Below are positions 1 through 64,000 of a stretch of 64,000 nt of DNA, one piece after another. Each line of letters opens with the position of its first letter. Positions within the stretch are counted from its first letter, which is position 1. The notes under the pieces were generated by a model. It did not search any database, was not told the DNA's origin, and was given only the letters and a program-made list of their open reading frames with translations. The DNA is from Pelomyxa schiedti (Eukaryota > Protista > Evosea): positions 329,673 through 393,672 of the forward strand of contig JAHLWZ010000004.1 of NCBI GenBank assembly GCA_020536535.1, given 5' to 3'. The position numbers were made by a program, and so were the translations under genes.

Positions 1-163
1 AAGAAGGGAGAACAGCAAGAGAGACAGTGAAGAAGAAAAAGAAAACTTAGAGAGTGTAACCATTGAACACTCCTTCTAACATACATTCAACGCAATCGCG
101 CACAAAGAGAAACAAAAGAAATAAAGAAAAAAGATCGCTCGTTCTGAACATAAAAGGTGATAC

Positions 164-207
164 TTGTCTTTTTCTGTCCCGAAGATCTGGGCTAAGTTAT
201 CAGCCAT
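164..207 (-). CDS. U2AF small subunit (U2AF35-like) first coding exon; the gene continues beyond the window start
   Basis: Minus-strand ATG at 207..205 encodes MADNLAQIFGTEKDK, which matches the U2AF35 N-terminus MAEYLASIFGTEKDK by eye. It is followed by a GTATCA donor. The remaining exons lie outside or at the edge of the window. Confidence 0.5.
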
Positions 208-463
208 CGCGTGCGCTGTCTTGTTGACACCAGATTTTTTTTTTCTGTTTATTTTTTTTTCCTTCATCAAAAATAAATAGTGAAGCTCCTGCAATTGAAA
301 ATTCCGAAGAATTTTACTTGGGTCTCAGCACCTCGACCTCGAAATGATGGCTAAACCACGAAACCAACCCTTATTGCGTGTTTTTTGGTGTGGCTGTTTG
401 ATCCTAAGGTTTGACAAAATATTACGTCCCAATTTGACATTATAGGAAAAAAATATAGGGGAA

Positions 464-1052
464 CTAATGGTTTTCTACAAGATCTGGGTCACAAACGATG
501 TTGAGCAGCATGTTCATAACCTTGTCCCCGTTTTTGGCTGTGTCATCCTTGATAAGAGCGACTTGTTTGGCTGTTCGATCTCGCATCTGGGCGGTGTATT
601 GTTCTGCGTCTCCTGTATGCTGTTTTGTGTTTGTTTTTGTTAACGATGGAGAACTAGTGTGGGCGACATTTTCATTAGTGACATGTGTGAATGTTATGAT
701 GGGTGTGACCTATTATATACATTCCAAAATAATTTCACTTTGTTTGCGTTGGCTTTATTCACACAACAATGTACTCGTATTTAAGAGTGGAGAGTGACCT
801 GGGCACAGAACTCCTGAAAGATGTGATCTCTCTCAGCTTTGTATGCCACGAGTTCTTCTTTGGCCTCGTCACGTGCAGACTTGAGCAGAGCAACCCTCTC
901 TCTTTTAGCCTTGTTCACAATTTCTTGTGCCTACATCGAAGAAAGAGAGGAAGAAGGGACGACGGTCAAAAACTCTGGGTTTTTTTCCCTCGTGTCGTTT
1001 GGCAAACCTGTTTTTCTGCCTCCATCAACTGCGCAACAGCCTGAGATGCCAT
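464..1052 (-). CDS. V-type ATPase subunit G, 3 exons (1008..1052, 799..930, 464..619)
   Basis: The spliced product is MASQAVAQLMEAEKQ | AQEIVNKAKRERVALLKSARDEAKEELVAYKAERDHIFQEFCAQ | HTGDAEQYTAQMRDRTAKQVALIKDDTAKNGDKVMNMLLNIVCDPDLVENH*, about 110 aa. It matches the V-ATPase G pattern (N-terminal MASQ..Q..EAEK, RLK.A.EEA..E...Y, C-terminal VL..LL..VCDV). Introns are GT..AG, 77 and 179 nt. Confidence 0.75.
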
Positions 1053-1361
1053 TTTTCCGTCTGCTCACAAAGAAACCAAAGAAAAAAAGAGGTGCCGATG
1101 ACGGCAATGCCCTGCGGTGGATGGTTTGTTGTTTGATTTAAAATTACCTTTGATGCATTATTTTTCCTTCTTCGAATCTGCGCTGCAACTGCTAGAACCG
1201 GGTTCCTTTCTCGAAGGCAATTCGAGGGTCCTCTTCCGGGATCTTTTTTTCTTGCACCATCACCAGTTGGCTTCAGGATTGAAAGCCCTGCAAGGGCATC
1301 TTTCTCTGGCGCCCAGATCTTTTTCATTTTATTTTAATAAACGCCGTCTCAAATTGCCTGT
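1053..1361. promoter_or_regulatory. Divergent intergenic region between V-ATPase G (minus) and NCAPH2 (plus), likely a bidirectional promoter
   Basis: About 300 bp separate two head-to-head start codons at 1052 (minus) and 1362 (plus). No core promoter motif could be confirmed by eye. Confidence 0.35.
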
Positions 1362-3954
1362 ATGGGGGACACTGTCAAGCAGACTGGGAAGTACATCCAC
1401 CTTTTGCAACCTTTACGGTGACCTCTTAGCCGTTGTTTTCGCCTTCTTGCGAACGTAGTTTGTTAAACCAACGTTCAGTGAACTTGCCGACAACTGGTCC
1501 ATTGACATAGCACATGAACTGGAAGAATACTTGGAAGAATTGGAAACTATCACTTTCACCTTTGAGGGAGGGACTGAGGTCTTCAATTTTGCAGAAGGTT
1601 TCACTCATTTAATCTCAAGCCTGTCTCACTTTTGAAGCTGCCCTTGTGATCCAAAATTCTGCCTCTGTATACAGCAAGAAAGTGGAGTCCCTTATGGAGC
1701 TCGTGGTGCAAGCTTTGAGTTGCATTCAAAAGTAAATTCAGCTCTTATTGTGCAAATCTCATTCACTTCCGTCAAGAAAGCCAAAAGCTGCACATAAGAA
1801 AGAAGAAGAGGAGGTTGAGGAAGAAACCCAATTTTTGAGTCTTGATGACATTCCTGGTTTGTTTTCATGTAACCTCCAGAGACTACTTGGTCGGTTAAAA
1901 CATGACAGAGGCTACAAACATTGATCTTAAGGATAGCGACGATAACTTAAATGATCCCTCTCAAGCATCAGTCATCCGAAATCCTATTTTGTTGCATCTC
2001 AAATTATGTACTGGCACTTCTGCTGTCTCGGGAAGGACAGAAGATGCTGCTGGTGGAAGCAACCTTGGTGATTTCCAAATGTGTGGCCTAATGATGCACC
2101 AGACAGGAGCTCTTGTGCTTGATGATACATGGGCTCCAAAAGGTATTGCGGAGAAGTAAAACAAAAGAACAAGCCTTAAACTACCACAGAAATGCAAGCT
2201 CCTTACTCGGTTAGAAAGCCACCACCGCTGTCACGTCTGGTCCTGGATTCGGACAAACCAAGTCAAATTCCTTCTGAAGCACCAGCATCGCCTTCTGTTT
2301 TACCATCATCTGACCCATTTTCTACTGATGGCGGTGACATTAGTGACGACGACAATCCCCCAGAGATACAACCTGCTACTCCAACTGAACTAAATGCTGT
2401 GGAGGTGCCTAACAATCCGTCTGTTGAACCAGAAAAGAACTCTATCAAAGAAGCTGAACCTATGAAATCTGATGCTGTTATGAATTTGTCAAATAGTTTT
2501 GTGTGCACTGATGAAAACAAACGTTGGAATAACCTCCCTCAAGGACGCCTCAATTGCCATTCCCCCAGCTATTCCTCCGTTGGCAGGCTCCAATGTGGAG
2601 ACCTTCGAAAGTCACAAAGCACAGGAGAAAGAGACAGCCACAAGAAAGGCACAAGAACAAGCGTTTCGTCATACCATCTATATGAAAACCACTCATTTCT
2701 CTTCCTCAGGCAATCAAGAAGAGAGATGGTAAAACTGAAAAAGTTGATGCACAAAGAGGATTTTGTCTGTGAGGAATGGGACTTGTTGGATCCATACGAC
2801 GACTCTGGAGCTTCTGCCAATAAGCCCTTCGTAAAAGGTGCATATCCTTTTTCTATCCTATCTTCCCACCCACCATTCAGATTGAACTCCAATATTCCGA
2901 ATAGGGATCACATATAGAATTCCTCCGTGCCTCTCCAAGAAGAAGGGACGTGGCACAGCTTCGGCAGCATCCACTGCTAGAAGAGAAAACGTTGGAATAG
3001 GCAGTGGAAAAGGACGCACAACAAAACAAGGGACATTCTTCAGTGAATTTGAGTACCTCTACAAAGCTGCTCTGAAAAGAAGGAACCAGAAGAGACGTGG
3101 TGCAAAACCTATCTCTGAAAGCAATCTAGTGTGTGAAGAAAAATCATGTAATGATGAACTACTAAGCCACCGGGAAGGTAATAAGTACCGAGGAAAGTAA
3201 CCCTGATGGCGATTTATCTGGTGCAGAGGTTTGACACTTGAGCCTACTAGACGTATCTAAATATCCTCCAGCTCGATTCTAGTGTCAATGCAGAAAATGC
3301 GGAGCAAGGGGAGCCACCATCAGTATCCGTCACTGTTACGGACAGTGGTGGTGTTATCATTTCGCAAGCACCTGGGAGACCTGAAACGGACCCAGACGAG
3401 GACGATTTTGACAATAATAACGGAATTGACGAAGCACCTTCACCTGAAAATACCTCTGACCCACCCCTCACTGAAATCCCTGAAGCTGATCCAGGTACAT
3501 TGATGGTTGATAACTTCTACCAGTCCTATGAACAGTTGGCCAAAGAACGGCTTGTATGTGGTAACTCAATAAAACTTATTTCACACTTCATCCAGGGGCG
3601 AGTTCTTGATACAGCACAGCAGGAGGCAGAGTTGAGAAAAAGAGTGAACGATTGGCAGGACTACCTTCTTCCTATTCTTGAAATGCAGGTTACTGCTTTC
3701 AATTGTAGAATATCAACAGTAACGAACCAAACAGGCCAAACGAGAGGATTACAACATTCACACGTACTGCAAAAGGTTACTTGATACTTTTTTGGAGTGT
3801 GGTGGCTCCATTGGAGGACCAAGTCTCTCCTTCCAATCACTTTGCAATGCCACTTCGTCAGAAGGTATTGCTGAACAGTGGCAAGTGACACGTCTATTCT
3901 TGAGCATGTTAATGCTGGTATCACCTATTTTATAGTAGTACAAAAACCCAAGTA
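1362..3954 (+). CDS. Condensin-II complex kleisin subunit H2 (NCAPH2) homolog, multi-exon
   Basis: The N-terminal exons encode MGDTVKQTGKYIHLLQPLR | ELADNWSIDIAHELEEYLEELETITFTFEGGTEVFNFAE | ACLTFEAALVIQNSASVYSKKVESLMELVVQALSCIQK. This closely parallels the NCAPH2 N-terminus (..[62 protein letters not shown]). Downstream exons include a 241-aa acidic/Ser-rich exon (2192..2917) and ..ELRKRVNDWQDYLLPILEMQ... Introns are about 45-50 nt. The 3' end is approximate. Confidence 0.65.
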
Positions 3955-4576
3955 ACAACGCTACGTCATTATTTAGTTGAAGAGTGAAAACTTTAAGATG
4001 ACCAACAAAGGGAGCCTGGAACTCTCTCTTCTTTCCCTGGAACCACTCTACGAGATCGAGAAGAAGGAGGAAGAAACCACAACACCTGAACCCCCCAGAC
4101 AAAAACAAACCAAGCCAAGAAAGCGCAAAGGCAAGAAAGATCAAGACTCTTGATACGCACATTCCAACCCTACCAATTGTAACAAGAGGATTTTAAAAAA
4201 CGGTTCTAGGGAACAAACAGGTGTTATTATGTCACAAGGATCACAAACAGAGAACACAACAAAAGGGTGATTGTAGAGAGCACCTGGCCATGAGAGTACG
4301 AGAGAGATGGATGGGTATCAGAGGAAGAGGGGCTAGAGCAGACAGTAGAAGCCGGTGTTTTTGTGGTTATACTGAAGGCGACTGGGGACTGGGTTCCGGG
4401 CTGAATAGTGTATGTGGAGGCACCAGGTCTATGTTTTAGTACTATGTCTAGGGAGGTGATTAGCGGAAGAAATGGAAGCAATGGGCAGGATACCTCCTGA
4501 AGCTAGGTAAGTGCCAGTGTAGTTTCTGTCTGGATCCCCCATTTCCGTCAAAAAGACTGTAGACGTTGATACAAGC

Positions 4577-5857
4577 CTAGTTAAGGTTGATGCGGAGGGG
4601 TGCCCATAGGTATTTCCAAGCTACAAAGTATGTCAGGTTTACAAGGAGGTACAAGTTGTTGTGATACCCCAACAGAGATAATTGATGCAGTTGGAAGAAT
4701 TGAATCCAAAAATTCCTGGTAGAAATCACGTTCTGAAGAATTGGAGAAGGCTTACTTACAGACGATGAAGCACTGCTTGAGCCATGATGACTGACATGGT
4801 ATACATCAACATTCCCAACTCTTTGGGCAACAACTTGCTCCTCCTCTGGCTTGCGTTTCATTAAAAGGATTTGGCTGACAAACTACTATCAGGTACCATT
4901 ATATGTGTAGCAACTCGGTGCTGAGCCACTTGTGGAATAAACACCTGAAGTGTCACCAATGGAGAAATAAGAGAAGTCCCCAAGCTGAAGTAAAATGCCA
5001 ATAGAATAGTCATTCTCACTTGGTGGACACCTATCGAAATATGAGCTTCTTTCTTTGTACAGGGTGACACACTCCAAGCCAGAAAGGTTTGCATGAAGGG
5101 ATTCGCCTGTTTTTGTGAAGGCACCAGCACCGTCAGCTGAAATAATGGTTACCGTGGCATCTCTATTGGTGAACTTTAACGCAATGCTTTCTGTCATAGC
5201 AGTGCTGGCAACTTACGCATCAGGAGGGTTTATTTGTGTGCTGCTGCATAAAGAGGCAGTTTCTCTGACCGAATTCACTGACGTAGAAGGATCTTGCATG
5301 TAGCACAGCCAGTAGTCCATCGAGTCAACAACTTTGCCCACGTTCTGCCATGACACCTCAGAGAAGTCACAGTAGTCATCACCGTCCGCATCTTCATTTC
5401 GGAAAGCATAAAAAGAGTTGAAGGGCAGTGTCCAAAATACCACTCCATGTTCCAGCATCTCGGTCAATGAACTGGCGAAAAGATATCCCTTCCACCTCCA
5501 TCAGATACCACATTCCACCTTTATTTACTGATCCAATGTGGTCGGTGTGTAGATGTGTCACAATAGCGGTGTCGACCACAGATGAGCCAGTAATGCTGTT
5601 TGCTTGAGTACAAACAACAAAAACCAAAACAAAAGAAGAGTATACTTTCGTATGCGTGAGGCAACGTATATGGCGTTCGTGTGTGAGTTTACTGACTCCT
5701 CGCCCACGTCAATTAAAATGCTGTACCCTGACGGAAACACTATCAACTGGCTGTCACCCTTTGATCCTTTAAGAAAAAGGTCACTCTCGATGGGAATGTT
5801 GTAGAACCTGGCCGACGTCAAAAACGTGAATAACAAGGTCATTGGTGGCAACCACAA
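4577..5857 (-). CDS. Metallo-beta-lactamase-fold (ComEC/lactamase_B-like) hydrolase, multi-exon, probable secreted N-terminus
   Basis: Exons encode ..SQLIVFPSGYSILIDVGEES.., the HxHxDH motif in ..DTAIVTHLHTDHIGSV.., and the C-terminal MBL signature ..DVYHVSHHGSSSAS... The N-terminus MTLLFTFLTSARFYN is hydrophobic. Confidence 0.55.
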
Positions 5858-8800
5858 CGCAAGCTAAGTAACCCAAGATCGCCAATGCAACACACATTGG
5901 TCGCGACACGAGCATGGCAACCGTTTACGACGAGAACTCTCTTCTCGTAAAGATTTTTTTCTAGGGCTGGAGTTTTGACGAGGAACGGATTTATGGCTCC
6001 ATGGACTGCCACACCGGGCAATCCACTGGACCCACCTCTCGAAAGGTTTATATAGGCTGGGTGCAGGAAATGTGTGGGATGAGGTGTAAAAGGTCTTTAT
6101 TGCGAACTTGTTCGCAGTGGTGCTTTGGCGTCTTTCAAGAGATGTTCTTTGAAACACGAGGCGGTCATTTCCGGGAACACACGCAATAGCATCAACGTGG
6201 GCAAACTTATTGCCTTCCTGCCCAAAATCTTTTGCTGCGAATCATTTAGTCCGAGATAGTTGTGAAAGCTGGCTGCAAAAGCAATTTGAAACTTTTATAA
6301 TACACACCTCATCCAATGTCACATGGAACTCATGGATTAACCACTCGGCACATCCTGTTTTGTTACTCACAAATAGTGCGTGCAGCAGCTGGTTTTGTTG
6401 GTCTTGACGACTTCTTCAGGCACATGGTATTGGTTGATAGCCACCGCACAGTTTTTGCAGAATAGATGACGAGGGTATTTCCCAAACCTTGTGAAATGTC
6501 CTCCTGAATAGAGAATTCACCACGTGAGAGGATGAATTTTGCCTGAGAAACCCCAGCATATTGCAACGCTTATATAATGGCACTACTTGTCACTGATGCT
6601 GTGCAGGGTAATATGTGAGAGGAACCGCCGGTCTTGCTTTTGCTTGGGGTTCTGTAGTGATTATATTAGTCAATGGAATGGTGGTCAATATACGCCATAT
6701 TAGAGTGCTGGCTGGGGCAGCCCTGTAGGCGCCAAAAGACGCCACAGCAGGACTCCAAAGTACAGGGAGAGCCGAGCCTGAGAAGGCTCCCCCTGAGGTG
6801 TGACACCCTCCAAAACCAAACCTCAGCGACCACCCCACCAGCAGCCCTCTCCCACGAGAGAGGCTTGGCAAAATGGCTGAGAGGCGGGGCTTTGGCAATG
6901 TGACTCAATCCAATCACGATCACGACCCCAATTCAGCAATCAACGATGCACCGCACTCCACACTTCATGTGTCAGGGTAATAAGAGCGAGCCCAAGCCAC
7001 CAGCAAGCACCCACCAGCCACCCGACCTGCAGATCCACCCAGCAAAAGACAACACGCAGATCCAACCGCAAAAGAGCGTCACATGCGGAAAAGCGTAATC
7101 GCCAGTCACCACCGCGCTCTTTTTATTTTTTTTATTCTTTGTTTTTTGACTTTTTTGTTTTTTTTTTTGCTATTTAAATCTTGAAGTTTTTTCCCAGGTG
7201 TCTTCCAGAGATGGTCTTGACCTTCCTGCAGACAAGTTCGTTCAAAGTGGGGGAGATCTTTAGAATCGTCGAAGACAATTCGCCCAAGGCTCAGGGGTCC
7301 AGTTTGGAAAGAGATGTTACTTTGTTCTTAGCTACGTTGAACCACTTACTGTGCACTGTTCTAAGGAGCACATGCAACTTACAGTGTTACGAATAGAAAC
7401 GAACTGCCCCAGAAAAAGGAGTTTCGAGGACAAAGGTTTTTTGGGCAAAATTTTGTTTCGGTGTTGCAGGTTTATCCATGTGAACTGTTGTCTGATCGAG
7501 GTGATTGTTGAGGAAGAGTGGGTGCTGCAGAGGGAAGGGGTGGAGGTGGTGATGAGGAACCAGGTACCACACTGTATACTGCCACTGTGCGCTCTAGCTA
7601 GTGCTTCTTCCATGTGGCTTCTTGTAGTGTGAGGCTGATGATGAACCCGGCGTCATTGCTGACGCCGAAGTTTTGTTGTGTGATGACGGTGTTGTGGGGA
7701 GCAGGACCGCGCTGCGGGCGAGCTGCTGGTGCCCAGCGTGGGCGTGGCCGCCGTGCTGCCCGTGCTGGTGGTTGCTGCCCCCGCTGCCGCTCCCGCTCCC
7801 GCTGCTGTGGGGAGTCGCCGCGGGCCGCGGAGTCGGGGTGCACGGCACGGCGGTGCTCGCGGGCGTGGTTCTGGGCGGGGAGGGTGTGCGGGACCTGGAG
7901 TGGGTGTGGGGCAACCGCGAGTGCATGTGTGAGGAAAAGAGGCGGAGGGGGCTCGGGGGACCGGGGACGGAGAGAGGCGGGGGTGAAGAGGTGCGAAGCG
8001 GGGATCCTGGGAGCGGCGGAGGTGGGATTCCCTCTCCCTCTAAGAAGGAAAGTACATCGGGAATCTCTGTAATATCTGTTTGGGATTCAAATTAGTGAAT
8101 AAAGAGGGCCTGGTGACAATGGCACTTACAATTGGCCTGGTGCTTCGCTGGGTCGGAGTTATCTCTTGAAGAACCCTCCTTTGATCTGTAGTGACCTTTG
8201 GGTTTTTTCTCTTTCCGATGATGTCTTCTATTGGCAGCATATTGCATAGCAACCATAACGGACTCCGCAGTAAAAGCGGAAATTCTCTTCAAATCCTCAG
8301 AAATAGCTTTCTTTCTCTCTGGTACTGTCTCAGATGTAAGAAGGCGAGCAAGCCTATATTAGTTAGATACGACTATAACTAAAGCACGGGGAATCGCACC
8401 TCAAAACAGGAAGACAGTTGGCACTTGTCATCTCTTCTACTATATTCACAACATTTTTTCCCTCCGAGTTTGGTACCGTTACAGATGCTCCCGCCTTTAA
8501 TTGGAATGATTGGCCCAAGTAACATATCATAAAACGAAAGTAGTTCATGGCAACGAAAAAAAAGTGAGAAAGCACCTGAGAAGAGCTAAAGTTTCTGCTT
8601 TTCTATCACGTATTACTGCATAATGAAGTCGTGTGCCAGAAGCATCCAGCTTACATGTAAATATTAGCTTCGAGTGATTTATTGACGATACACACATATC
8701 AATGGGGCAGCCACAAACCAGAAGCAGGCTAAGGCACGCATGGGAGTGGTACTGCAATGCCATGTGCAGAAGGGACCTACAAATGTACTTCAGAAGTCCC

Positions 8801-9213
8801 TTTCAAAAGAGTTGTTGCAGTAAATTGACCTTATATCAGGGGGAAATGTGGTGATCAAATCGAGCCCATGGGCAATACTAAAGAGTAATTTCTTCACACT
8901 TCCGTACTTTAAAGACTGATGTACAAACTGAAAACAAATAAGTTCATAGAGTTAGCCTAAGGGATGGTGGGTTGTGACCTCATTCAAGTCACTTGGAGGT
9001 GGGCCTATAAAGCATTTTTTTATCATATTTGGAGACAATCCAATTTCGACGAGAAACACTGAAAGAAAACCAATAAATAAACAATAAAGAAAAGTTCAAC
9101 ATACTTGTCAGCATCAGCTTGTATATGTTGAATATCTGGGGGGATTGCATTTTCCCACACTGTTGGCTTTTTCATTTCCGAGTGCAGCCAACATCTTGTT
9201 GAGAATGTGTTAT

Positions 9214-9490
9214 TTATAACATCCAATTCATTTTTGCACAACGCACCAGATAAATATCTGGCTCGATGTGATCTAATTTGAGACTTCGCACTTTGCTTAT
9301 GTGTACCAAGTTGTCTGTGAACACCCTCAAGGATAAGAAATCCAAAAACCCAAAGATGCACTTTACCTGAGCAATTAACACAAACAATAATTCCCAGATT
9401 GATGGAGACCCAGTCTGGATCTTCTTAAAAGGGAAGAAAGTGAACAAAAGGATAGACCTGGTGCCCCACAATCAGCACATGCCAAGTTAG
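9214..9490 (-). pseudogene. ArfGAP-type zinc-finger domain fragment with a frame discontinuity (possible pseudogene or sequence error)
   Basis: Three short exons encode ..NLACADCGAP | (E)[18 protein letters not shown] | GVHRQLG.. The consensus continuation HISKVRSLKLDHIEPD follows in a frame offset by one nucleotide. An in-frame stop sits immediately upstream of the first motif, and no start codon was found. Confidence 0.4.
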
Positions 9491-11358
9491 TTTAAATTTG
9501 GGTTATCTACAGTGGCAGGTTTTTCTTTTGTACAGAAGAATTAGAAGAATATCCATCACGCAATTCTATTTCAAGACAACCTTCATTTTTTTGCATGAGA
9601 TTTGCTCTGGAGTTATTAATTGTAGAGATCCACGAATTCATTTGGTCTTGAGATTCTGCCTGAAACAAAAGTAAAAAGGAATATTCCTCAGGTTTTCTAT
9701 GGCAACCTGCAGAAGAAACGAATTTGCTGGAGGAGTGATAATCTCAAAACAGAATCGTCTGTCAAGGTCACTAAACATGGAGGGTGGTCAGTATTATGTC
9801 TGTTACTCTGGCCTTGGATGCATCCTAGTTAGATCTTTTAGCTGGGTAGATGGGAGATGATGTCTACTTTGCCATCTTTGTAGTAAAAAAACTTCTCATT
9901 CTCAATTTTGAAGTACCTTCGCTGCCAGCTCTTGCCAAAACTAGTCGTTCTCTTGAATAAATACCTGAAGTCAAGTAAAAAGCAATCTTTCACTCTTTAA
10001 TGCTACGAACCCTTCCATCTCCAAAATTGTGGTGGGTGCAGCTTGAATCGAAGGCAGATTTGGTAAACCTCCTTTCTAAAGTAAAAGTGAGTAACAAAGG
10101 CACAATAAAGAGGTAGATGCGGTACAGAGACTAAGGCCACTTTGGGCTCTGCCTCTTGTCGTTTTTTTTGCTGTTACATCTGCTTTATTTTCATCAAGTA
10201 CCGACTCCAGAACTCTGAAGAATTGTTCATGGACTTGGTTGGTTTGAGTGATTTGACAGAAAAAAACTTGGTGCTGCTGAAGCATTCCCTTGATTCCCTC
10301 CAATAAAACAATCCGAAATTGACTCTGGTGGTGAAATAAGCCGTAATTTGGGAAGAATTTCGGCACACAGTCGCCTGATTAAGGCTACAAGCAAGCTCCA
10401 GTATTGCCTCCTGTTGACCTCTTTTTGCAATGACAAGGTCTTCACTGATCTACACATAATATCAGGCTTTTTCTTTATGATTTTGGGGTATTTTATGGTT
10501 GTTGAACACACCTCAATCAAGTCAGAGCCTTTTTTTACCCGCGAGTACTTGGCTGCCATTGCATCAAGTTGTTCTGATCTCTTATTAAATTCTTTGGCTT
10601 TACCTTAACTGCAAATTAAAAATTCTCCAACCATCACAAATAAATATCAATAGAGGAAAGCTACTTGGTATAAGTATCTTGATACAACAGAAAACTCGGG
10701 AAAAGTACAAATTTGCTTCTTTCTTCAATGGAAAGTCAAGGATTAGAGGCAGACTCCAAACTTGTTTCTAGAAAGTGAATGTAAGGAAAATGTGCAAAGG
10801 GGTGTCAAGGAAGCTACGAAGAAACTGGTCCCCTGGTGTGGCTTTCAAGCAGGTTGCCAGTTCCTGGCACCTCAATCTATAATCTGTAAATAAACTGAGG
10901 GTTTGATCTCACAATGTGCCAATGCACTACCGTACTTGCAGCCATCAGAGCCTTATGGCATTTGATCACATCTTTCGCCCTCCCAGAGTCATCAATGACA
11001 GTCTCCAGAGAAATTCCACAGGCCCCAGGGAAGTCGCAGCAGCCGAGGTCGTAGCGTAAGCCGTAGTTGGTGCAAATGCAAAAGGGCGAGAAAGAGGCAT
11101 CAAATGGGACGACGACACTGAGGCCGTGAGCAGTCGAGGAAGATGGGGCCACGACGTGGTCCCACAATCCGAGATATCCTCATCAGCTCCCCAACAGCTC
11201 CCCCAGTGTCCATCAGTTCCTTGTTTTGTTTGTGCGATCAGTGCACGGTATTTCCGTTCGGCCTTTTTGATGATTTCTTCAAAAAGGGCATTTCCAGTAA
11301 CCGCAATTTATAAATCATCAAGTGTTTACGCCAGCAAACCACCCACCCATCATCCAGA

Positions 11359-14300
11359 ATGAGCACCTCCCTCTCGGATGAAGTGCCCATTATCATGCAA
11401 CTTCCTTGTTCCCCCAATGCCAACGCCGTCCCCAAGCCACCCACAGGCTCCTCGCCCGGCACTGCAACCACCCCCACCACCACGACCCCCTCCCCTGCTC
11501 CCTCGCCCGTGGCCCAGAGCGAGGGAGGCGGGGGCTCCGCGGCCCAGCAGCAGCGGGGCCCCGGGGGCGGCGGCGCCCCGGCCACCAGCGGCAAGGCCGA
11601 GCCCGAGTGGGTGATGACTCAGAAGAAAGTGTTCACCAAGTGGATGAACGCCCACGTGTCGCGGGACCCAGGAGGGGCTAATAATAGCACCACAACCGGG
11701 GCCACGCCGTCCCCCTCGGCACCTGGGGGTGGGAGGACTATTGGAGTCCCACAATTTGTGCCAATTACGCAGTTGGAAATGGAACTTTTTAATGGGTTGA
11801 CTCTGATCAGGGTGTGTTTATTGTGTATAATGTTGTGAAAGGTTTGTTGGGTCATTGACTTACTTTTTTTTTTGGCCTTAGGCTGCTCATGTGCTATTTG
11901 GGGTCCCTCTTACAAAGTACACTGCTAATCCAAAGAATCAATTCAGCTATTTGGATAATATTTCAGTGGCATTTCGCATGTTAGAAACAGCAGAGATAAA
12001 CGTAACCATTAAACCAATGCGTGTGTGGTATCTGTTAGTTCCCTGCCTACTTCTCATACAATAAAACAAAAGAGTTGATTGACCACGACCTGAAAATGAT
12101 TCTTGGTCTTGTATGGCTACTTATCCAGCAGTACAACTTGAAGAAGATAGCAGGAGGAGGTTTCTATTTTCTCTACTTGGTCTTTCCTTACTGGAGTATG
12201 AGACATGACTGCAAAAGAAGGACTCTTAACATGGTGCAGAGATTGTGTATGCATTCCAGGAATGAAGATAGAAAATTTTACTACTAGGTAGTGTTTTTCT
12301 ACAAAGTAACATGCATTTACAACCAAATCTCTAGCTGGGCTGATGGGCTTGCATTCATTGGTCTTATATACAAATTTAGACCTACCCTTATTGATATTTC
12401 CAAATACTCCAAGGTGTGCCAAACAAGCTCTTCAATTTTAATTCAAATTAGGAAACAAAACGCAAAAATCTTGAAGATTCTTTTGCCATTGGTGAAAGTG
12501 AACTAGGTTTTTCCCTTCCTACATTTTTAAGGTTGATGCAATACAGGGATTCCCCCACTTCTCGATGTCGATGATTTTTTCACTGTCACCACACTTGACG
12601 AACTTTCTGTCATGGCCTATGTGTGCCTATTACTCACTTGGTTTTTATAGTAACCTTGACTTCAGGTTTCAGAATTCTATCATGCCCTAGGGGTAGGTAC
12701 CAAAGTATTTATTAGTTTAATAATTATCAATAGCCTTCAGAAAGCGCACCTGTAAGTGAACCTGTTCTGTTGCCCCAACCTCAGGTGAATTTCTCTAGAA
12801 AGAAATATAAGATATTTAGAATCTAAAGTTAATTTCTATCAGACAAATCTCGAAACACAAAGACTTGAGGCTGAGAATTGCCAATTAAGGAAGCAGATTG
12901 ATATCCTTAACCAGGGGAGACAAAATGATGTATGTTCTAGTACAAGACTCACCTGATCACTTTACAGGGTGATGAAATATCTTCTTTGAAACGACAGCTA
13001 GAAGAACAAGCAGGGAAAATAAAAACAATCACTGATCAAGTCAACTCACAGAGGCAACAACAAGCCAATACTTTGAACCAAGTGGCGTGCTTGGAACAAA
13101 AACTCCAAGATAAAGAGCTGGAGGTTTAAACCTATGTCTCAAAGTTTAACAATCTAATTTTTCCCAATAAGCTAAAAAAGGTATCCCGGAAACTACAAAT
13201 GGAAAGGAATCATAACTCTCACTTATGTAGGTAACTGAGGCAATGCACCTTCAATTTCAGGCACAGTGCTCTTCTTTCCAATCGGAAATTCAAAATCTCA
13301 GCCAGGAATTATTAAATAAGACTTCACAATTGAGAACACAACAAGTACATTAGACCTCCCTTCCATTTCTCATTTTTTTTCCAGCTTAATACCGAGCAAG
13401 AGCTTAATTTGTCAGCAAAAAAAGAATTAGAATGGCAGCAACAAATCCTTGCTCTCAAAGAAGAAGTGGCACATTTGCAAGTTGATTACAATTAAATATG
13501 TTCTTCCCCATTAAAAAGCCTAAGGTTGAAGTAAATAAGAGAGATCAATGGAAAACAGTGCAAGAAACTGAATCCAGGAACAAACTAGATGAGCTCCATG
13601 CTGTTCAGGTAAAAGTTATTTCTTCCTTACTTCAACTCACCAAGATCAGACTGAATGTGACCAAAAGATGAAGGATCTCCTAAAACGAGTATCTGAACTA
13701 GAAGAGGAATTATCTATGAGAAAGGTTGTAATGATGTGAGCCCACAAATTTACAATCCTTTAGCGGGAGCTTGCGCACAAATCCACACTGGTATCCAATC
13801 TGGAACAAATGGAAACACATCTACAAGGCCGCATATCTGCACTACAAAACGAATTAGCAACATTCCAAGTAGGCTTGTTCCTTAAGGATTTCCAAGTGAC
13901 CTCCCTTGCAGCTTAGTAGTGATCAAAAGGCTTCTGCGATTGCAATTTTTCGACAGCAAGAGCTTGATATGAACAGTAAGCTTCATTCATTGCAAGAGCA
14001 ACTTGTGCAGTCCAAAGTTGAAAGCACCTACTGTAACTTCTTCATTAATCCTTCTTTCTGTAGAAAAATCACGAAAACTGTGCTGAAATACTATCTCAAA
14101 TGGAGGTAAAACTTGTGGCAATGCAAGAGCAAGCTACCAAATTCAAGGTACCGACACATCCATTTCCTTCCAAAAATCACTCACCACTAAATTTAAGCTT
14201 GAAAGAAATGAGCAAGAGAGTATGCGAGTGCAACAGGAAAGTGATTGGAGAAATCAGCTTAGTATCATTCAAGACCAACTGAGTAAAATAAAGGTATGTT

Positions 14301-17300
14301 GAAAAGTATTTCTGTACTTGTAGTTTTTTGACTGTTTGAAGGGAGATAATGATAGGCAAAAGTCCCTTCTTGAGCAGCAGGACCAAAATTGGAAAGTGAA
14401 AGTTTCTGAACTGCAAGCTCAAATATCCCAATTGAAAGTTGGCTTTATGACAGTTTGTAAATCAATAATATGTTGTCAAGGAAGAATCAGACAAGAAAGA
14501 TAGTATGTTAGGGGAATGGAAAACAAAATATTCTGCACAACAAGAACAAATGGTTCGATTGCAGGTCACGTGTATGTGAATTGGGGAGCAGTGGGGATTA
14601 ACATTGCAATAGAGTGGTTTCACAGAAAAAGAGTTGCTACTTACTCAAATGGAACGGGATTTAAAGGTTAGATTGTCTGCAATGCAGCTAGAGCTCAGTA
14701 ATACACGGGTCTTCATTCCCAGTGAGTTTGACAATCTCACCATCTTAGGTTCAACTTGATGAAAAAACGGCAGCTTCAAACCTTTTAGCACAGAAAGAAG
14801 CAGACTGGAAGTCACTTGAGTCTGCCCTCCAACTTCAATTACAAGAATTGGAAGTATGCAGGAGGAGTCAGAATATAATAAATTTGACCATTGCCGTAGG
14901 TATCACAAGTACAGAAAGATGCCCTTTTGAATCAAAGAAGTACTGAAATTAAGCAATTACAACAACAAACTGCCGTTCTTCAAGTATCACTATCTTATAT
15001 CGTCCACAGTTTCCAATATTTCTTGTAGGCAGCCGTAGAGGGGAAAGAGGCTCGTCTTATTCAATGCGAACTTGACTGCAAAGCCCAACTTTCAGCTCTT
15101 CACGAACAACTAACATTTGCTGAGGTAAAGTTCTCACCAAGACCTACAGGCTTAACACTTTACAAGTCCAACATGGAAAAGTATAAATCTATCACCAGTC
15201 AATATGAAAATGCAAGTGAGAACCAAATTCCATTTCTTAGAGAACAACTCACCACTTTGCAAGTGGGTGCAAGCTATCGCATTTCATTTTGGCTAACCCC
15301 ATTTTAGGCAGAACTGAATAAAAAAGTGGAGTTTTTTGCCCAAAAACAAAAAGAATGGAATTTGCAGCTTAGCCTTTTGCAGGTATTTCACAAACATTCT
15401 TCTGATTGGTCACCATAAACATAGTCACAACTTGCGGAACAATCTGCTCTAGCCTCAGCTCAGCAAAGTGAATTCAAAGAAAAAGCTCTCTCTTTGACCA
15501 ACGAAAATACGCACCTGAAGGTTAATCAACTACAGTTGAACTCCTTGACTTTTACATTCTAACCGAATTTAGGAAAAAATTAAGGCCAAGGAAGCACAAT
15601 GGGACATACACATGAGAGAATTGCAAAGTAAATTAAGCATGTACGAAGTGAGTTCCCTTTTTGTCTTGAAAAAATGAGTCACTTTTTTGTAGGTTGAATT
15701 GGAAACAAAATCCAAAGCCATAGCCAGTCATCAAAAATCAGAGGAGGACACCTCACTGAAAATGGGGGAACTCTCTAGAAGTGAAGCTTCCTTGCAGAGT
15801 CAACTGGAATCCTCTCTTAATCAAACTCAAAAAGCACAGGTCTTTCCTTGCAACTTACACCATGCCTAAACTCCGTCAGAGTGAATTAGAACAGATGGTA
15901 AAAAATGTAGCTTCTCTTATTGACGAAAGATCAGGATTGAACCAACAACTTGCCCAATCGGAGGTATCTCCAAGATCTGAATTTTTTACTCTATTAATCT
16001 AACAATCCCCAGGAAAGTCGTAAAGAAAAGCAAGAGACAATTAACCAGCTGGAAAGTCAGTTGTTAGTTCTCCAATCCCAAATGGCCTCTTCTACTGTGT
16101 GTGGAATCTATTGGTATTCCTACTAACTCAACTTTAGCAAGCATGTAAACAAATGGAAGCAACACGGGCCGAACAGACAAATGGCTGGAAGTTACGTTAC
16201 ACTCACCTTGAGCAGCAATACAATACTCTTTTGAAACAAGTTTCCGAACTTAGGAATTCCCACAAACATGTCAGCACACTAAATACCAAGTTTATGTTAA
16301 AGAATGTCCTTCTAGTCCTTTAATGTCGACTTTGTACGAGAGTCCGAGACATCCATCCAGTCAACCACACATACTGATTCCCAGGTGAGCTATCTTGTAT
16401 AATCTTCCCGCCTGACAGCTACAGATCGACAGCCCTAGTACAGACAATGACATCCAGTGGAGGGAATGTGCAGAACAAAGAAAGTTGGACCTGGAAAGAA
16501 TACAAGTGAGACACCTATATTTCAATTTTAGTGTAAGAGAAAAAGTTAGAAAATGAGAGGTGTCTCTCGCAGCTGCAAGCAGTTAGTAAAAGTAATGAGG
16601 AGTTGTCTCAACAAATCGCTACTAAAAAGGACTCCGATGTATTGGTAATGTAACCCAATGGTTACCTTCCCTAGTAACTCAGCCCAGGCAATTTCACTTT
16701 TAGAAACTGAGTACAAAAGTAAACTGGATAGGGTGAATGATAATTTATTACGAACCCAGGTATCCCCTTTTGGTTTTTCCACTATCTTATTGATACAGCA
16801 TGCGTTGGAAGAAAAGAGTACTTCTTTGCTGGCTTCTTCACATCGCCTTGAAGAAATGCAAAACAAACTATCACAAACAGAGGTGTGATTTTTCCCCCCA
16901 AAAGGAAAATTGATTCCCACTCCAGAGAACTGTTCAAACTTTGACAGATGCGAATGAAGCTCTCATCCACAAAAGTTCCCAAAGGGAACTTGAATTGAAA
17001 GAAGAAATTTCGACCCTAAAAGAAACCCTTCAACAGATGCAGGTCTGGGTTATAACCCCAGTGTACCAATATTCATCTTCACAGTTAAGACAGTCCAGTG
17101 AATCTTCCACTGAACATGGAAATGGGTTACTGCAACCAAATAACCAAAACCACGAACAACTACTTGTAACTATCGTTTTCATCCAATGGAACACTGAAAT
17201 CTTTAGGCAGAGCAAAAACAATGTATGGATAGATTGTCCCAAATTATACAGTCCATTCTTGGTTCTTTGAGCACTCTTAACTCCTTGGAGGTTGTTAGTT

Positions 17301-19784
17301 TTTTTTTCCCCCCAAACTGTCTTATTCACTGATAGATTGGTAGTACGGATTCCTCTGAGGGTACAATAGGAATACAGCAAAAACTTCCTCTCACCTCTTT
17401 AAGTGATCAACTAAGCCAAGCCCATGTCTAATGCCCTCTTCACACACCTTTGTAATTTTTCAACAGGCAGATTTACAGACTTATACAAACAAACTGGCTG
17501 CATGGTCTGTGTGCAATACAGGTCTACCACAATTGTCAGTAAGCCAAACACATTTGAAGCAAAGTGTCCTTACCCAATTTCAGGGTGACAGTTATACCGG
17601 GTCTTTATCAAGCAAATCGAATCAAAGCTTCCCACCTAATTCTATACAGGTTTCAATTTTGGGTGCAACAAAACCCTCAATAACATCATCCTCAGCCTTT
17701 TACTGGAAGCAAGGCAAACAGTGAAGCAATTAGTGCTTTCACGCAGCAACTGCACTCCCTACTTGAAAACTTCTCTCGAATGAAAGCACAGGTTGAAGTA
17801 ATCCGAATACCAAAAAAAAAATCACTCTCTCTAGCTTGAAAATCAGACCAACTCGGATCTCAGCTTAACAAAACGAAATGAACAACTGTGGGAACAAATT
17901 GCCTCTCTGTGGGATGCTCTACTAAAGCTTCAGGTTTGAGTTCTAAGGCTTTTTTTTTTTTTTTGGGTGATTTTTAAAGTTCCGGAGCCAACAAATTTTT
18001 GGGCAACTTTCCAGTTCACTTGGTGAAAAATCGAACACAGTTCAGGTTCTTTCTCAATTACATGACACCTTTTCATTTCACCAACTTAGGCCGAGGATGA
18101 ACTCAACACCCCTAATCCACCATTAGAAGCCAAAATATCCAAGTTAGAGGCCACTCTAAATCAAGTGCAGGTTTTCCATTTCTTTCATATACTTTTTTTC
18201 ATTTTCCCAGGGTGAGAAGGAAGTCATCACCATGAATCTCGCAAAGGCAGCAGCTAGAGAAAATGAACTTCAGACACAACAGCAGATTAACTTGGAAACA
18301 TTACATAAATATCAGGTTTGTGTGAACGCTACAGTTCAGTGAATGATTTAGCTCCACAGCTTGACAAAGAACAACTCTCAGCTAGGCTTGTCTCTGGTCA
18401 GAACCGAGAAAAGGAATTGCAAAACAAAGTGGCAACATTAGAGGTGCCTAGAACAGTTGGGGTAAGTCTCACGCCACTTAGGCACGTATAAGTACCGCGG
18501 ATGTATCTCCTCCAGAACTAGCAAACGTCAAGGCACAACTTTTGGCAACACAAGTTGGTTCAATTCTACAGCATAGCACTCACCTCCAACAGAGTGAAAA
18601 TAAGCAACAAGCGGAAGCGCTTCAAATGCTGAACAAGTCGCAAACAGGCCTCAACAAACAGTTATCCACCATACAAACCAAATTATCCCTTTCTCAGGTT
18701 CCACTGTCTTAGCAACAACTCCAAGTAAAAATTTGTAAAGGCATCATTGAAGCAGCAGACCTCTCGTATCAGGGATCTCAACAGTGTTGTGGAAGATCTT
18801 CGAGCACAACTGGCTGCAGCAACAGTACGTTTCACAAATTGTCCCGTTTATCATCTCTACAGAGTGAAGTGGAGAGGCAAAGGGCTACCGCTTCCACTTT
18901 TATGAAAAAAGAGGCAGATTGTCAACTGAAACTCAATCATCTCCAAGAGCAGCTGAATTTTGCCAATGTAACAATACAAATAAAGAATCTTCAATCTCAA
19001 TCAGCTGCCAGAAACAAGTTTCCTTAGGGCAACAGTCATTCTTCCAAACAGAATCAAAACTACAAACCAAAATTTCCAACCTGGAAGCGGAGCTTTCTCA
19101 TTTGATGTTTGAAATTCAGGTCTGCTTCTTTTCTAAACGTGCAAAGAATTAATTTGGATTCTCCTCAATGTAAGCACCTAAGGCAAGCTCTACAGTTCCA
19201 ACCTGCAAGTGTCCCGTCTCCTCCTGTACTTTCTCCTGCTCCAGTAAATACAAAACCTGTTAGCAGAGCCCCGCCAAGAAAATCCCGATACCTTGAAGTT
19301 CCGTGTGTCCCAGCCTCCAAATTGCTAAAGGAATTTACAGTTTCATAGGGCCACCCCAGTGCACCACAGATCACCTTCCCCACCCCGAACCACCCCATCA
19401 CCACACCCCAAAACAACCCTAAAGGCCAGAACTTGTTCTACATCCCCCACTTCCAGACAACGAAGTGAATTTCTTATACCACAGTCGAAGTTACCATACC
19501 GCCTTGAATCCTTCAAGGCGTCCTCATTTGACCCCCGTAACAAGAAGCTGAAGAAAGTATTCCAGGCACTTCTAGAGCAATTCCAAGGAACAGAAGAGAA
19601 CAGTGTTTCTATTGATGCACAAACTATCAAATCCGTGATGCAGGAGCAAGGGTATGATTTGAGCACGCAACAAGCAAGGCACTTACTCATTCAAATGGAT
19701 CCCACACAGACTGGGGTATTGCTTTTATTTGCCCTTCTCACTGAATTAATATTATACAAAGATTTTTTGGGAGCCATTCCATGA
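11359..19784 (+). CDS. Giant actin-binding protein with actinin/spectrin-superfamily-like architecture: tandem CH1-CH2 domains, an extended coiled-coil rod of roughly 50 short exons, and a C-terminal EF-hand-like region
   Basis: CH1 is PEWVMTQKKVFTKWMNAHV .. ITQLEMELFNGLTLIRV | ..HVLFGVPLTKYTANPKNQFSYLDNISVAFRMLETAEINVTIKP | LIDHDLKMILGLVWLLIQQYN. CH2 is VTCIYNQISSWADGLAFIGLIYKFRPTLIDISKY (12291..12506). From about 12800 to 19330, dozens of ~100-nt exons encode heptad-rich Q/E/K/L sequence, separated by 40-50-nt GT..AG introns. The C-terminus, ..KKLKKVFQALLEQFQGTEENSVSIDAQTIKSVMQEQGYDLSTQQARHLLIQMDPTQTG.., is EF-hand-pair-like. The exon count and exact boundaries are not resolved. Confidence 0.65.
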
Positions 19785-19965
19785 TACTCTTGCAGACTAT
19801 ATCACGTCACACAAGCCAAATTACTTCCCAAAGTTGACCACAAAACCGGGTTATATGAGCTAAGTGAGGTTGTGTTTGTAATCGGTTCTGTATGAATCAT
19901 GTACAACTGAGTGTAAACAAGAATTTAATCACAGTTTCCTTTTTTTTTCGAAAAAAAAACAAAAT

Positions 19966-21870
19966 TCAGTGCCATAAGGTTAAAACGACAAAAGTTGTGC
20001 AGCAAACACAAACACCCAGAGCAATGGGAATGATAATCCACAGTAGCAAATGGGGAAGAGTTGAACCCCTGGCAGCACTATGCACAAGAGGGTGATCAAT
20101 TTGTTGATGTTGTTGTGAGCCTGTTGTTGTGGATGGGTGTGTTGATAAGGACTCAAATTTGTCCTCTGTGAAAAAAGCCTTTTCCGCAAACATTTCCTCA
20201 AATTGGTGATGTGGTATTGCACACTTTCTGTGCCTCATTGATGAGTCCACATAACGGTGGGGGCTAGAAGAACCCCCTTGTTTTTCCTGCTGTTGTTGGT
20301 TGCTTGATTCTGTGTTTGTGTCGCTCAAGGGGCTTTGATTCTCACTATTTGTTGTTGATTCCTTTGTTGTGGATTTTGTGCTTTGTGTGGATGATGTAGT
20401 TGATGTGTGGATTCGTGAGTGGCAGCTGTTATGCTGTGATTCAGATGGAAGAACTTCTTTGTGGTCCTGACATAGCAGCACAGGCCTGGATTTGGGCTGG
20501 TACGCACATAAGGGAGTGGGTGAACTGCCGGTGGTTGAGGAGTAACTGCTGGATGATGTGTAGACTGTGGACTTGGGTGCTTTAGATTTTGCCTTTCTGC
20601 TTGTGCTGGTTGTTTTTTTGCTTGTTTGAGTCAGCTGGAAGATATTTGCCGGTAGCTCCACAACCCATTTTTCGCCTTGTTGCGGAATTGTAGGGGTTGT
20701 TGTGTGTGTGACACCAGTTTGGATGGTGGCAGAATTTGATGCATCGGCCGCACAGGGTGAGGGTTCAAAATTTGTGCAAGGCAACGACGATGGGAGTGGG
20801 TACGGTTGTGAGTGTGAGTGTGAATGCGGAGGTGAGGATGGAGAACAGACCTGGTACTCGGCCTCGTCAGAGAGAAGTTTTTCAGCTGCCTCCTCCAGTG
20901 GTGGTGTTTCCGTGATTGTCGGTGATATCTCGCCAGAATGTCCCGCAGACAAGGACGAGGACACGCGCTCATCTGCCGAAGAATCGGATTCCCCAGTGTG
21001 AGAACCCAGAGACTGTGACGAAGACGATGACGCCAAAGAGCCCTCGGAAGCCTCACTGTGCTCACCCGATTCCGCGCCATCCTCGCCATTCGGCTCACTG
21101 TCCCCAGACCCATAATTCTCCCTCCCTCCCTCCAGTTCCTCGCTGCCCTGGTCCTGGTGATGATCGTGGAAGGAGCTAGCACCCGGACGGTGACGCGATG
21201 GAGGAGAGGAAGAAGGCGAGGGAGAAGGAGAAGGCGCAGGGGAAGGGGCCGGGGCCGGGGCCGCGGCGCGGAGCCAGGCCTCCACGGCCCCCTCCACCTC
21301 CCCGCGCTCCCAGTCGCCAATCACGCCGTCCCGCACCCCCGCCCCGCACACCCACCTGGTCAGCATCCCCAGCTTCAGCCCGTACTCCCCCCCTCCCTCT
21401 CCCCCGCATTCTCCTTCCCCGTCTGCTTCTGCTTCCCACTCGCCCTCCCCCTCCCCTTCCCCTTCCCCTTGCACGCGTCGGTGCGGGGACAGCGCGGGGG
21501 AGTTCATGTGGGCGCTGACGAACTGGGCCAGGGTCCCGTGCACCAGCCACTGCTGGCACAGGGCCTGCCTCAGCTCCGCGGTGGTCCTGGGGCTGGGGTC
21601 AGTCCTGGCCCCCGTGCGCTCCCTGCCTGCACTCGTGCTTGCCGTGCGCATCCGCGTGGCCGACGCCGCTGTGGCACAATTATGGGTGCTGCTCATCCCT
21701 CTTGCCCTGCTGCTTGGTGTGTCCTTGGCGCCACGACGCGGGCCGTGGTCAGTCATGGTTCGTTTTCGTCGGTGTTGTTGTTCGCGCGAACGGGTACCAA
21801 AAAGAAGGTGAAATTCAGCAGTTTTGTTGATGTTCATGGAGTGGTGGGTGAATTGTTTGAGTGGGAACAA
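19966..21870 (-). CDS. Acidic Ser/Thr/Pro-rich mucin-like protein with C-terminal transmembrane anchor (low-complexity ORF; true start uncertain)
   Basis: A 634-aa uninterrupted ORF contains PAPAPSPAPSPSPSPSS and GEGEGEGE tracts and ends with the hydrophobic LLLWIIIPIALGVCVCCTTFVVLTLWH. The 20600-21800 region is GC-rich, and opposite-strand ORFs there are compositional artifacts. Confidence 0.4.
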   Translation of the reverse strand: MFPLKQFTHHSMNINKTAEFHLLFGTRSREQQHRRKRTMTDHGPRRGAKDTPSSRARGMSSTHNCATAASATRMRTASTSAGRERTGARTDPSPRTTAELRQALCQQWLVHGTLAQFVSAHMNSPALSPHRRVQGEGEGEGEGEWEAEADGEGECGGEGGGEYGLKLGMLTRWVCGAGVRDGVIGDWERGEVEGAVEAWLRAAAPAPAPSPAPSPSPSPSSSPPSRHRPGASSFHDHHQDQGSEELEGGRENYGSGDSEPNGEDGAESGEHSEASEGSLASSSSSQSLGSHTGESDSSADERVSSSLSAGHSGEISPTITETPPLEEAAEKLLSDEAEYQVCSPSSPPHSHSHSQPYPLPSSLPCTNFEPSPCAADASNSATIQTGVTHTTTPTIPQQGEKWVVELPANIFQLTQTSKKTTSTSRKAKSKAPKSTVYTSSSSYSSTTGSSPTPLCAYQPKSRPVLLCQDHKEVLPSESQHNSCHSRIHTSTTSSTQSTKSTTKESTTNSENQSPLSDTNTESSNQQQQEKQGGSSSPHRYVDSSMRHRKCAIPHHQFEEMFAEKAFFTEDKFESLSTHPSTTTGSQQHQQIDHPLVHSAARGSTLPHLLLWIIIPIALGVCVCCTTFVVLTLWH

Positions 21871-22077
21871 GATGCATTATGGACTATGTAGCATATTGGC
21901 TTGGTGGAGGTGCCTGATGCGGAGAACTCCCGGCTGTTGGACAAAGGGTTCTCCATCAACTTGGCAGGGAAGGGGCCCCTCCTTGATAAATGTTATCTTC
22001 AACTCACGGCCTTGCATGAGTTTGGGTGGTAGAATAATTCCAGCAGAGACTTGTCCCTGTTGGGAACGTTAGAGAAC

Positions 22078-24069
22078 TCACTCAAAGGGGAGCGAAGGGA
22101 AGAAAAAACAGTTAACAAATAACAACCAGCTCAAAAGCACTTTTAAGTGTAAGCAACTCAAACAGGTGGTCGTCATAGGTAATTGGAGCAAGGCCACGGG
22201 CAACCTAATAGAAATTAAAATTAGTGGTAATACGTAACAAGATACCTCAGCAGCGGTAGGAGTTCCCCACAGGTTTTTACCACCATAACAGCTAGGAAGA
22301 TTAAGCATTATTAAGCCAACGTTCAATGGCACTGTAGCTGCGTGACCATCCACCTCCACTGTGAAAAAGGTGTTCAAGTCTTCTATAGACTCAAACAGTG
22401 CACTGGCACCAAGTTTGACATACCTGAAACGTGTCAGAATAAAACTTACTGGTTGAAATAACTTACACAAATTTGTTTCCAACTCTACTCTTGAAGGCAT
22501 CAGGGTTGGCCTCACGTTTTGTATGGAACTCATAGGCAATGGCAGCGTCCAGTCCTAGAGAAGTTAGAAGAAAACCAAAAAACTGTAGAAATGTACCTAT
22601 AGAGAAGTAGTTATTGATTACGTGAGTGGTAGAGAAGGCCCCAACTTCACCAGTTGCAAAATTGATTGGGGCATACTCCAAGGTCCACCTGGATGGTGGT
22701 AAATCTGGGTTTTTGTTTATTTAGTGGTTGTAACCTATCCAGAAGTACTGTTGTAGATTTGGCAACACGTAGCAGTATGTCACTTAACTCCTCACCAGTG
22801 TAGCCACCACCCCAGCCAAGAGAACGAGCTAAATCATTACCTTCAAGGAGTGTGAGGAGTGAATTTTTTGGGGAAATGAATTACCTGTGCCAAGAGGCAA
22901 GATTGCAACCCCCTGTAAGAGATGAGCTCAGAACTAAAAATTTTAATTTTACCTCAGGGTTGACACCCCTCTTACGGATTGATTCCAGAACCCACCCAAT
23001 AGTCCCATCACCTCCACACGCAAGAACACGGAATCGAGGGTTTGCAGACATGAAATCCAATCTTTTTCCCACTTAGGTACAGTGGTAAAATTTGAAACGG
23101 TCCTCACCCTGGGTCTGGTCCACCTTTTCCCAAGTCAAATACTTGGCGGGGATTTAATAGACGGCTGTTGCAGGTAAGTTTGAGCTTGTAGTTTGAGGGG
23201 ATACTAAAAAACAGCAAGAACTCCTGCTCCCTGTTGCCCTCCACTCTTCTTGTTAACAAAAACAAGAAGTGGACTTGTAGTTGGGGATGGTATCAACTGG
23301 ATTGGGAAGAAGGTCAATAAAGAGAAGCGAAGTTAAAGAATGATACAGTGGCTTCACCATGATTCAATGTCAGTTGATTAGGTGCAAGAAGTAATGACTT
23401 AAATGGTCCAAGATCACATTCAGGTGCCCGGTCAAGACAGGCACTATGGCACTTGAAGAAAAGGAAAAGTCAAGAGTGATTAAAGGAGCAACAATGTTAA
23501 ACCGGTTGCAGACAGGTAGCACATCGGAAATCAACTAGAGAAGATAGGGATCCGCATGTCTTGTGGCAAACAACGCAGTCATAGCCCTACAAACTATAAA
23601 CCAAGAATTATGTCATTTTTTGGACAATCATACTCCTTCCTTATTGACATGAAGATTCCCTTCAACCCAGTGGTGTTGAATCTGAAATAAAAAGGGGGTA
23701 AGGTTCTCTATTTTTAGAACCTAGTGAGGAACATACGGGTCCAGGAGGTTGTGTGGTTGCAACACATGAACAACTTACGAAGTTGAGACATTTTTCATGT
23801 GAGACATATCGGCAGCCTTTGGGTACAGTCATTGTGGGTGCGGAAGTAAAAAAGAAACGCATACGCAAGCAAATAAAGGCTTGTTTCCCGAGACCATAAA
23901 GAAAGTCTCTGCAGTAGTTGCAAAAAGAAAATTTTTTGAAGTGGTGCTTGTAGAACAAATGGCACCCTTCCACCTGTCCATTATCAGTACAAATTTTAAC
24001 AGTTGAGATGTTTTGGTTTGGTGGTGTTTTTTTGATAGTAAATAGAAATAAGAAATAAGAGGGGCACAA
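22078..24069 (-). CDS. Diacylglycerol kinase (C1 domains, DAGKc catalytic and accessory domains), multi-exon
   Basis: The catalytic exon encodes ..[18 protein letters not shown].. (22881..23072). Accessory-domain exons encode ..[16 protein letters not shown].. and ..[37 protein letters not shown]... Upstream exons carry two C1 zinc fingers ([31 protein letters not shown].. and ..[12 protein letters not shown]..). Confidence 0.7.
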
Positions 24070-24309
24070 CGCACAAATGGGTGCTCCACAGTTTCAAACT
24101 TCGACTCTGCTTTAAATATGACAGGGGTCTAAGATCCAATGTAAAAGAAACCAAAAATACGGGGAAAAAACCGGTGGCGTTGCGGCCATTCTATCGTCGT
24201 GTTATGGGAAAACAAAAGGTAAGATGGTCCGAGCTGCAACAGGACAACCTGTGGATCCCTCCCTATCTATGTTCCTCAGGCCTCAGTCTCAGTCCATGGG
24301 ATATCCGTC

Positions 24310-26662
24310 GTGACTCCAGAACTTTTCAGGGCTCTGAGAAACTCGCCACAACTTGAGAGAACTCGGCGGAAGAAAAGGAGGAGATTTGATTTCAATTCAA
24401 TTGAAGACCATTATCGCCCCAAAATGAGCAACAGTGATCTGCCGGCCGATGTACTGGAAGCGGTGAACAACTTGGTCGGCGACAGGGACATGGACGTGTC
24501 TTTCCTGCCAGCATTATGGGATATGGCGTGCCACGACAAAGCCACGCTTTTGAATTTTGTTGTATGTTTTTTTTTGTTTGTCGTCTCTTTGGGTTGGTGC
24601 ATTTTCCACCGTATTTATCGCTCACAACAACAGAGGCAACAACTCCCCGACGACAACGAGGCGACTACTAGCCCTCCCGAGATTCCTCCCACAATCACGC
24701 CGCCGACACCCGCCGCTCCACAATATCCTACCTCCCTCGGTGGCTCTGTCGTTTCGAACTCCGCGTTTTCCGGAGTCAGGTCCCCGATGCGTTCCTTCAA
24801 TCAACAAACAGCCAGGGTCGCCACGCCGACGAAAAGCAGCAGCCCAACTGTTGCGTGCTCTACTTTCACCGAACCTCCGCCGAAATCTCTGGAACAGCAG
24901 ATTGATGAACTGGGGGAGCACATACTGAAGAATCACGTGACTGGGGAGCTGGGTGATTTCGATTCTCGACTGGACAAAGTTCTCATTGGCCCGAAAGTTA
25001 CCGCTTCAACTACCCAGACCGTGAAGATAAACACGCTTGGAAACAGTCATATGTCTTTGCTTGGATTTGCAGTGATCAGGAGTGATGAGATTCTCATAGA
25101 ACGCCTGGTGAAAAGGGGTGCCAAAGTCGATTCCAATGTGCTAAACTTCCCCCTTATTTTCCTTCCAATCAAATTTGGTAAGTCCTGTCCTCATTCTTTT
25201 CTTACCGACTTATCATTCACGCAGCCGGGAATACACAAATTCAGGAATACACTTTCTCATGTATGTGCTTAACAGCAAAGCAGAGAGAAAAGATTGTGGT
25301 TAGGTCAAGGATAAATGCACCTTTGATGCTGAGGTATACCGAATTGCTAATTTCCCGCCTGGGTAACCAAATATCAGGCTATTACTGAGATTGGGAGCTT
25401 CCCCTGAAGTTGTGGATGAAGAGAATGTACCCGTAATGCATCGCGTAAAGGATTCCTTCCAAATGTGCTATTGGGTGCAGCGTTCTCTCGATAAACAAAT
25501 GTGGTTAAAATTACACTCCAACTCTTGTTACTGATACAAACCAGTCACTCCCCAAAAATGACCAAGTACTATGTTGAGGCACGTGCTCCTGAACTTGGTA
25601 GTATATTCTTCTCGCTCGTTGGGCAGCAGATTGCTGTTGACTTTTTGGAGAAGAAAATTATGTACAAGCTTGTTACAAACCCTCGTTGGATACGGAAGCC
25701 ACTGGTTGCATTCTTAGCTGGCCCACCTGGAGCGGGCAAGAGTCAATTGGCAGAAGATGTTGCAAAAGCTGTTTCACCAGGTCATTGGTTTAAAGACGTG
25801 TTCTCAAGTGTTGATGGGGGCATGGTTCACTCTCACTTGTTTGGTGCCGAGAGAGGATATATTGGAAGTGACAGTGCGCCACCTCTTGCAAAGTTCATAC
25901 GGGAACACAATGGACAGAGAGCAGTGGTTGTTTTGGAAGAATTTGAGAAGCTAGATACTGAGGCCTTGAGAGCTCTGCTGGTACCATTTGAAACTGGAGA
26001 GTGGCCAGTGCACTCTACAGGAGGACGGAGTGGTGAGGAAGGCTCACATATGGATGTATCCAAATTCGTGTTCCTATTGACCTCGAATTTGAGGAATTCT
26101 GATATCATTGACTGGTGCGCGAGATCAGATGTTCTACGAGTACGATTTACGCAGTAACTTTCTGTCATTGACAGCTCTAATAGTTGTACAATGATGCCAT
26201 TGAGCTTGAAGAAAGACAGAGAATGATGAAGAAGGTTGCTTCGAGTGTCTTCGATATTATCAGTGAGCATTACAAGCGGACGTCAGTCAAAGAATTCACT
26301 CGCAGAATTGATATTGTACTCCACACTCTCTCAATTTCTCAACTTACTAGAAGTGCAGGTTGTCCCATTTCTGACACTAAGTGACACAGAGAAAGTAGTA
26401 TTAGTGGAGCATTTGCAAACGTTGCGAGCAGCCAGGTAATCCAATTAAAAACAAAAAAGATGCACTCAACCAAAACAACAGATTCCTGGAGGAACCAAGG
26501 GGTGATCAACTTTGGGGAGATGTAGAGATAAACTACACCCCACAATTTACGCAGTGGGTCATCAACAAATATGATCAACTGGATGGTGCAAGCTCATTCC
26601 TCAGAGTTTTAGATGACTCCATGTCCGATGTACCTCCCGTTACATCCCAAAACAAAACTTAG
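24310..26662 (+). CDS. CLPB/Skd3-like protein: N-terminal hydrophobic anchor, ankyrin repeats, single Clp/Hsp100 D2-type AAA+ domain and C-terminal Clp D2-small domain; multi-exon
   Basis: The N-terminal exon carries the TM-like segment LLNFVVCFFLFVVSLGWCIF and a Pro-rich linker. Ankyrin fragments are ..LLGFAVIRSDEILIERLVKRGAKVDSNV.. and ..LLRLGASPEVVDEENV... The AAA+ exon has Walker A FLAGPPGAGKSQLAEDVAKA, ..LFGAERGYIGSDSAPPLAKFI.., and Walker B RAVVVLEEFEKLDTEALRALL..FLLTSNL. Then ..FTRRIDI | VVPFLTLSDTEKVVLVEHLQTLRAA (43-nt intron) and ..VEINYTPQFTQWVINKYDQLDGASSFLRVLDD.. match the ClpB D2 C-terminal motifs. Confidence 0.65.
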
Positions 26663-26999
26663 ATAGCGATTCCCGCGAAATCACTCAAAAAACACCCAGG
26701 TATTTGACCAGATACGCTCATCCCAAGTACCTCCTCCACAAGTGTGGTTGCATACAGTGGATGGTGTACAGTGCTGCTACAAACACCCGCCTCCTCCTGA
26801 TGACCCTCCCCCATCTGAATGTACTACTCAGTCATCATCTCCACATGATACTGATAATACTAATTCATAGCGGACTACCCCTATATAGCTTCACACCTCT
26901 CTTTTGAAAAAACCCAATCCACTTTGCAAAGAGCAAAGTGCCAAACACAAAGGAAAAGAGAAGAAAAATTTTGTTTTTTTGGCAACTTGTGTGTTATAG

Positions 27000-27960
27000 A
27001 AGGCGCTCGAGGTCGGCAACACCATCAACAAAAGTAACAACTAAGAGGAAATAAGAGTGGTGATTTGAGAAGGAGGATTTACAATGTAGGATTTCAGGTT
27101 CCACTGCGAGAGTCTCCATTAAGTTCTGCATAATTTTTTCCCATGGGTCTCTCCACACAAAAATTCGGGGTGGTGTGCTATTGTTACTTCTAGATAGATG
27201 TGCTTCATTCCACACTGTCACCAATTCCTGCAAGGTTCCAAGACTACCTGGATTTATGCTTCTATTATTTGTAGCCAAAAAGAGGGTATGGCAACACACC
27301 AGGGAGTACAACAAAGGTAGCAGAGGAGGAAACAAGCTTCTCAATGCGGGAAATCAACGAGGGGGTGTCAATAACACCGGTTAGAGATGAGTTGGCCCCG
27401 CCCATCTTGTGTCTCTGTAAAAATAGACTGGGAACAACAATGCCTTTTTGTGGTATTTATTGTAGCGTCAAAAAAAGTACAAACACGAAAGGAAATTCTT
27501 ACCAAAAGAAGAACCTCCAACGGCCTTTGCACCAATAGCCGTCGCTTCCATAGAGCCCATGTATCCTCCATTAACGACAGCAAAACCCTTGTTGGCAATG
27601 ACCTTTCCAACAGCAATATCCTCATCCCATATTGGCGTGCCTACGCGGTGCCCAGATCTGTGCACATCGTAATTACGAGTGAACGGACGGGAGATCTACG
27701 GTGATAACAACAAACTAGTGTGTCTACACACCCTCCAAAAACGGTCACGCAACGAGATCTCTTAATAACGTAAGGGAACCAATGAATAGAGTGCAACCAA
27801 CCTCGGGCATAGTCGGTGGTGTAGACATGGTGCTGGCCTGTTGGTACCGAACGAGAATCGAATTGATTTTGACGAATGATGGTTTCCTGAGGCAGAATGC
27901 CTTGGCAGGAATGATGGTCTCCGAGAGAGCCATTTCACTGCGAGTTCTACTGAGAGGTTC
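27000..27960 (-). CDS. LOG/SLOG-family (TIGR00730-like) Rossmann-fold protein, multi-exon
   Basis: Exons encode ..DEDIAVGKVIANKGFAVVNGGYMGSMEATAIGAKAVGGSSFG.. (compare LOG ..LVYGGGSIGLMGLVSQAV..GG.VIGVIP) and ..PGSLGTLQELVTVWNEAHL.. (compare [20 protein letters not shown]). The start and exon boundaries are uncertain. Confidence 0.45.
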
Positions 27961-30900
27961 TCAATAACAGGTTCGGCTCTTTGACTGGAATTGATCGCTT
28001 CCAAAACTTGGAATGAGTGCCTCCACCAGCAAGGCGGTGTCTAGAAAGACGCCTATGAAAGCAGGGAAATCTGCTTTTGCTAGGAAAGAGGAGAGGGCTG
28101 CCAAACTCAAGTCGTTTGCAGGGGAGGCTGTTTCCATGTGCGCTCTCAAGGTGATGAACCGCGTCCTTGTTGTTTTGAACGTTCAAGTTTCTTTTTTTCC
28201 CCTTTCTCTCTTTTGCTGATATGGGCGCGCAGTGCTTTCGCTATTTTGAAATGTACGCTCGAGGAAAAGAGGAAGTGATTGTTTTTGTTAAGGGGAGTCC
28301 ATCCAGGTAAGTGCTGAAACTTTCAGACGATGGCATCTTGATCTTATATAAATGCTTTAAGGTTGCCATTAACAAAAGTTCAAGACCCTATTCTTATTCT
28401 TCCTCCAGAGACCCCTATTACCAGCGAACCCACACATGTAAGTGTAATTTCCTACTGGTAATAGTAACCTGGAGCTTTAGATCACGCAGAGCTCTGACAG
28501 AGTAACTTTTTTGATTGGTTCTTATTCGAATCATGAATTGCCATATGTTTGGGTGTGCCTGCACTTTCCCTTTGATTGCTCTACTTTTCCTCCATTGAAC
28601 TCAATTTATTTTTTCTTTTCCAATTCCGCACACCACAAATTCTCTAGGTAATACTGCAGCTAACAAATGTCAGTGTAGGAGCTCTGTGGGGGATTTTGTG
28701 GGGGATGACACACCTATAGAGTTAGGAACTATCGAAGACTGGGATTGTGAAGGCATTCCTGAACGGCGTTGCAGCCGAAAATGACTAACATGTGAACTAG
28801 ATATATATGTTGTGGACGTCATTGAAGAACTTGTAACACTTGTATACTCAACACCCCACACCAACGCGCTTATTAGTTCAAATGTATACATACCACCACC
28901 ACCGGAAAATGTCTTTGAGGTTGACATTGATGCACTCAAACAACTTCCAAAGAAAGAGCAACTTTTGATATCTGGTGCTCTTCTGCACTTCCTAAAAGAC
29001 CTCTACCTCGAGACTCTCTCCAAAGGTTGTAAACCCACCCACCCAATCACAAGTGTTAACATACAAAAGAAGTGCTGCCACTTATTCAAAATGACATTGC
29101 TGCTTTGAGTGAGTTGCATTTCACTTTACTAGGGCAGGTCTTTGCTGAAGGTGAGTAGACAAAACCATGGCTGTATCACCCGGGCCTAAGTAGTAATGAA
29201 CTTCCTGTTATGGCTTCCACACAAATAATTTTACCCTTGCCTCGTTTGTGTCTGAAAACACCTTTGCATCGTTGGTAAAAAGAACAATACAACAATTCAA
29301 TTTTGTGGAAAAAAGGGGAGGCACATTGGCATGAGTAAATAATTCAATTTGCTGACACTTCATCGTCTGGAAAACCCTCATGATGTGAGGTCCCACGGTT
29401 ACTGTGTTCATTGGGAATGTGCCCACCTCGTTGAGTGTAGATCACTCTACAAGATGCACAGACGAGATCCCAGAACCAGTAGGTCCTTCTTGAAAACCCC
29501 CTTTCGAACCAGATAATTGAATTATTTACTCACAGGCAGAAGGGGACATTGGCAACAACATGGTTTTTTTCTTTGTCAAACGGTCTTTCTAAGAAAAAAA
29601 CTGAATTGTTTTCTGAAAACCCCTTCAATAGGCAGCTCAACGATGATGAGCATGTCCGGCTCGGAGACTTAAACCAGTAACTAGAAGAAGATTAAAAAGA
29701 GGTCACGTAAACTCGTTGCACAATTTAGAGTCTACGCCACCGACAAGGGTGCAGTTTACTCTCTATTTTTTTTTTTTCGTACAGCATTTTAAAAATACAG
29801 ATAGAATACGGCACGCAATCTCGACAATGTCTAGTAGCCAAACGTCATCATCATCGTCAGGAATAACTACGTCGACTACTTCTACGACTACAACAACTAC
29901 TACAACACGACGCGAAAAAACACATCGACCGACGCATCAAAAGTTGACCAAAAAGGCTGATAGCGCGCGTGAAGAGGCTGTAAGTTCAAGTCACAGCTCA
30001 CGCCGCAGCTCCAAGCAAATCCAAGATTCCAGTTCTAGGTCAATTGCGCTGGAAGCTTCTCTTTCTCTAACGTAGCTCTAGTGTTGGCTCCAGTGGTGAT
30101 CAGAATCCACCAGCAACAAAGCTTGGCCTTAGACTATGGGAGAAAAAACAAGAAAAGAAAGCAGAAAAGAAAAAAGCACAGGTCAGCCAGGAGGGTGGCC
30201 CAGTCAGTTGCATTATCCAATCAGCACCCACAAATGATACCACTGCAGCACTCACAGCACAGCAGTCAGCAGAGTGTGGCCTCGCCGCCTCCATACCTGT
30301 CAATAGCGCTTCAACAATACAACAGGGAGTCCACCAGCTACTGAGCTTATTAGGAACTGATCGGGTGATGTTTAACGATGTAGTCAATAGCCTGATTGAT
30401 GCGGCTAGAGAACAAGGAGAACCACCTCCACTCCATCCCCTTCCACCTCCTATTGATCCACGTACATCATCTGCTACAACTTCAGCAATTCTAAAAACCC
30501 TCAAGTCAAAAACCTTTCCACCTTCTGGGTTTGCCAAAAAAGCCTCCCATCTGCCAGAGGGTTTACATGCGCATTTCCCAGCAACCAAAACAGACCTCAC
30601 TGTACATCTATATACAGACGTTTTTTACAGCTTCATGCAAAAACCTACATTGTCACGGGAAGGTCCACATATGCACTGCCTACTTAGTGATAACTTTTTT
30701 TAGACTACGAATTTACTTCCCTCATGATTGAAGCGATGTCTATGCCCCATCAGTCCGAATCTTCCCGAAGAGATACATTCAATCTCCTTCTGTCAAAGTT
30801 CTTGAAGCGCACCTGTGCTCCAAAAAAGATCGGCGAACACTCTTCTTCATCAACTGACGGCTCATTTTCTACATCCTGTCATGGCAAAGAGACATTTTTA

Positions 30901-31204
30901 CTCATACAGGAATCTAAAAAAGATAAAGGACATGGTGAGAGTCAACAAATTAGCAAAATTTACAACCTTTTCAGGAGGTGCCAACAGCCTACTTGAAGTC
31001 ATTGCATATTATATCCAAAACCTGGATTCAGACCTATGTGAAAACTCATGTTGCCCTTGCCTTTTACTAGAGGTTTTTGGAGCGACGCTGTTTATCAGTG
31101 GAGCCTGCTTTGGTGAATGTTTGTATCCATTCTTTTGTGGCGATCAATATTGATGCTATCTTTTAGATGGAGTCATTGTTGATCCACTGTGTTCCCCTAT
31201 AAAC

Positions 31205-32035
31205 ATGGTCTTCATGCAAAGCAAAAATATGATGATGGAGGTGGCCAATGCTTTTGTAGCTCTCCGTACTTGTACTTTGGCACTGGAGCAACATTATTTG
31301 CGATTGGAAACTCCCCACTTCAACCTTGTTCAACCTCGATTTCCTTTCATAAATTCCTTTGAGGATCTTGACACACACAAACAGGTTTTTTCCTATTTTA
31401 AAATTTTCTCCAACACACAACCAGTTCGCTGTCACATATTTGAAGCGCTTATACCCAGGAAAGGCAAAACCAATTTTTTTGGTGCAGAAAACGTCAGAAA
31501 GAACCAAATTGATAATCAAGTTTGCAGAGAGATATTGTTTAGAGGCACACAGGTGTGAGATTCCTACAACTGGCACATAAATAAACCCTTCCACAGGGAT
31601 TTGGCTGCGAGTGGAGCAGCACCAAAAGTGCTGGCTTTTGCTGAGATAAATCCTGTATGGAAGGTTATTGTCATGGAGTACCTTGAGATGCAACCAATCA
31701 GCAACAAAGCTGTATGTACCACAATCAACAATCTTTTTTTTTTAATTGCTAATTGGAGACAGCAAGCAAAAGAACAACTGTTGGTTGCAATGACCAACTT
31801 TCACAAGCACTTTGTTCATGGGGACTTGCGGGAAGCAAATATTCTTCCCTGTGGCACCAAATATGCCGTTATGGATTTTGATTGGGCTGGCCCACAAGGA
31901 GTGGCAAACTACCCCCCTTTTATGAACCACAATAGTATATCCTGGCCCACAGGTGCTGAAGAAGGCAAGCCGATAACAATGGAACACGACCATTTCTGGC
32001 TAGCTGCGCTTTTTGCCACCCACTGTTGCACCTAG
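31205..32035 (+). CDS. Protein-kinase-like fold enzyme (APH/choline-kinase-type catalytic motifs); 3' exons of a longer gene that probably starts near 29827 with a Ser/Thr-rich N-terminus
   Basis: Exons encode ..KPIFLVQKTSERTKLIIKFAERYCLEAHR | ..LAASGAAPKVLAFAEINPVWKVIVMEYLEMQPISNKA | QAKEQLLVAMTNFHKHFVHGDLREANILPCGTKYAVMDFDWAGPQ... HGDLREANIL and DFDWAG correspond to the catalytic loop and the DFG-equivalent motif of the APH/ChoK family. One 51-nt GTATGT..AG intron is present. Confidence 0.5.
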
Positions 32036-32210
32036 AGGGTTCTGGGCAAAGAGTCAAACAAAAATCCCTACTAGTTCTCTGGCATAGTACAAAAAAGGGT
32101 TTGTGGAACTTGAGAATTCGTGATTCAACAACAAGAACGCCGTAAACGGAGTTCGTTTGTGTGGCTAATACGAAAAAAAAAAAAAAGAAGTTGAAACTTG
32201 AAACAGGTCG

Positions 32211-34679
32211 TTGTGTGACATCCCAATGTCCCTTGTATATTATCCGGTGAGTCCGAAACAGTTAGAGATCCTCAGGATCGTCTCTATCTCACGAGTCCTG
32301 TGGCAGCACGTCATCCCCCGCGCCCTCGCGCCCCCTCCCATAATCAGCAAAACTCCCCCACGGCTGCTCGTCCCCACCCTGATCTACCCCGCGATCGCGG
32401 ATGCGGCCTCCCCCAGCGCCGCCGCCGCGCAAGTTGCCGCCGCCGCAAACAACACCGAGTGCGGGTGCGTGTCCCCGCACGCCGGAGATTGCCAGCCGTC
32501 GACATGCGACCCAAGCCCCGCGCTGGACGCGTACCACCGCGTCCTCGTGTGCGCCGGCGAGGCCCTGTTCCCGCTGCGAACCGTGTGCCTCCGCGCGCTA
32601 TTGGACGTCCTGTCTCGCGAGAACTTCTTCCCGCACGAGCAGGCGTTGATGTCTTTCGCGAGGAACGGGGCGCTGGCGATGGCCAAGGCGCTGATGGCGG
32701 AGTGGTACAGGTTGGCCCCCCCGCCTTCGCTTGCTCCTTCTTCGGTGAGAGTGTGCTCCGCCGCGGCTGCTGCTAGTGCTTGCGGCGATGCTAACGCCGA
32801 CACTATTGTGCTTATGCCGGCGCCGCCGCCGTGGTGCTATTCCTTTGGTGTCACGCCGTCGGTTGCAAAGGCTTTCGTTGTTAACTTGCTTGCGGCAAGT
32901 TGCCAAGCTGGGAGCGTTCCGTTTTCTGAATGGGTCATGTCCCTTCATGCAGATATGATTCCTCGCGCTGACCTTGTACAAATATTTAAGACTGCTGTTG
33001 CCTACCCAGAAATTTTGGATCTGTTGTGGGAGGAATTTTCCCCCTCATTGACATTGAAAGAAACTTTTGGAAACGCTGGGGCAGCAGGCACAGTTCTTCT
33101 GCAAAATATTGCAATCACACGAATTAATACTGTAAAATGGCTGTTATCTCATTTTGACATACCACTGCTCGAGATCCGCAAAGATCCTTCTTTCTCTTCG
33201 TATTTCACTCAATGTGCCCCTAGGCCGGATAGTGCCGCGTCCCTGCATTGGCTGATTGCCACATTCTGCACTAACCGCGATGTCGATGAATCAAACCTTC
33301 TGTCAGAAGCTTTGAAATGCGCTTGTCGTGGTGGAAATGTAACTTCTACAGAGATTATTATGTCTTTTCTATCAGCTGAAGCTGTACGTAAACTACCAAA
33401 ACACGACTGGGATGCAAAGTGCATTATCTGGGTATGTGAAAAAATCGGAGAGCCACTCCCCAGATCCGTTTTTGAGAAAAGCTGCTTGTTGGATAATGTT
33501 CCACTTGTTCAATCACTAGCAGTGATGCTGGCTATAACACCGCTGGAAGTAAGAGCAGAGAGACATCGGTTACTTATGTTAGTCCTTGGTTCAAAGAAAT
33601 TCCAGGTAGCTCAGTGGCTGCTTGATTACTATGGTATCATGAGAGGACAAGCGCCCTACGTACTGCGCCTAGTCTGCGGGGCGGGGAACGTCGATTTTGC
33701 ACAGTGGGTGACTACAAGGTTTAACTTCTCACGACGCGTGGTGCAGAACAACAAAAACCGTATCCTGCGGGCGTGTTGCCGTGACGGCCTTGCACCTATG
33801 GTTAAGTGGCTCGTTGTTCAATTTGCACTTACCATTCAAGATGCCCGAAGCTGTGACAATGGAGCCTTCAGGGCATGCATCGAAAGTGGACAGCTTCCTT
33901 TAGTGCAATGGTTAACAGACCACTTTAACCTAACGCCTGATGACGCGAGGAGCCGAAATAACTATGCCCTCTGGGTGGCCTCCTGGTGGAACCGCCTTGA
34001 TATTGTCAAGTGGCTTGTGGAGCGCTTCAATCTCACGGCAGAGGATGTCACTCAGTGCAAGAGTGGGCGTTCTGCTTTGTACAGTGTCCCGATTGATACC
34101 TGGCTGCAAGAAAAACTCAACATGGCTTCGGGCGCGCAAGTAGCAGCCGACTATTCCTTAGCTTTTCCAACTGCCGTTCAAGTGGCTGGGGCCCAATGGG
34201 CCGAAATCAGCAACTCGCTACTGACGAACTCCGGCAAGATGGGAGACGCCCAGCTGAGCGCGCTCCTAAACGGAGGTTACCGCCCATCAGTCGTCAAGTG
34301 GCTGATTCAAAGGACCGGCCTTGTAGAGCGATTCGCCGCCGCTACCGGCGAATTCCAGCCCGTTACGCAGCTAATACTCACTTCGTGGCACCCAAGCCTC
34401 GACCAACCGCGCTGGCTTGTTCTGCGGCTAGGAATTCAGCCCGGAGACCCGCGGATACCCGTTCCGACGTTACTCCGCGGCGCGGTTGGCAACAACAACT
34501 GGGGCGCTATGAAGTGGCTATGCGAGTGGTTCACTGTCCCTGTGGAGCAGGTGCAGGCTGCCATTGACCAGCACGCGAGGCAGTTCGGGTCCTGGAATTC
34601 CAAGGAACGCCAGGAGTTCCAACAATGGTACTACCAGAAAATGGGCGTCTCTCCACCCTCAAAGTGTTGTTTGCAATAG
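32211..34679 (+). CDS. Intronless 822-aa protein made of divergent ankyrin-like ~33-35-aa repeats
   Basis: A single uninterrupted ORF. The recurring unit is A.R.AC..G.L..V.WL...F.LT..D.RS.NN.A, for example NNYALWVASWWNRLDIVKWLVERFNLTAEDV, ACIESGQLPLVQWLTDHFNLTPDDARS, APMVKWLVVQFALTIQDARS and VAQWLLDYYGI. This aligns to the ankyrin consensus (x-L-x-x-A-x-x-G-x-L-x-V-V-x-x-L-L). The 5' 600 nt are GC-rich with Ala/Pro runs. Confidence 0.6.
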   Translation: MCDIPMSLVYYPVSPKQLEILRIVSISRVLWQHVIPRALAPPPIISKTPPRLLVPTLIYPAIADAASPSAAAAQVAAAANNTECGCVSPHAGDCQPSTCDPSPALDAYHRVLVCAGEALFPLRTVCLRALLDVLSRENFFPHEQALMSFARNGALAMAKALMAEWYRLAPPPSLAPSSVRVCSAAAAASACGDANADTIVLMPAPPPWCYSFGVTPSVAKAFVVNLLAASCQAGSVPFSEWVMSLHADMIPRADLVQIFKTAVAYPEILDLLWEEFSPSLTLKETFGNAGAAGTVLLQNIAITRINTVKWLLSHFDIPLLEIRKDPSFSSYFTQCAPRPDSAASLHWLIATFCTNRDVDESNLLSEALKCACRGGNVTSTEIIMSFLSAEAVRKLPKHDWDAKCIIWVCEKIGEPLPRSVFEKSCLLDNVPLVQSLAVMLAITPLEVRAERHRLLMLVLGSKKFQVAQWLLDYYGIMRGQAPYVLRLVCGAGNVDFAQWVTTRFNFSRRVVQNNKNRILRACCRDGLAPMVKWLVVQFALTIQDARSCDNGAFRACIESGQLPLVQWLTDHFNLTPDDARSRNNYALWVASWWNRLDIVKWLVERFNLTAEDVTQCKSGRSALYSVPIDTWLQEKLNMASGAQVAADYSLAFPTAVQVAGAQWAEISNSLLTNSGKMGDAQLSALLNGGYRPSVVKWLIQRTGLVERFAAATGEFQPVTQLILTSWHPSLDQPRWLVLRLGIQPGDPRIPVPTLLRGAVGNNNWGAMKWLCEWFTVPVEQVQAAIDQHARQFGSWNSKERQEFQQWYYQKMGVSPPSKCCLQ

Positions 34680-35772
34680 AAATAAATAAAAAAACCAGGA
34701 CAGTGTTCGCGGAACGCATAAGATTCCATCAAAAAGAACATAAACCCAACAATGGCACAAGTTGGCGCTTTGACGGGAGCTATTCCGTTGGCCCTGTTGG
34801 TGCGACGTGTAGATGGTGGGTCGATTTGCTAACCAATAGAACAAACAACGATCCCTAATGTTGGTTGGAAATTAGAACTGTGTGCTGCAGGCTGTAACAT
34901 CGTTGTGGTGTCAATTGCTCCAACTGGTACAGATGAGTCCAGGCACCCATTGGTCCAGTCTGTGACACTGGTGGGTCAGGTTCTGAGTGATCTCGGGCAA
35001 GTTGCTAAGGCTCGGCGGGCGTATTTGTGCCTGTCATTCGACGAAATCAGTGGGTATTCCACTACCAGAGGTAATTTTTGTGACATTCTATCTTTGCCCT
35101 TTGTATGTTTTTTTACATAAAACAGTGTTACCTAAGAGCTGTGTGATATTGGGACCATCTGGAGCTGTTTGTGCACATAGGATTCTCAGCACAAATGTAT
35201 GTCTATTAATACTATTTGACCGTCAGTGGATTTTATCAACATAATTACTTTCACAGACAGAGTTTGGAGGTGAACGACTCAAAAAAGATTTCATAGACAC
35301 AGAGTATGGGCGTATTGCTATAGCAGCTCACTGTGATCTTCTAGAGGTGGATGCAACATATGATCATCTTGGAGTGTGGCTCGTTCTCGCGCCCGTGCAG
35401 TACAGTCGGTCTGACCCAGGTCATTCAAATTACATCCTCGCGAGCTTACTAAATCCTGTGATGAAGAGGAATCAAATTTGTATGAAGAACACTTGCGCAA
35501 TTCCTTGTCATCCCAAGGGTTCTTTGTTGTGGAAGCAAATTCGGGGGGGTCGACTACTGTTTACAATCCCGGAGGGACGATTCTCACCAGCTTAAATGAC
35601 AAGAACTTTATTACAACAGTTAACTCGTCATCCATTAGTCGTATTCATGACTTAAACAGATACCAGCAGCCACAGTACACAAATCTCACTATCTCTCTGG
35701 TTTTCGCCTTCCGAAAATTACAAATTCGCAGGTAATGGCCAACTTCCTGAAAGATGTGAGTCATTACTTTAG

Positions 35773-36900
35773 GAACCTCACTCTGTTAAAGTGGCGGCAA
35801 TTCAAGTTTCTTCTGACCTTGCTAACACCCCAAAAAATATTGAGAAAATTGTTCCTCTTTGTGAAGAAGCAGCTGCAAACGGTTCTCCAAATATATCTAA
35901 GCTTTTTTTTTTATGAGATATCAAGGTGCCAAGTTCATTGTGCTGCCAGAATGTGCTCTGACGGGATACTTGAGCCAAGATTTGAAGATAAACTGGCACC
36001 TCCCAGGCAGATCTTTACACTCGTACTTTCAAGATTCTTCTTTGCTGTTAGAATACTTATGAATCTAGCAAATTTACTGGACTCAATCCTGAGCCACATG
36101 CCTTAAGAGTGAGCAGCCCCGAAGTAAAAAGCTTTGGGCCCCTTGCCAAAAGAATTGGAAGTTATATTTCTGTACCTTTCGTAGAATTCTGTACTACTTC
36201 AGGAAATTACTATAATACCATATGCCTTGTCTCTCCTCATACAGGAGGAGTGGTAGCAACATATCGGAAGATGAACCCATGGTATTCACATTTTTTGGTG
36301 GATTAATAAGTACTTATACACTTTCAGGCCGCATCCAGAGGTGTCGTGGGCAACAGCAGGTCTCTACATTTGATACTCCTACAAATAACACACTCTAGGG
36401 CTCGCACCTGTGTGCTATCAAACCGAGTATGGCAAGGTTGGTCTTGCTGTATGCTTTGGTATATCTTCCCCTTGCACCCTTCTTTTCTGAAGAAGTCATT
36501 TACAGATATACATTCTGTCCTCCCGTTGTACAAAACTGAAGGAATTTGGACTCTCTTGTATTCTATAGCATGGGTACAAAACTATACACATAACTGGCCA
36601 CTAAATCCAATAAGGTTGACGGAGAACCACTTGCAAGATGGTTCCACAATCTTCTACCAGAAAGGTATTTGATTTCTCTGACACTCTCCACAATAACACC
36701 CAAAGAGATTGCGGACTTATGACTTTAACGTAGTTGGTGCCAACTGGGCAGTGGACCACTACCAAGTAATTTCCACCCCTTTGCTTCAAGGAATTGCTCA
36801 CTCTCACATAGCCTTGGTTTGGATATGGGTCAAGTACCATTTTCCGGTCACATGGAGAAGTTGTCAGCACTGCAAGTAACTCCTATGGCTCGGAGATAGT
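35773..36900 (+). CDS. Carbon-nitrogen hydrolase (nitrilase superfamily), multi-exon; the 5' exon and 3' end are not resolved
   Basis: Exons encode EPHSVKVAAIQVSSDLANTPKNIEKIVPLCEEAAANG | GAKFIVLPECALTGYLSQDLK.. (E of the catalytic triad), ..IGSYISVPFVEFCTTSGNYYNTICLVSPHTGGVVATYRKMNPW (K motif YRK.H) and ..TEYGKVGLAVCF.. (Cys motif). The CN-hydrolase-like segments at 34900-35600 may belong to this gene or to a neighbour. Confidence 0.55.
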
Positions 36901-37188
36901 ATATGCCACGCTTCCTTCTCAGCCTCAGGGTCGTACTACCAACAATTCACGTCCTTCACCCAAATTCTCTACTGCCACCCGGGTTTGTCTTCTCAGTTTT
37001 TCTCTCCTTTTAGCCGTACTATTCCTCTACCACTTATGCACCTAAGCACACTATAACACATCCAGAACAAGCAAAAAAAAATGTGAATTGGCCAAATTCT
37101 ATAGACAAAATGTTCTATTGACACTGTAGACAATAAGGTCACCTTTTGTATGTCTATATGAGGGTCTGTATGAGGAGGTTTGCATTTC

Positions 37189-38974
<1,786 letters not shown>

Positions 38975-39199
38975 CTATCCTTTGTGTTGTTGGTTGGTTG
39001 CTATTTATTGTTTTGTGGTGGTTATGCTTTTTTTTTGTATTTGTATGATTTGCTTATTGGAGACAACAAAATTTGCGCTTATAAGTCATTACTAATCTTG
39101 AATTCTATTGTTTCCCAATCGATTTATTTTCCTCATCGGGATTTTTTCCGATTCCCGTTTCTTAGAGCATAACACAATCTTAGGGTTTATTTTTGCTGA

Positions 39200-39731
39200 A
39201 GGGAGCCGTTGTGTTGTTTTGCTTCACGTTGTTGTGGAAATGTCTTGGGAAGTTACAAGTGCTGCAGAACTTCGAAACTGCGCTTGACTCCTCCTCTTTG
39301 GGCAGCAGGGAAGCAGGTATCACATACACGAACTGTGAAATACATATATTAGTAGAGTGTTTGTTTGTGGTGAGGGGGATAATACCGGCATTGGTATATT
39401 TAAGGTTGGCGATAGGGGTTTTTCTCGCTGCGCACTTATTGCAAAAAATCTAGGGTTGTTTGTTAGAAGAAGGAGAATAGAGAAACAGAACAACCATGGC
39501 ACAATGTCTGCAGTGGTGCTTACGTGTAAGAACTGAAAAATGTAAGCCGCATTGATTGCAGCCTGTGGCTTGACTATCCGGCTGCCAAGAGGGTCGTTCC
39601 CGTATTTCCGGGGGAATGGGTGTTGATGGGGCCTGTGTTACTCCGGTAGAGACGGGACTCACTGCGAGGCCACTTTGATTTCCTAGCGAGGATAGTGCTT
39701 GTTGCATTGGTATTGAGGGGCGGCCAAACAT
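39200..39731 (-). CDS. FYVE zinc-finger protein, multi-exon
   Basis: MFGRPSIPMQQ.. ..PPEIRERPSWQPDSQATGCNQCGLHFSVLTRKHHCRHCAMV | IFCNKCAARKTPI.. after a 42-nt GTTCTG..AG intron. This matches the FYVE signature W.PD....C..C...F....RRHHCR.CG..FC..CS. Confidence 0.55.
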
Positions 39732-39899
39732 AAAATGAGGGGCAAGAAGAGTGAATGCAATTGGGATTGAGTTACCTGTGTTGAATTAGGATGTGTTATT
39801 TTATTTCGGAGGCTTGTACCAGGTACTTCTAATTCTACAATAAGTTCGTATGATGATTTGATGTGTTTAGACTTGGTGGATGGCTGCAAAGTTGTTGGG

Positions 39900-40490
39900 A
39901 GGGAAAACGGAATATACCTTTTATTTATTGATTTCTAGGAAGTTATTAATGAAGACTACGGTTATTACCTAGTGCCAAGATAACATGGCTCGAAAGGGGG
40001 GTGATGTTGTATGCCACCGGCAACTTTGGTTCGTAGTTGTTTAGTATGTGCCATGGCACCATCCCCAACACACATGTCAAGTGTGTGGTCGACATGAACA
40101 TTAATGCTGGAGGTAGGCTTGGTGACTGAACTGTTTACATTCAGCTTTACAAGAATTCGTTCCCCTGTAATATTGTGAGAGATGCAGTATAATTATAGCC
40201 TATGTCTTACCAGGGAAATATGTGTGGTTATCTAAGCTAGCAGTCATACTTAGTTCCCCTTTGTGGAATGGCCGTGTGCTTGTACAAGTATTGATCATTT
40301 TTACTCTGTCTAAATGCTCATTGACTACTAAGCGCACACGGTGTTGCAGAAGAGCAATTTTAGGAGCAGTGGTTGTAGTAGGTCGTATTTGGAGAGTAGC
40401 AGATCGAAGAGATGCTCCTCCTGCTAGTTGAGGGGATATACCAGCCAGAATTGCTTTCACTTTGAAAGAAACCTTGCCTCGATGAGCCAA
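39900..40490 (-). CDS. Hypothetical beta-sandwich-like protein exons (arrestin-like? tentative)
   Basis: Two adjacent minus-strand exons read ..GKVSFKVKAILAGISPQLAGGASLRSATLQIRPTT..HRVRLVVNEHLDRVKMINTCTSTRPFHKGELSMTASLDNHTYFPG | ERILVKLNVNSSVTKPTSSINVHVDHTLDMCVGDG... The alternating hydrophobic pattern suggests beta strands. No family could be assigned. Confidence 0.25.
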
Positions 40491-41590
40491 CCCCTTTAAT
40501 CAATAGCTGAAAAAAAGGAAATACCATAGCCTTGAATCCTGTACCAATTTTCCAATCTCCTCCATTGAATTTGCATGTGCAAGGAAGATTGGGGGGCAGA
40601 GGAATCCTATCCAGTGTTAGGTCTCAGGAATATTATGGGGAGTTTTACATGAAAGGGATAATGTATCGCCCTGCTGACATTGGTCCATGTATTTCCATTA
40701 ACATTTTCCGCTGTTGGGGTCATTAATTGAGCTTTTCGTTGGATAGGGTGGTACATTAGAAAACAGAGTGTTTTTTATTTGCTGCGTTTTGATTGGACCA
40801 GGGTCATCTCCCTCTGATGTAGAGGAAGATTGGGACTGTGACCTGTAGAATTCACAGGAGTTTAAGAATTGAAACCCAGTCAAGATTACAGTCAAAATAA
40901 ACAACGATGCAATAGGAAGAAACGAAACTGTTTTTCTTGAAACATGACCCTCTCTGCCCCAGATAGAACAATAACAAGATCATTGACAGCTGGAAACTCC
41001 TCACCCAGTTGTATAATTACATTCCCTGCAGTTGCAAATCAACCAAGAGTGCACAACGCATAAACAGAAACAGAATGACAATTGTGGGATATTGGTTGCT
41101 TTACCACTGACCATGTCGCCACCAAGGAACGAAGGTGAAAAAACATCCACGTGCATTTCATTTATCCCTGTTGTTGTGTCACAAACCAAACTCGGAGCAG
41201 GGGAACATGTCACACCCGGCATTGTGTGATCGTCGAATGATGAGCCGTGAGGTATTTTGGGTCAAATAGGCAAAGAATCGTCTTCATATTGGAAGACCAC
41301 AGAGCACTGTGGCATGGCACTCTGGGACGCCAGTAGTTTTTACAGTTAGCTGAGACGGGCTGCATATCTGAGATCTACTGCAAGGAAATGTCAAGGTAGT
41401 TTCTCTGAAGTTCGGAGCTTCCATCAAATTGCACGACGATACGCAGATAGGCAGGACTGTCTTTCTGCCGATTTATTTTTTTGGTGGTACAAAGTTATCC
41501 ACAACTCAAAAAAAAATTACAAAAAAAACCTTTCAAGGCTTGTAATGGTGTCGTTAGTTTGCACAAACACAAAACATAATTTCTCCCCAC

Positions 41591-43282
41591 TTGTTGCACT
41601 TTTACCGGGTGTCGTTGCTTTACTTATTGCTGTTAATGCAGAAGAAGCAGTCACGCAACCAACCCAAGGAGGGATCTAGCACGCCTGCTACTGAGGCGAA
41701 AGATGCAACAAAAAGCGTTGATGCACGCTCCTCCAAGATTGATGGGGCCCGTAACCTGGTGTTCGTTTTGGGGCTCAATTACTTGATCACAACTTTCACT
41801 CTAAACTACCTCGCTGGGAGGAGAATCATTGATACAAGGCTACTGGTCACTGGCTTTTTGTCTGTGGATTTCCTAATACTGGTTGGTACTTCGAAACAAA
41901 AACTGCTCACAATCATAACACAAAAAAAAATCATCTGTTTAACGAAAATTCAAGGTTTGCTGGTTTTTGTTAGTGGAAATCTTCCTTTCATTCACTGCAT
42001 GGGGTTTGATTGCTATTTTTCAAATCCACAAGTTGCCCAAGTTTTGGTCAGGATTAATACACTACGGTCACTTGTCCATCCTCTTTGGAAGGTTTTTCCC
42101 CATATAACAATGTTATTATTCATTGTTTTAGTACAATGTACGTGTGTCTCTGCTGGAAGCTCGCATTTACCCCTCGTACTGCCGGATTTGTAGAAATGCT
42201 TGTTCTTTGCCTCAAAATGCACTCCTTTGTACACTATCACAGACACACGGTCCCCACTCCGTCCCCTCCTACTTTCTGGCAGTACTTCGAATATCTACTG
42301 TTTCCAACCCTCATTTATCAGCCGTCTTACCCAAGAACGAGCCACATTGACTGGCGCTATATGATACAGCAACTAGTTTTGTGCGTTGGCACTCTTACAG
42401 TTGAGTTGTGACTCTCTTCATTTTCTTGCTCACATTCACGAAGGTACTGTATGTGCTGACAACCGAAGTGATTGCGCCAGTGCTCGAACAAGCAATTGTA
42501 AGTCCTCCTTTGGAGAGTGTGATGAAATTGTTGATTCCATTCCTTCTTGGGTACTTGCTGATGTGGTTCATGGTTTTTGACATTATTTTAACTGGTATGC
42601 TTGAAGCCTTTTCTTGTTCTTTCCCACAAGTCACAGGGTTTGCTGAAATTTCCCGATTCAAACCAAGAGAGTTCTATCTCGATTGGTGGAATAGCACTAC
42701 CTTCTCAGAGTATAATCGCAGATGGAACAAGCCAGTCCACGAATGGCTCACCAAATACGTCTACATTGAAGTAAGTTGACGCATGCCTGTAAAAACCCAT
42801 CTTAATCCATCTCTCAGGTACAAAACAGTTGGGGTTGCTCCAAAATTGTGGCTGGGCTGTGCACTTTCTTTGTATCTGCTATTGCACATGAATTGTTCTT
42901 CATTGTCACTTTTCGTATTGTGAGAATGTACTGGTTGACTGTAAGCGTTTCAGCTAAAGTGTGAATTGTCTTATTTCCCAAAGCTTATGATGCTGCAAAT
43001 GCCACTGTATATTCTGGGAGAAGGCCTCCGGGACACAAAGCTTGGGAACTTTGTATGTTGCTTTTCTCCAAGAATGCTTCCGACTCAACAATATTGCAGA
43101 TTTTCTGGCAAGGCATTGTGATAGGTATTCCCATGCAAGTCGTTATGTACGCCCGTGAAGCATTTGGCGGCTATTCCATGTTTTGGACTCTTCAATTCCC
43201 ATGCATTTGCATTGCTAGTTCAGCCGCTTTACTGGGAGGAGTTTTGATGCTGTTCTCAAACAACCACAAAAAACGAGTGTAA
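41591..43282 (+). CDS. MBOAT acyltransferase of the ACAT/DGAT1 family (sterol O-acyltransferase-like), multi-exon
   Basis: The sequence contains ..[46 protein letters not shown].. and the family signature [42 protein letters not shown] (compare ACAT/DGAT1 FYRDWWNS.S...Y.R.WN.PVH.W). There are multiple hydrophobic TM segments. Confidence 0.75.
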
Positions 43283-43649
43283 GCAAATAGTAAAAGAATT
43301 CAAAAAAAAAAAAACTCAAAATTTTTGTTTCCAAATATTTGTATCGAGGTCTGTCTCTTTTTGTCCAGGGGATTGGCCTCACAATCATGTCTCACTCTCC
43401 ACCATAAACCACCCATTTGATTGGACCCACAGTAATTCCTTTGAACTGCAAAGAAAGGAGATGACTGACAGGTACAAGGTAAATGGGGGTATCTCTGCCT
43501 ATCTGATACATCAGCCACAACGCGAACTGCTAAAGTGCATTTATAGCGCCGTGCGTCACACAGAAAGCAGAGTACAGTCGATAGTGACCCAATCATGCTT
43601 GGCAAAGGCTGTGACTATGGAGACAGCTTGATTCTACCATTAGGACACT

Positions 43650-45208
43650 TCAACAATGGTAACATTTGTCCTGATTGTTGCGCGAGGGACAGCGGAGGAA
43701 ACGACCTGTTGGAGAGAAAGTGAGTACTTGAGGGACAATCACTGAACCATCTAGTACCTCTCCGACAATCCAGGCAGGATAGCCATCTATTGCCTGTAAC
43801 TCCGAGCACATGGCTTGCGCTGCTGCAAGCGACGGTAGGCAAACGAGAAGTCCTCCAGAGGTCTCTGCTGATACTCCAACAAGGAGCCCAAAGTCGTAGG
43901 CATCATTTACGCGAGCCATGCCAGCTATCACAGGTAGCGTGTGGATTTCAATGGAACAGGGAGTGGTCTGCTCCTTAGCCTTCCATTTTGTTAGTTTTTA
44001 GTTGGTATGGAGGAGGAAGCACACGAGATTTTGAGAATGGCCAAGTATGCCAAACCCTGTCACATCTGTTGCTGCATGAGCTCCTGAAATTCGTTAGATG
44101 CAGCAATTGGTGGTGTCCCTACCATATTTGTGCATTAGCTCTGCGCCTGTCTTATTCAATCTAGACATGTTGGCTGCAGCAAGATTGTAAGCTCGTGTCA
44201 CCTCTTCGGGAGTGATGATCCCTTTGATCTCGTCCCACATTCCAGGAGTATTTGGCTTCTGTGCACACATCCATTGATGTGCGTTAACTGCTAACTGCGT
44301 ACCCAGAGGTTTTGTGAGAATAACGATGTCCCCAGCAACAGCATGTATTGGTCTATTATGAAGTCAGAGAGTCCCAATTCAAAAGAAGATACCGTATTAT
44401 TCCACTATCTGGCTGAACGGACATTGCAACACCACCAATGATGGGCCTTTTGTTGGTTGAAAGGTTATTTTGTGAGTATATGAGTTATATACCAGGGATT
44501 TCGGACGCTTTGTCCTCCAGTTACCATGGTCCCTGCCTTTCGAGCAAGGTCTTGAGAAAATCAATTCACTGGAAGAAGATAATATCGGGAAAACCTGTGA
44601 AACCCTTCATCATCTGTGTTGTAACTATTCTTCGGTGAGCAGGAGAAGGAATTTCCTCGGAGGATGCAAGTAGCATTAACATAGTATCACATCGAGTAAT
44701 GCCCATACTGTACAAGTCCGACAACACATTGGCACACCCAATCATGCCCTGAAAGGAAAAGTTAGGTGCCCACCTCCAATTCCAGAAAAAAAATAGGGTA
44801 TCAGACTTGAACATAGGGATCATCAATTACAGGATAGAAAAACTGCAAGGAGGTCAAAGGGCTCAAAAAAAAAAAAAAAAAAAAAAAAGCTCAAACAACT
44901 CACATCGGTAGTTGAAACCAAAAAGGTCCCGGGGGTAAATGTCTCCACAACAGAGCAATCTGATATCAAGGCAGCCTCGCACGCGGAAGGGGTCGTCGTC
45001 TCACTCGTGAACACAGTTTCTTTGAGCAACTGATGCAGTTCTGACTGGGGTATCTTACACCCTGTTCCCACGGTCATTCACCCGTCCCATAACGAATACG
45101 CGGGGAAAAAACAGCGAGCGAGTCACCTCATCCTTTAAGCCTCGTGTAGTCCGTCAACTTAAACGTATCCGGCAGCCCGTAGGCAGACGGCGGCTGAATC
45201 TGTGCCAT
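43650..45208 (-). CDS. Selenophosphate synthetase (SelD/SPS2-type) with an in-frame TGA selenocysteine codon at 45130..45128; multi-exon
   Basis: Exon 1 (45208..45127) encodes MAQIQPPSAYGLPDTFKLTDYTRLKG-TGA-g. After a roughly 64-nt GTGACT..AACAG intron, exon 2 continues GCKIPQSELHQLLKETV... This rebuilds the SPS2 active-site motif KG-U-GCK(V/I)PQ. Later exons encode ..GMIGCANVLSDLYSMGITRCDTMLMLLASSEE..MMKGF.. and ..GLLVGVSAETSGGLLVCLPSLAAAQAMCSELQAIDGYPAWIVGE | ..TNVTIVEVS*, matching the SelD/SPS C-terminal region. EF-1alpha in the same window ends with TGA as a stop, so the standard code is in use. Confidence 0.7.
44865..44888 (+). repeat. (A)24 homopolymer inside a SelD intron
   Basis: A run of 24 A on the plus strand (poly-T in the minus-strand transcript) lies between SelD exons. 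Confidence 0.9.
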
Positions 45209-47136
45209 TACAACAAAAGCACCGAAACTTTTTACTACTTTTGAAATTTCGCTTCTTCAACTTCTTGTATCTCAGAATCAGCAGTACGGTACTTCCATAC
45301 AGTTTGTTGGTCACCCTAACTGCTACTATCCATAGGTTGTGCTACTCAACCCTTATAACGCTCTCTCATACCCGCCAAGCAAAGAAGTGACACCTGTGTG
45401 GACATCAGAGAACCCCAGCCCGCACGACCTGTCGTTGGGTGGCACCCAATGCAGTAGCTAGCTGACCCCTCAGCTAAAGAGAAAGAAACCACCTGTGATG
45501 GCCACAATTCACATTCACATTCACACAAGCCCAAGCAAGATTCAATATGTGAATTGTTGTATATCTGCATCTCAGAGAGGGGCCACACTAAAGTCACCAC
45601 CACGAATTGGCTATGCAAATCACCCAACAACAGAATCAACAGGTCTGGTTAGCACTCCCCACCAGGTGTATCTTGCTTTAGTGCTCATCAATATCACTCA
45701 AATGCAAAATGAATAGTAACAATAATGACAATGCTGGCAACCAGAAATGAAATTGGTGTGGCAACAAGCATTTCACATGTCCATGATTAATAAACAAAGC
45801 ATGCTTGGCACCCAATTGAGTCTCAAAAGCTTTCTCCCACTGTGACCATCATCACACAGCACCACCAAACAGCCAGACACCACACTAGCACCCCAACACC
45901 CTTGCTTTCAACAACTAATAGTAACTTAAGGATGCCAAAAGCAACAACACAAAAAAAAACCAAGACACAATAACAAGAACACATGTGTTGTAGTGTACTT
46001 CAAAATCGAATCAGTGTCGACGTGGAAAAGCAACTGTGATCTATCTATATTGACTAGCTCCCCTCCGCATTCTGCTGTCTCCGCTAGTGCTACGACTTGG
46101 TTGGTTTTCTGCCTGGGTGTGTGGTGGGCTGTGATGTGATGATTATGGGAGCTATTAGGGCTTTCTATTTTATGCGGCTATTCTTATGGTAATGATAATA
46201 TGCTTTCAATTTAATCAATTAATGCTCATTAACTACTCCAGATGTTAGTGGGTCTATGTGTGTTACGAGTGAGGTTCCAACAACGAGAAGAGGGAAGTCA
46301 AAGTATGTTTCAAGGCTGGAGTGCGGGCAGCAAGCAGTTACTTCACAATTGGTTGCACTGGCTTCCGCTAATAAAAACTGCAGGGTCGAGCTAGGTATAC
46401 CTCCTTGCCACCATAAATACCACTTAAGATCCATCCGCACTTGACAAGTGCAGTCACTTTTAGTGATGACGTGAGCATTTTTGGTGATGGAACAAATACC
46501 TGTGTTACTGTTGCTGGGGATAAGCTTAATGACTGGGATCAGAAAGTAATAAAATCCCCACTGTCTTAGTTCCAATCGTAGAAATCTGGGTTCACAGTCA
46601 GCCTCCTCATAGCATCATCCTCCTCTTTTTGTTTTTGTAGTATAAATGCAAATTAAATGTGTTGCCAAACAACTAGGGAAAACTTTGTAACTATCAATTG
46701 TTAGCTGCCCCCATACTAGTTGCCTCTCTGATATAATAGCCCGCTGGTGATCTCACTCAAAATTAGATACCACTTTATTGAACACAACCACACATTGAAG
46801 TGGCAACAAACAGTTTTACTGTGTACTGTTGGGTTGAATTTGCTTATTTACTATCAAGACACACAGCCCAGTCTCAGAGTTGTCGTCAAATAGCACTTGC
46901 CTCAAAATGGTGCCGCTACAAAGCTAACCAGCAACAACACTCCAACTTGGTGCTGGACTGTCATGGCACTCTAATTGCACCCAAGGAATTATGGTTGAAC
47001 TTCTAGAATAACATTCATTAGGTAAGAGCCTTAACCAACCTCTGGCCACACTGTCAGCATACCCTTCTAATTGTTTGTAAAAAGAAGAATCAAGACGCAG
47101 TTTAACGCCATGTGCATTGGCAATATTTTGGGTCAT

Positions 47137-48110
47137 CCTGCGGTCTTGAATCTGTTAAATATTAATTATTTAAATACAAGCAAATGATTCTGAGACGCAT
47201 ACAGTCTTAAGATTAGCCTCAGTGGTAAACAGAGCCAGAGCTTTTTCTTTAGTGAACTGGTTTTTGCCACTTGATGGAAACCCAGGTCCTTGGCATATTT
47301 TCTGTTAAACCAGTGGAAAAGAGAAGTCCATAGCATAGTTTCCAAGTTGGAGAGGTGCTGGAGGTGGAATCTCTAAGAACCGGTTCATTCTTTCGTGGGA
47401 GACATTGTCTACTCCTCCAGTAGGAGCTTCCAGTGGACTGTACCGGTTGGGGGCACACTCTTACGCCTTGTAGGCAGGGCTTCCGGTCTTTCCCACTCAC
47501 CCTTGAGTGTGTATACACTTCTCCCTGTGCTGAATCCACAATGCTTGTTTCTTCTTCAAGTTCTTCGTCGGGTTGTTCTTTGAGTTCTTCTTCGAGTTCT
47601 TGGAACTCTTTGTGCTCTCTGATTTCGTCTTCAAGATCTTCTTGGAAATTTGCTTTTGGTTGGTGTAATATAGATCGGTGTTCGGCGGGCAAAGTCTGCT
47701 CTTTGTTTCCAGTCTGTCTTTCTGAAGTGTAAGTGGTTTCATCCTCACCCAGTTGGTTTGCCTTGGTCTGATGTTCGACAAGGGGATGGACTGAACACCA
47801 CTTTTGGTTTTTTCTTTTGTTGGCTGGATGGGGACTGATGTTTTTTGCAGCTTTCTTTCTCTGTTTTGTGGAGAAGTGGAGATAGGTCCGTGGTTCTTGC
47901 GGCACTGAACTTCGGAGGTTTTCTTGGTTCTTCCAGTTCAGATTTCCTAAGGCGTTTACTGGGAGATACCTCCTGCGCCGAATTATCAGCAGTACTAGGC
48001 TTGCTGGAACTAGTACTAGTAGTTGTATATGTTGTGGTAGTAGAAGATGATGGCGAGGACTTTGGCACTGAGGAAGCAGAGTTTTGGTGACCAGCAAGTG
48101 GCAGGTTCAC
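47137..48110 (-). CDS. Hypothetical acidic / Lys-rich nuclear-type protein (low complexity), multi-exon
   Basis: Overlapping minus-strand ORFs are rich in S/T then E/K (..EDLEDEIREHKEFQELEEELKEQPDEELEEE..). Downstream exons encode ..KNQFTKEKALALFTTEANLK.. and ..MTQNIANAHGVKLRLDSSFYKQLEGYADSVARGW... No family was assigned. Confidence 0.25.
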
Positions 48111-49077
48111 TCCAATGGATTCAATTGAGTCAGTAGGGCTCCTCCTTCATGGCACAGTTGGCTCCGCCACCCAATAATTATCTCTTGCATCATAAGTATC
48201 ATCGGCGCCATCTTGATCCGCAGCAGTACTCACTTCTTTCCTCATCCCAGCTGCTGCTGGAAAGTGCCCCGATTGTGCTGGCATTGATACACGCGGAAGC
48301 GGCGCGAATGGCGACGATAGCTTGGCCCTTTTCTCCAGTATTAGCAAAGCGTGAGGGCGACGATGGTGCTTATCGTTTTTGGTCGTCATTCGCGTCCCTG
48401 TAGTTCCTGACCACCATTCACGGGGTTGTTCTTCTGATTTGAGTATCCAGGGAAACGGAGGATTCTCGGAAATACCAACTTAAGTTTATTGTAATCTGAA
48501 CCACATGGGTATTGATACCGGTGTTGTGGTTGCTGAGGAGGAAATCGAGGGTGTGCTCAAAACGATGACCGACGAGCAGTTAACAGGTTAGGTCCGGCTG
48601 CCGTTTTTGCCAGCGACATCGTGGGTGCTTCGGGATTCCCACACGACGTTTTAGGGTTTCTCCGTGAGGCTTCTTCCAAGTTGGGTCGCATGGTCACAAT
48701 TTTGTCGTCGTGGCATCCAGATATACCTCTCCCTGTCAAGCCAATGAAGCGACCAAGGGTTGTGTTTTCTGATTCTTTTTCGCTTTATTCCTCTCTTGCC
48801 AATTGGATTGTGGGTGGACTAATTCGGTCTCGAAATAGTGTTGTTCTGCTCTTGAAGTTTTATGGCAGTATTTGCACAGTGAAACTAGGCTTGTGAAAGG
48901 AAATCTGTTTTGGACGATCCACATGGCAAAAACTACAGTTCACGTTGTGCCAGGCCAAACATCTTACATTTTATTTACTGGCATTCAAAAAACTAGATTT
49001 CCTCTGGCAAAGATACTGGCAAAAAAGACAAAAACAAGCCTGTCACGTTTGAAAGTGCCGCTGAAGCAACAAGCTTC

Positions 49078-50196
49078 ATGCATGAGCAAATATCTAAACA
49101 AAAATCCCTTGGATTTGGTGTCCCACCTGCAGTTCAAATCGTCGATCGGCTCATAGCAACAAAATATGGCCCTGATTTTCGACCTCCACCAAAAGATACA
49201 AATGAAGAGGAGGAGAGTTGCTTTGAGGAAGTCGAGGATGATGAGGATGATGAAGAGGAAGAAGAAGACGATGATGACGAGGCTGCAGAAGAGGCAACTA
49301 CCAAGAATGGTACAAGTGACAATGAGGTGTCAAGTTCCCCAAAACCCAAAGACCCCCCTTCTAAGAGAGCAAGAACAGTTGTAATTGAGAGCAACTCTGG
49401 CAGTATTGAGAGTCACAACGGTATATCTGAACTGCTTGTACTCAACCTCACCAATTTTAGATGCACAACTTCACGTACCCCTTGAAGGAATAATGAAACT
49501 ACCTCCAAATTTTGTGGTGCAGGTCTTTTCCTACTTGAGCCCAAAGGACCTATGCTCTTCGAGTTCGGTTTGTCACTATTGGCATCAGCTGTGCTCCGCT
49601 GATATCATATGGAACCAGTGTTACCTCAGAACCTGGCCTGATGCAGATCCCACAAGAATTAAAAAGGTACCGTGACATCAACTTTGTGGGGGAGGTGTAA
49701 CGGGCTACAGATTTGGAAATTTTTCGCCAAGGGTAAAACTACCTGGAAAAGAGCCGTACTTGCACAGTACAACTGGGATTTATATTCTTCCTATTGTTCC
49801 TATTGTAACTTTGATGTTGCCGGTGCTGCAGCCGAGTACATTGTTGCCAGAGCCAACAGGAAACACAAAGGCTGTGATTCTGACAGCCCTCTGGATCACC
49901 TATTGCATAGCAAATCCTATGGTGAAGAAGTATTCTATGGTCCGGTGTACATGTACAACTCCAGTGCAGTTGCACACCTTAATGAGCTGCTTGGGGCAAT
50001 ATCCAATTTCACCAGTGCAGAAGAATTCTGGACACCTGAGGAAAAAGGCTGGCCCAGAACACTTGGGGGAATCTGCCCCTCCTGTGATACTCAGTCAGAG
50101 GATGCCCTTCTTGTTGCCCACCACGTTACCAGTTTAAAGATGATTGCGCAAGCAGCAGGGACCCGCCACTGTGCCCTCCTGAAGTACCTGGACTGA
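49078..50196 (+). CDS. F-box protein with acidic N-terminal region, at least 3 exons
   Basis: An acidic exon (..EEVEDDEDDEEEEEDDDDEAAEE..) comes first. After a 23-nt-class short intron, the F-box reads LPPNFVVQVFSYLSPKDLCSSSSVCHYWHQLCSADIIWNQ (compare LP.E.L..IF.YL...DL...S.VCK.W..L..D..LW). A Cys-rich C-terminal exon runs 49672..50196. Confidence 0.5.
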
Positions 50197-50968
50197 ATGG
50201 GTACCGTTTCTTTCAACAATGTAAGGAATAGGAACAAGAAAGCAATTTTGGTTGCAGATGAAGAGTTTCAACTACGAATATATTCGAAGCTATCCCAACA
50301 GTAAGATAAAGGATCAGCCCACTTGGTCGTGGGCCAGTGCTCCCTCGGTTAACCGTACCAAGTTAAAACCCAGTTAACAGTTAACCAGGAACCCAGTTAA
50401 GCAAACCCTTAACAAAAATTTTCTGAGAAATATCAATCACTTCGGTGTTTGTGTTAGTAGTACTGGTAGCATGTCAAAACGAGGACCTGCTGCAACGTCT
50501 CAAGTCAAGCAATAAAAATAGTTACCACTTGGAAAGAGCACATAAATTTGTCAAAAAGTCCCAACAACCAACACCAACAGCAACCAACACCAACAGCAAC
50601 AAACAATCGACAAGTATGTCCAAGCAGTTCTTGCTGACAGGATACCCGGACTTAGCAAAAATCAACTTGTTTTCCCTTTTCCCACCAACATCCTTATTCA
50701 GCACAGGTAGCTTTAGCATTTGCCATGCCTGGACTTCCCTTTTCCATGCTCTCTTCCCCTTATTTCCGTCGTATCCTGAGCCCTGAGAAGATTTATGGGG
50801 CATCACCTGAAAAGGTTAGTAAATACTAATATCATGTATGGAGGATGTTAAAATCGAAAAGATTCATGCTTGGATTAATCTACTGTATTAATGGCTTCGG
50901 AAAGGCCTCACTGAGTTTGTGGCAGCTCATGAAGCTGTGGATTAGTTGCAGAGAAGTACCCCCAATGG

Positions 50969-51503
50969 ATGAAGCGTGGTCTGCTACCAGTATCTAGCAA
51001 GGTACCTCGTGCTGAACTTACATCTCAGCTATTGGCACAGCTATCCAAACATGTGTCCAAGACTGATCCAATACAACTTGGGTGTGCAAAGACTTGTCTC
51101 ACTTGCTCAAACTACTGGCTGGCATCTTTGGCTATTTCTCCACTTGTTGACAAAGATATCCGCACCCGCTTCAACAGAGACCTCACGGGCGACCTGAGGG
51201 CCCTCGCTTTGCTCCGCAGGGCCTGCGACAAGACCTAAGTCAATGTTGAAGGGTTGTTCGATGGCATCCACAACATCCGCTGTAACTCGCTCAACTTTTG
51301 AAGAGCTCACCAAGGAACTCTTCAGAAGAGCCTTGGAACCAATAGGCAAAGTACTAGAAGACCCCAAGCTGAAGAAGAAGAGAAATGCAAGTGAAGAGCC
51401 TGTGAAAAAACGTACAAGGAAGTCCAGGAAGCAACCCAACCTGGCAGGTGGTCCTCATTGGAGCTCACCAAGGAACTCTTCAGAAGAGCCTTGGAACCAA
51501 TAG
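50969..51503 (+). pseudogene. Hsp70 fragment (nucleotide-binding-domain subdomain IIB/IIA region only), frameshifted and followed by unrelated sequence
   Basis: Frame A gives ..VDKDIRTRFNRDLTGDLRALALLRRACDKT (compare Hsp70 KKDI..NKRALRRLRTACERAKRTL). Frame B gives VNVEGLFDGIHNI (compare IEIDSLFEGIDFY). Frame C gives TRSTFEELTKELFRRALEPIGKVLEDPKL (compare TRARFEELNADLFR..L.PV.K.L.D.KL). The frame shifts by +1 within about 10 nt. There are no upstream or downstream Hsp70 exons. Confidence 0.5.
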
Positions 51504-51561
51504 GCAAAGTACTAGAAGACCCCAAGCTGAAGAAGAAGAGAAATGCAAGTGAAGAGCCTGT
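51305..51561 (+). repeat. 101-bp direct duplication (copies 51305..51405 and 51461..51561, about 55-bp spacer) within the Hsp70 fragment
   Basis: The identical string gagctcaccaaggaactcttcagaagagccttggaaccaataggcaaagtactagaagaccccaagctgaagaagaagagaaatgcaagtgaagagcctgt occurs twice. Confidence 0.85.
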
Positions 51562-51848
51562 ATTGTACCCCTTTATTTTGTTTTTCTTTTGTGGGAATTG
51601 GTGGGTATCGTGAGGGTATGTTGCTTCAATTTCTGTATTGTAGTCTTCTTTTGCGTGCGTACGGAAAAGAGGACAATGAGAGTGGAACAGTTGCGATTTG
51701 ATATCAATTAACTTCTTTATAAATCTTCGGCCGGAAGTTTTGGCAAAACGAAAAAAGTACCGCAAGTACGAAGCCAACAACGATCGGTATAGCAAACCCG
51801 AACCCCCCCTTTTTTCCGTTTCCCGTGCACTGAGCCACTTCACAACAA

Positions 51849-53623
51849 AGATGGATAAGTCACACAAGTCACTTCCACATGATGTGCTCTGGCGCTGCAT
51901 GCTGACTGGAAGGGGTGCTGGGAGAACACACCCGCGTGCCTTTGAGTGCCACTTCCGTGTTGGTCAGCGGGAACCAAGGGGAATTTCTCTCTTCCAGTCG
52001 ATGGCCGAGGACCAGCACGATCCCAAAATGCTCTGGATGCTTGGGGAGTTCTACCTGCGGGGGCAGGGAACAGACCCTGACCCAATCAAGGGCCTGCAGT
52101 ACTTATACAAGGCCGCGGATGCCGGCAGTGTTCCTGCATTATGGGCCATATCCCAGTGCTACTTCACCGGCATGTACGGAATCGAGAAAGATTACGCCAA
52201 ATCTGTTCCTTTTCTCCAGCGCGGAGCTGATGCCGGAGATCCGGATGCGCTGTATATTCTTGGAAACTGCTTCTTGGGCGGAATGGGAGTGGCTGAAGAT
52301 CATAGCAAAGCGGCTGCTTTATTTCAGAAAGCTGCCGATCTTGGACTTCCTGAGGCATGCGTGGATCTTGGAAAACTTTACCTTCAGGGTAAAGGCGTTC
52401 CGGTTGATGAGAGAAAGGCCTTTCCTCTTTTGCAGAGGGTTGTAAATGATCCCAAGGTTGGATGGGAGGCTCAGCTCAATCTCTGTGACTTCTACTTGTA
52501 TGGTATGGAAGGAGTGCAACGGGACGTGCAGAAAGGTCTGTTGTATTTGCAGAAAGCTGTTCAGAAAGGCGATCCAGAAGGTTTATTTCGCCTGGGCCAA
52601 TGTTACAACGTTGGAGTTGGAGTCGAGAGAGATATCAAAAAGGCAGTAGAGCTTTTTCAGCGGTCTGTGGAAGGTGGTTGTGCTACCGCAATGTACAGCC
52701 TCAGCGAGCACTACCTGAAGGGTGATTGCGTTCCACGTGACCCAGTAAAAGCTATTTCACTTCTGCAGAATTCTGTTGAGATGAACGATCGACAAGGATT
52801 ATGGCGCCTCGGCAGATGTTATGACACTGGAGAAGGAGTCACGAAAGATGTAAGAAAGGCAGTTGAACTTTACCAGAGGTCTGTGGGACGTGGTTGCGTA
52901 TTAGCAATGTACAACCTCAGCAAGCACTACATGAGCGGCGAAGGCGTTACATTTGACCCTGAACAAGCAGTCTCGCTTCTAGAGAGAGCTTCAGAACATG
53001 GATACACTCCGGCAATGTGTAAACTTGCTCACTATTACAAGGAGGGAAAGGGAGTTGATGTGGATATTGGGAGGGCAATTTCGCTCTTGAATAAGGCCGC
53101 TGACGCCGGATATATTAAAGCAATGAACGAACTCAGTGTCAATTACAGCTTGGGACAAGGTATTCCCATTGACATGAATCGCGCCGCTTCGCTGATTCAA
53201 AGAGCATACGATATGGGGAGCAATGAGGCCGCAATCGCACTTGGATGGGGTCTGTTGATGGGTGCTTACGACATGACACGCAACGTCCAAAGAGCCATTC
53301 CAATCCTGAAGAAAGCATCTGAAGAGTCATCTGATGCCAAAACCATGTTGGCAATGTGCTATGAATGTGGCGTGGGCGTGGCCAAAGACATGAACATGGC
53401 CAACTCCCTCTTCCAACAAGTCATTGACAAGGGCTACACAGAGGCTATCTTCAAGGTTGGTGCATACTTAGAATCCGGTGCCTTGCATGGGCCAAAAGAC
53501 ATCGCCAGAGCGTTTCAACTTTACAGAAGGGCTGCTTGTGCTGGAGACCAAAGGGCACAGGCCAGGTTTTCTTCACTCTTGAGCTTGTGCTTGAACGTGT
53601 TTGAGGAGCTTTCGAGTACGTAG
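51849..53623 (+). CDS. Intronless Sel1-like repeat (SLR/TPR-like) protein with about 15 repeats
   Basis: An uninterrupted ORF runs from MDKSHKSLPHDVLW.. to a stop at 53623. Repeated ~36-aa units have the Sel1 signature, for example LGEFYLRGQGTDPDPIKGLQYLYKAADAG, LGNCFLGGMGVAEDHSKAAALFQKAADLG, LGKLYLQGKGVPVDERKAFPLLQRV, LGQCYNVGVGVERDIKKAVELFQRSVEGG and LGRCYDTGEGVTKDVRKAVELYQRS. No signal peptide or TM segment is present. Confidence 0.7.
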
Positions 53624-54084
53624 AAACACAAAACGTCACTTAGTGACGCTGTGCACAAGAAAAATTTGGTGATGATTTATAGGAAGAGCCCTCTTTTTTT
53701 GGTCCGGGCCGTCTCCCAGAGGGAGTGGCAGATGTGTTTGTACTGAAGATTGGGACCAACGCTTTTAAGAGTCTCTTCGAGAGACATGAATACAAAGTTT
53801 TTCGTTTCTCAAACAAAAGGAGATTACACTGGCAGGTTGTTTCTGCGTGATGGCAAGACATCTGGTGGTGCCTCTGACGTCTGCTGATGATGATGGTTGG
53901 GACGACCAGAAGACACCTGCTCGGAATCATGGCCAATAGCATGGCAGTCATAGTAATACCATCTAACGTTCTCACCAGCGGTCAGTGCAAATGTGTAGCA
54001 CGCGGACGCCCTCTGGCGACCACTCAGTGTATCTCCACAGGTTGTTGTCGATGAGTATGCAATCAGAGTTGGTCCAATAGTATA

Positions 54085-55532
54085 TCATTGACGGTCTGCC
54101 ATGACAATCTGTGTTGGCAAACGTAGCATCCCACGCCGGCCTGGGCATGTGATTAAAATAAATGAATAAATTAATCCTAACAACACCCAAATGACGAGAG
54201 ATATACACATAGAGAAACAAACATACTCTTCCTTGAACCAGTCATTTATGAGGGCATCAAATTCGTCCACAGTGGCACAACCTTCGAGGAGGTTCCCAGA
54301 TTCAGGGTAGCATACCGGTTCCGAAGGGCAGTCACAGACCCAATCGTTCTGATTTGTGCAGTACTTGGCTAATACCTCGAGGGCATCCCCAGTGCATGTG
54401 TTGTCAACAAACTCCGCGGTGTAGTACACGAGGGTAAAGTCGCAGTCGCCGCCATCATATCCACAATCCTCATTGTTGCACCGATCGTCGCAGTGATTAT
54501 TACCAATCATATCCTCGTTACACCACCAAATATCGCGATCAGTGTAACCATCCATCTGGCCGCAATAGCCATCTAAGTTGTGTGTTAGGCTCGTAAACTT
54601 GATTACGACACAGTTACAACACAGGTAACACAGAACCAGAATCACACACAGTCAAGAGGGGGAGAGAGATATTTTCTCAATCTATAAGGGACAAACAAGC
54701 GTCGCAGTCGCCGCCGTCCCGATCGCAGTAATCGTTGTAGCACTCTCTGTCACAATTCCCGTCACCAACCTGGCTCCTTAGGCAATAGGGGTAATCGCAG
54801 TAGTCCCCGATGACGTTGTCACACTCATCGCCGTCCCAGTTGCAGTCCTCCGTGTAGCAATCCATGTCCCCTCGTCGTTCGGAATGTAGCACGAGGGAGA
54901 GCACAAGCCCTCACAGTCAGTGAATCCGTCGCAGAAGCATTCCTCGGTCCAGCAATCTATGTCGCATTGTTCGTTGCCAATCAGCCAGGGATAGCAGTTA
55001 GGAGCACAACTGATGAGCACTGGGACATAGGAAGTGAGGGAGTTAGAGAAACAGCAAAACCAAAGGTTGTAAAAACAAAAAAAGAAGCTGCTACTACTAC
55101 AACTACACACTGCAGTCTCCGCCGTCCCACGCACAGTCGACGTTGGCACACTCCCAATTACACACGCCATCTCCCCAGTCCTCAGCCGCGCAGTTCCAGT
55201 CGCCGCACGACTCCTCCGTCACAGCAGTCTCCGCCGTCGCAGTTGCATTCCTCTGTCATGCATCGCGGGTCACATCCGCAGTCACCGATTGGATTCTGGA
55301 AGATCCGGGGTTGCAGATGTCTGTTTGTTATTGTAAATGAGGCAATAAAGCAGCTTTAGGCGAAAAGGAGCGGGAGGGCACCTCTGCAGTGGCCCTTGTC
55401 GGAGGAGTTTTCTGTGCTGAAGCACTCTATGTCGCATTTGCCATCACCGATTCGACCATGACAACTGTCTCCCCATCCTTTGGAAGCAAAGGCGACTGCG
55501 GACAGGGCAAACAAAGCAAGGATGCACCTCAT
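54085..55532 (-). CDS. Secreted cysteine-rich protein composed of multiple Lin-12/Notch (LNR) repeats, multi-exon
   Basis: An N-terminal signal peptide MRCILALFALSAVAFA is followed by at least five LNR-type modules: GDGKCDIECFSTENSSDKGHC, QCDIDCWTEECFCDGFTDCEG, GDGNCDRECYNDYCDRDGGDCDAC, NNHCDDRCNNEDCGYDGGDCDF and one more at about 55100-55260. They fit the consensus C...C.....G.C...C....C..DGGDC. The C-terminal Cys-rich region (..CTGDALEVLAKYCTNQNDWVCDCPSEPVCYPESG..) has unknown affiliation. Confidence 0.6.
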
Positions 55533-55643
55533 GTTGTTTGGGTGCGTGTCTTTTCGGTGTTTGTTCTCTGAGACGAGAGCCTTGGTTTCTTTGTTTTTCT
55601 TCACTGTTTTAGCAATGACGTAAAATGAAACTGTTGGCGGTGT

Positions 55644-57459
55644 TCACAGAACCGAGTCGTTGTCCTGAGCAGAGGAAAGCATCAAATTTGATTTCCATGA
55701 CGGCCTCTGTTGTTGGTCTTGCTGTGCTGTTTTTGTTGAACTTGTGGTCTGAGTGGTGGTATCTGGTGGTTCTTGTGGTGTGAATGATGATGGAGCTGGT
55801 GCAAATGGTGTGAATGTGGGTGCAGAGTCCTCAGGGTTATCTAGCCCGCTGCTGTTTGGTTTTTCTTCTGCTGTGGATGCGGATGTTGCTTTTGTGTTGA
55901 CTACCATCTTTGGTATGAGCATTGACTTGAATGTAGGAAGTGAGGGAGTGGATGCTGACAGGAGTGATGGTGCGGATGATGGAGCAGCGGCTCCAAGGGG
56001 TTTGACTTGGACAACCTTTTGTGTCAAGGGGTCAAGGTATCGGGAGCCCCTTTTTCTTGCCGGCTGTATTTGGGTGAATTAATTAGGCTGGTGGATAAGT
56101 GGAATACTGGGAGTATTTTACAAACCGGTAGGGAGGAGTTCTGCTGCGGCATGGAAGTGATAAGGAATTTCGATTTTAGTAGAACGGATGCCGCTCCTGT
56201 TGCCTTTGACTGCTCCGGAAGCGGTGGTGACAGTGATGACAATAGTACATTTGTTGGTAAAGGGTTTGTGGGTAATGGTGATGAGAGACACCTTGGAGGT
56301 TGCGTTTTGAGAGGTGTGAGGAGTGAAGGTGCGGGTGTCTCTGACTGGAATGTTGGTGTAGTTTGTGTGGTGGTGTCTGGCTCAGTGAGTGGTTCAGCCC
56401 GTTTCTTCGGCACCTCTTGTGATTCCATGAGCTGTTGACCTTCGACGGGCTTATTTTCTGTTGTTGCATTTGGTGCAAATTTCGCAGACTCCGTTTGATG
56501 ACCTTCCAACAATGAACCTGTGAAACTTGGTGTTTGCACTTCTTCAGATGGCTCTTGCTTGGTTGTGTCAACTTTCCCTTCCGCCGCTTTAGCAGTAGCA
56601 AGTAATTGCTCCATAAGTAGTGACGGCTCTGTGTCTTCCTTTTTCCCACTCTAAAAACCGTTAACGAGGATAATGGCTTGAGGTGTTGAAGCATTGCACC
56701 TTGGATACCCAGCGATGTGACTGTTCATCCCAGACCAGATCCTCAGATTCATGGGTGTCCTCAGGAAGTAACATCTTTGGAGGACTTTTGAACAAACCAA
56801 ACGACGGGATCGACATCCAACCCTTTTTCTTTTGTTAGGACCCTTTTAGGAAATGGAACTTGTACCTTTTTAGATGAGGACCCTGATGAAGATTGCGATT
56901 TTCTTTTGGAGGTCTCGGCGTCTTTTGATGGGGGACGAGAATGAAGCGGTGTCCCTGGTTGAGAGGTTGTCGGAACTTTGGTGGGTTCTCTTTGTTCTGC
57001 GTTCTGTGACTGATTTCGCTCAGTTGCAAAACGTGTAGATTGGTTTTCATTCGTTTCGCCTACTTTCTCTTCCCAATCATTTTGCTTTTTTTGGGTGAAG
57101 ATACTCGTAGGGGAAATAGTACTTTCTTCAACAGAGGGTGTTGGGCCACCGAATGAAGAAGGTTTTGGTGTTTCAGGCTCTTGTGGTGTAGTTTCTGTTT
57201 GAACAGAAGTATCTTCTTCTCCGGTACTGTTTTCCTCAGAGGTTTCATTTTCCGCGTTTGGCTCATCAGTGTATTGGTGGGCGACTGTCTCTGAAGTTAA
57301 TTCAGGCCCTTTATCGAATTTTACACTTGTTGCAGGTGGTATTTGAGAGTCGGCGTTGCTGAAATACCCCAGACCAGGGATGTATTTGATAAATGAAAAC
57401 ACCTTCTTCCAGGCACTGCTATTGCTAGTGATTGTAACTATGATGAAGACTAATTTCAA
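55644..57459 (-). CDS. Secreted Ser/Thr/Pro/Glu-rich mucin-like protein (several overlapping frames; exon structure unresolved)
   Basis: The N-terminus MKLVFIIVTITSNSSAWKK.. is hydrophobic. Long T/S/P/E-rich low-complexity segments follow across 55644..57459 in several M-initiated frames, consistent with short introns or frame changes. Confidence 0.35.
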
Positions 57460-57479
57460 AAAATTGCCTGTCTGAAGTT

Positions 57480-60400
57480 GTGTGAGCTTTCAGACGTTCA
57501 GAGAAAACACCAAGATAGTGGGAAAATATTGAATTTGGCCGGTTATGTGGCATCTGTGATAGTTTCACAGATGTTACAGTGCGCACATACCTAGTGGATG
57601 TAAGGTTAATTTATTTGGCACACCTAAGGAACTTGGTAGCAAGATCAACCAAGCCCAAATCCGCGAGCCATTGCGCATATATAAATTTAAATACCTTTCA
57701 CATTTTTAAAAAATCAATTAAGTCTTTGTGAGGCACACATGTAAAGAGGGAAGATTGAACTGGGGATTGCCTAGCAGCTTGGAGTACTCATAAACCTCTG
57801 TAGCTTGAATAGCTTGAGGAGTAATCCACTGAGATTTGCGCTTGTGATCGGCACCTTCGAGGAGGTAAGTAAGAAAAGTGGTGTGTTATGTACCAAGAAG
57901 CACAAGGCGGGTATTGGGATTGTCACAAAAACCGAAAGCATAATCTGCAATACAGTAGCTAATTTATTTAAATTTAGGTGACACACTATGCAATAAAGAT
58001 ACCAAAAGTGTGCAGACACCACATTGCCTCGTACAGTCCACAACCGGTCTCCCAGTTCTCCAATCACTCCCCTGTCTGTGTTCATCTTATTGTTTGCTAA
58101 AACAACCGCTAAGTTTTCTCGCCAGCGGTCCAACAGGGGGATAGGGGATGTGTCATAACCGTTTGGAACAGCACTGAAGATCTCTGGGACAAATGCTGAG
58201 GGAAAAAAATCCAGAAAAAATAGAAAATATACCAGTAGGTAGAGCAGCTAATAATAAATAGAGGGTGCGTATGGGATCACCAGGGGGAAGAGCTCTCTGG
58301 GCATACTGCTTTATGGCTTCCATCTGCATATTTGCTGGAAATTGATGACTTAATATAAGTGCATGTTCCCAGAGTTGCTCATTGATGGCATATTTGTAGG
58401 CCTACTCTGTATTAGCATTTACTTGGCGGAAAAAAGGGGGTGAAAAAAAATTTGTAGCACACCTCTGTTTTTTTGCCTTCAAGCAGTAGACTTTGGAAAT
58501 GGGCAAATGCAGAAGGATCTATATTAGGCCGAACAGAAACGGGTTTCTACAGATAGTCAACAAAAAACTTCATTAAGTTTTCCGCACGGGTGTTGTTATA
58601 TGCTTGGACAACGAGGATAAAAGAAGTTGTTGTATTTCTTGTGTGCAAGTTGGTCCTTTATTGTTTGTCTCATAAGCAATATTCCCTACAGAGAGTTATC
58701 GATTTCTCGCGCTATCAACAAGAAACCGTAGTGGCGAATGAGTATCTGCAGCAAACTCCAGAGAATGTCAACTCTATCTTGGGGTTGTGTCTCAAATTCG
58801 CATATTGGTGTTGCTTCTTGATGCTTCAAGGCTAAGAATTTTAATACAACGTCCTATGCTGCAGTTAAACTAAACTTGAGGAGAAATTAGCTAAAACCTG
58901 AGATATACTGCGATTCAGAGGACCAGGGAAGTCAGTGAATTCTCTCGTCTCTGAGGTGAGAGCTGTTTTCAAATTTACAACATGAACAGAATATGGAGGC
59001 TCCTAGAGAAGAAATCAGTTGTAACTTAACTTTCACACTACATTTTGTGGATGGGAGTAAGCTGTTGCAAGAAGGCCACCAAATCCGAATCGTGCTACAC
59101 ACTTTCGGGAATGCATGTACTGAATTGGGTCAAAGGTTTTCCTTTTTTTCGTTACCCCAGGCTGCACACCAGTCTCTGCAATGAGATTACTTGTTCCTGG
59201 GATCGGTAATGGATTAGGCAGTTGATTTATTTGGGGTGGGTTGACAGGGACTGATGTGACAGGACAGAGTTTGAGTGGTGCACTTGTCACAGAGATTCCA
59301 GGAAGGGCAACAGGCGGCATTGGAATTGCTTGTATCTCGGTATCAGGTTTAGAAACTTGGTGAACTTCCAAGTTTCTTGTTTCTGAAGATGTCTCGTGGG
59401 AACGGGTATTTGGCTTGAGAGTGGTAATAGGTGATAAAACTAGTACATCAGACGCGGGTGTAGGCTTGCTGTTAGATAGTACACATTGGTCAGTGGTGGA
59501 TGGGACAGGAATAAATGTGGGTGCTACGGGTACGACATCTGCCTGTGTGTTATCGTTGGTGGAGATCTCAGGATTATTGGTATTGATAGGGAGAATATTA
59601 TGCAATGAGGCAGGGTCTGCACTATAGGTAAATGAGGGAGTTAGATTCGTAGGATTGGTTAAGGGGTGTGGAAGAAGGGATGCTTTGGGAAGTGGCACTA
59701 TGTTTCCTTTTGGAAGTGGGACTGGTGTTGTGGTTGGCAATTGCACCCTTGTAGGTTGCAGACTAAGTACTTTTGCAGCTGGAATTACTGTGGGTAATGG
59801 GAGAGTAGGAAGTGGGGTAGTGGTAGTGGGAAGAGGGACGACTGGAAGTTGGACAGCGGGAAGTGTAGCACCGGGTGAAACTAATGTGGGCAAAGAGGTA
59901 GACGGAAGGGGTACCGTTGGAAGAGGGGCAGTGGGAAGAGGCGTGGCGGGAAGGACTGCTGATGTCTGTGATGCAGCCGAAACCTGCAGGATAGGCACTG
60001 GGGAAGATTTTACCAGAAAGGTTGACTTTGGTGTTGAAACTGTTGGTAGAACAGCGGGAAGTATAGGAATGTTAATTGGACGGGGTCTTGGGGCAATTTC
60101 AGAAGTTGTATTTTGGTTGATGGGTGATAGTGTCGTTGGCAGAACAGGTAAGCCTGTTGGAGTTGAACTTGGTATTGGTAAAGTACTGACTACCACAGAT
60201 TGTGAAGCAGGGAGTAGACTTGGTTGCTGTGCGGTAGAAGGAGTAGGAGATGGAACAAGTACCTTCATTGTTTGTGTGGAATTTGGTTTTGGTTGCACTA
60301 TACTCTGGTTACTGTTATCCCCCAGATTTTTAAGTGGGGGGGATGGAATTAATGTCGCTACTCGGTTGGCAGAAGTAGGTGGTGGGACCAGCACTTTTGG

Positions 60401-62738
60401 AGTGGTGGACGGCACAGAAGAAATGGAAGAGCCAGATAAAAGTTGTGGTGACTGAAAAGTAGACGAGGGAATTGGAAGATTTACTGGTTTTTGTATGTTG
60501 GACCCTTGAGTTGCTGATGGTAACTGTAGGGAAAGTAAAGGTTGCGGGGGAGCTGTCAACAACTGTGGTTTCACAGGGACAGCTGTGGGAAGTGGAGTTG
60601 GTTTTGGTACAAGTAGTTGGCCAGATTGTGAAGAGGTGGTAAGAGGCAGTAGTTGAGTATTTGTTGTCCTTTGTGATGAAGCGGGTGCTTGGTTAGGCAC
60701 CTGTGGTTGTGTGACTACAGGGGAAAGAATTTTTGGAGGCAGTACTGTTTGTGGAAGTGGTTTGGTGGTGATAGGGCTGAATGGGTCACTGGGGAAAACT
60801 GGGGAATTTCGCGGAGCCGAGGTTGGATTGGTTTGTGCTACAGGGACAGTGCTTTGGTGAGTTGACAGAGCATCAAAAAAATTGTCCTTCTCCTCACCAA
60901 ACGGTATGGATTGCTCCTGAATTGCTGAAAAGGGGTCAGGAACCTTGTCTTTAGCTGGGATTGCTCTTGTTCCCACTGTTTGCTTGTTCCCCGTTGATGT
61001 TTGTGTTTGTGTTTGCGTTGGTGTTGGTGTTGGTGTTGGTGTTAGTACAGACATGGCCGGGCTGTTCCCATAATTCCCAAACGGGTCATCACCCCCCAGA
61101 CCTGAAGAGGAAGGTTCTCCAAAAAACGGTATGCTCCCTCCTTCTTCAGCCCCCTCCTCGCCCTCGCCTTCCCCGTCGCCGTCGTCCTGGTCATCCCTGC
61201 CGGGTCCTCCCCATAATGACGGCGGCGGTGCGGCTGCAAACGAGAATGGTTTCGCAGGCGACGTAACTTGGGAGGGTGATGCCGGCGGTTTTGTGTTTCT
61301 CGCACTCGCACTCGCACTCGCGCTCATGCCTGAATTTGTTATCGCAGGTGAGAAAACAGAGCTCCCCGACGTTGATGTCGACGTGGGCGCGAGTGTCGAG
61401 ACTGGCTTGGGCTGCTGCTGCTGTTGGTGCTTGGGGGTTAGTATCGACGCCGTGGGCTGTGGTTTTGCCCACAGTGACTCGTTGTGTTGCACGACCAACG
61501 GCGGTTGTTGTTGCTGTTGTTTGTGCTGCTGCAGCACTTGGATGGTGCTGCTGGTAGTAGCTGTCGTCGTGCCTACTGCCTTTGTGGTGTTGGTGGCGAC
61601 TGCGGTCGATGGCCTTGCTGCTGCTGGTGCCGGCGCCGCGGGTGGCGCCGAGAGGAACGGCAAGGGGCCATCATCCTCGGCCTCGCCGTCGTCCGCATCC
61701 CCGCTCCCGAGTGAGCTGAAGAAGTCCTCGCCGTCGGCGCCGCTGCCAAAGGGTATGTTGTTCATCATCAATTCCGATGAGAGGGGAAAGAAATCAGAAA
61801 ATTTTTTTTTTGTTCTGGTGCTTGTGAGGTGAATCATTCTGCGTTCTGGTCTTGTCTTGAACTTTGTTTTATTTTTTTTTACATGCGGCTGGAATGAATT
61901 CGGAGGAATCGGTGTGGTCACATTACTCACTATCGCTGCTGTTTTTGTGGCTCCTGCCACTTCTGTTGGACGAGGTTTCCGATACCGAGGCTTGCTCTGA
62001 GGCTTGGGAAGTGTGCTCATCGGCTATGTCCTTGAGTCCCACGTTGGCGGATGAGTGCCGTTTCTTTGTGTGTAGTAGGTGTTTGCTGTGGTGGTGGTTT
62101 CCGCTGTTGTGATGATGGTGCTCACCCTTGCCGTTGCTGCCCCTATCCTCATCTTTGTCGGATGAGGACTCGAGCGTTTTCCGGGTCTCCCCGTTGCTGG
62201 TATCATCTGGTGAATTGCTTGCTGGAGTGTCCCCTTCTTCCAAGTTTCTGACGGGCCGAATTGTGTCGGGGCGGCAGTTCTTCTTGGAAGGCAGGCGACC
62301 TAAGCAAGAGAGGTCCTTATGTTGAGGCGCAGGCTTAACCGGCTCTGCTTCCACATTGGCCTTGGGTTCAACCAGTGGTTCTACAAGGGGTTCGGCAAGA
62401 GGGAGCTGGAACTCGGGAGTGCGTGGGGCTTCAGGCGAAGGCACAACTTGAGGAGTGCTGCTTTGGGGTGTGCAACTTTGAGGGGTGCCATCTGGTTGTG
62501 TTGACACGGTAGAGATGGGAACTGCGAGAGGCAAGTCTTGGTTAGGTTGAGGTGGAAATGCGCCATTTACCGGGAACATTTGTTGGGGTGGAGGCCTCAT
62601 TGGTTGATTTTGGGGAGGTGGCGACCCATACCCCATGTGCATTGTGGCATATGGGGGATACTGCGGAATTGGTTGCCCTGGTGCCATAGGCATTCCTGAC
62701 CCCGGGGGGTACGCAAAAGAGTCCCTGGGTTGAGGCAT
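57480..62738 (-). CDS. Sec16 homolog (COPII ER-exit-site scaffold): giant disordered Pro/Ser/Thr/Gln-rich N-terminal region plus central conserved domain, multi-exon
   Basis: The central conserved domain exons (about 57771..58400) encode ..IAINEQLWEHALILSHQFPANMQMEAIKQYAQRALPPGDPIRTLYLLLAA.. (compare human SEC16A ..[44 protein letters not shown]..), then ..PIPLLDRWRENLAVVLANN... The upstream 995-aa and 271-aa ORFs (59033..62020 and 61923..62738) are Pro/Thr/Ser/Gln-rich with (TP)n and (SA)n tracts, typical of the Sec16 N-terminus. The 5' and 3' limits are approximate. Confidence 0.55.
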
Positions 62739-62853
62739 TTGCTCGTAATAATAAACAGGTTGCCTGGAAGTTTGAAATTAAAGCCATGTCAAGTACTCTT
62801 CTCTTCTTTTATTGTGTACCCCGGTGGAAATCCTCCCGGCATTTGCGGTTGTC

Positions 62854-63938
62854 TCATTCTTTCCGCCATTTCACGTTTACTTTCCGATTCCGCAAGAAGA
62901 GTTTGGCATCGCTTAAGCTCCTGGTTTTATTGTAACAGCAGAAATGAAACAGGTGCAAAAAAACCTGTGTGATAAGCTCGATGGGTGATATTTCTTTTGG
63001 TGGGACGGGAATTAATCCCTGGTCCAGAGCTTGTTTGTAAATATCTGGCCTGGCCCTCAGCAATATTGGGTTTTCAAATAGATTGCTCTCCAAGAAGGTG
63101 TGAGGTGCTGTAAAGTGTTTACTTGGTATATCCAAACCAGCCTTTAAAGACTCAGTCAGATTTAGAGACTCGTTAAGCGTACCTGTTTCAAACACTTTGC
63201 ACACATCTCAGCAGAGAACAATTCACTGTAACTGTTCTAGGGGTGTGATTATTATTGTTTATAAAAATTTGTGCTTCACAACCTTGTATCTAGCCTCTAC
63301 TTCACAGTATTCCATATATTGAAGCTGGGAAATAAAGAGTGAATAATATTATTGCGATTTGAAAACCGTACATGAGAAGGTGTCCAGTCAATCGCCCGGA
63401 AATCAATAAGGACATGCCTGGGATCTTTATCAACACATTTCAATTTGGCTTTGGTAGAGGTTAAGGTTTTTAATTTCGTAATTCAACAAACCATCAGAAT
63501 GCGCATTGAGGACCCACTCAATCATCCTGGATATATTGGCTGCCGCAAGAGGTGCCTTAAGAGGACACCACCAAATCTCGGTTCCTATTAACATGAACTT
63601 GTGGTATCACCTTAATGTAGATGTAGAACCGTAAAATCCATGGAGACGTTCATAAAATCTATAAATTGCAGGAAGGTGAGCTGTTGGTTTTTCGTGGTAG
63701 GCATCAACAAATCTTTCCTATTGTTGGGGGAGGGTCGTTGGTTCGGTTATTTCCACTGTTTAAGTGTTTGGGCACAGTAAACATAAGGAATAAGAGGGAG
63801 GCATACCGTGTTCCGGGTCAGCTCAAATAAGTAAAGCTCTGGTTCTCTTGTCCATTTATTTGGAAGAGAAACAATAAGACCCACATGAGAGAAAGGCATT
63901 CCGCTGATCATTCTGTGGGGAGAGTGATTAACTTTCAT
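62854..63938 (-). CDS. Hypothetical multi-exon gene (no family assigned)
   Basis: Minus-strand exons encode ..LNLTESLKAGLDIPSKHFTAPHTFLESNLFENPILLRARPDIYKQALDQGLIPVPPKEISPIELITQ.., ..MPFSHVGLIVSLPNKWTREPELYLFELTRNT.. and ..ERFVDAYHEKPTAHLPAIYRFYERLHGFYG... The structure is coding-like, but no confident homology was seen by eye. Confidence 0.25.
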
Positions 63939-64000
63939 AGGGCTGGGGAGGGATACTTGGCTAATGTAGGAACTGGACCAGCTCCGGAAAACAAAATTAT

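Follow-up and report, generated by a model that had tools for sequence, protein, structure and literature searches.

Is a TGA codon found in frame near the 5′ end of a Pelomyxa schiedti gene, one base away from an intron, a stop signal or a codon for selenocysteine (Sec)? The question is raised by a locus in a 64-kb stretch of DNA, referred to here as the window, which is the whole of the Pelomyxa sequence that was analysed. The locus very probably represents a single SPS2 (SelD) gene of Pelomyxa schiedti that encodes a selenoprotein; its transcript would be spliced and its UGA decoded as Sec by way of a SECIS element. The features of the gene model are listed below.

45208..45206, minus strand, ATG start codon of SPS2
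45127..45208, minus strand, SPS2 exon 1, 82 nt, made up of 26 codons from the ATG, the TGA and one further base, with a phase-1 junction
45130..45128, minus strand, in-frame TGA, read as a selenocysteine codon, residue 27
45126..45062, minus strand, SPS2 intron 1, 65 nt, GT..AG, with donor GTGACT and acceptor ..GAACAG
44904..45061, minus strand, SPS2 exon 2, which begins (G)GCKIPQSELHQLL..., GG TGT AAG ATA CCC CAG
43640..44842, minus strand, SPS2 exons 3-10, with GT..AG introns of 39-61 nt between them
44842-44807, 44748-44595 and 44550-44493, minus strand, SPS2 exons 3-5
44446-44393, 44352-44123 and 44083-44025, minus strand, SPS2 exons 6-8
43979-43758 and 43705-43640, minus strand, SPS2 exons 9-10
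43642..43640, minus strand, TAA stop codon of SPS2
44823..45077, minus strand, mechanical open reading frame MTVGTGCKIPQ..., from an ATG within intron 1 on through exon 2 into intron 2

The 26 codons upstream of the TGA encode MAQIQPPSAYGLPDTFKLTDYTRLKG, and exon 1 ends ...RLKG-TGA-g, the last base g being at position 45127. An in-frame stop is found 16 codons 5′ of the ATG at 45208, with no ATG in between. A preliminary description of this DNA had placed the TGA at an exon-intron junction, and had proposed that the GCKIPQ frame is restored by removal of an intron of about 64 nt with the limits GTGACT..AACAG. The frame is indeed restored, in that the spliced reading across intron 1 is ...LKG-U-G-C-K-I-P-Q. 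The sequence limits of the intron stand as proposed, but its length is 65 nt.

The complete model, which was extended with canonical GT..AG introns of 39–65 nt, has 10 exons and a coding sequence of 1119 nt (372 codons and a stop). Apart from the TGA there is no stop or frameshift, the other 371 codons being intact across the ten exons, and alignments with two proteins of solved structure (5l16 and 3fd5) show no breaks where the exons join. Intron 1 is presumably spliced at the RNA level as modelled, and eight further exon junctions lie downstream of it. A selenoprotein mRNA in which the UGA is taken as a stop would trigger nonsense-mediated decay, if this pathway works as it does in mammals. 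The nine introns of this gene agree with the mean of 7.4 published for genes of the source organism (PMC8887013). On the present evidence, the closeness of the UGA to the splice site is not functionally special: Balamuthia has an intron in that codon too, and two other relatives have none there.

The protein had been proposed to be SPS2, and NCBIfam, Pfam and PDB matches all bear this out. The spliced protein scores 234.8 bits with the SelD equivalog model TIGR00476 (cut-off 125); with two SelD models from prokaryotic lineages the scores are below the cut-offs (226 vs 291, and 148 vs 299). The Pfam domains AIRS (PF00586, 49.2 bits) and AIRS_C (PF02769, 52.4 bits) both exceed their cut-offs. 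The best PDB matches are Leishmania SPS2 (5l16, 2e-104) and human SEPHS1 (3fd5, 7e-101), and both alignments extend from residue 7, which precedes the TGA, to beyond the TGA. The TGA column is occupied by Cys in Leishmania SPS2 (LKGCSCKLPQ) and by Thr in human SEPHS1 (LKGTGCKVPQ), in keeping with the expectation of the preliminary description that alignment to SPS1 and SPS2 would put U at the Cys/Sec position. The glycine-rich loop LKG-U-GCKIPQ, with the catalytic Lys in G-C-K, matches both structures column-for-column. The gene appears to be of the SPS2 (Sec/Cys) type and not of the SPS1 type, since the UGA sits at the Sec/Cys position of the catalytic loop. At the level of sequence comparison, homology to SPS proteins is evident on both sides of the UGA.

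It might be supposed that translation starts at the intronic ATG (MTVGTGCK) or at Met-94, and that exon 1 is untranslated or lies outside of the mRNA. N-terminally truncated models of this kind are what ORF scans and gene predictors give, both here and in relatives. However, the MTVG start sits inside a canonical GT..AG intron, and the mechanical reading frame MTVGTGCKIPQ..., already predicted to be a spurious product of ORF scanning, is an artefact of this intronic ATG start. Exon 1 is taken to be coding because the PDB alignments cross the TGA, and because an N-terminal peptide of an independent relative, L001, matches exon 1 alone (tblastn, 64-kb window, E = 3e-6). The 26 residues encoded ahead of the TGA are thus clearly homologous to SPS N-termini, and a truncated product would be without the conserved catalytic-loop segment LTDYTRLKG-U. 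A downstream start is very unlikely, and exon 1 is treated here as the beginning of the SPS2 coding sequence.

In ascidians, an intron adjoining the Sec codon makes it possible to produce both a Sec and a non-Sec isoform, via alternative first exons. An alternative non-Sec first exon, comparable to those of the Ciona SPS isoforms, was looked for in the window by tblastn with three N-terminal peptides, and these matched exon 1 only. The Pelomyxa SPS protein was not found in a collection of 5.8 billion proteins. The best match there has 62% identity, and most of the top matches are 300–330 aa in length, with a query coverage of ~80%.

How UGA is read elsewhere in the window can be judged from the gene for a well-known protein.

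37189..38974, minus strand, EF-1alpha gene

From end to end, the EF-1alpha of this locus shares 98% identity with the GenBank entry 'elongation factor 1 alpha [Pelomyxa schiedti]' (P0133), and the differences are confined to two exon junctions of the gene model. It ends ...KAPGKRGK followed by TGA, with the same C-terminus as the annotated P0133. The earlier statement that TGA is a true stop in EF-1alpha, and that the SPS2 codon reflects recoding and not a variant code, agrees with this. Among the 12 long ORFs of the window, six are also terminated by TGA. A variant genetic code, in which UGA would be read as Trp or Cys in all genes, has nothing specific to this window in its favour, and it would be at odds with a TGA placed exactly at the annotated C-terminus of EF-1alpha, with half of the long ORFs ending in TGA, and with an SPS2 model that has no further in-frame TGA. 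Such a code is hardly credible here. As UGA is a normal stop in EF-1alpha and in these ORFs, the UGA of SPS2 represents a recoding event.

Eleven relatives were examined (L001–L011): eight transcript contigs (L001–L008), a genomic sequence of Balamuthia mandrillaris (L009, GCA_031835245.2), and two further sequences of 3964 nt (L010) and 3520 nt (L011). TGA occupies this codon in all eleven, and the UGA is conserved among these relatives. The eight transcript contigs read LKG*GCK[IV]PQ without interruption, and the called ORF begins just past the TGA; in two of them TGA also serves as a terminator. L010 and L011 read LKG*[GA]CK[IV]PQ, also uninterrupted, with no intron at that site. A gene for V-ATPase subunit H is found upstream of SPS2 in L010.

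Balamuthia has the in-frame TGA as well as an intron in the Gly codon after Sec. Its sequence is TGA GG|GTACCC...ATAAAG|G TGC AAG, which reads LKG*G, intron, CKVPQ. The intron lies in the same Gly codon as that of Pelomyxa and one base later, i.e. the phases differ (TGA GG|GT in Balamuthia vs TGA G|GT in Pelomyxa).

The assembly was made from amplified single cells and errors are possible (PMC8887013), and the TGA might be looked at as a miscalled Cys codon (TGT/TGC), or as a nonsense mutation in a pseudogene. This is extremely unlikely. A TGA at the exact codon in eleven independent relatives argues against it, as do the intactness of the remaining 371 codons in ten exons and the presence of a SECIS-like element. 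That element, part of the preferred reading of the UGA as a Sec codon, is found in the 3′ UTR of SPS2 and has the following features.

43571..43494, minus strand, candidate form-2 SECIS of 78 nt in the SPS2 3′ UTR
43559..43556, minus strand, 5′ core GUGA of the candidate SECIS, starting 80 nt past the TAA stop
43542..43540, minus strand, AAA of the unpaired UAUAAA of the candidate SECIS, next to which is a 3-bp mini-helix
43513..43511, minus strand, 3′ core UGA of the candidate SECIS
43282, end of a convergent MBOAT gene, which bounds the SPS2 3′ interval

The preliminary description reported no convincing SECIS fold. The AUGA sites that it had weighed, at 43596 and 43388, are indeed unsupported by Rfam or by the scanner described below, but a GUGA element does exist at 43571..43494. 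It was missed because its core is GUGA and only AUGA had been sought. The structural hallmarks of a SECIS are present: a helix I, here of 11 bp and interrupted by a single bulge; the quartet [A/G]UGA...GA; a helix II, here of 8–10 bp, where >=8 bp are expected; and an unpaired AA 10–13 nt past the core. The region adopts a long stem-loop in unconstrained folding, and the folding-energy z-score of this stem-loop is only -1.54.

With Rfam at gathering thresholds there is no match anywhere in the window. Permissive Rfam settings applied to positions 42600..43800 gave SECIS_1 as the sole relevant match, at 43567..43499 on the minus strand, starting 73 nt past the stop, with 18 bits, where the gathering score is 35. 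The E value is 2.7 over 4227 families, and ~6e-4 for that single family, which was the prior hypothesis. A low SECIS_1 score is to be expected, because elements of relatives also fall under the Rfam gathering score. Elements of the form [A/G]UGA-N10-14-AA are found in the 3′ UTRs or 3′ regions of L005, L006, L007, L009, L010 and L011, and Rfam applied to the UTRs of relatives reported only that of L007, with 30.4 bits, under the gathering score; L005 and L006 were not reported. The silence of Rfam on these UTRs reflects a low sensitivity of the model for these protists and not the absence of SECIS elements. Among the closest relatives, L002 and L003 display GUGA-N12-14-AA, and the contigs end there.

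A custom SECIS scanner was also used, which accepts only sequences with [AG]UGA...GA, >=8 bp in helix II and an unpaired AA 9–14 nt past the core, and which adds the duplex energy of helix I to the score. Over the two strands of the window, 128 kb in all, it returned nine SECIS-like candidates, with 43571..43494 ranking first. One candidate as good as this was found in 24 dinucleotide-preserving shuffles (3.07 Mb scanned), which gives a chance expectation of ~1e-4 for the 357-nt interval from the SPS2 stop to the convergent MBOAT gene. The findings support a putative SECIS at 43571..43494, which is credible, not proven.

Two other structures were considered. A second SECIS-like candidate (minus strand, 45081..44999) comes near the top one in combined energy, but it needs intron 1 sequence and a long inner region. 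Rfam found nothing in positions 43640..45400, and hence gives no support for this candidate, which is treated as a chance occurrence aided by local GC-rich complementarity. The spliced mRNA also has a potential hairpin, GGGUGU-AAG-AUACCC, right after the UGA. In L001 and L002, the Gly (GGN)...Pro (CCN) codons that follow the UGA pair over only ~3 bp, as judged by eye, and no claim is made for the hairpin as a redefinition element.

The Hymenoptera are said to have SPS1-UGA genes in which the UGA is translated by a non-Sec readthrough. A comparable, SECIS-independent translation of a conserved UGA might be envisaged for Pelomyxa, in which case the organism would be without selenoproteins. The position of the SECIS_1 match under the Rfam gathering score would fit with this, and non-Sec SPS paralogues are a recurrent theme (PMC4561486). 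Nevertheless, readthrough is quite unlikely, given that the 3′ UTR has a SECIS-like element with all of the structural parts and the low chance expectation cited above, that relatives which share the UGA have clear SECIS elements, and that the full G-U-G-C-K catalytic loop typical of a functional SPS2 is retained. Each of the alternatives is contradicted by evidence from gene structure, relatives, UGA stops or the SECIS, and decoding of the UGA as Sec is the reading followed here.

A mechanism may be proposed as follows. Splicing of intron 1 would join ...AAA GGA UGA G to GG UGU AAG AUA CCC CAG, and would thereby restore the glycine-rich catalytic loop K-G-U-G-C-K-I-P-Q. A kink-turn SECIS in the 3′ UTR, with a GUGA...AAA...UGA core, would recruit SBP2 and eEFSec with Sec-tRNA, and the UGA at codon 27 would be decoded as selenocysteine instead of as a stop. 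The product is predicted to make selenophosphate in an ATP-dependent manner, which would be the selenium donor for Sec synthesis. As SPS2 supplies selenophosphate for Sec synthesis, the pathway would rely on its own product. Pelomyxa schiedti presumably inserts Sec and has the trans-acting machinery for it, and the preliminary description was reasonable in supposing a full Sec machinery. Within the 64-kb window, ARAGORN found no tRNA gene, and a Pfam scan of the long ORFs for Sec-machinery genes gave AAA, ankyrin, Sel1-repeat and LNR domains only. The recoding mechanism itself is the standard eukaryotic one and is textbook knowledge.

The Pelomyxa gene can be compared with several known systems. 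SPS2-Sec genes are scattered across the Amoebozoa (PMC4561486), and the SPS2 of Dictyostelium is a confirmed selenoprotein; the SECIS elements of Dictyostelium, that of SPS2 included, belong to type II and have a bulged AAA (PMC2375036). Pelomyxa SPS2 has in common with Dictyostelium discoideum SPS2 and human SEPHS2 the SelD family membership, the PurM-like AIRS/AIRS_C fold, the Sec position in G-U-G-C-K-[VI]-P-Q and a SECIS, here a candidate, in the 3′ UTR. The Pelomyxa candidate SECIS and those of Dictyostelium share the type II form and the unpaired AAA (PMC2375036). It differs from the Dictyostelium and human SPS2 elements in a core that is GUGA and not AUGA, and in its host, an anaerobic archamoeba. 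In addition, Pelomyxa SPS2 is interrupted by nine introns, all of them short, of which one lies 1 nt past the UGA, whereas the human SEPHS2 gene has no introns (PMC4561486).

Chlamydomonas, Ostreococcus and a sponge, Amphimedon, have documented SECIS elements of the GUGA_AA form (PMC3473315). The Pelomyxa candidate resembles these in that G replaces A before the UGA of the quartet and AA(A) follows 11–13 nt downstream (PMC3473315); it differs in belonging to an amoebozoan lineage, and a single Pelomyxa element has been seen. Balamuthia has a SECIS-like element in its 3′ region, as does Pelomyxa, but the Balamuthia core is AUGA.

The Leishmania major SPS2 (5l16) and the oomycete SPS2 have an N-terminal motif nearly identical to that of Pelomyxa, LTDYTRLKG-x-[GS]CK[IL]PQ. 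The oomycete homologues, which are full length, provide the best full-length database matches, and Leishmania SPS2 is the best match of solved structure. Both carry Cys in place of the UGA, and thus need no SECIS.

The Archamoebae are amoebae that live anaerobically and have reduced mitochondria. A search of a library of papers gave no link of the Archamoebae with selenoproteins, Pelomyxa and selenocysteine being co-mentioned in two papers without connection, and the Pelomyxa and Mastigamoeba genome papers have no word beginning with 'selen'. The Pelomyxa SPS2 is an ordinary gene, unannotated so far, and both Sec-type amoebozoan SPS2 and GUGA SECIS elements were already known. The intron in the codon after Sec is common to the distant Balamuthia, to within one base, and this may point to an old intron. 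With somewhat less than even confidence, the locus may be looked at as the first evidence that Archamoebae keep Sec decoding, with a GUGA-type SECIS and an old intron beside the Sec codon. As SPS2 is a genomic marker of selenocysteine use (PMC4561486), its presence predicts a selenoproteome and the corresponding machinery in the anaerobic, methanogen-bearing Pelomyxa schiedti.

Failure to annotate such genes appears to be routine: SPS2 is absent from the public proteins of Pelomyxa, the Balamuthia model is truncated and that of Mastigamoeba is mis-joined, and metabolic reconstructions based on these models will therefore miss selenium use. An N-terminal mis-annotation had been predicted for the Pelomyxa gene, and it is in the relatives that this can be seen. 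The NCBI model of Balamuthia (P0082) has MDCSII as its N-terminus and starts past the Sec site. In Mastigamoeba, the model (P0009) is MSVTKPPEEDEVRCKIPQ, in which a foreign N-terminus is fused to CKIPQ. The fusion might have arisen by use of a wrong upstream exon on the same phase-1 acceptor, whereby C|GC (Arg) replaces G|GC (Gly).

The placement of an intron next to the Sec codon of SPS2 is not confined to Pelomyxa. The SPS2 gene of Balamuthia mandrillaris (GCA_031835245.2; genomic record L009, 2790..2920) also carries a TGA in frame, and an intron splits the same Gly codon as in Pelomyxa SPS2, although it lies in phase 2 in Balamuthia and in phase 1 in Pelomyxa. The NCBI protein model of the Balamuthia gene is N-terminally truncated. 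The locus also contains a SECIS-like AUGA element at L009 4480..4540. In Mastigamoeba balamuthi, the EukProt model m51a1_g8030 (P0009) has an unrelated N-terminus, MSVTKPPEEDEV, fused to R-CKIPQ. This fusion suggests that the model leaves out an exon carrying the Sec UGA and that Mastigamoeba shares the phase-1 intron of Pelomyxa.

In the spliced Pelomyxa mRNA, a possible 6-bp hairpin, GGGUGU-AAG-AUACCC, is found immediately 3′ of the UGA (45127 and 45061..45047), with its first G supplied by exon 1. The Gly...Pro codons of L001 and L002, two transcript contigs of SPS2 relatives, pair over only about 3 bp at the matching place, as judged by eye, and the hairpin is therefore probably a by-product of coding.

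A second SECIS-like candidate lies inside SPS2 itself, at 44999..45081 on the minus strand, where it runs from the last part of intron 1 into exon 2. It is the runner-up in our pattern-plus-energy search of the whole window, with a combined energy of -29.8 vs -30.1 for the 3′ UTR element. The candidate depends on intronic sequence, and Rfam gives no support for it. The 3′ UTR of L001, the closest transcript relative, displays a perfect 15-nt inverted repeat, GCAUGUUAACACAGG...CCUGUGUUAACAUGC, within positions 1185..1300; the repeat could form a long hairpin, or it could have arisen as an artefact of assembly.

Intron 2 of SPS2 has a run of 24 T residues on the coding strand (44865..44888), the longest homopolymer of the window. 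At its 3′ end, SPS2 faces a convergent gene, and two large intron-free open reading frames are found elsewhere in the window:

42408..43282, plus strand, MBOAT-family acyltransferase gene (Pfam PF03062), convergent with SPS2
51698..53623, plus strand, large intron-free open reading frame
32211..34679, plus strand, large intron-free open reading frame

The MBOAT-family protein contains the sequence FYLDWWN, which we take to be a DGAT1/ACAT-type motif. Only 357 nt separate the stop codons of SPS2 and the MBOAT gene, and thus the two 3′ UTRs may overlap. One of the two intron-free frames encodes a Sel1/TPR protein with 10 repeats, and the other an 822-aa protein with ankyrin repeats.

EF-1alpha has a C-terminal extension of ~60–70 aa, rich in Ala, Thr, Pro, Gly and Lys (37189..37420, minus strand), which is also present in P0133, the annotated P. 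schiedti EF-1alpha of GenBank. EF-1alpha proteins usually stop before the region that matches this extension. P0133 includes 10 residues that our EF-1alpha model lacks; these stem from a 30-nt micro-exon (~38540..38569, minus strand) situated between exons 1 and 2 of our model. EF-1alpha sequences normally lack this 10-residue insertion, and it may therefore reflect an error of annotation or belong to a minor isoform.

Follow-up and report, generated by a model that had tools for sequence, protein, structure and literature searches.

SEL1L/Hrd3, the ERAD adaptor of the HRD1 ubiquitin ligase, is a eukaryotic Sel1-repeat protein of the lumen, with a signal peptide and a C-terminal membrane anchor (and, in the case of SEL1L, an FN2 domain). 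Bacterial Sel1-like-repeat (SLR) solenoids – solved examples of which are Oxalobacter formigenes 6ok3, E. coli EsiB/c5321 (4bwr), Legionella LpnE (6deh) and LceB (8sxq) and Helicobacter HcpC (1ouv) – are pure Sel1 alpha-solenoids without a catalytic domain, which are secreted, periplasmic or effector proteins with export signals. Other eukaryotic Sel1 proteins lack a membrane anchor, including LRP2BP, COA7 (SELRC1) and DELE1, whose respective settings are the axoneme, the mitochondrial intermembrane space and the route from mitochondria to cytosol, and whose arrays are much shorter (about 5-8 repeats). Finally, there are kinase-linked Sel1 arrays, such as P0085 in the anaerobic amoeba Pelomyxa schiedti, P0008 in the chytrid Nowakowskiella and the metagenomic P0172 (named 'TPR repeat protein/serine/threonine protein kinase'), which have a PF00069/PF07714 domain and more consensus-like repeats.

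The gene considered here, in a window of P. schiedti DNA (the whole 64-kb stretch that was analysed), lies deep within a 467-kb (466,869-bp) scaffold with eukaryotic genes on either side. It is probably a native and intact nuclear gene, which belongs to a multiplied Sel1 subfamily, encodes a soluble scaffold and sits beside an unrelated dead Hsp70 fragment to which it has been fused by misannotation. The best matches among solved structures are the bacterial SLRs (sequence E 3e-50 to 1e-24, Foldseek E 2e-23 to 9e-11), and by analogy with them the protein probably works as a protein-binding scaffold. However, identity to these structures is only 24-29%, the window protein has more repeats (15), and it is encoded without a signal on a eukaryotic nuclear scaffold; neither a bacterial genome, nor export, nor a single-register alignment links it to the secreted and effector class (Hcp, LpnE, EnhC, EsiB). 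SEL1L/Hrd3 resemble it by having a eukaryotic Sel1 array of comparable length (E about 2e-33, Foldseek E about 2e-18), but identity is 16-24%, the global fit is poor (TM 0.27-0.32) and the signal peptide, lumenal location, anchor and FN2 domain are all absent from the window protein, which does not qualify as an ERAD adaptor. LRP2BP, COA7 and DELE1 are significant, if distantly similar, matches, and since they are anchor-free, bare architecture occurs beyond bacteria and viruses. The first-pass annotation, which held bare SLR proteins to be characteristic of bacteria and giant viruses, was therefore too broad on this point, these three soluble eukaryotic proteins being among the PDB matches. 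Kinase-linked arrays are among the most similar proteins beyond the subfamily (P0085 shows 41% identity over 259 residues), but the window protein has no kinase domain.

The domain content leaves little room for anything other than Sel1. Pfam Sel1 (PF08238) matches the ORF with an E of 1.2e-98 (320 bits versus a cut-off of 30.7) in 11 significant stretches, the only other Pfam matches being weak ones in the TPR clan; no kinase or other domain was found by Pfam in the 641-aa stop-to-stop ORF, with PF00069 and PF07714 absent at E <=0.01. The AlphaFold2 (AF2) model (pLDDT 84.5) contains 30 helices, arranged as 15 pairs with a cap helix at the C-terminus, which bears out the earlier description of some 15 Sel1 repeats and nothing else. 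The protein thus has the two hallmarks of the SLR family, that is, tandem Sel1-profile units and, in the predicted structure, a helix-turn-helix superhelix, and the top Foldseek matches of the model are all SLR solenoids (6ok3, EsiB 4bwr, SEL1L, LceB, LpnE, HcpC). Also upheld was the absence of a signal peptide and transmembrane segment, as judged by simple Kyte-Doolittle hydropathy rather than by SignalP or TMHMM: the 19-residue window peaks at 0.85 and the N-terminus is hydrophilic. The product would be a soluble alpha-solenoid, with 15 Sel1 repeats following a short disordered N-terminus, and most likely cytosolic.

The Sel1 ORF (Table 1) runs from ATG 51851 to the stop codon at 53621-53623 and encodes 590 aa, so that of the start at 51849 and the 591 aa proposed previously only the number of codons (591, stop included) stands. 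The last 590 aa of the P. schiedti NCBI protein P0001 match it at 100% identity. Translation would start at 51851, to judge from the paralogue N-termini MEQADYKSLP and MDRLDKSLP, since two paralogues start at the equivalent residue. The claim that the gene is intronless is correct for the repeat-coding body, which is one ORF colinear from end to end with the paralogues, but the deposited model has three upstream GT-AG introns. An exon of 1.77 kb is atypical for a genome with a published mean of 7.43 introns per gene (PMC8887013); long exons do occur in the window, however, as an ankyrin-repeat ORF of 2.4 kb is also uninterrupted. One candidate intron at the 5' end of the ORF (GT...polypyrimidine-CAG, ~51935-51996) was rejected, because this segment is conserved at the protein level with the paralogue P0003 and its excision would shift the frame.

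Table 1. The Sel1 gene and its surroundings, in window positions.
Feature	Position	Strand	Basis and remarks
F-box protein gene, upstream neighbour	49385..50196	+	Pfam F-box-like E 1.3e-14; short GTA..AG introns
Short cluster of CCAGTTAAC-like units	50348..50410		~150 bp 3' of the F-box stop codon
Decayed cytosolic-type Hsp70 fragment (nucleotide-binding domain)	51155..51383	+	Pfam HSP70, tblastn, stitched reading
Three upstream exons of the deposited model (51261-51411, 51504-51564, 51738-51786)	51261..51786	+	Spliced mapping of P0001 onto the window
101-bp direct repeat, copy 1	51303..51403	+	Within the Hsp70 relic
101-bp direct repeat, copy 2	51461..51561	+	57-bp spacer from copy 1, period 158 bp
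SLR protein CDS	51851..53623	+	590 aa + stop, single uninterrupted exon; ORF and ATG checked
N-terminal residues 1-43	51851..51979	+	Hydrophilic, predicted disordered (pLDDT <50), no signal peptide by hydropathy
15 helix-turn-helix Sel1-like repeats, residues 43-563	51977..53539	+	AF2 secondary structure; alpha-solenoid
Pair of two-repeat units from an old tandem duplication inside the array, 2 x 216 nt (2 x 72 aa)	52548..52979	+	73% nt, 56% aa identity
C-terminal capping helix, residues 567-589	53549..53617	+	AF2 model; kept in paralogues
Multi-exon Notch/LNR-repeat gene, downstream convergent neighbour	54085..55604	-	Pfam LNR E 2.6e-5; repeated Cys-rich units

Long consensus-like repeat arrays score highly whatever the register. 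What decides is colinearity in a single register, and here this points to same-genome paralogues only. Three full-length P. schiedti proteins encoded on different contigs (P0002, P0003 and P0004, 62-68% identity) align with the window protein in one register over the entire array, virtually without indels; they share its length class (582-657 aa), the order of its 15 repeats, its cap helix and its degenerate C-terminal repeats (GWGLLMGA, MLAxCYE). The fifth copy of the subfamily is a fragment (P0121, Pelo_18966). More distantly related P. schiedti paralogues are KAH3723025, KAH3764441, KAH3743327 and KAH3762868. Differences concern mainly the ends: an N-terminal segment of 19-23 residues is kept in the window copy and P0003 (with the motif FxVGxxEPRGxSLF, within residues 1-43, conserved between the two) but absent from the P0002 and P0004 models, and P0003 is distinguished by a long basic C-terminal tail. 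Inside the array, the two tandemly duplicated units (A and B) show 65-69% identity for A-A and 64-76% for B-B comparisons across paralogues, against 50-58% for A-B, and since the units group by position the internal duplication is older than the paralogue split. The window ORF would therefore appear to be a native and intact member of a species- or lineage-specific subfamily comprising four full-length paralogues and one fragment, which is probably nested in a larger SLR expansion within P. schiedti, a species that encodes at least 12 distinct Sel1 proteins, including the kinase-Sel1 fusion P0085.

Upstream of the ORF is a 1.65-kb spacer in which, ~450 bp before the Sel1 gene, there is a relic of Hsp70 of ~230 bp. 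This frameshifted remnant, already noticed in the first-pass annotation, is a pseudogene fragment. Pfam HSP70 (PF00012) gives an E of 5e-5 on 51270-51380 alone (an unedited stretch of 37 residues), tblastn gives 47% identity over 36 aa with an approximate HSPA8 query, and when the frame is joined by eye over one stop and one frameshift, the stitched reading reaches an E of 4e-12 with HSPA6/HSPA1A residues about 244-351. The reading frame is broken by a TAA stop at 51236-51238 and by a frameshift near 51280, and 10 residues have been deleted; no frame covers both the nucleotide-binding and the substrate-binding domains, only part of the former (equivalent to residues ~244-337) being present, and neither HMMER nor tblastn found a further Hsp70-like piece in the 64-kb window. 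The best match of the relic is eukaryotic cytosolic Hsp70, so the relic too looks native, and the published genome counts 14 Hsp70 genes, of which ten are cytosolic (PMC8887013). The piece would derive from one of the many cytosolic Hsp70 genes of this amoeba, as a dead fragment unrelated to the Sel1 gene. It appears to be old or very diverged, the 80-aa stitched reading having retrieved, when its parent was sought, three candidates sharing any 5-residue word and none that scored. A resemblance of GVQRLVSLAQTTG (about 51080-51120) to the Hsp70 motif GIFEVKSTAGDTHLGG, seen by eye, was discarded, as it found no support in HMMER or tblastn. Further downstream, VVLIG at 51443-51457 resembles IVLVGG and might conceivably correspond to it, yet it is 13 residues too far downstream.

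The 101-bp direct duplication reported for this interval is also there, its two copies being 100% identical without extension on either side. With an isolated decayed Hsp70 fragment and a perfect duplication side by side, the small-scale rearrangement of the spacer that had been suspected is supported. The partial tandem duplication would be very recent, or else artefactual.

The two flanking genes (F-box and LNR) contain spliceosomal introns. The GC3 of the Sel1 gene (0.51) is within the range of its neighbours (0.36-0.68), and no further copy of the Sel1 interval occurs in the window. The gene is not flanked by direct or inverted repeats of >=20 nt, and there is no TIR, LTR or TSD, no poly(A) tract 3' of the stop codon, and no transposase, reverse-transcriptase or LINE remnant nearby, that is, none of the features of an insertion borne by a transposon or retroelement. 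Spacer ORFs have no Pfam domain other than Hsp70, and neither Rfam families nor tRNAs were found.

How the Hsp70 fragment relates to the Sel1 gene is where the deposited annotation departs from our reading. In this model, the ORF is preceded by three exons, which contribute 87 aa translated from the Hsp70 relic and the spacer; the intervening introns measure 92, 173 and 64 nt, each of them GTA..AG by spliced mapping. The outcome is a protein of 677 aa named 'calmodulin-dependent protein kinase', in which there is no kinase domain and the extension is Hsp70-derived. If this four-exon model was correct, an exonised Hsp70 fragment would have provided the Sel1 protein with a new lysine-rich N-terminus of 87 residues, or at least the transcript with a spliced 5' UTR. 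The GTA..AG introns look like the genuine ones in neighbouring genes, their lengths (64-173 nt) are plausible, and PASA/EVM refinement of the published genes drew on transcripts, which means that the three exons could exist, at the least as 5' UTR. The frame is also open from ATG 51261 through the splices, but this is no evidence because gene predictors pick splice sites to keep the frame open. Moreover, the extension is confined to the window copy, with no counterpart in any of the three paralogues, two of which begin at the equivalent of ATG 51851; the last 'intron' ends exactly one base before this conserved ATG; and a 19-residue repeat in the extension arises solely from the use of both 101-bp copies. 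A genuine chimeric gene is thus unlikely. The three exons are probably a prediction artefact or 5' UTR, and both the 677-aa model, which joins the Hsp70 fragment to the Sel1 ORF, and its kinase name are most likely annotation artefacts. The names 'calmodulin-dependent protein kinase', 'serine/threonine protein kinase' and 'sel1 repeat family protein' are found among P0002, P0003 and P0004, and the kinase names on the window protein probably come from kinase-Sel1 proteins.

A more radical proposal is lateral transfer of the Sel1 gene or of the subfamily's ancestor from a bacterium (for example prey or endosymbiont) or a giant virus, followed by amelioration and duplication, which would account for a bare solenoid lacking introns in an intron-rich genome. 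The contrast between an intron-free coding body and the genome mean given above is in keeping with this, as are the bacterial SLRs heading the PDB matches, the highest-scoring named or contextualised matches after the Pelomyxa paralogues, which are on bacterial-looking dense contigs (one with a relaxase), and the bacterial endosymbionts that live with Pelomyxa (PMC10579272). However, when identity and number of stretches were compared over the top matches of a HMMER search of 1.84 billion protein representatives, only the Pelomyxa cluster (66% identity) aligned as a single full-length stretch among the matches listed, the other 149 top matches being all split into 2-31 stretches with 28-45% identity. 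The best bacterial-type match fits in at least four registers with similar identity (39, 38, 33 and 33%), and the scores of outside Sel1 proteins track array length. So many registers at 33-39% indicate that bacterial-looking matches reflect the repeat consensus rather than orthology. As to the taxonomic distribution of best matches, recommended earlier as a check, the nearest proteins are the P. schiedti paralogues and, beyond the subfamily, of the six top HMMER matches that reach >=40% identity four are P. schiedti Sel1 proteins as well.

No donor emerged either. HMMER found no relative of the subfamily among the 1.84 billion representatives, and in 185,579 prokaryotic species genomes, IMG/VR and JGI metagenomes no Sel1 context contained the subfamily motifs, these DNA collections having been scanned both with the single protein and with the paralogue alignment. 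No viral relative was confirmed in IMG/VR with either query, in scans that detect only relatives sharing 7-8-residue motifs, and hence no close relative on a viral contig places the protein in a giant-virus Sel1 class. A 155-aa profile specific for the C-terminus of the family found nothing convincing outside Pelomyxa, and one further Pelomyxa fragment. Vertically inherited orthologues across related protists, which the first-pass annotation had envisaged as the outcome that would overturn it, were not found either, in other protists or elsewhere outside P. schiedti; two Pelomyxa genome papers mention neither Sel1 nor transfer of such genes, and the Acanthamoeba genome paper does not mention Sel1. 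Together with the native composition, the eukaryotic flanks and the lack of mobile-element hallmarks, these findings leave an insertion of foreign or mobile DNA, as first suggested for this interval, not supported. Four paralogues at ~35% divergence effectively exclude a recent transfer, and because repeat proteins erase phylogenetic signal an older one retains some probability; overall, transfer is very unlikely.

Retroposition could explain the missing introns differently. The founder would have arisen, free of introns, by reverse transcription of a spliced Sel1 mRNA, and the Hsp70 scrap would be a piece of processed pseudogene inserted with it by template switching, or merely adjacent. Both the Sel1 body and the Hsp70 fragment are indeed intron-free in an intron-rich genome, and the fragment is, like many processed pseudogenes, an isolated internal piece of a highly expressed gene. 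Against this, poly(A), TSD and any RT/LINE remnant are missing, as described above, and the Hsp70 piece is upstream of the Sel1 ORF, far more decayed and without a close parent among known proteins, which argues that the two differ in age and makes a joint retroposition very doubtful. Combining elements of the previous proposals, an ancient bacterial founder, possibly derived from a symbiont, could have been domesticated, drifted in composition and duplicated, with the dead Hsp70 piece of the window copy later recruited as 5' exons, but we give this only a slim chance. An assembly chimera or contamination affecting the interval, or at least the duplication, is extremely unlikely even though MDA is known to make chimeric junctions, the assembly was made from GenomiPhi-amplified single cells with SPAdes --sc (a de Bruijn assembly) and the 101-bp copies are identical inside a heavily decayed pseudogene, since seven cells were pooled and Nanopore reads added, the gene is deep in its scaffold amid eukaryotic genes with native composition and paralogues on other scaffolds, and 101 bp is less than the largest k-mer (121), so that both duplication junctions must have been read through; an artefact can apply only to the duplication, rather than to the Sel1 gene.

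A native gene in a multiplied subfamily being the preferred reading, its product is most likely, by analogy with the solenoids above, a non-enzymatic scaffold or adaptor whose superhelical groove would bind partner proteins. The paralogues conserve each repeat position separately, which suggests defined, position-specific binding surfaces rather than a generic array, and since other Sel1 arrays in P. schiedti are fused to protein-kinase domains, a role as stand-alone adaptor in kinase or similar signalling may reasonably be envisaged. Although the locus matters little beyond housekeeping, (i) the public record names the window protein and at least one paralogue as protein kinases, without a kinase domain in sight, (ii) a piece of Hsp70 pseudogene has probably been joined to the Sel1 gene in the deposited model and (iii) the sizeable and unstudied Sel1 expansion in P. 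schiedti, some members of which are kinase-fused, might interest those working on amoeba signalling or symbiont handling. There is a more general lesson as well, namely that a bare, intron-free repeat protein with bacterial best matches outside its own genome is by itself no evidence of gene transfer.

The short GTTAAC repeats signalled just upstream form a cluster that is not repeated elsewhere in the window above chance, and the motif is not enriched window-wide. Locally the cluster is real, as three of the 13 GTTAAC sites in the window fall within 38 bp (50348-50385) and the variants GTTAAA, GTTAAG and CTTAAC continue it to ~50410.

The Sel1-repeat gene of Pelomyxa schiedti, an anaerobic archamoeba, is native and belongs to a Sel1-repeat expansion in this genome, which encodes at least 12 such proteins; it is not a lone foreign insert. 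It represents a familiar kind of protein in a form restricted to one lineage, and stands in the public records under a wrong name. What the first-pass annotation observed holds in almost all particulars. The product matches the C-terminal 590 residues of the 677-aa NCBI protein P0001 at 100% identity, and the first ATG lies two bases beyond the start proposed in the first-pass annotation (51849), which had placed the end correctly. The claim that the ORF encodes about 15 Sel1 repeats and nothing else is borne out by Pfam (PF08238, E 1.2e-98, 11 significant stretches), weak overlapping TPR-clan matches being the sole other signal, with no kinase, caspase, TIR or other domain in the ORF. It also agrees with a confident AlphaFold2 model (mean pLDDT 84.5, computed from an alignment of the four paralogues), in which residues 1-43 are disordered, residues 43-563 form 15 helix-turn-helix units (30 helices) and residues 567-589 a long capping helix. 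As had also been read, a simple hydropathy test gives no indication of either a signal peptide or a membrane helix (19-residue maximum 0.85, hydrophilic N-terminus). The model most resembles solved Sel1-repeat solenoids (Oxalobacter 6ok3, E. coli EsiB, SEL1L, Legionella LceB and LpnE, Hrd3, HcpC), and there are significant structure matches to LRP2BP, COA7 and DELE1, which are soluble eukaryotic Sel1-like repeat (SLR) proteins. Together with the other P. schiedti Sel1 proteins, these three make the view of bare SLR solenoids as a bacterial or viral hallmark too broad.

Three further P. schiedti proteins (P0002, P0003 and P0004), encoded on different contigs, are 62-68% identical to the Sel1 protein and keep one register over the entire array with hardly any indels. 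A family-specific profile of the C-terminal 155 residues recovered a fifth copy, the fragment Pelo_18966, and nothing convincing outside Pelomyxa. The internal repeat (two units of 216 nt, 73% nucleotide identity) arose long ago, when a two-repeat unit was duplicated. Compared between paralogues, its units cluster by position (A-A 65-69%, B-B 64-76%, A-B 50-58%), so the internal duplication is older than the paralogue split and every repeat position is individually conserved. A segment of 19-23 residues, HPRAFECHFRVGQREPRGISLFQ, is conserved with P0003, but the models of P0002 and P0004 lack it, perhaps through a false intron call, perhaps through a true deletion. Like SLR proteins in general, the protein is most likely a soluble scaffold with partners bound along its superhelix, and the conservation of individual repeat positions among paralogues speaks for defined binding surfaces.

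Outside this subfamily, similarity is that of the repeat. An exhaustive HMMER search against 1.84 billion cluster representatives yielded 162,814 matches at E <=1e-3, and among the best 150 only the Pelomyxa cluster aligns as a single full-length stretch (66% identity). Each of the remaining 149 listed matches is broken into 2-31 stretches, at 28-45% identity, and most involve long proteins, so the score tracks array length. Four of the six highest-identity non-subfamily matches listed (40-45%), all six being among the ten of the 149 whose identities were looked up, are other P. schiedti Sel1 proteins. In the first search, the top non-Pelomyxa matches came from densely packed contigs of bacterial appearance; the best of these matches aligns in at least four registers at 39, 38, 33 and 33% identity, a pattern that reflects the repeat consensus rather than orthology. 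Subfamily motifs (WRLGRCYD, GWGLLMGA, VNDP[KR][VI]GW and others) were not found in IMG/VR, in JGI metagenomes or in 185,579 prokaryotic species (one genome each). One of the top non-Pelomyxa matches, P0007 (890 aa), is encoded in a dense block of genes on one strand (locus L002, 8001-10673 and flanks), among them those for an AAA ATPase and a radical-SAM protein; the block adjoins relaxase and NikA-like genes, and P0007 is therefore apparently carried on a conjugative element in a metagenome.

The public names of P0001, P0002 and P0003 ('calmodulin-dependent protein kinase' or 'serine/threonine protein kinase') are unsupported because no kinase domain is detectable, and were probably inherited from kinase-Sel1 fusion proteins. 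One such P. schiedti fusion, P0085, is 41% identical to the Sel1 protein, and kinase-fused relatives in the genome suggest a signalling context for it.

The 1.77-kb coding body is free of introns, which remains odd against a genome average of 7.43 introns per gene (PMC8887013) and could be explained by ancient transfer, or by retroposition, of the subfamily founder; the ankyrin-repeat ORF makes it not the sole long intron-free coding stretch in the window.

Directly upstream lies the frameshifted Hsp70 remnant with a 101-bp direct duplication that the first-pass annotation had described. A single unedited frame aligns to positions 289-325 of the Pfam HSP70 profile (E 5e-5), and tblastn with human HSPA8 as query finds 36 residues at 47% identity there and no second credible match across the 64-kb window. 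A reading stitched by eye over one in-frame TAA and one frameshift matches residues ~244-351 of the HSPA6/HSPA1A/HSPA8 nucleotide-binding domain (E 4e-12) with a 10-residue deletion, and its best 60 structure matches are all eukaryotic cytosolic Hsp70s. The relic is therefore an isolated, decayed ~230-bp piece of a cytosolic-type Hsp70. It was not copied recently from any annotated gene, since a search with the stitched peptide turned up none with enough 5-residue words in common to score. Such a dead fragment is unremarkable in a genome with 14 Hsp70 genes, 10 of them cytosolic (PMC8887013). The two 101-bp copies are identical and separated by 57 bp, and the duplication either happened very recently or was created artificially when single cells underwent multiple-displacement amplification; the repeat being shorter than the largest assembly k-mer (121), the assembly must have read through both junctions. 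Small-scale rearrangement upstream of the Sel1 gene is real, and so is the reported GTTAAC cluster, a tiny local repeat ~150 bp beyond the F-box gene stop, with no enrichment elsewhere in the window. A microsatellite follows just downstream of it.

The deposited model draws its extra 87 residues from this relic (both 101-bp copies) and the spacer, through introns of 92, 173 and 64 nt, all GT-AG. That this extension is translated is improbable: its intron-like sites look like the real introns next door, and the P. schiedti annotation drew on transcript evidence, but the extension is in none of the paralogues, two of which start at the ATG lying exactly after the last intron. We take it for an artefact of gene prediction or, at the very most, for 5' UTR that is spliced. 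The two clearly readable short introns of the F-box gene (~50-55 nt) start with GTAT or GTAC, end in TAG or CAG and can serve nearby as a guide to splice signals in P. schiedti.

The suggestion that foreign DNA was inserted in this interval is not supported. Both contamination and recent insertion of mobile DNA are very unlikely, given eukaryotic neighbours (F-box, Notch/LNR, ankyrin), a GC3 of 0.51 (other window ORFs, 0.36-0.68) and same-genome paralogues. The gene, which sits on a 466,869-bp P. schiedti contig, is flanked by no terminal repeat, target-site duplication, poly(A) tract or transposase-like ORF. The window holds no second Sel1 gene and no further copy of the spacer.

Features of the window
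Feature	Coordinates	Strand	Remarks
Low-complexity ORF	19966-21870	-	634 codons; Ser/Thr/Pro and Gly/Glu tracts, hydrophobic C-terminus
Ankyrin-repeat ORF, more distant	32211-34679	+	uninterrupted, 822 codons, 2.4 kb
F-box gene, upstream neighbour	49078-50196	+	acidic Asp/Glu tract at 49200-49300
GTTAAC cluster	50348-50385		3 of 13 window sites within 38 bp; variants to ~50410
CCAACA / 16-nt microsatellite	50561-50605		F-box-to-Sel1 spacer
Hsp70 relic	~51155-51383		TAA 51236-51238; frameshift ~51280; unedited frame ~51270-51380
Perfect 101-bp direct repeat	51303-51403, 51461-51561		first copy inside relic
Deposited model, exons	51261-51411, 51504-51564, 51738-51786, 51851-53623		677 aa
Sel1 ORF, stop to stop	51698-53623	+	longest ORF there
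Sel1 coding body	51851-53623	+	first ATG 51851; 590 codons, stop 53621-53623
HPRAFECHFRVGQREPRGISLFQ segment	51926-51994		residues ~26-48
Internal repeat	52548-52979		2 x 216 nt
Notch/LNR-repeat gene, convergent neighbour	54085-55604	-	multi-exon; several Cys-rich units
Pro/Thr/Ser/Gln-rich ORF	59033-62020	-	uninterrupted, 995 codons; extremely rich in these residues

The units of the Notch/LNR gene are marked by five diverged direct repeats of 41-43 nt, and an LNR-repeat protein is mildly unusual for an archamoeba. The 995-codon ORF has no Pfam match, carries DPF and IPFG-like motifs near its N-terminus and coincides with very strong GC skew on the + strand (+0.40 to +0.45). At the 634-codon ORF, long ORFs overlap on both strands, and this is where the window reaches its highest GC content per kilobase (21001-22000, GC 0.636), and similar GC-rich islands lie at 7-8, 11-12, 32-35 and 61-63 kb.
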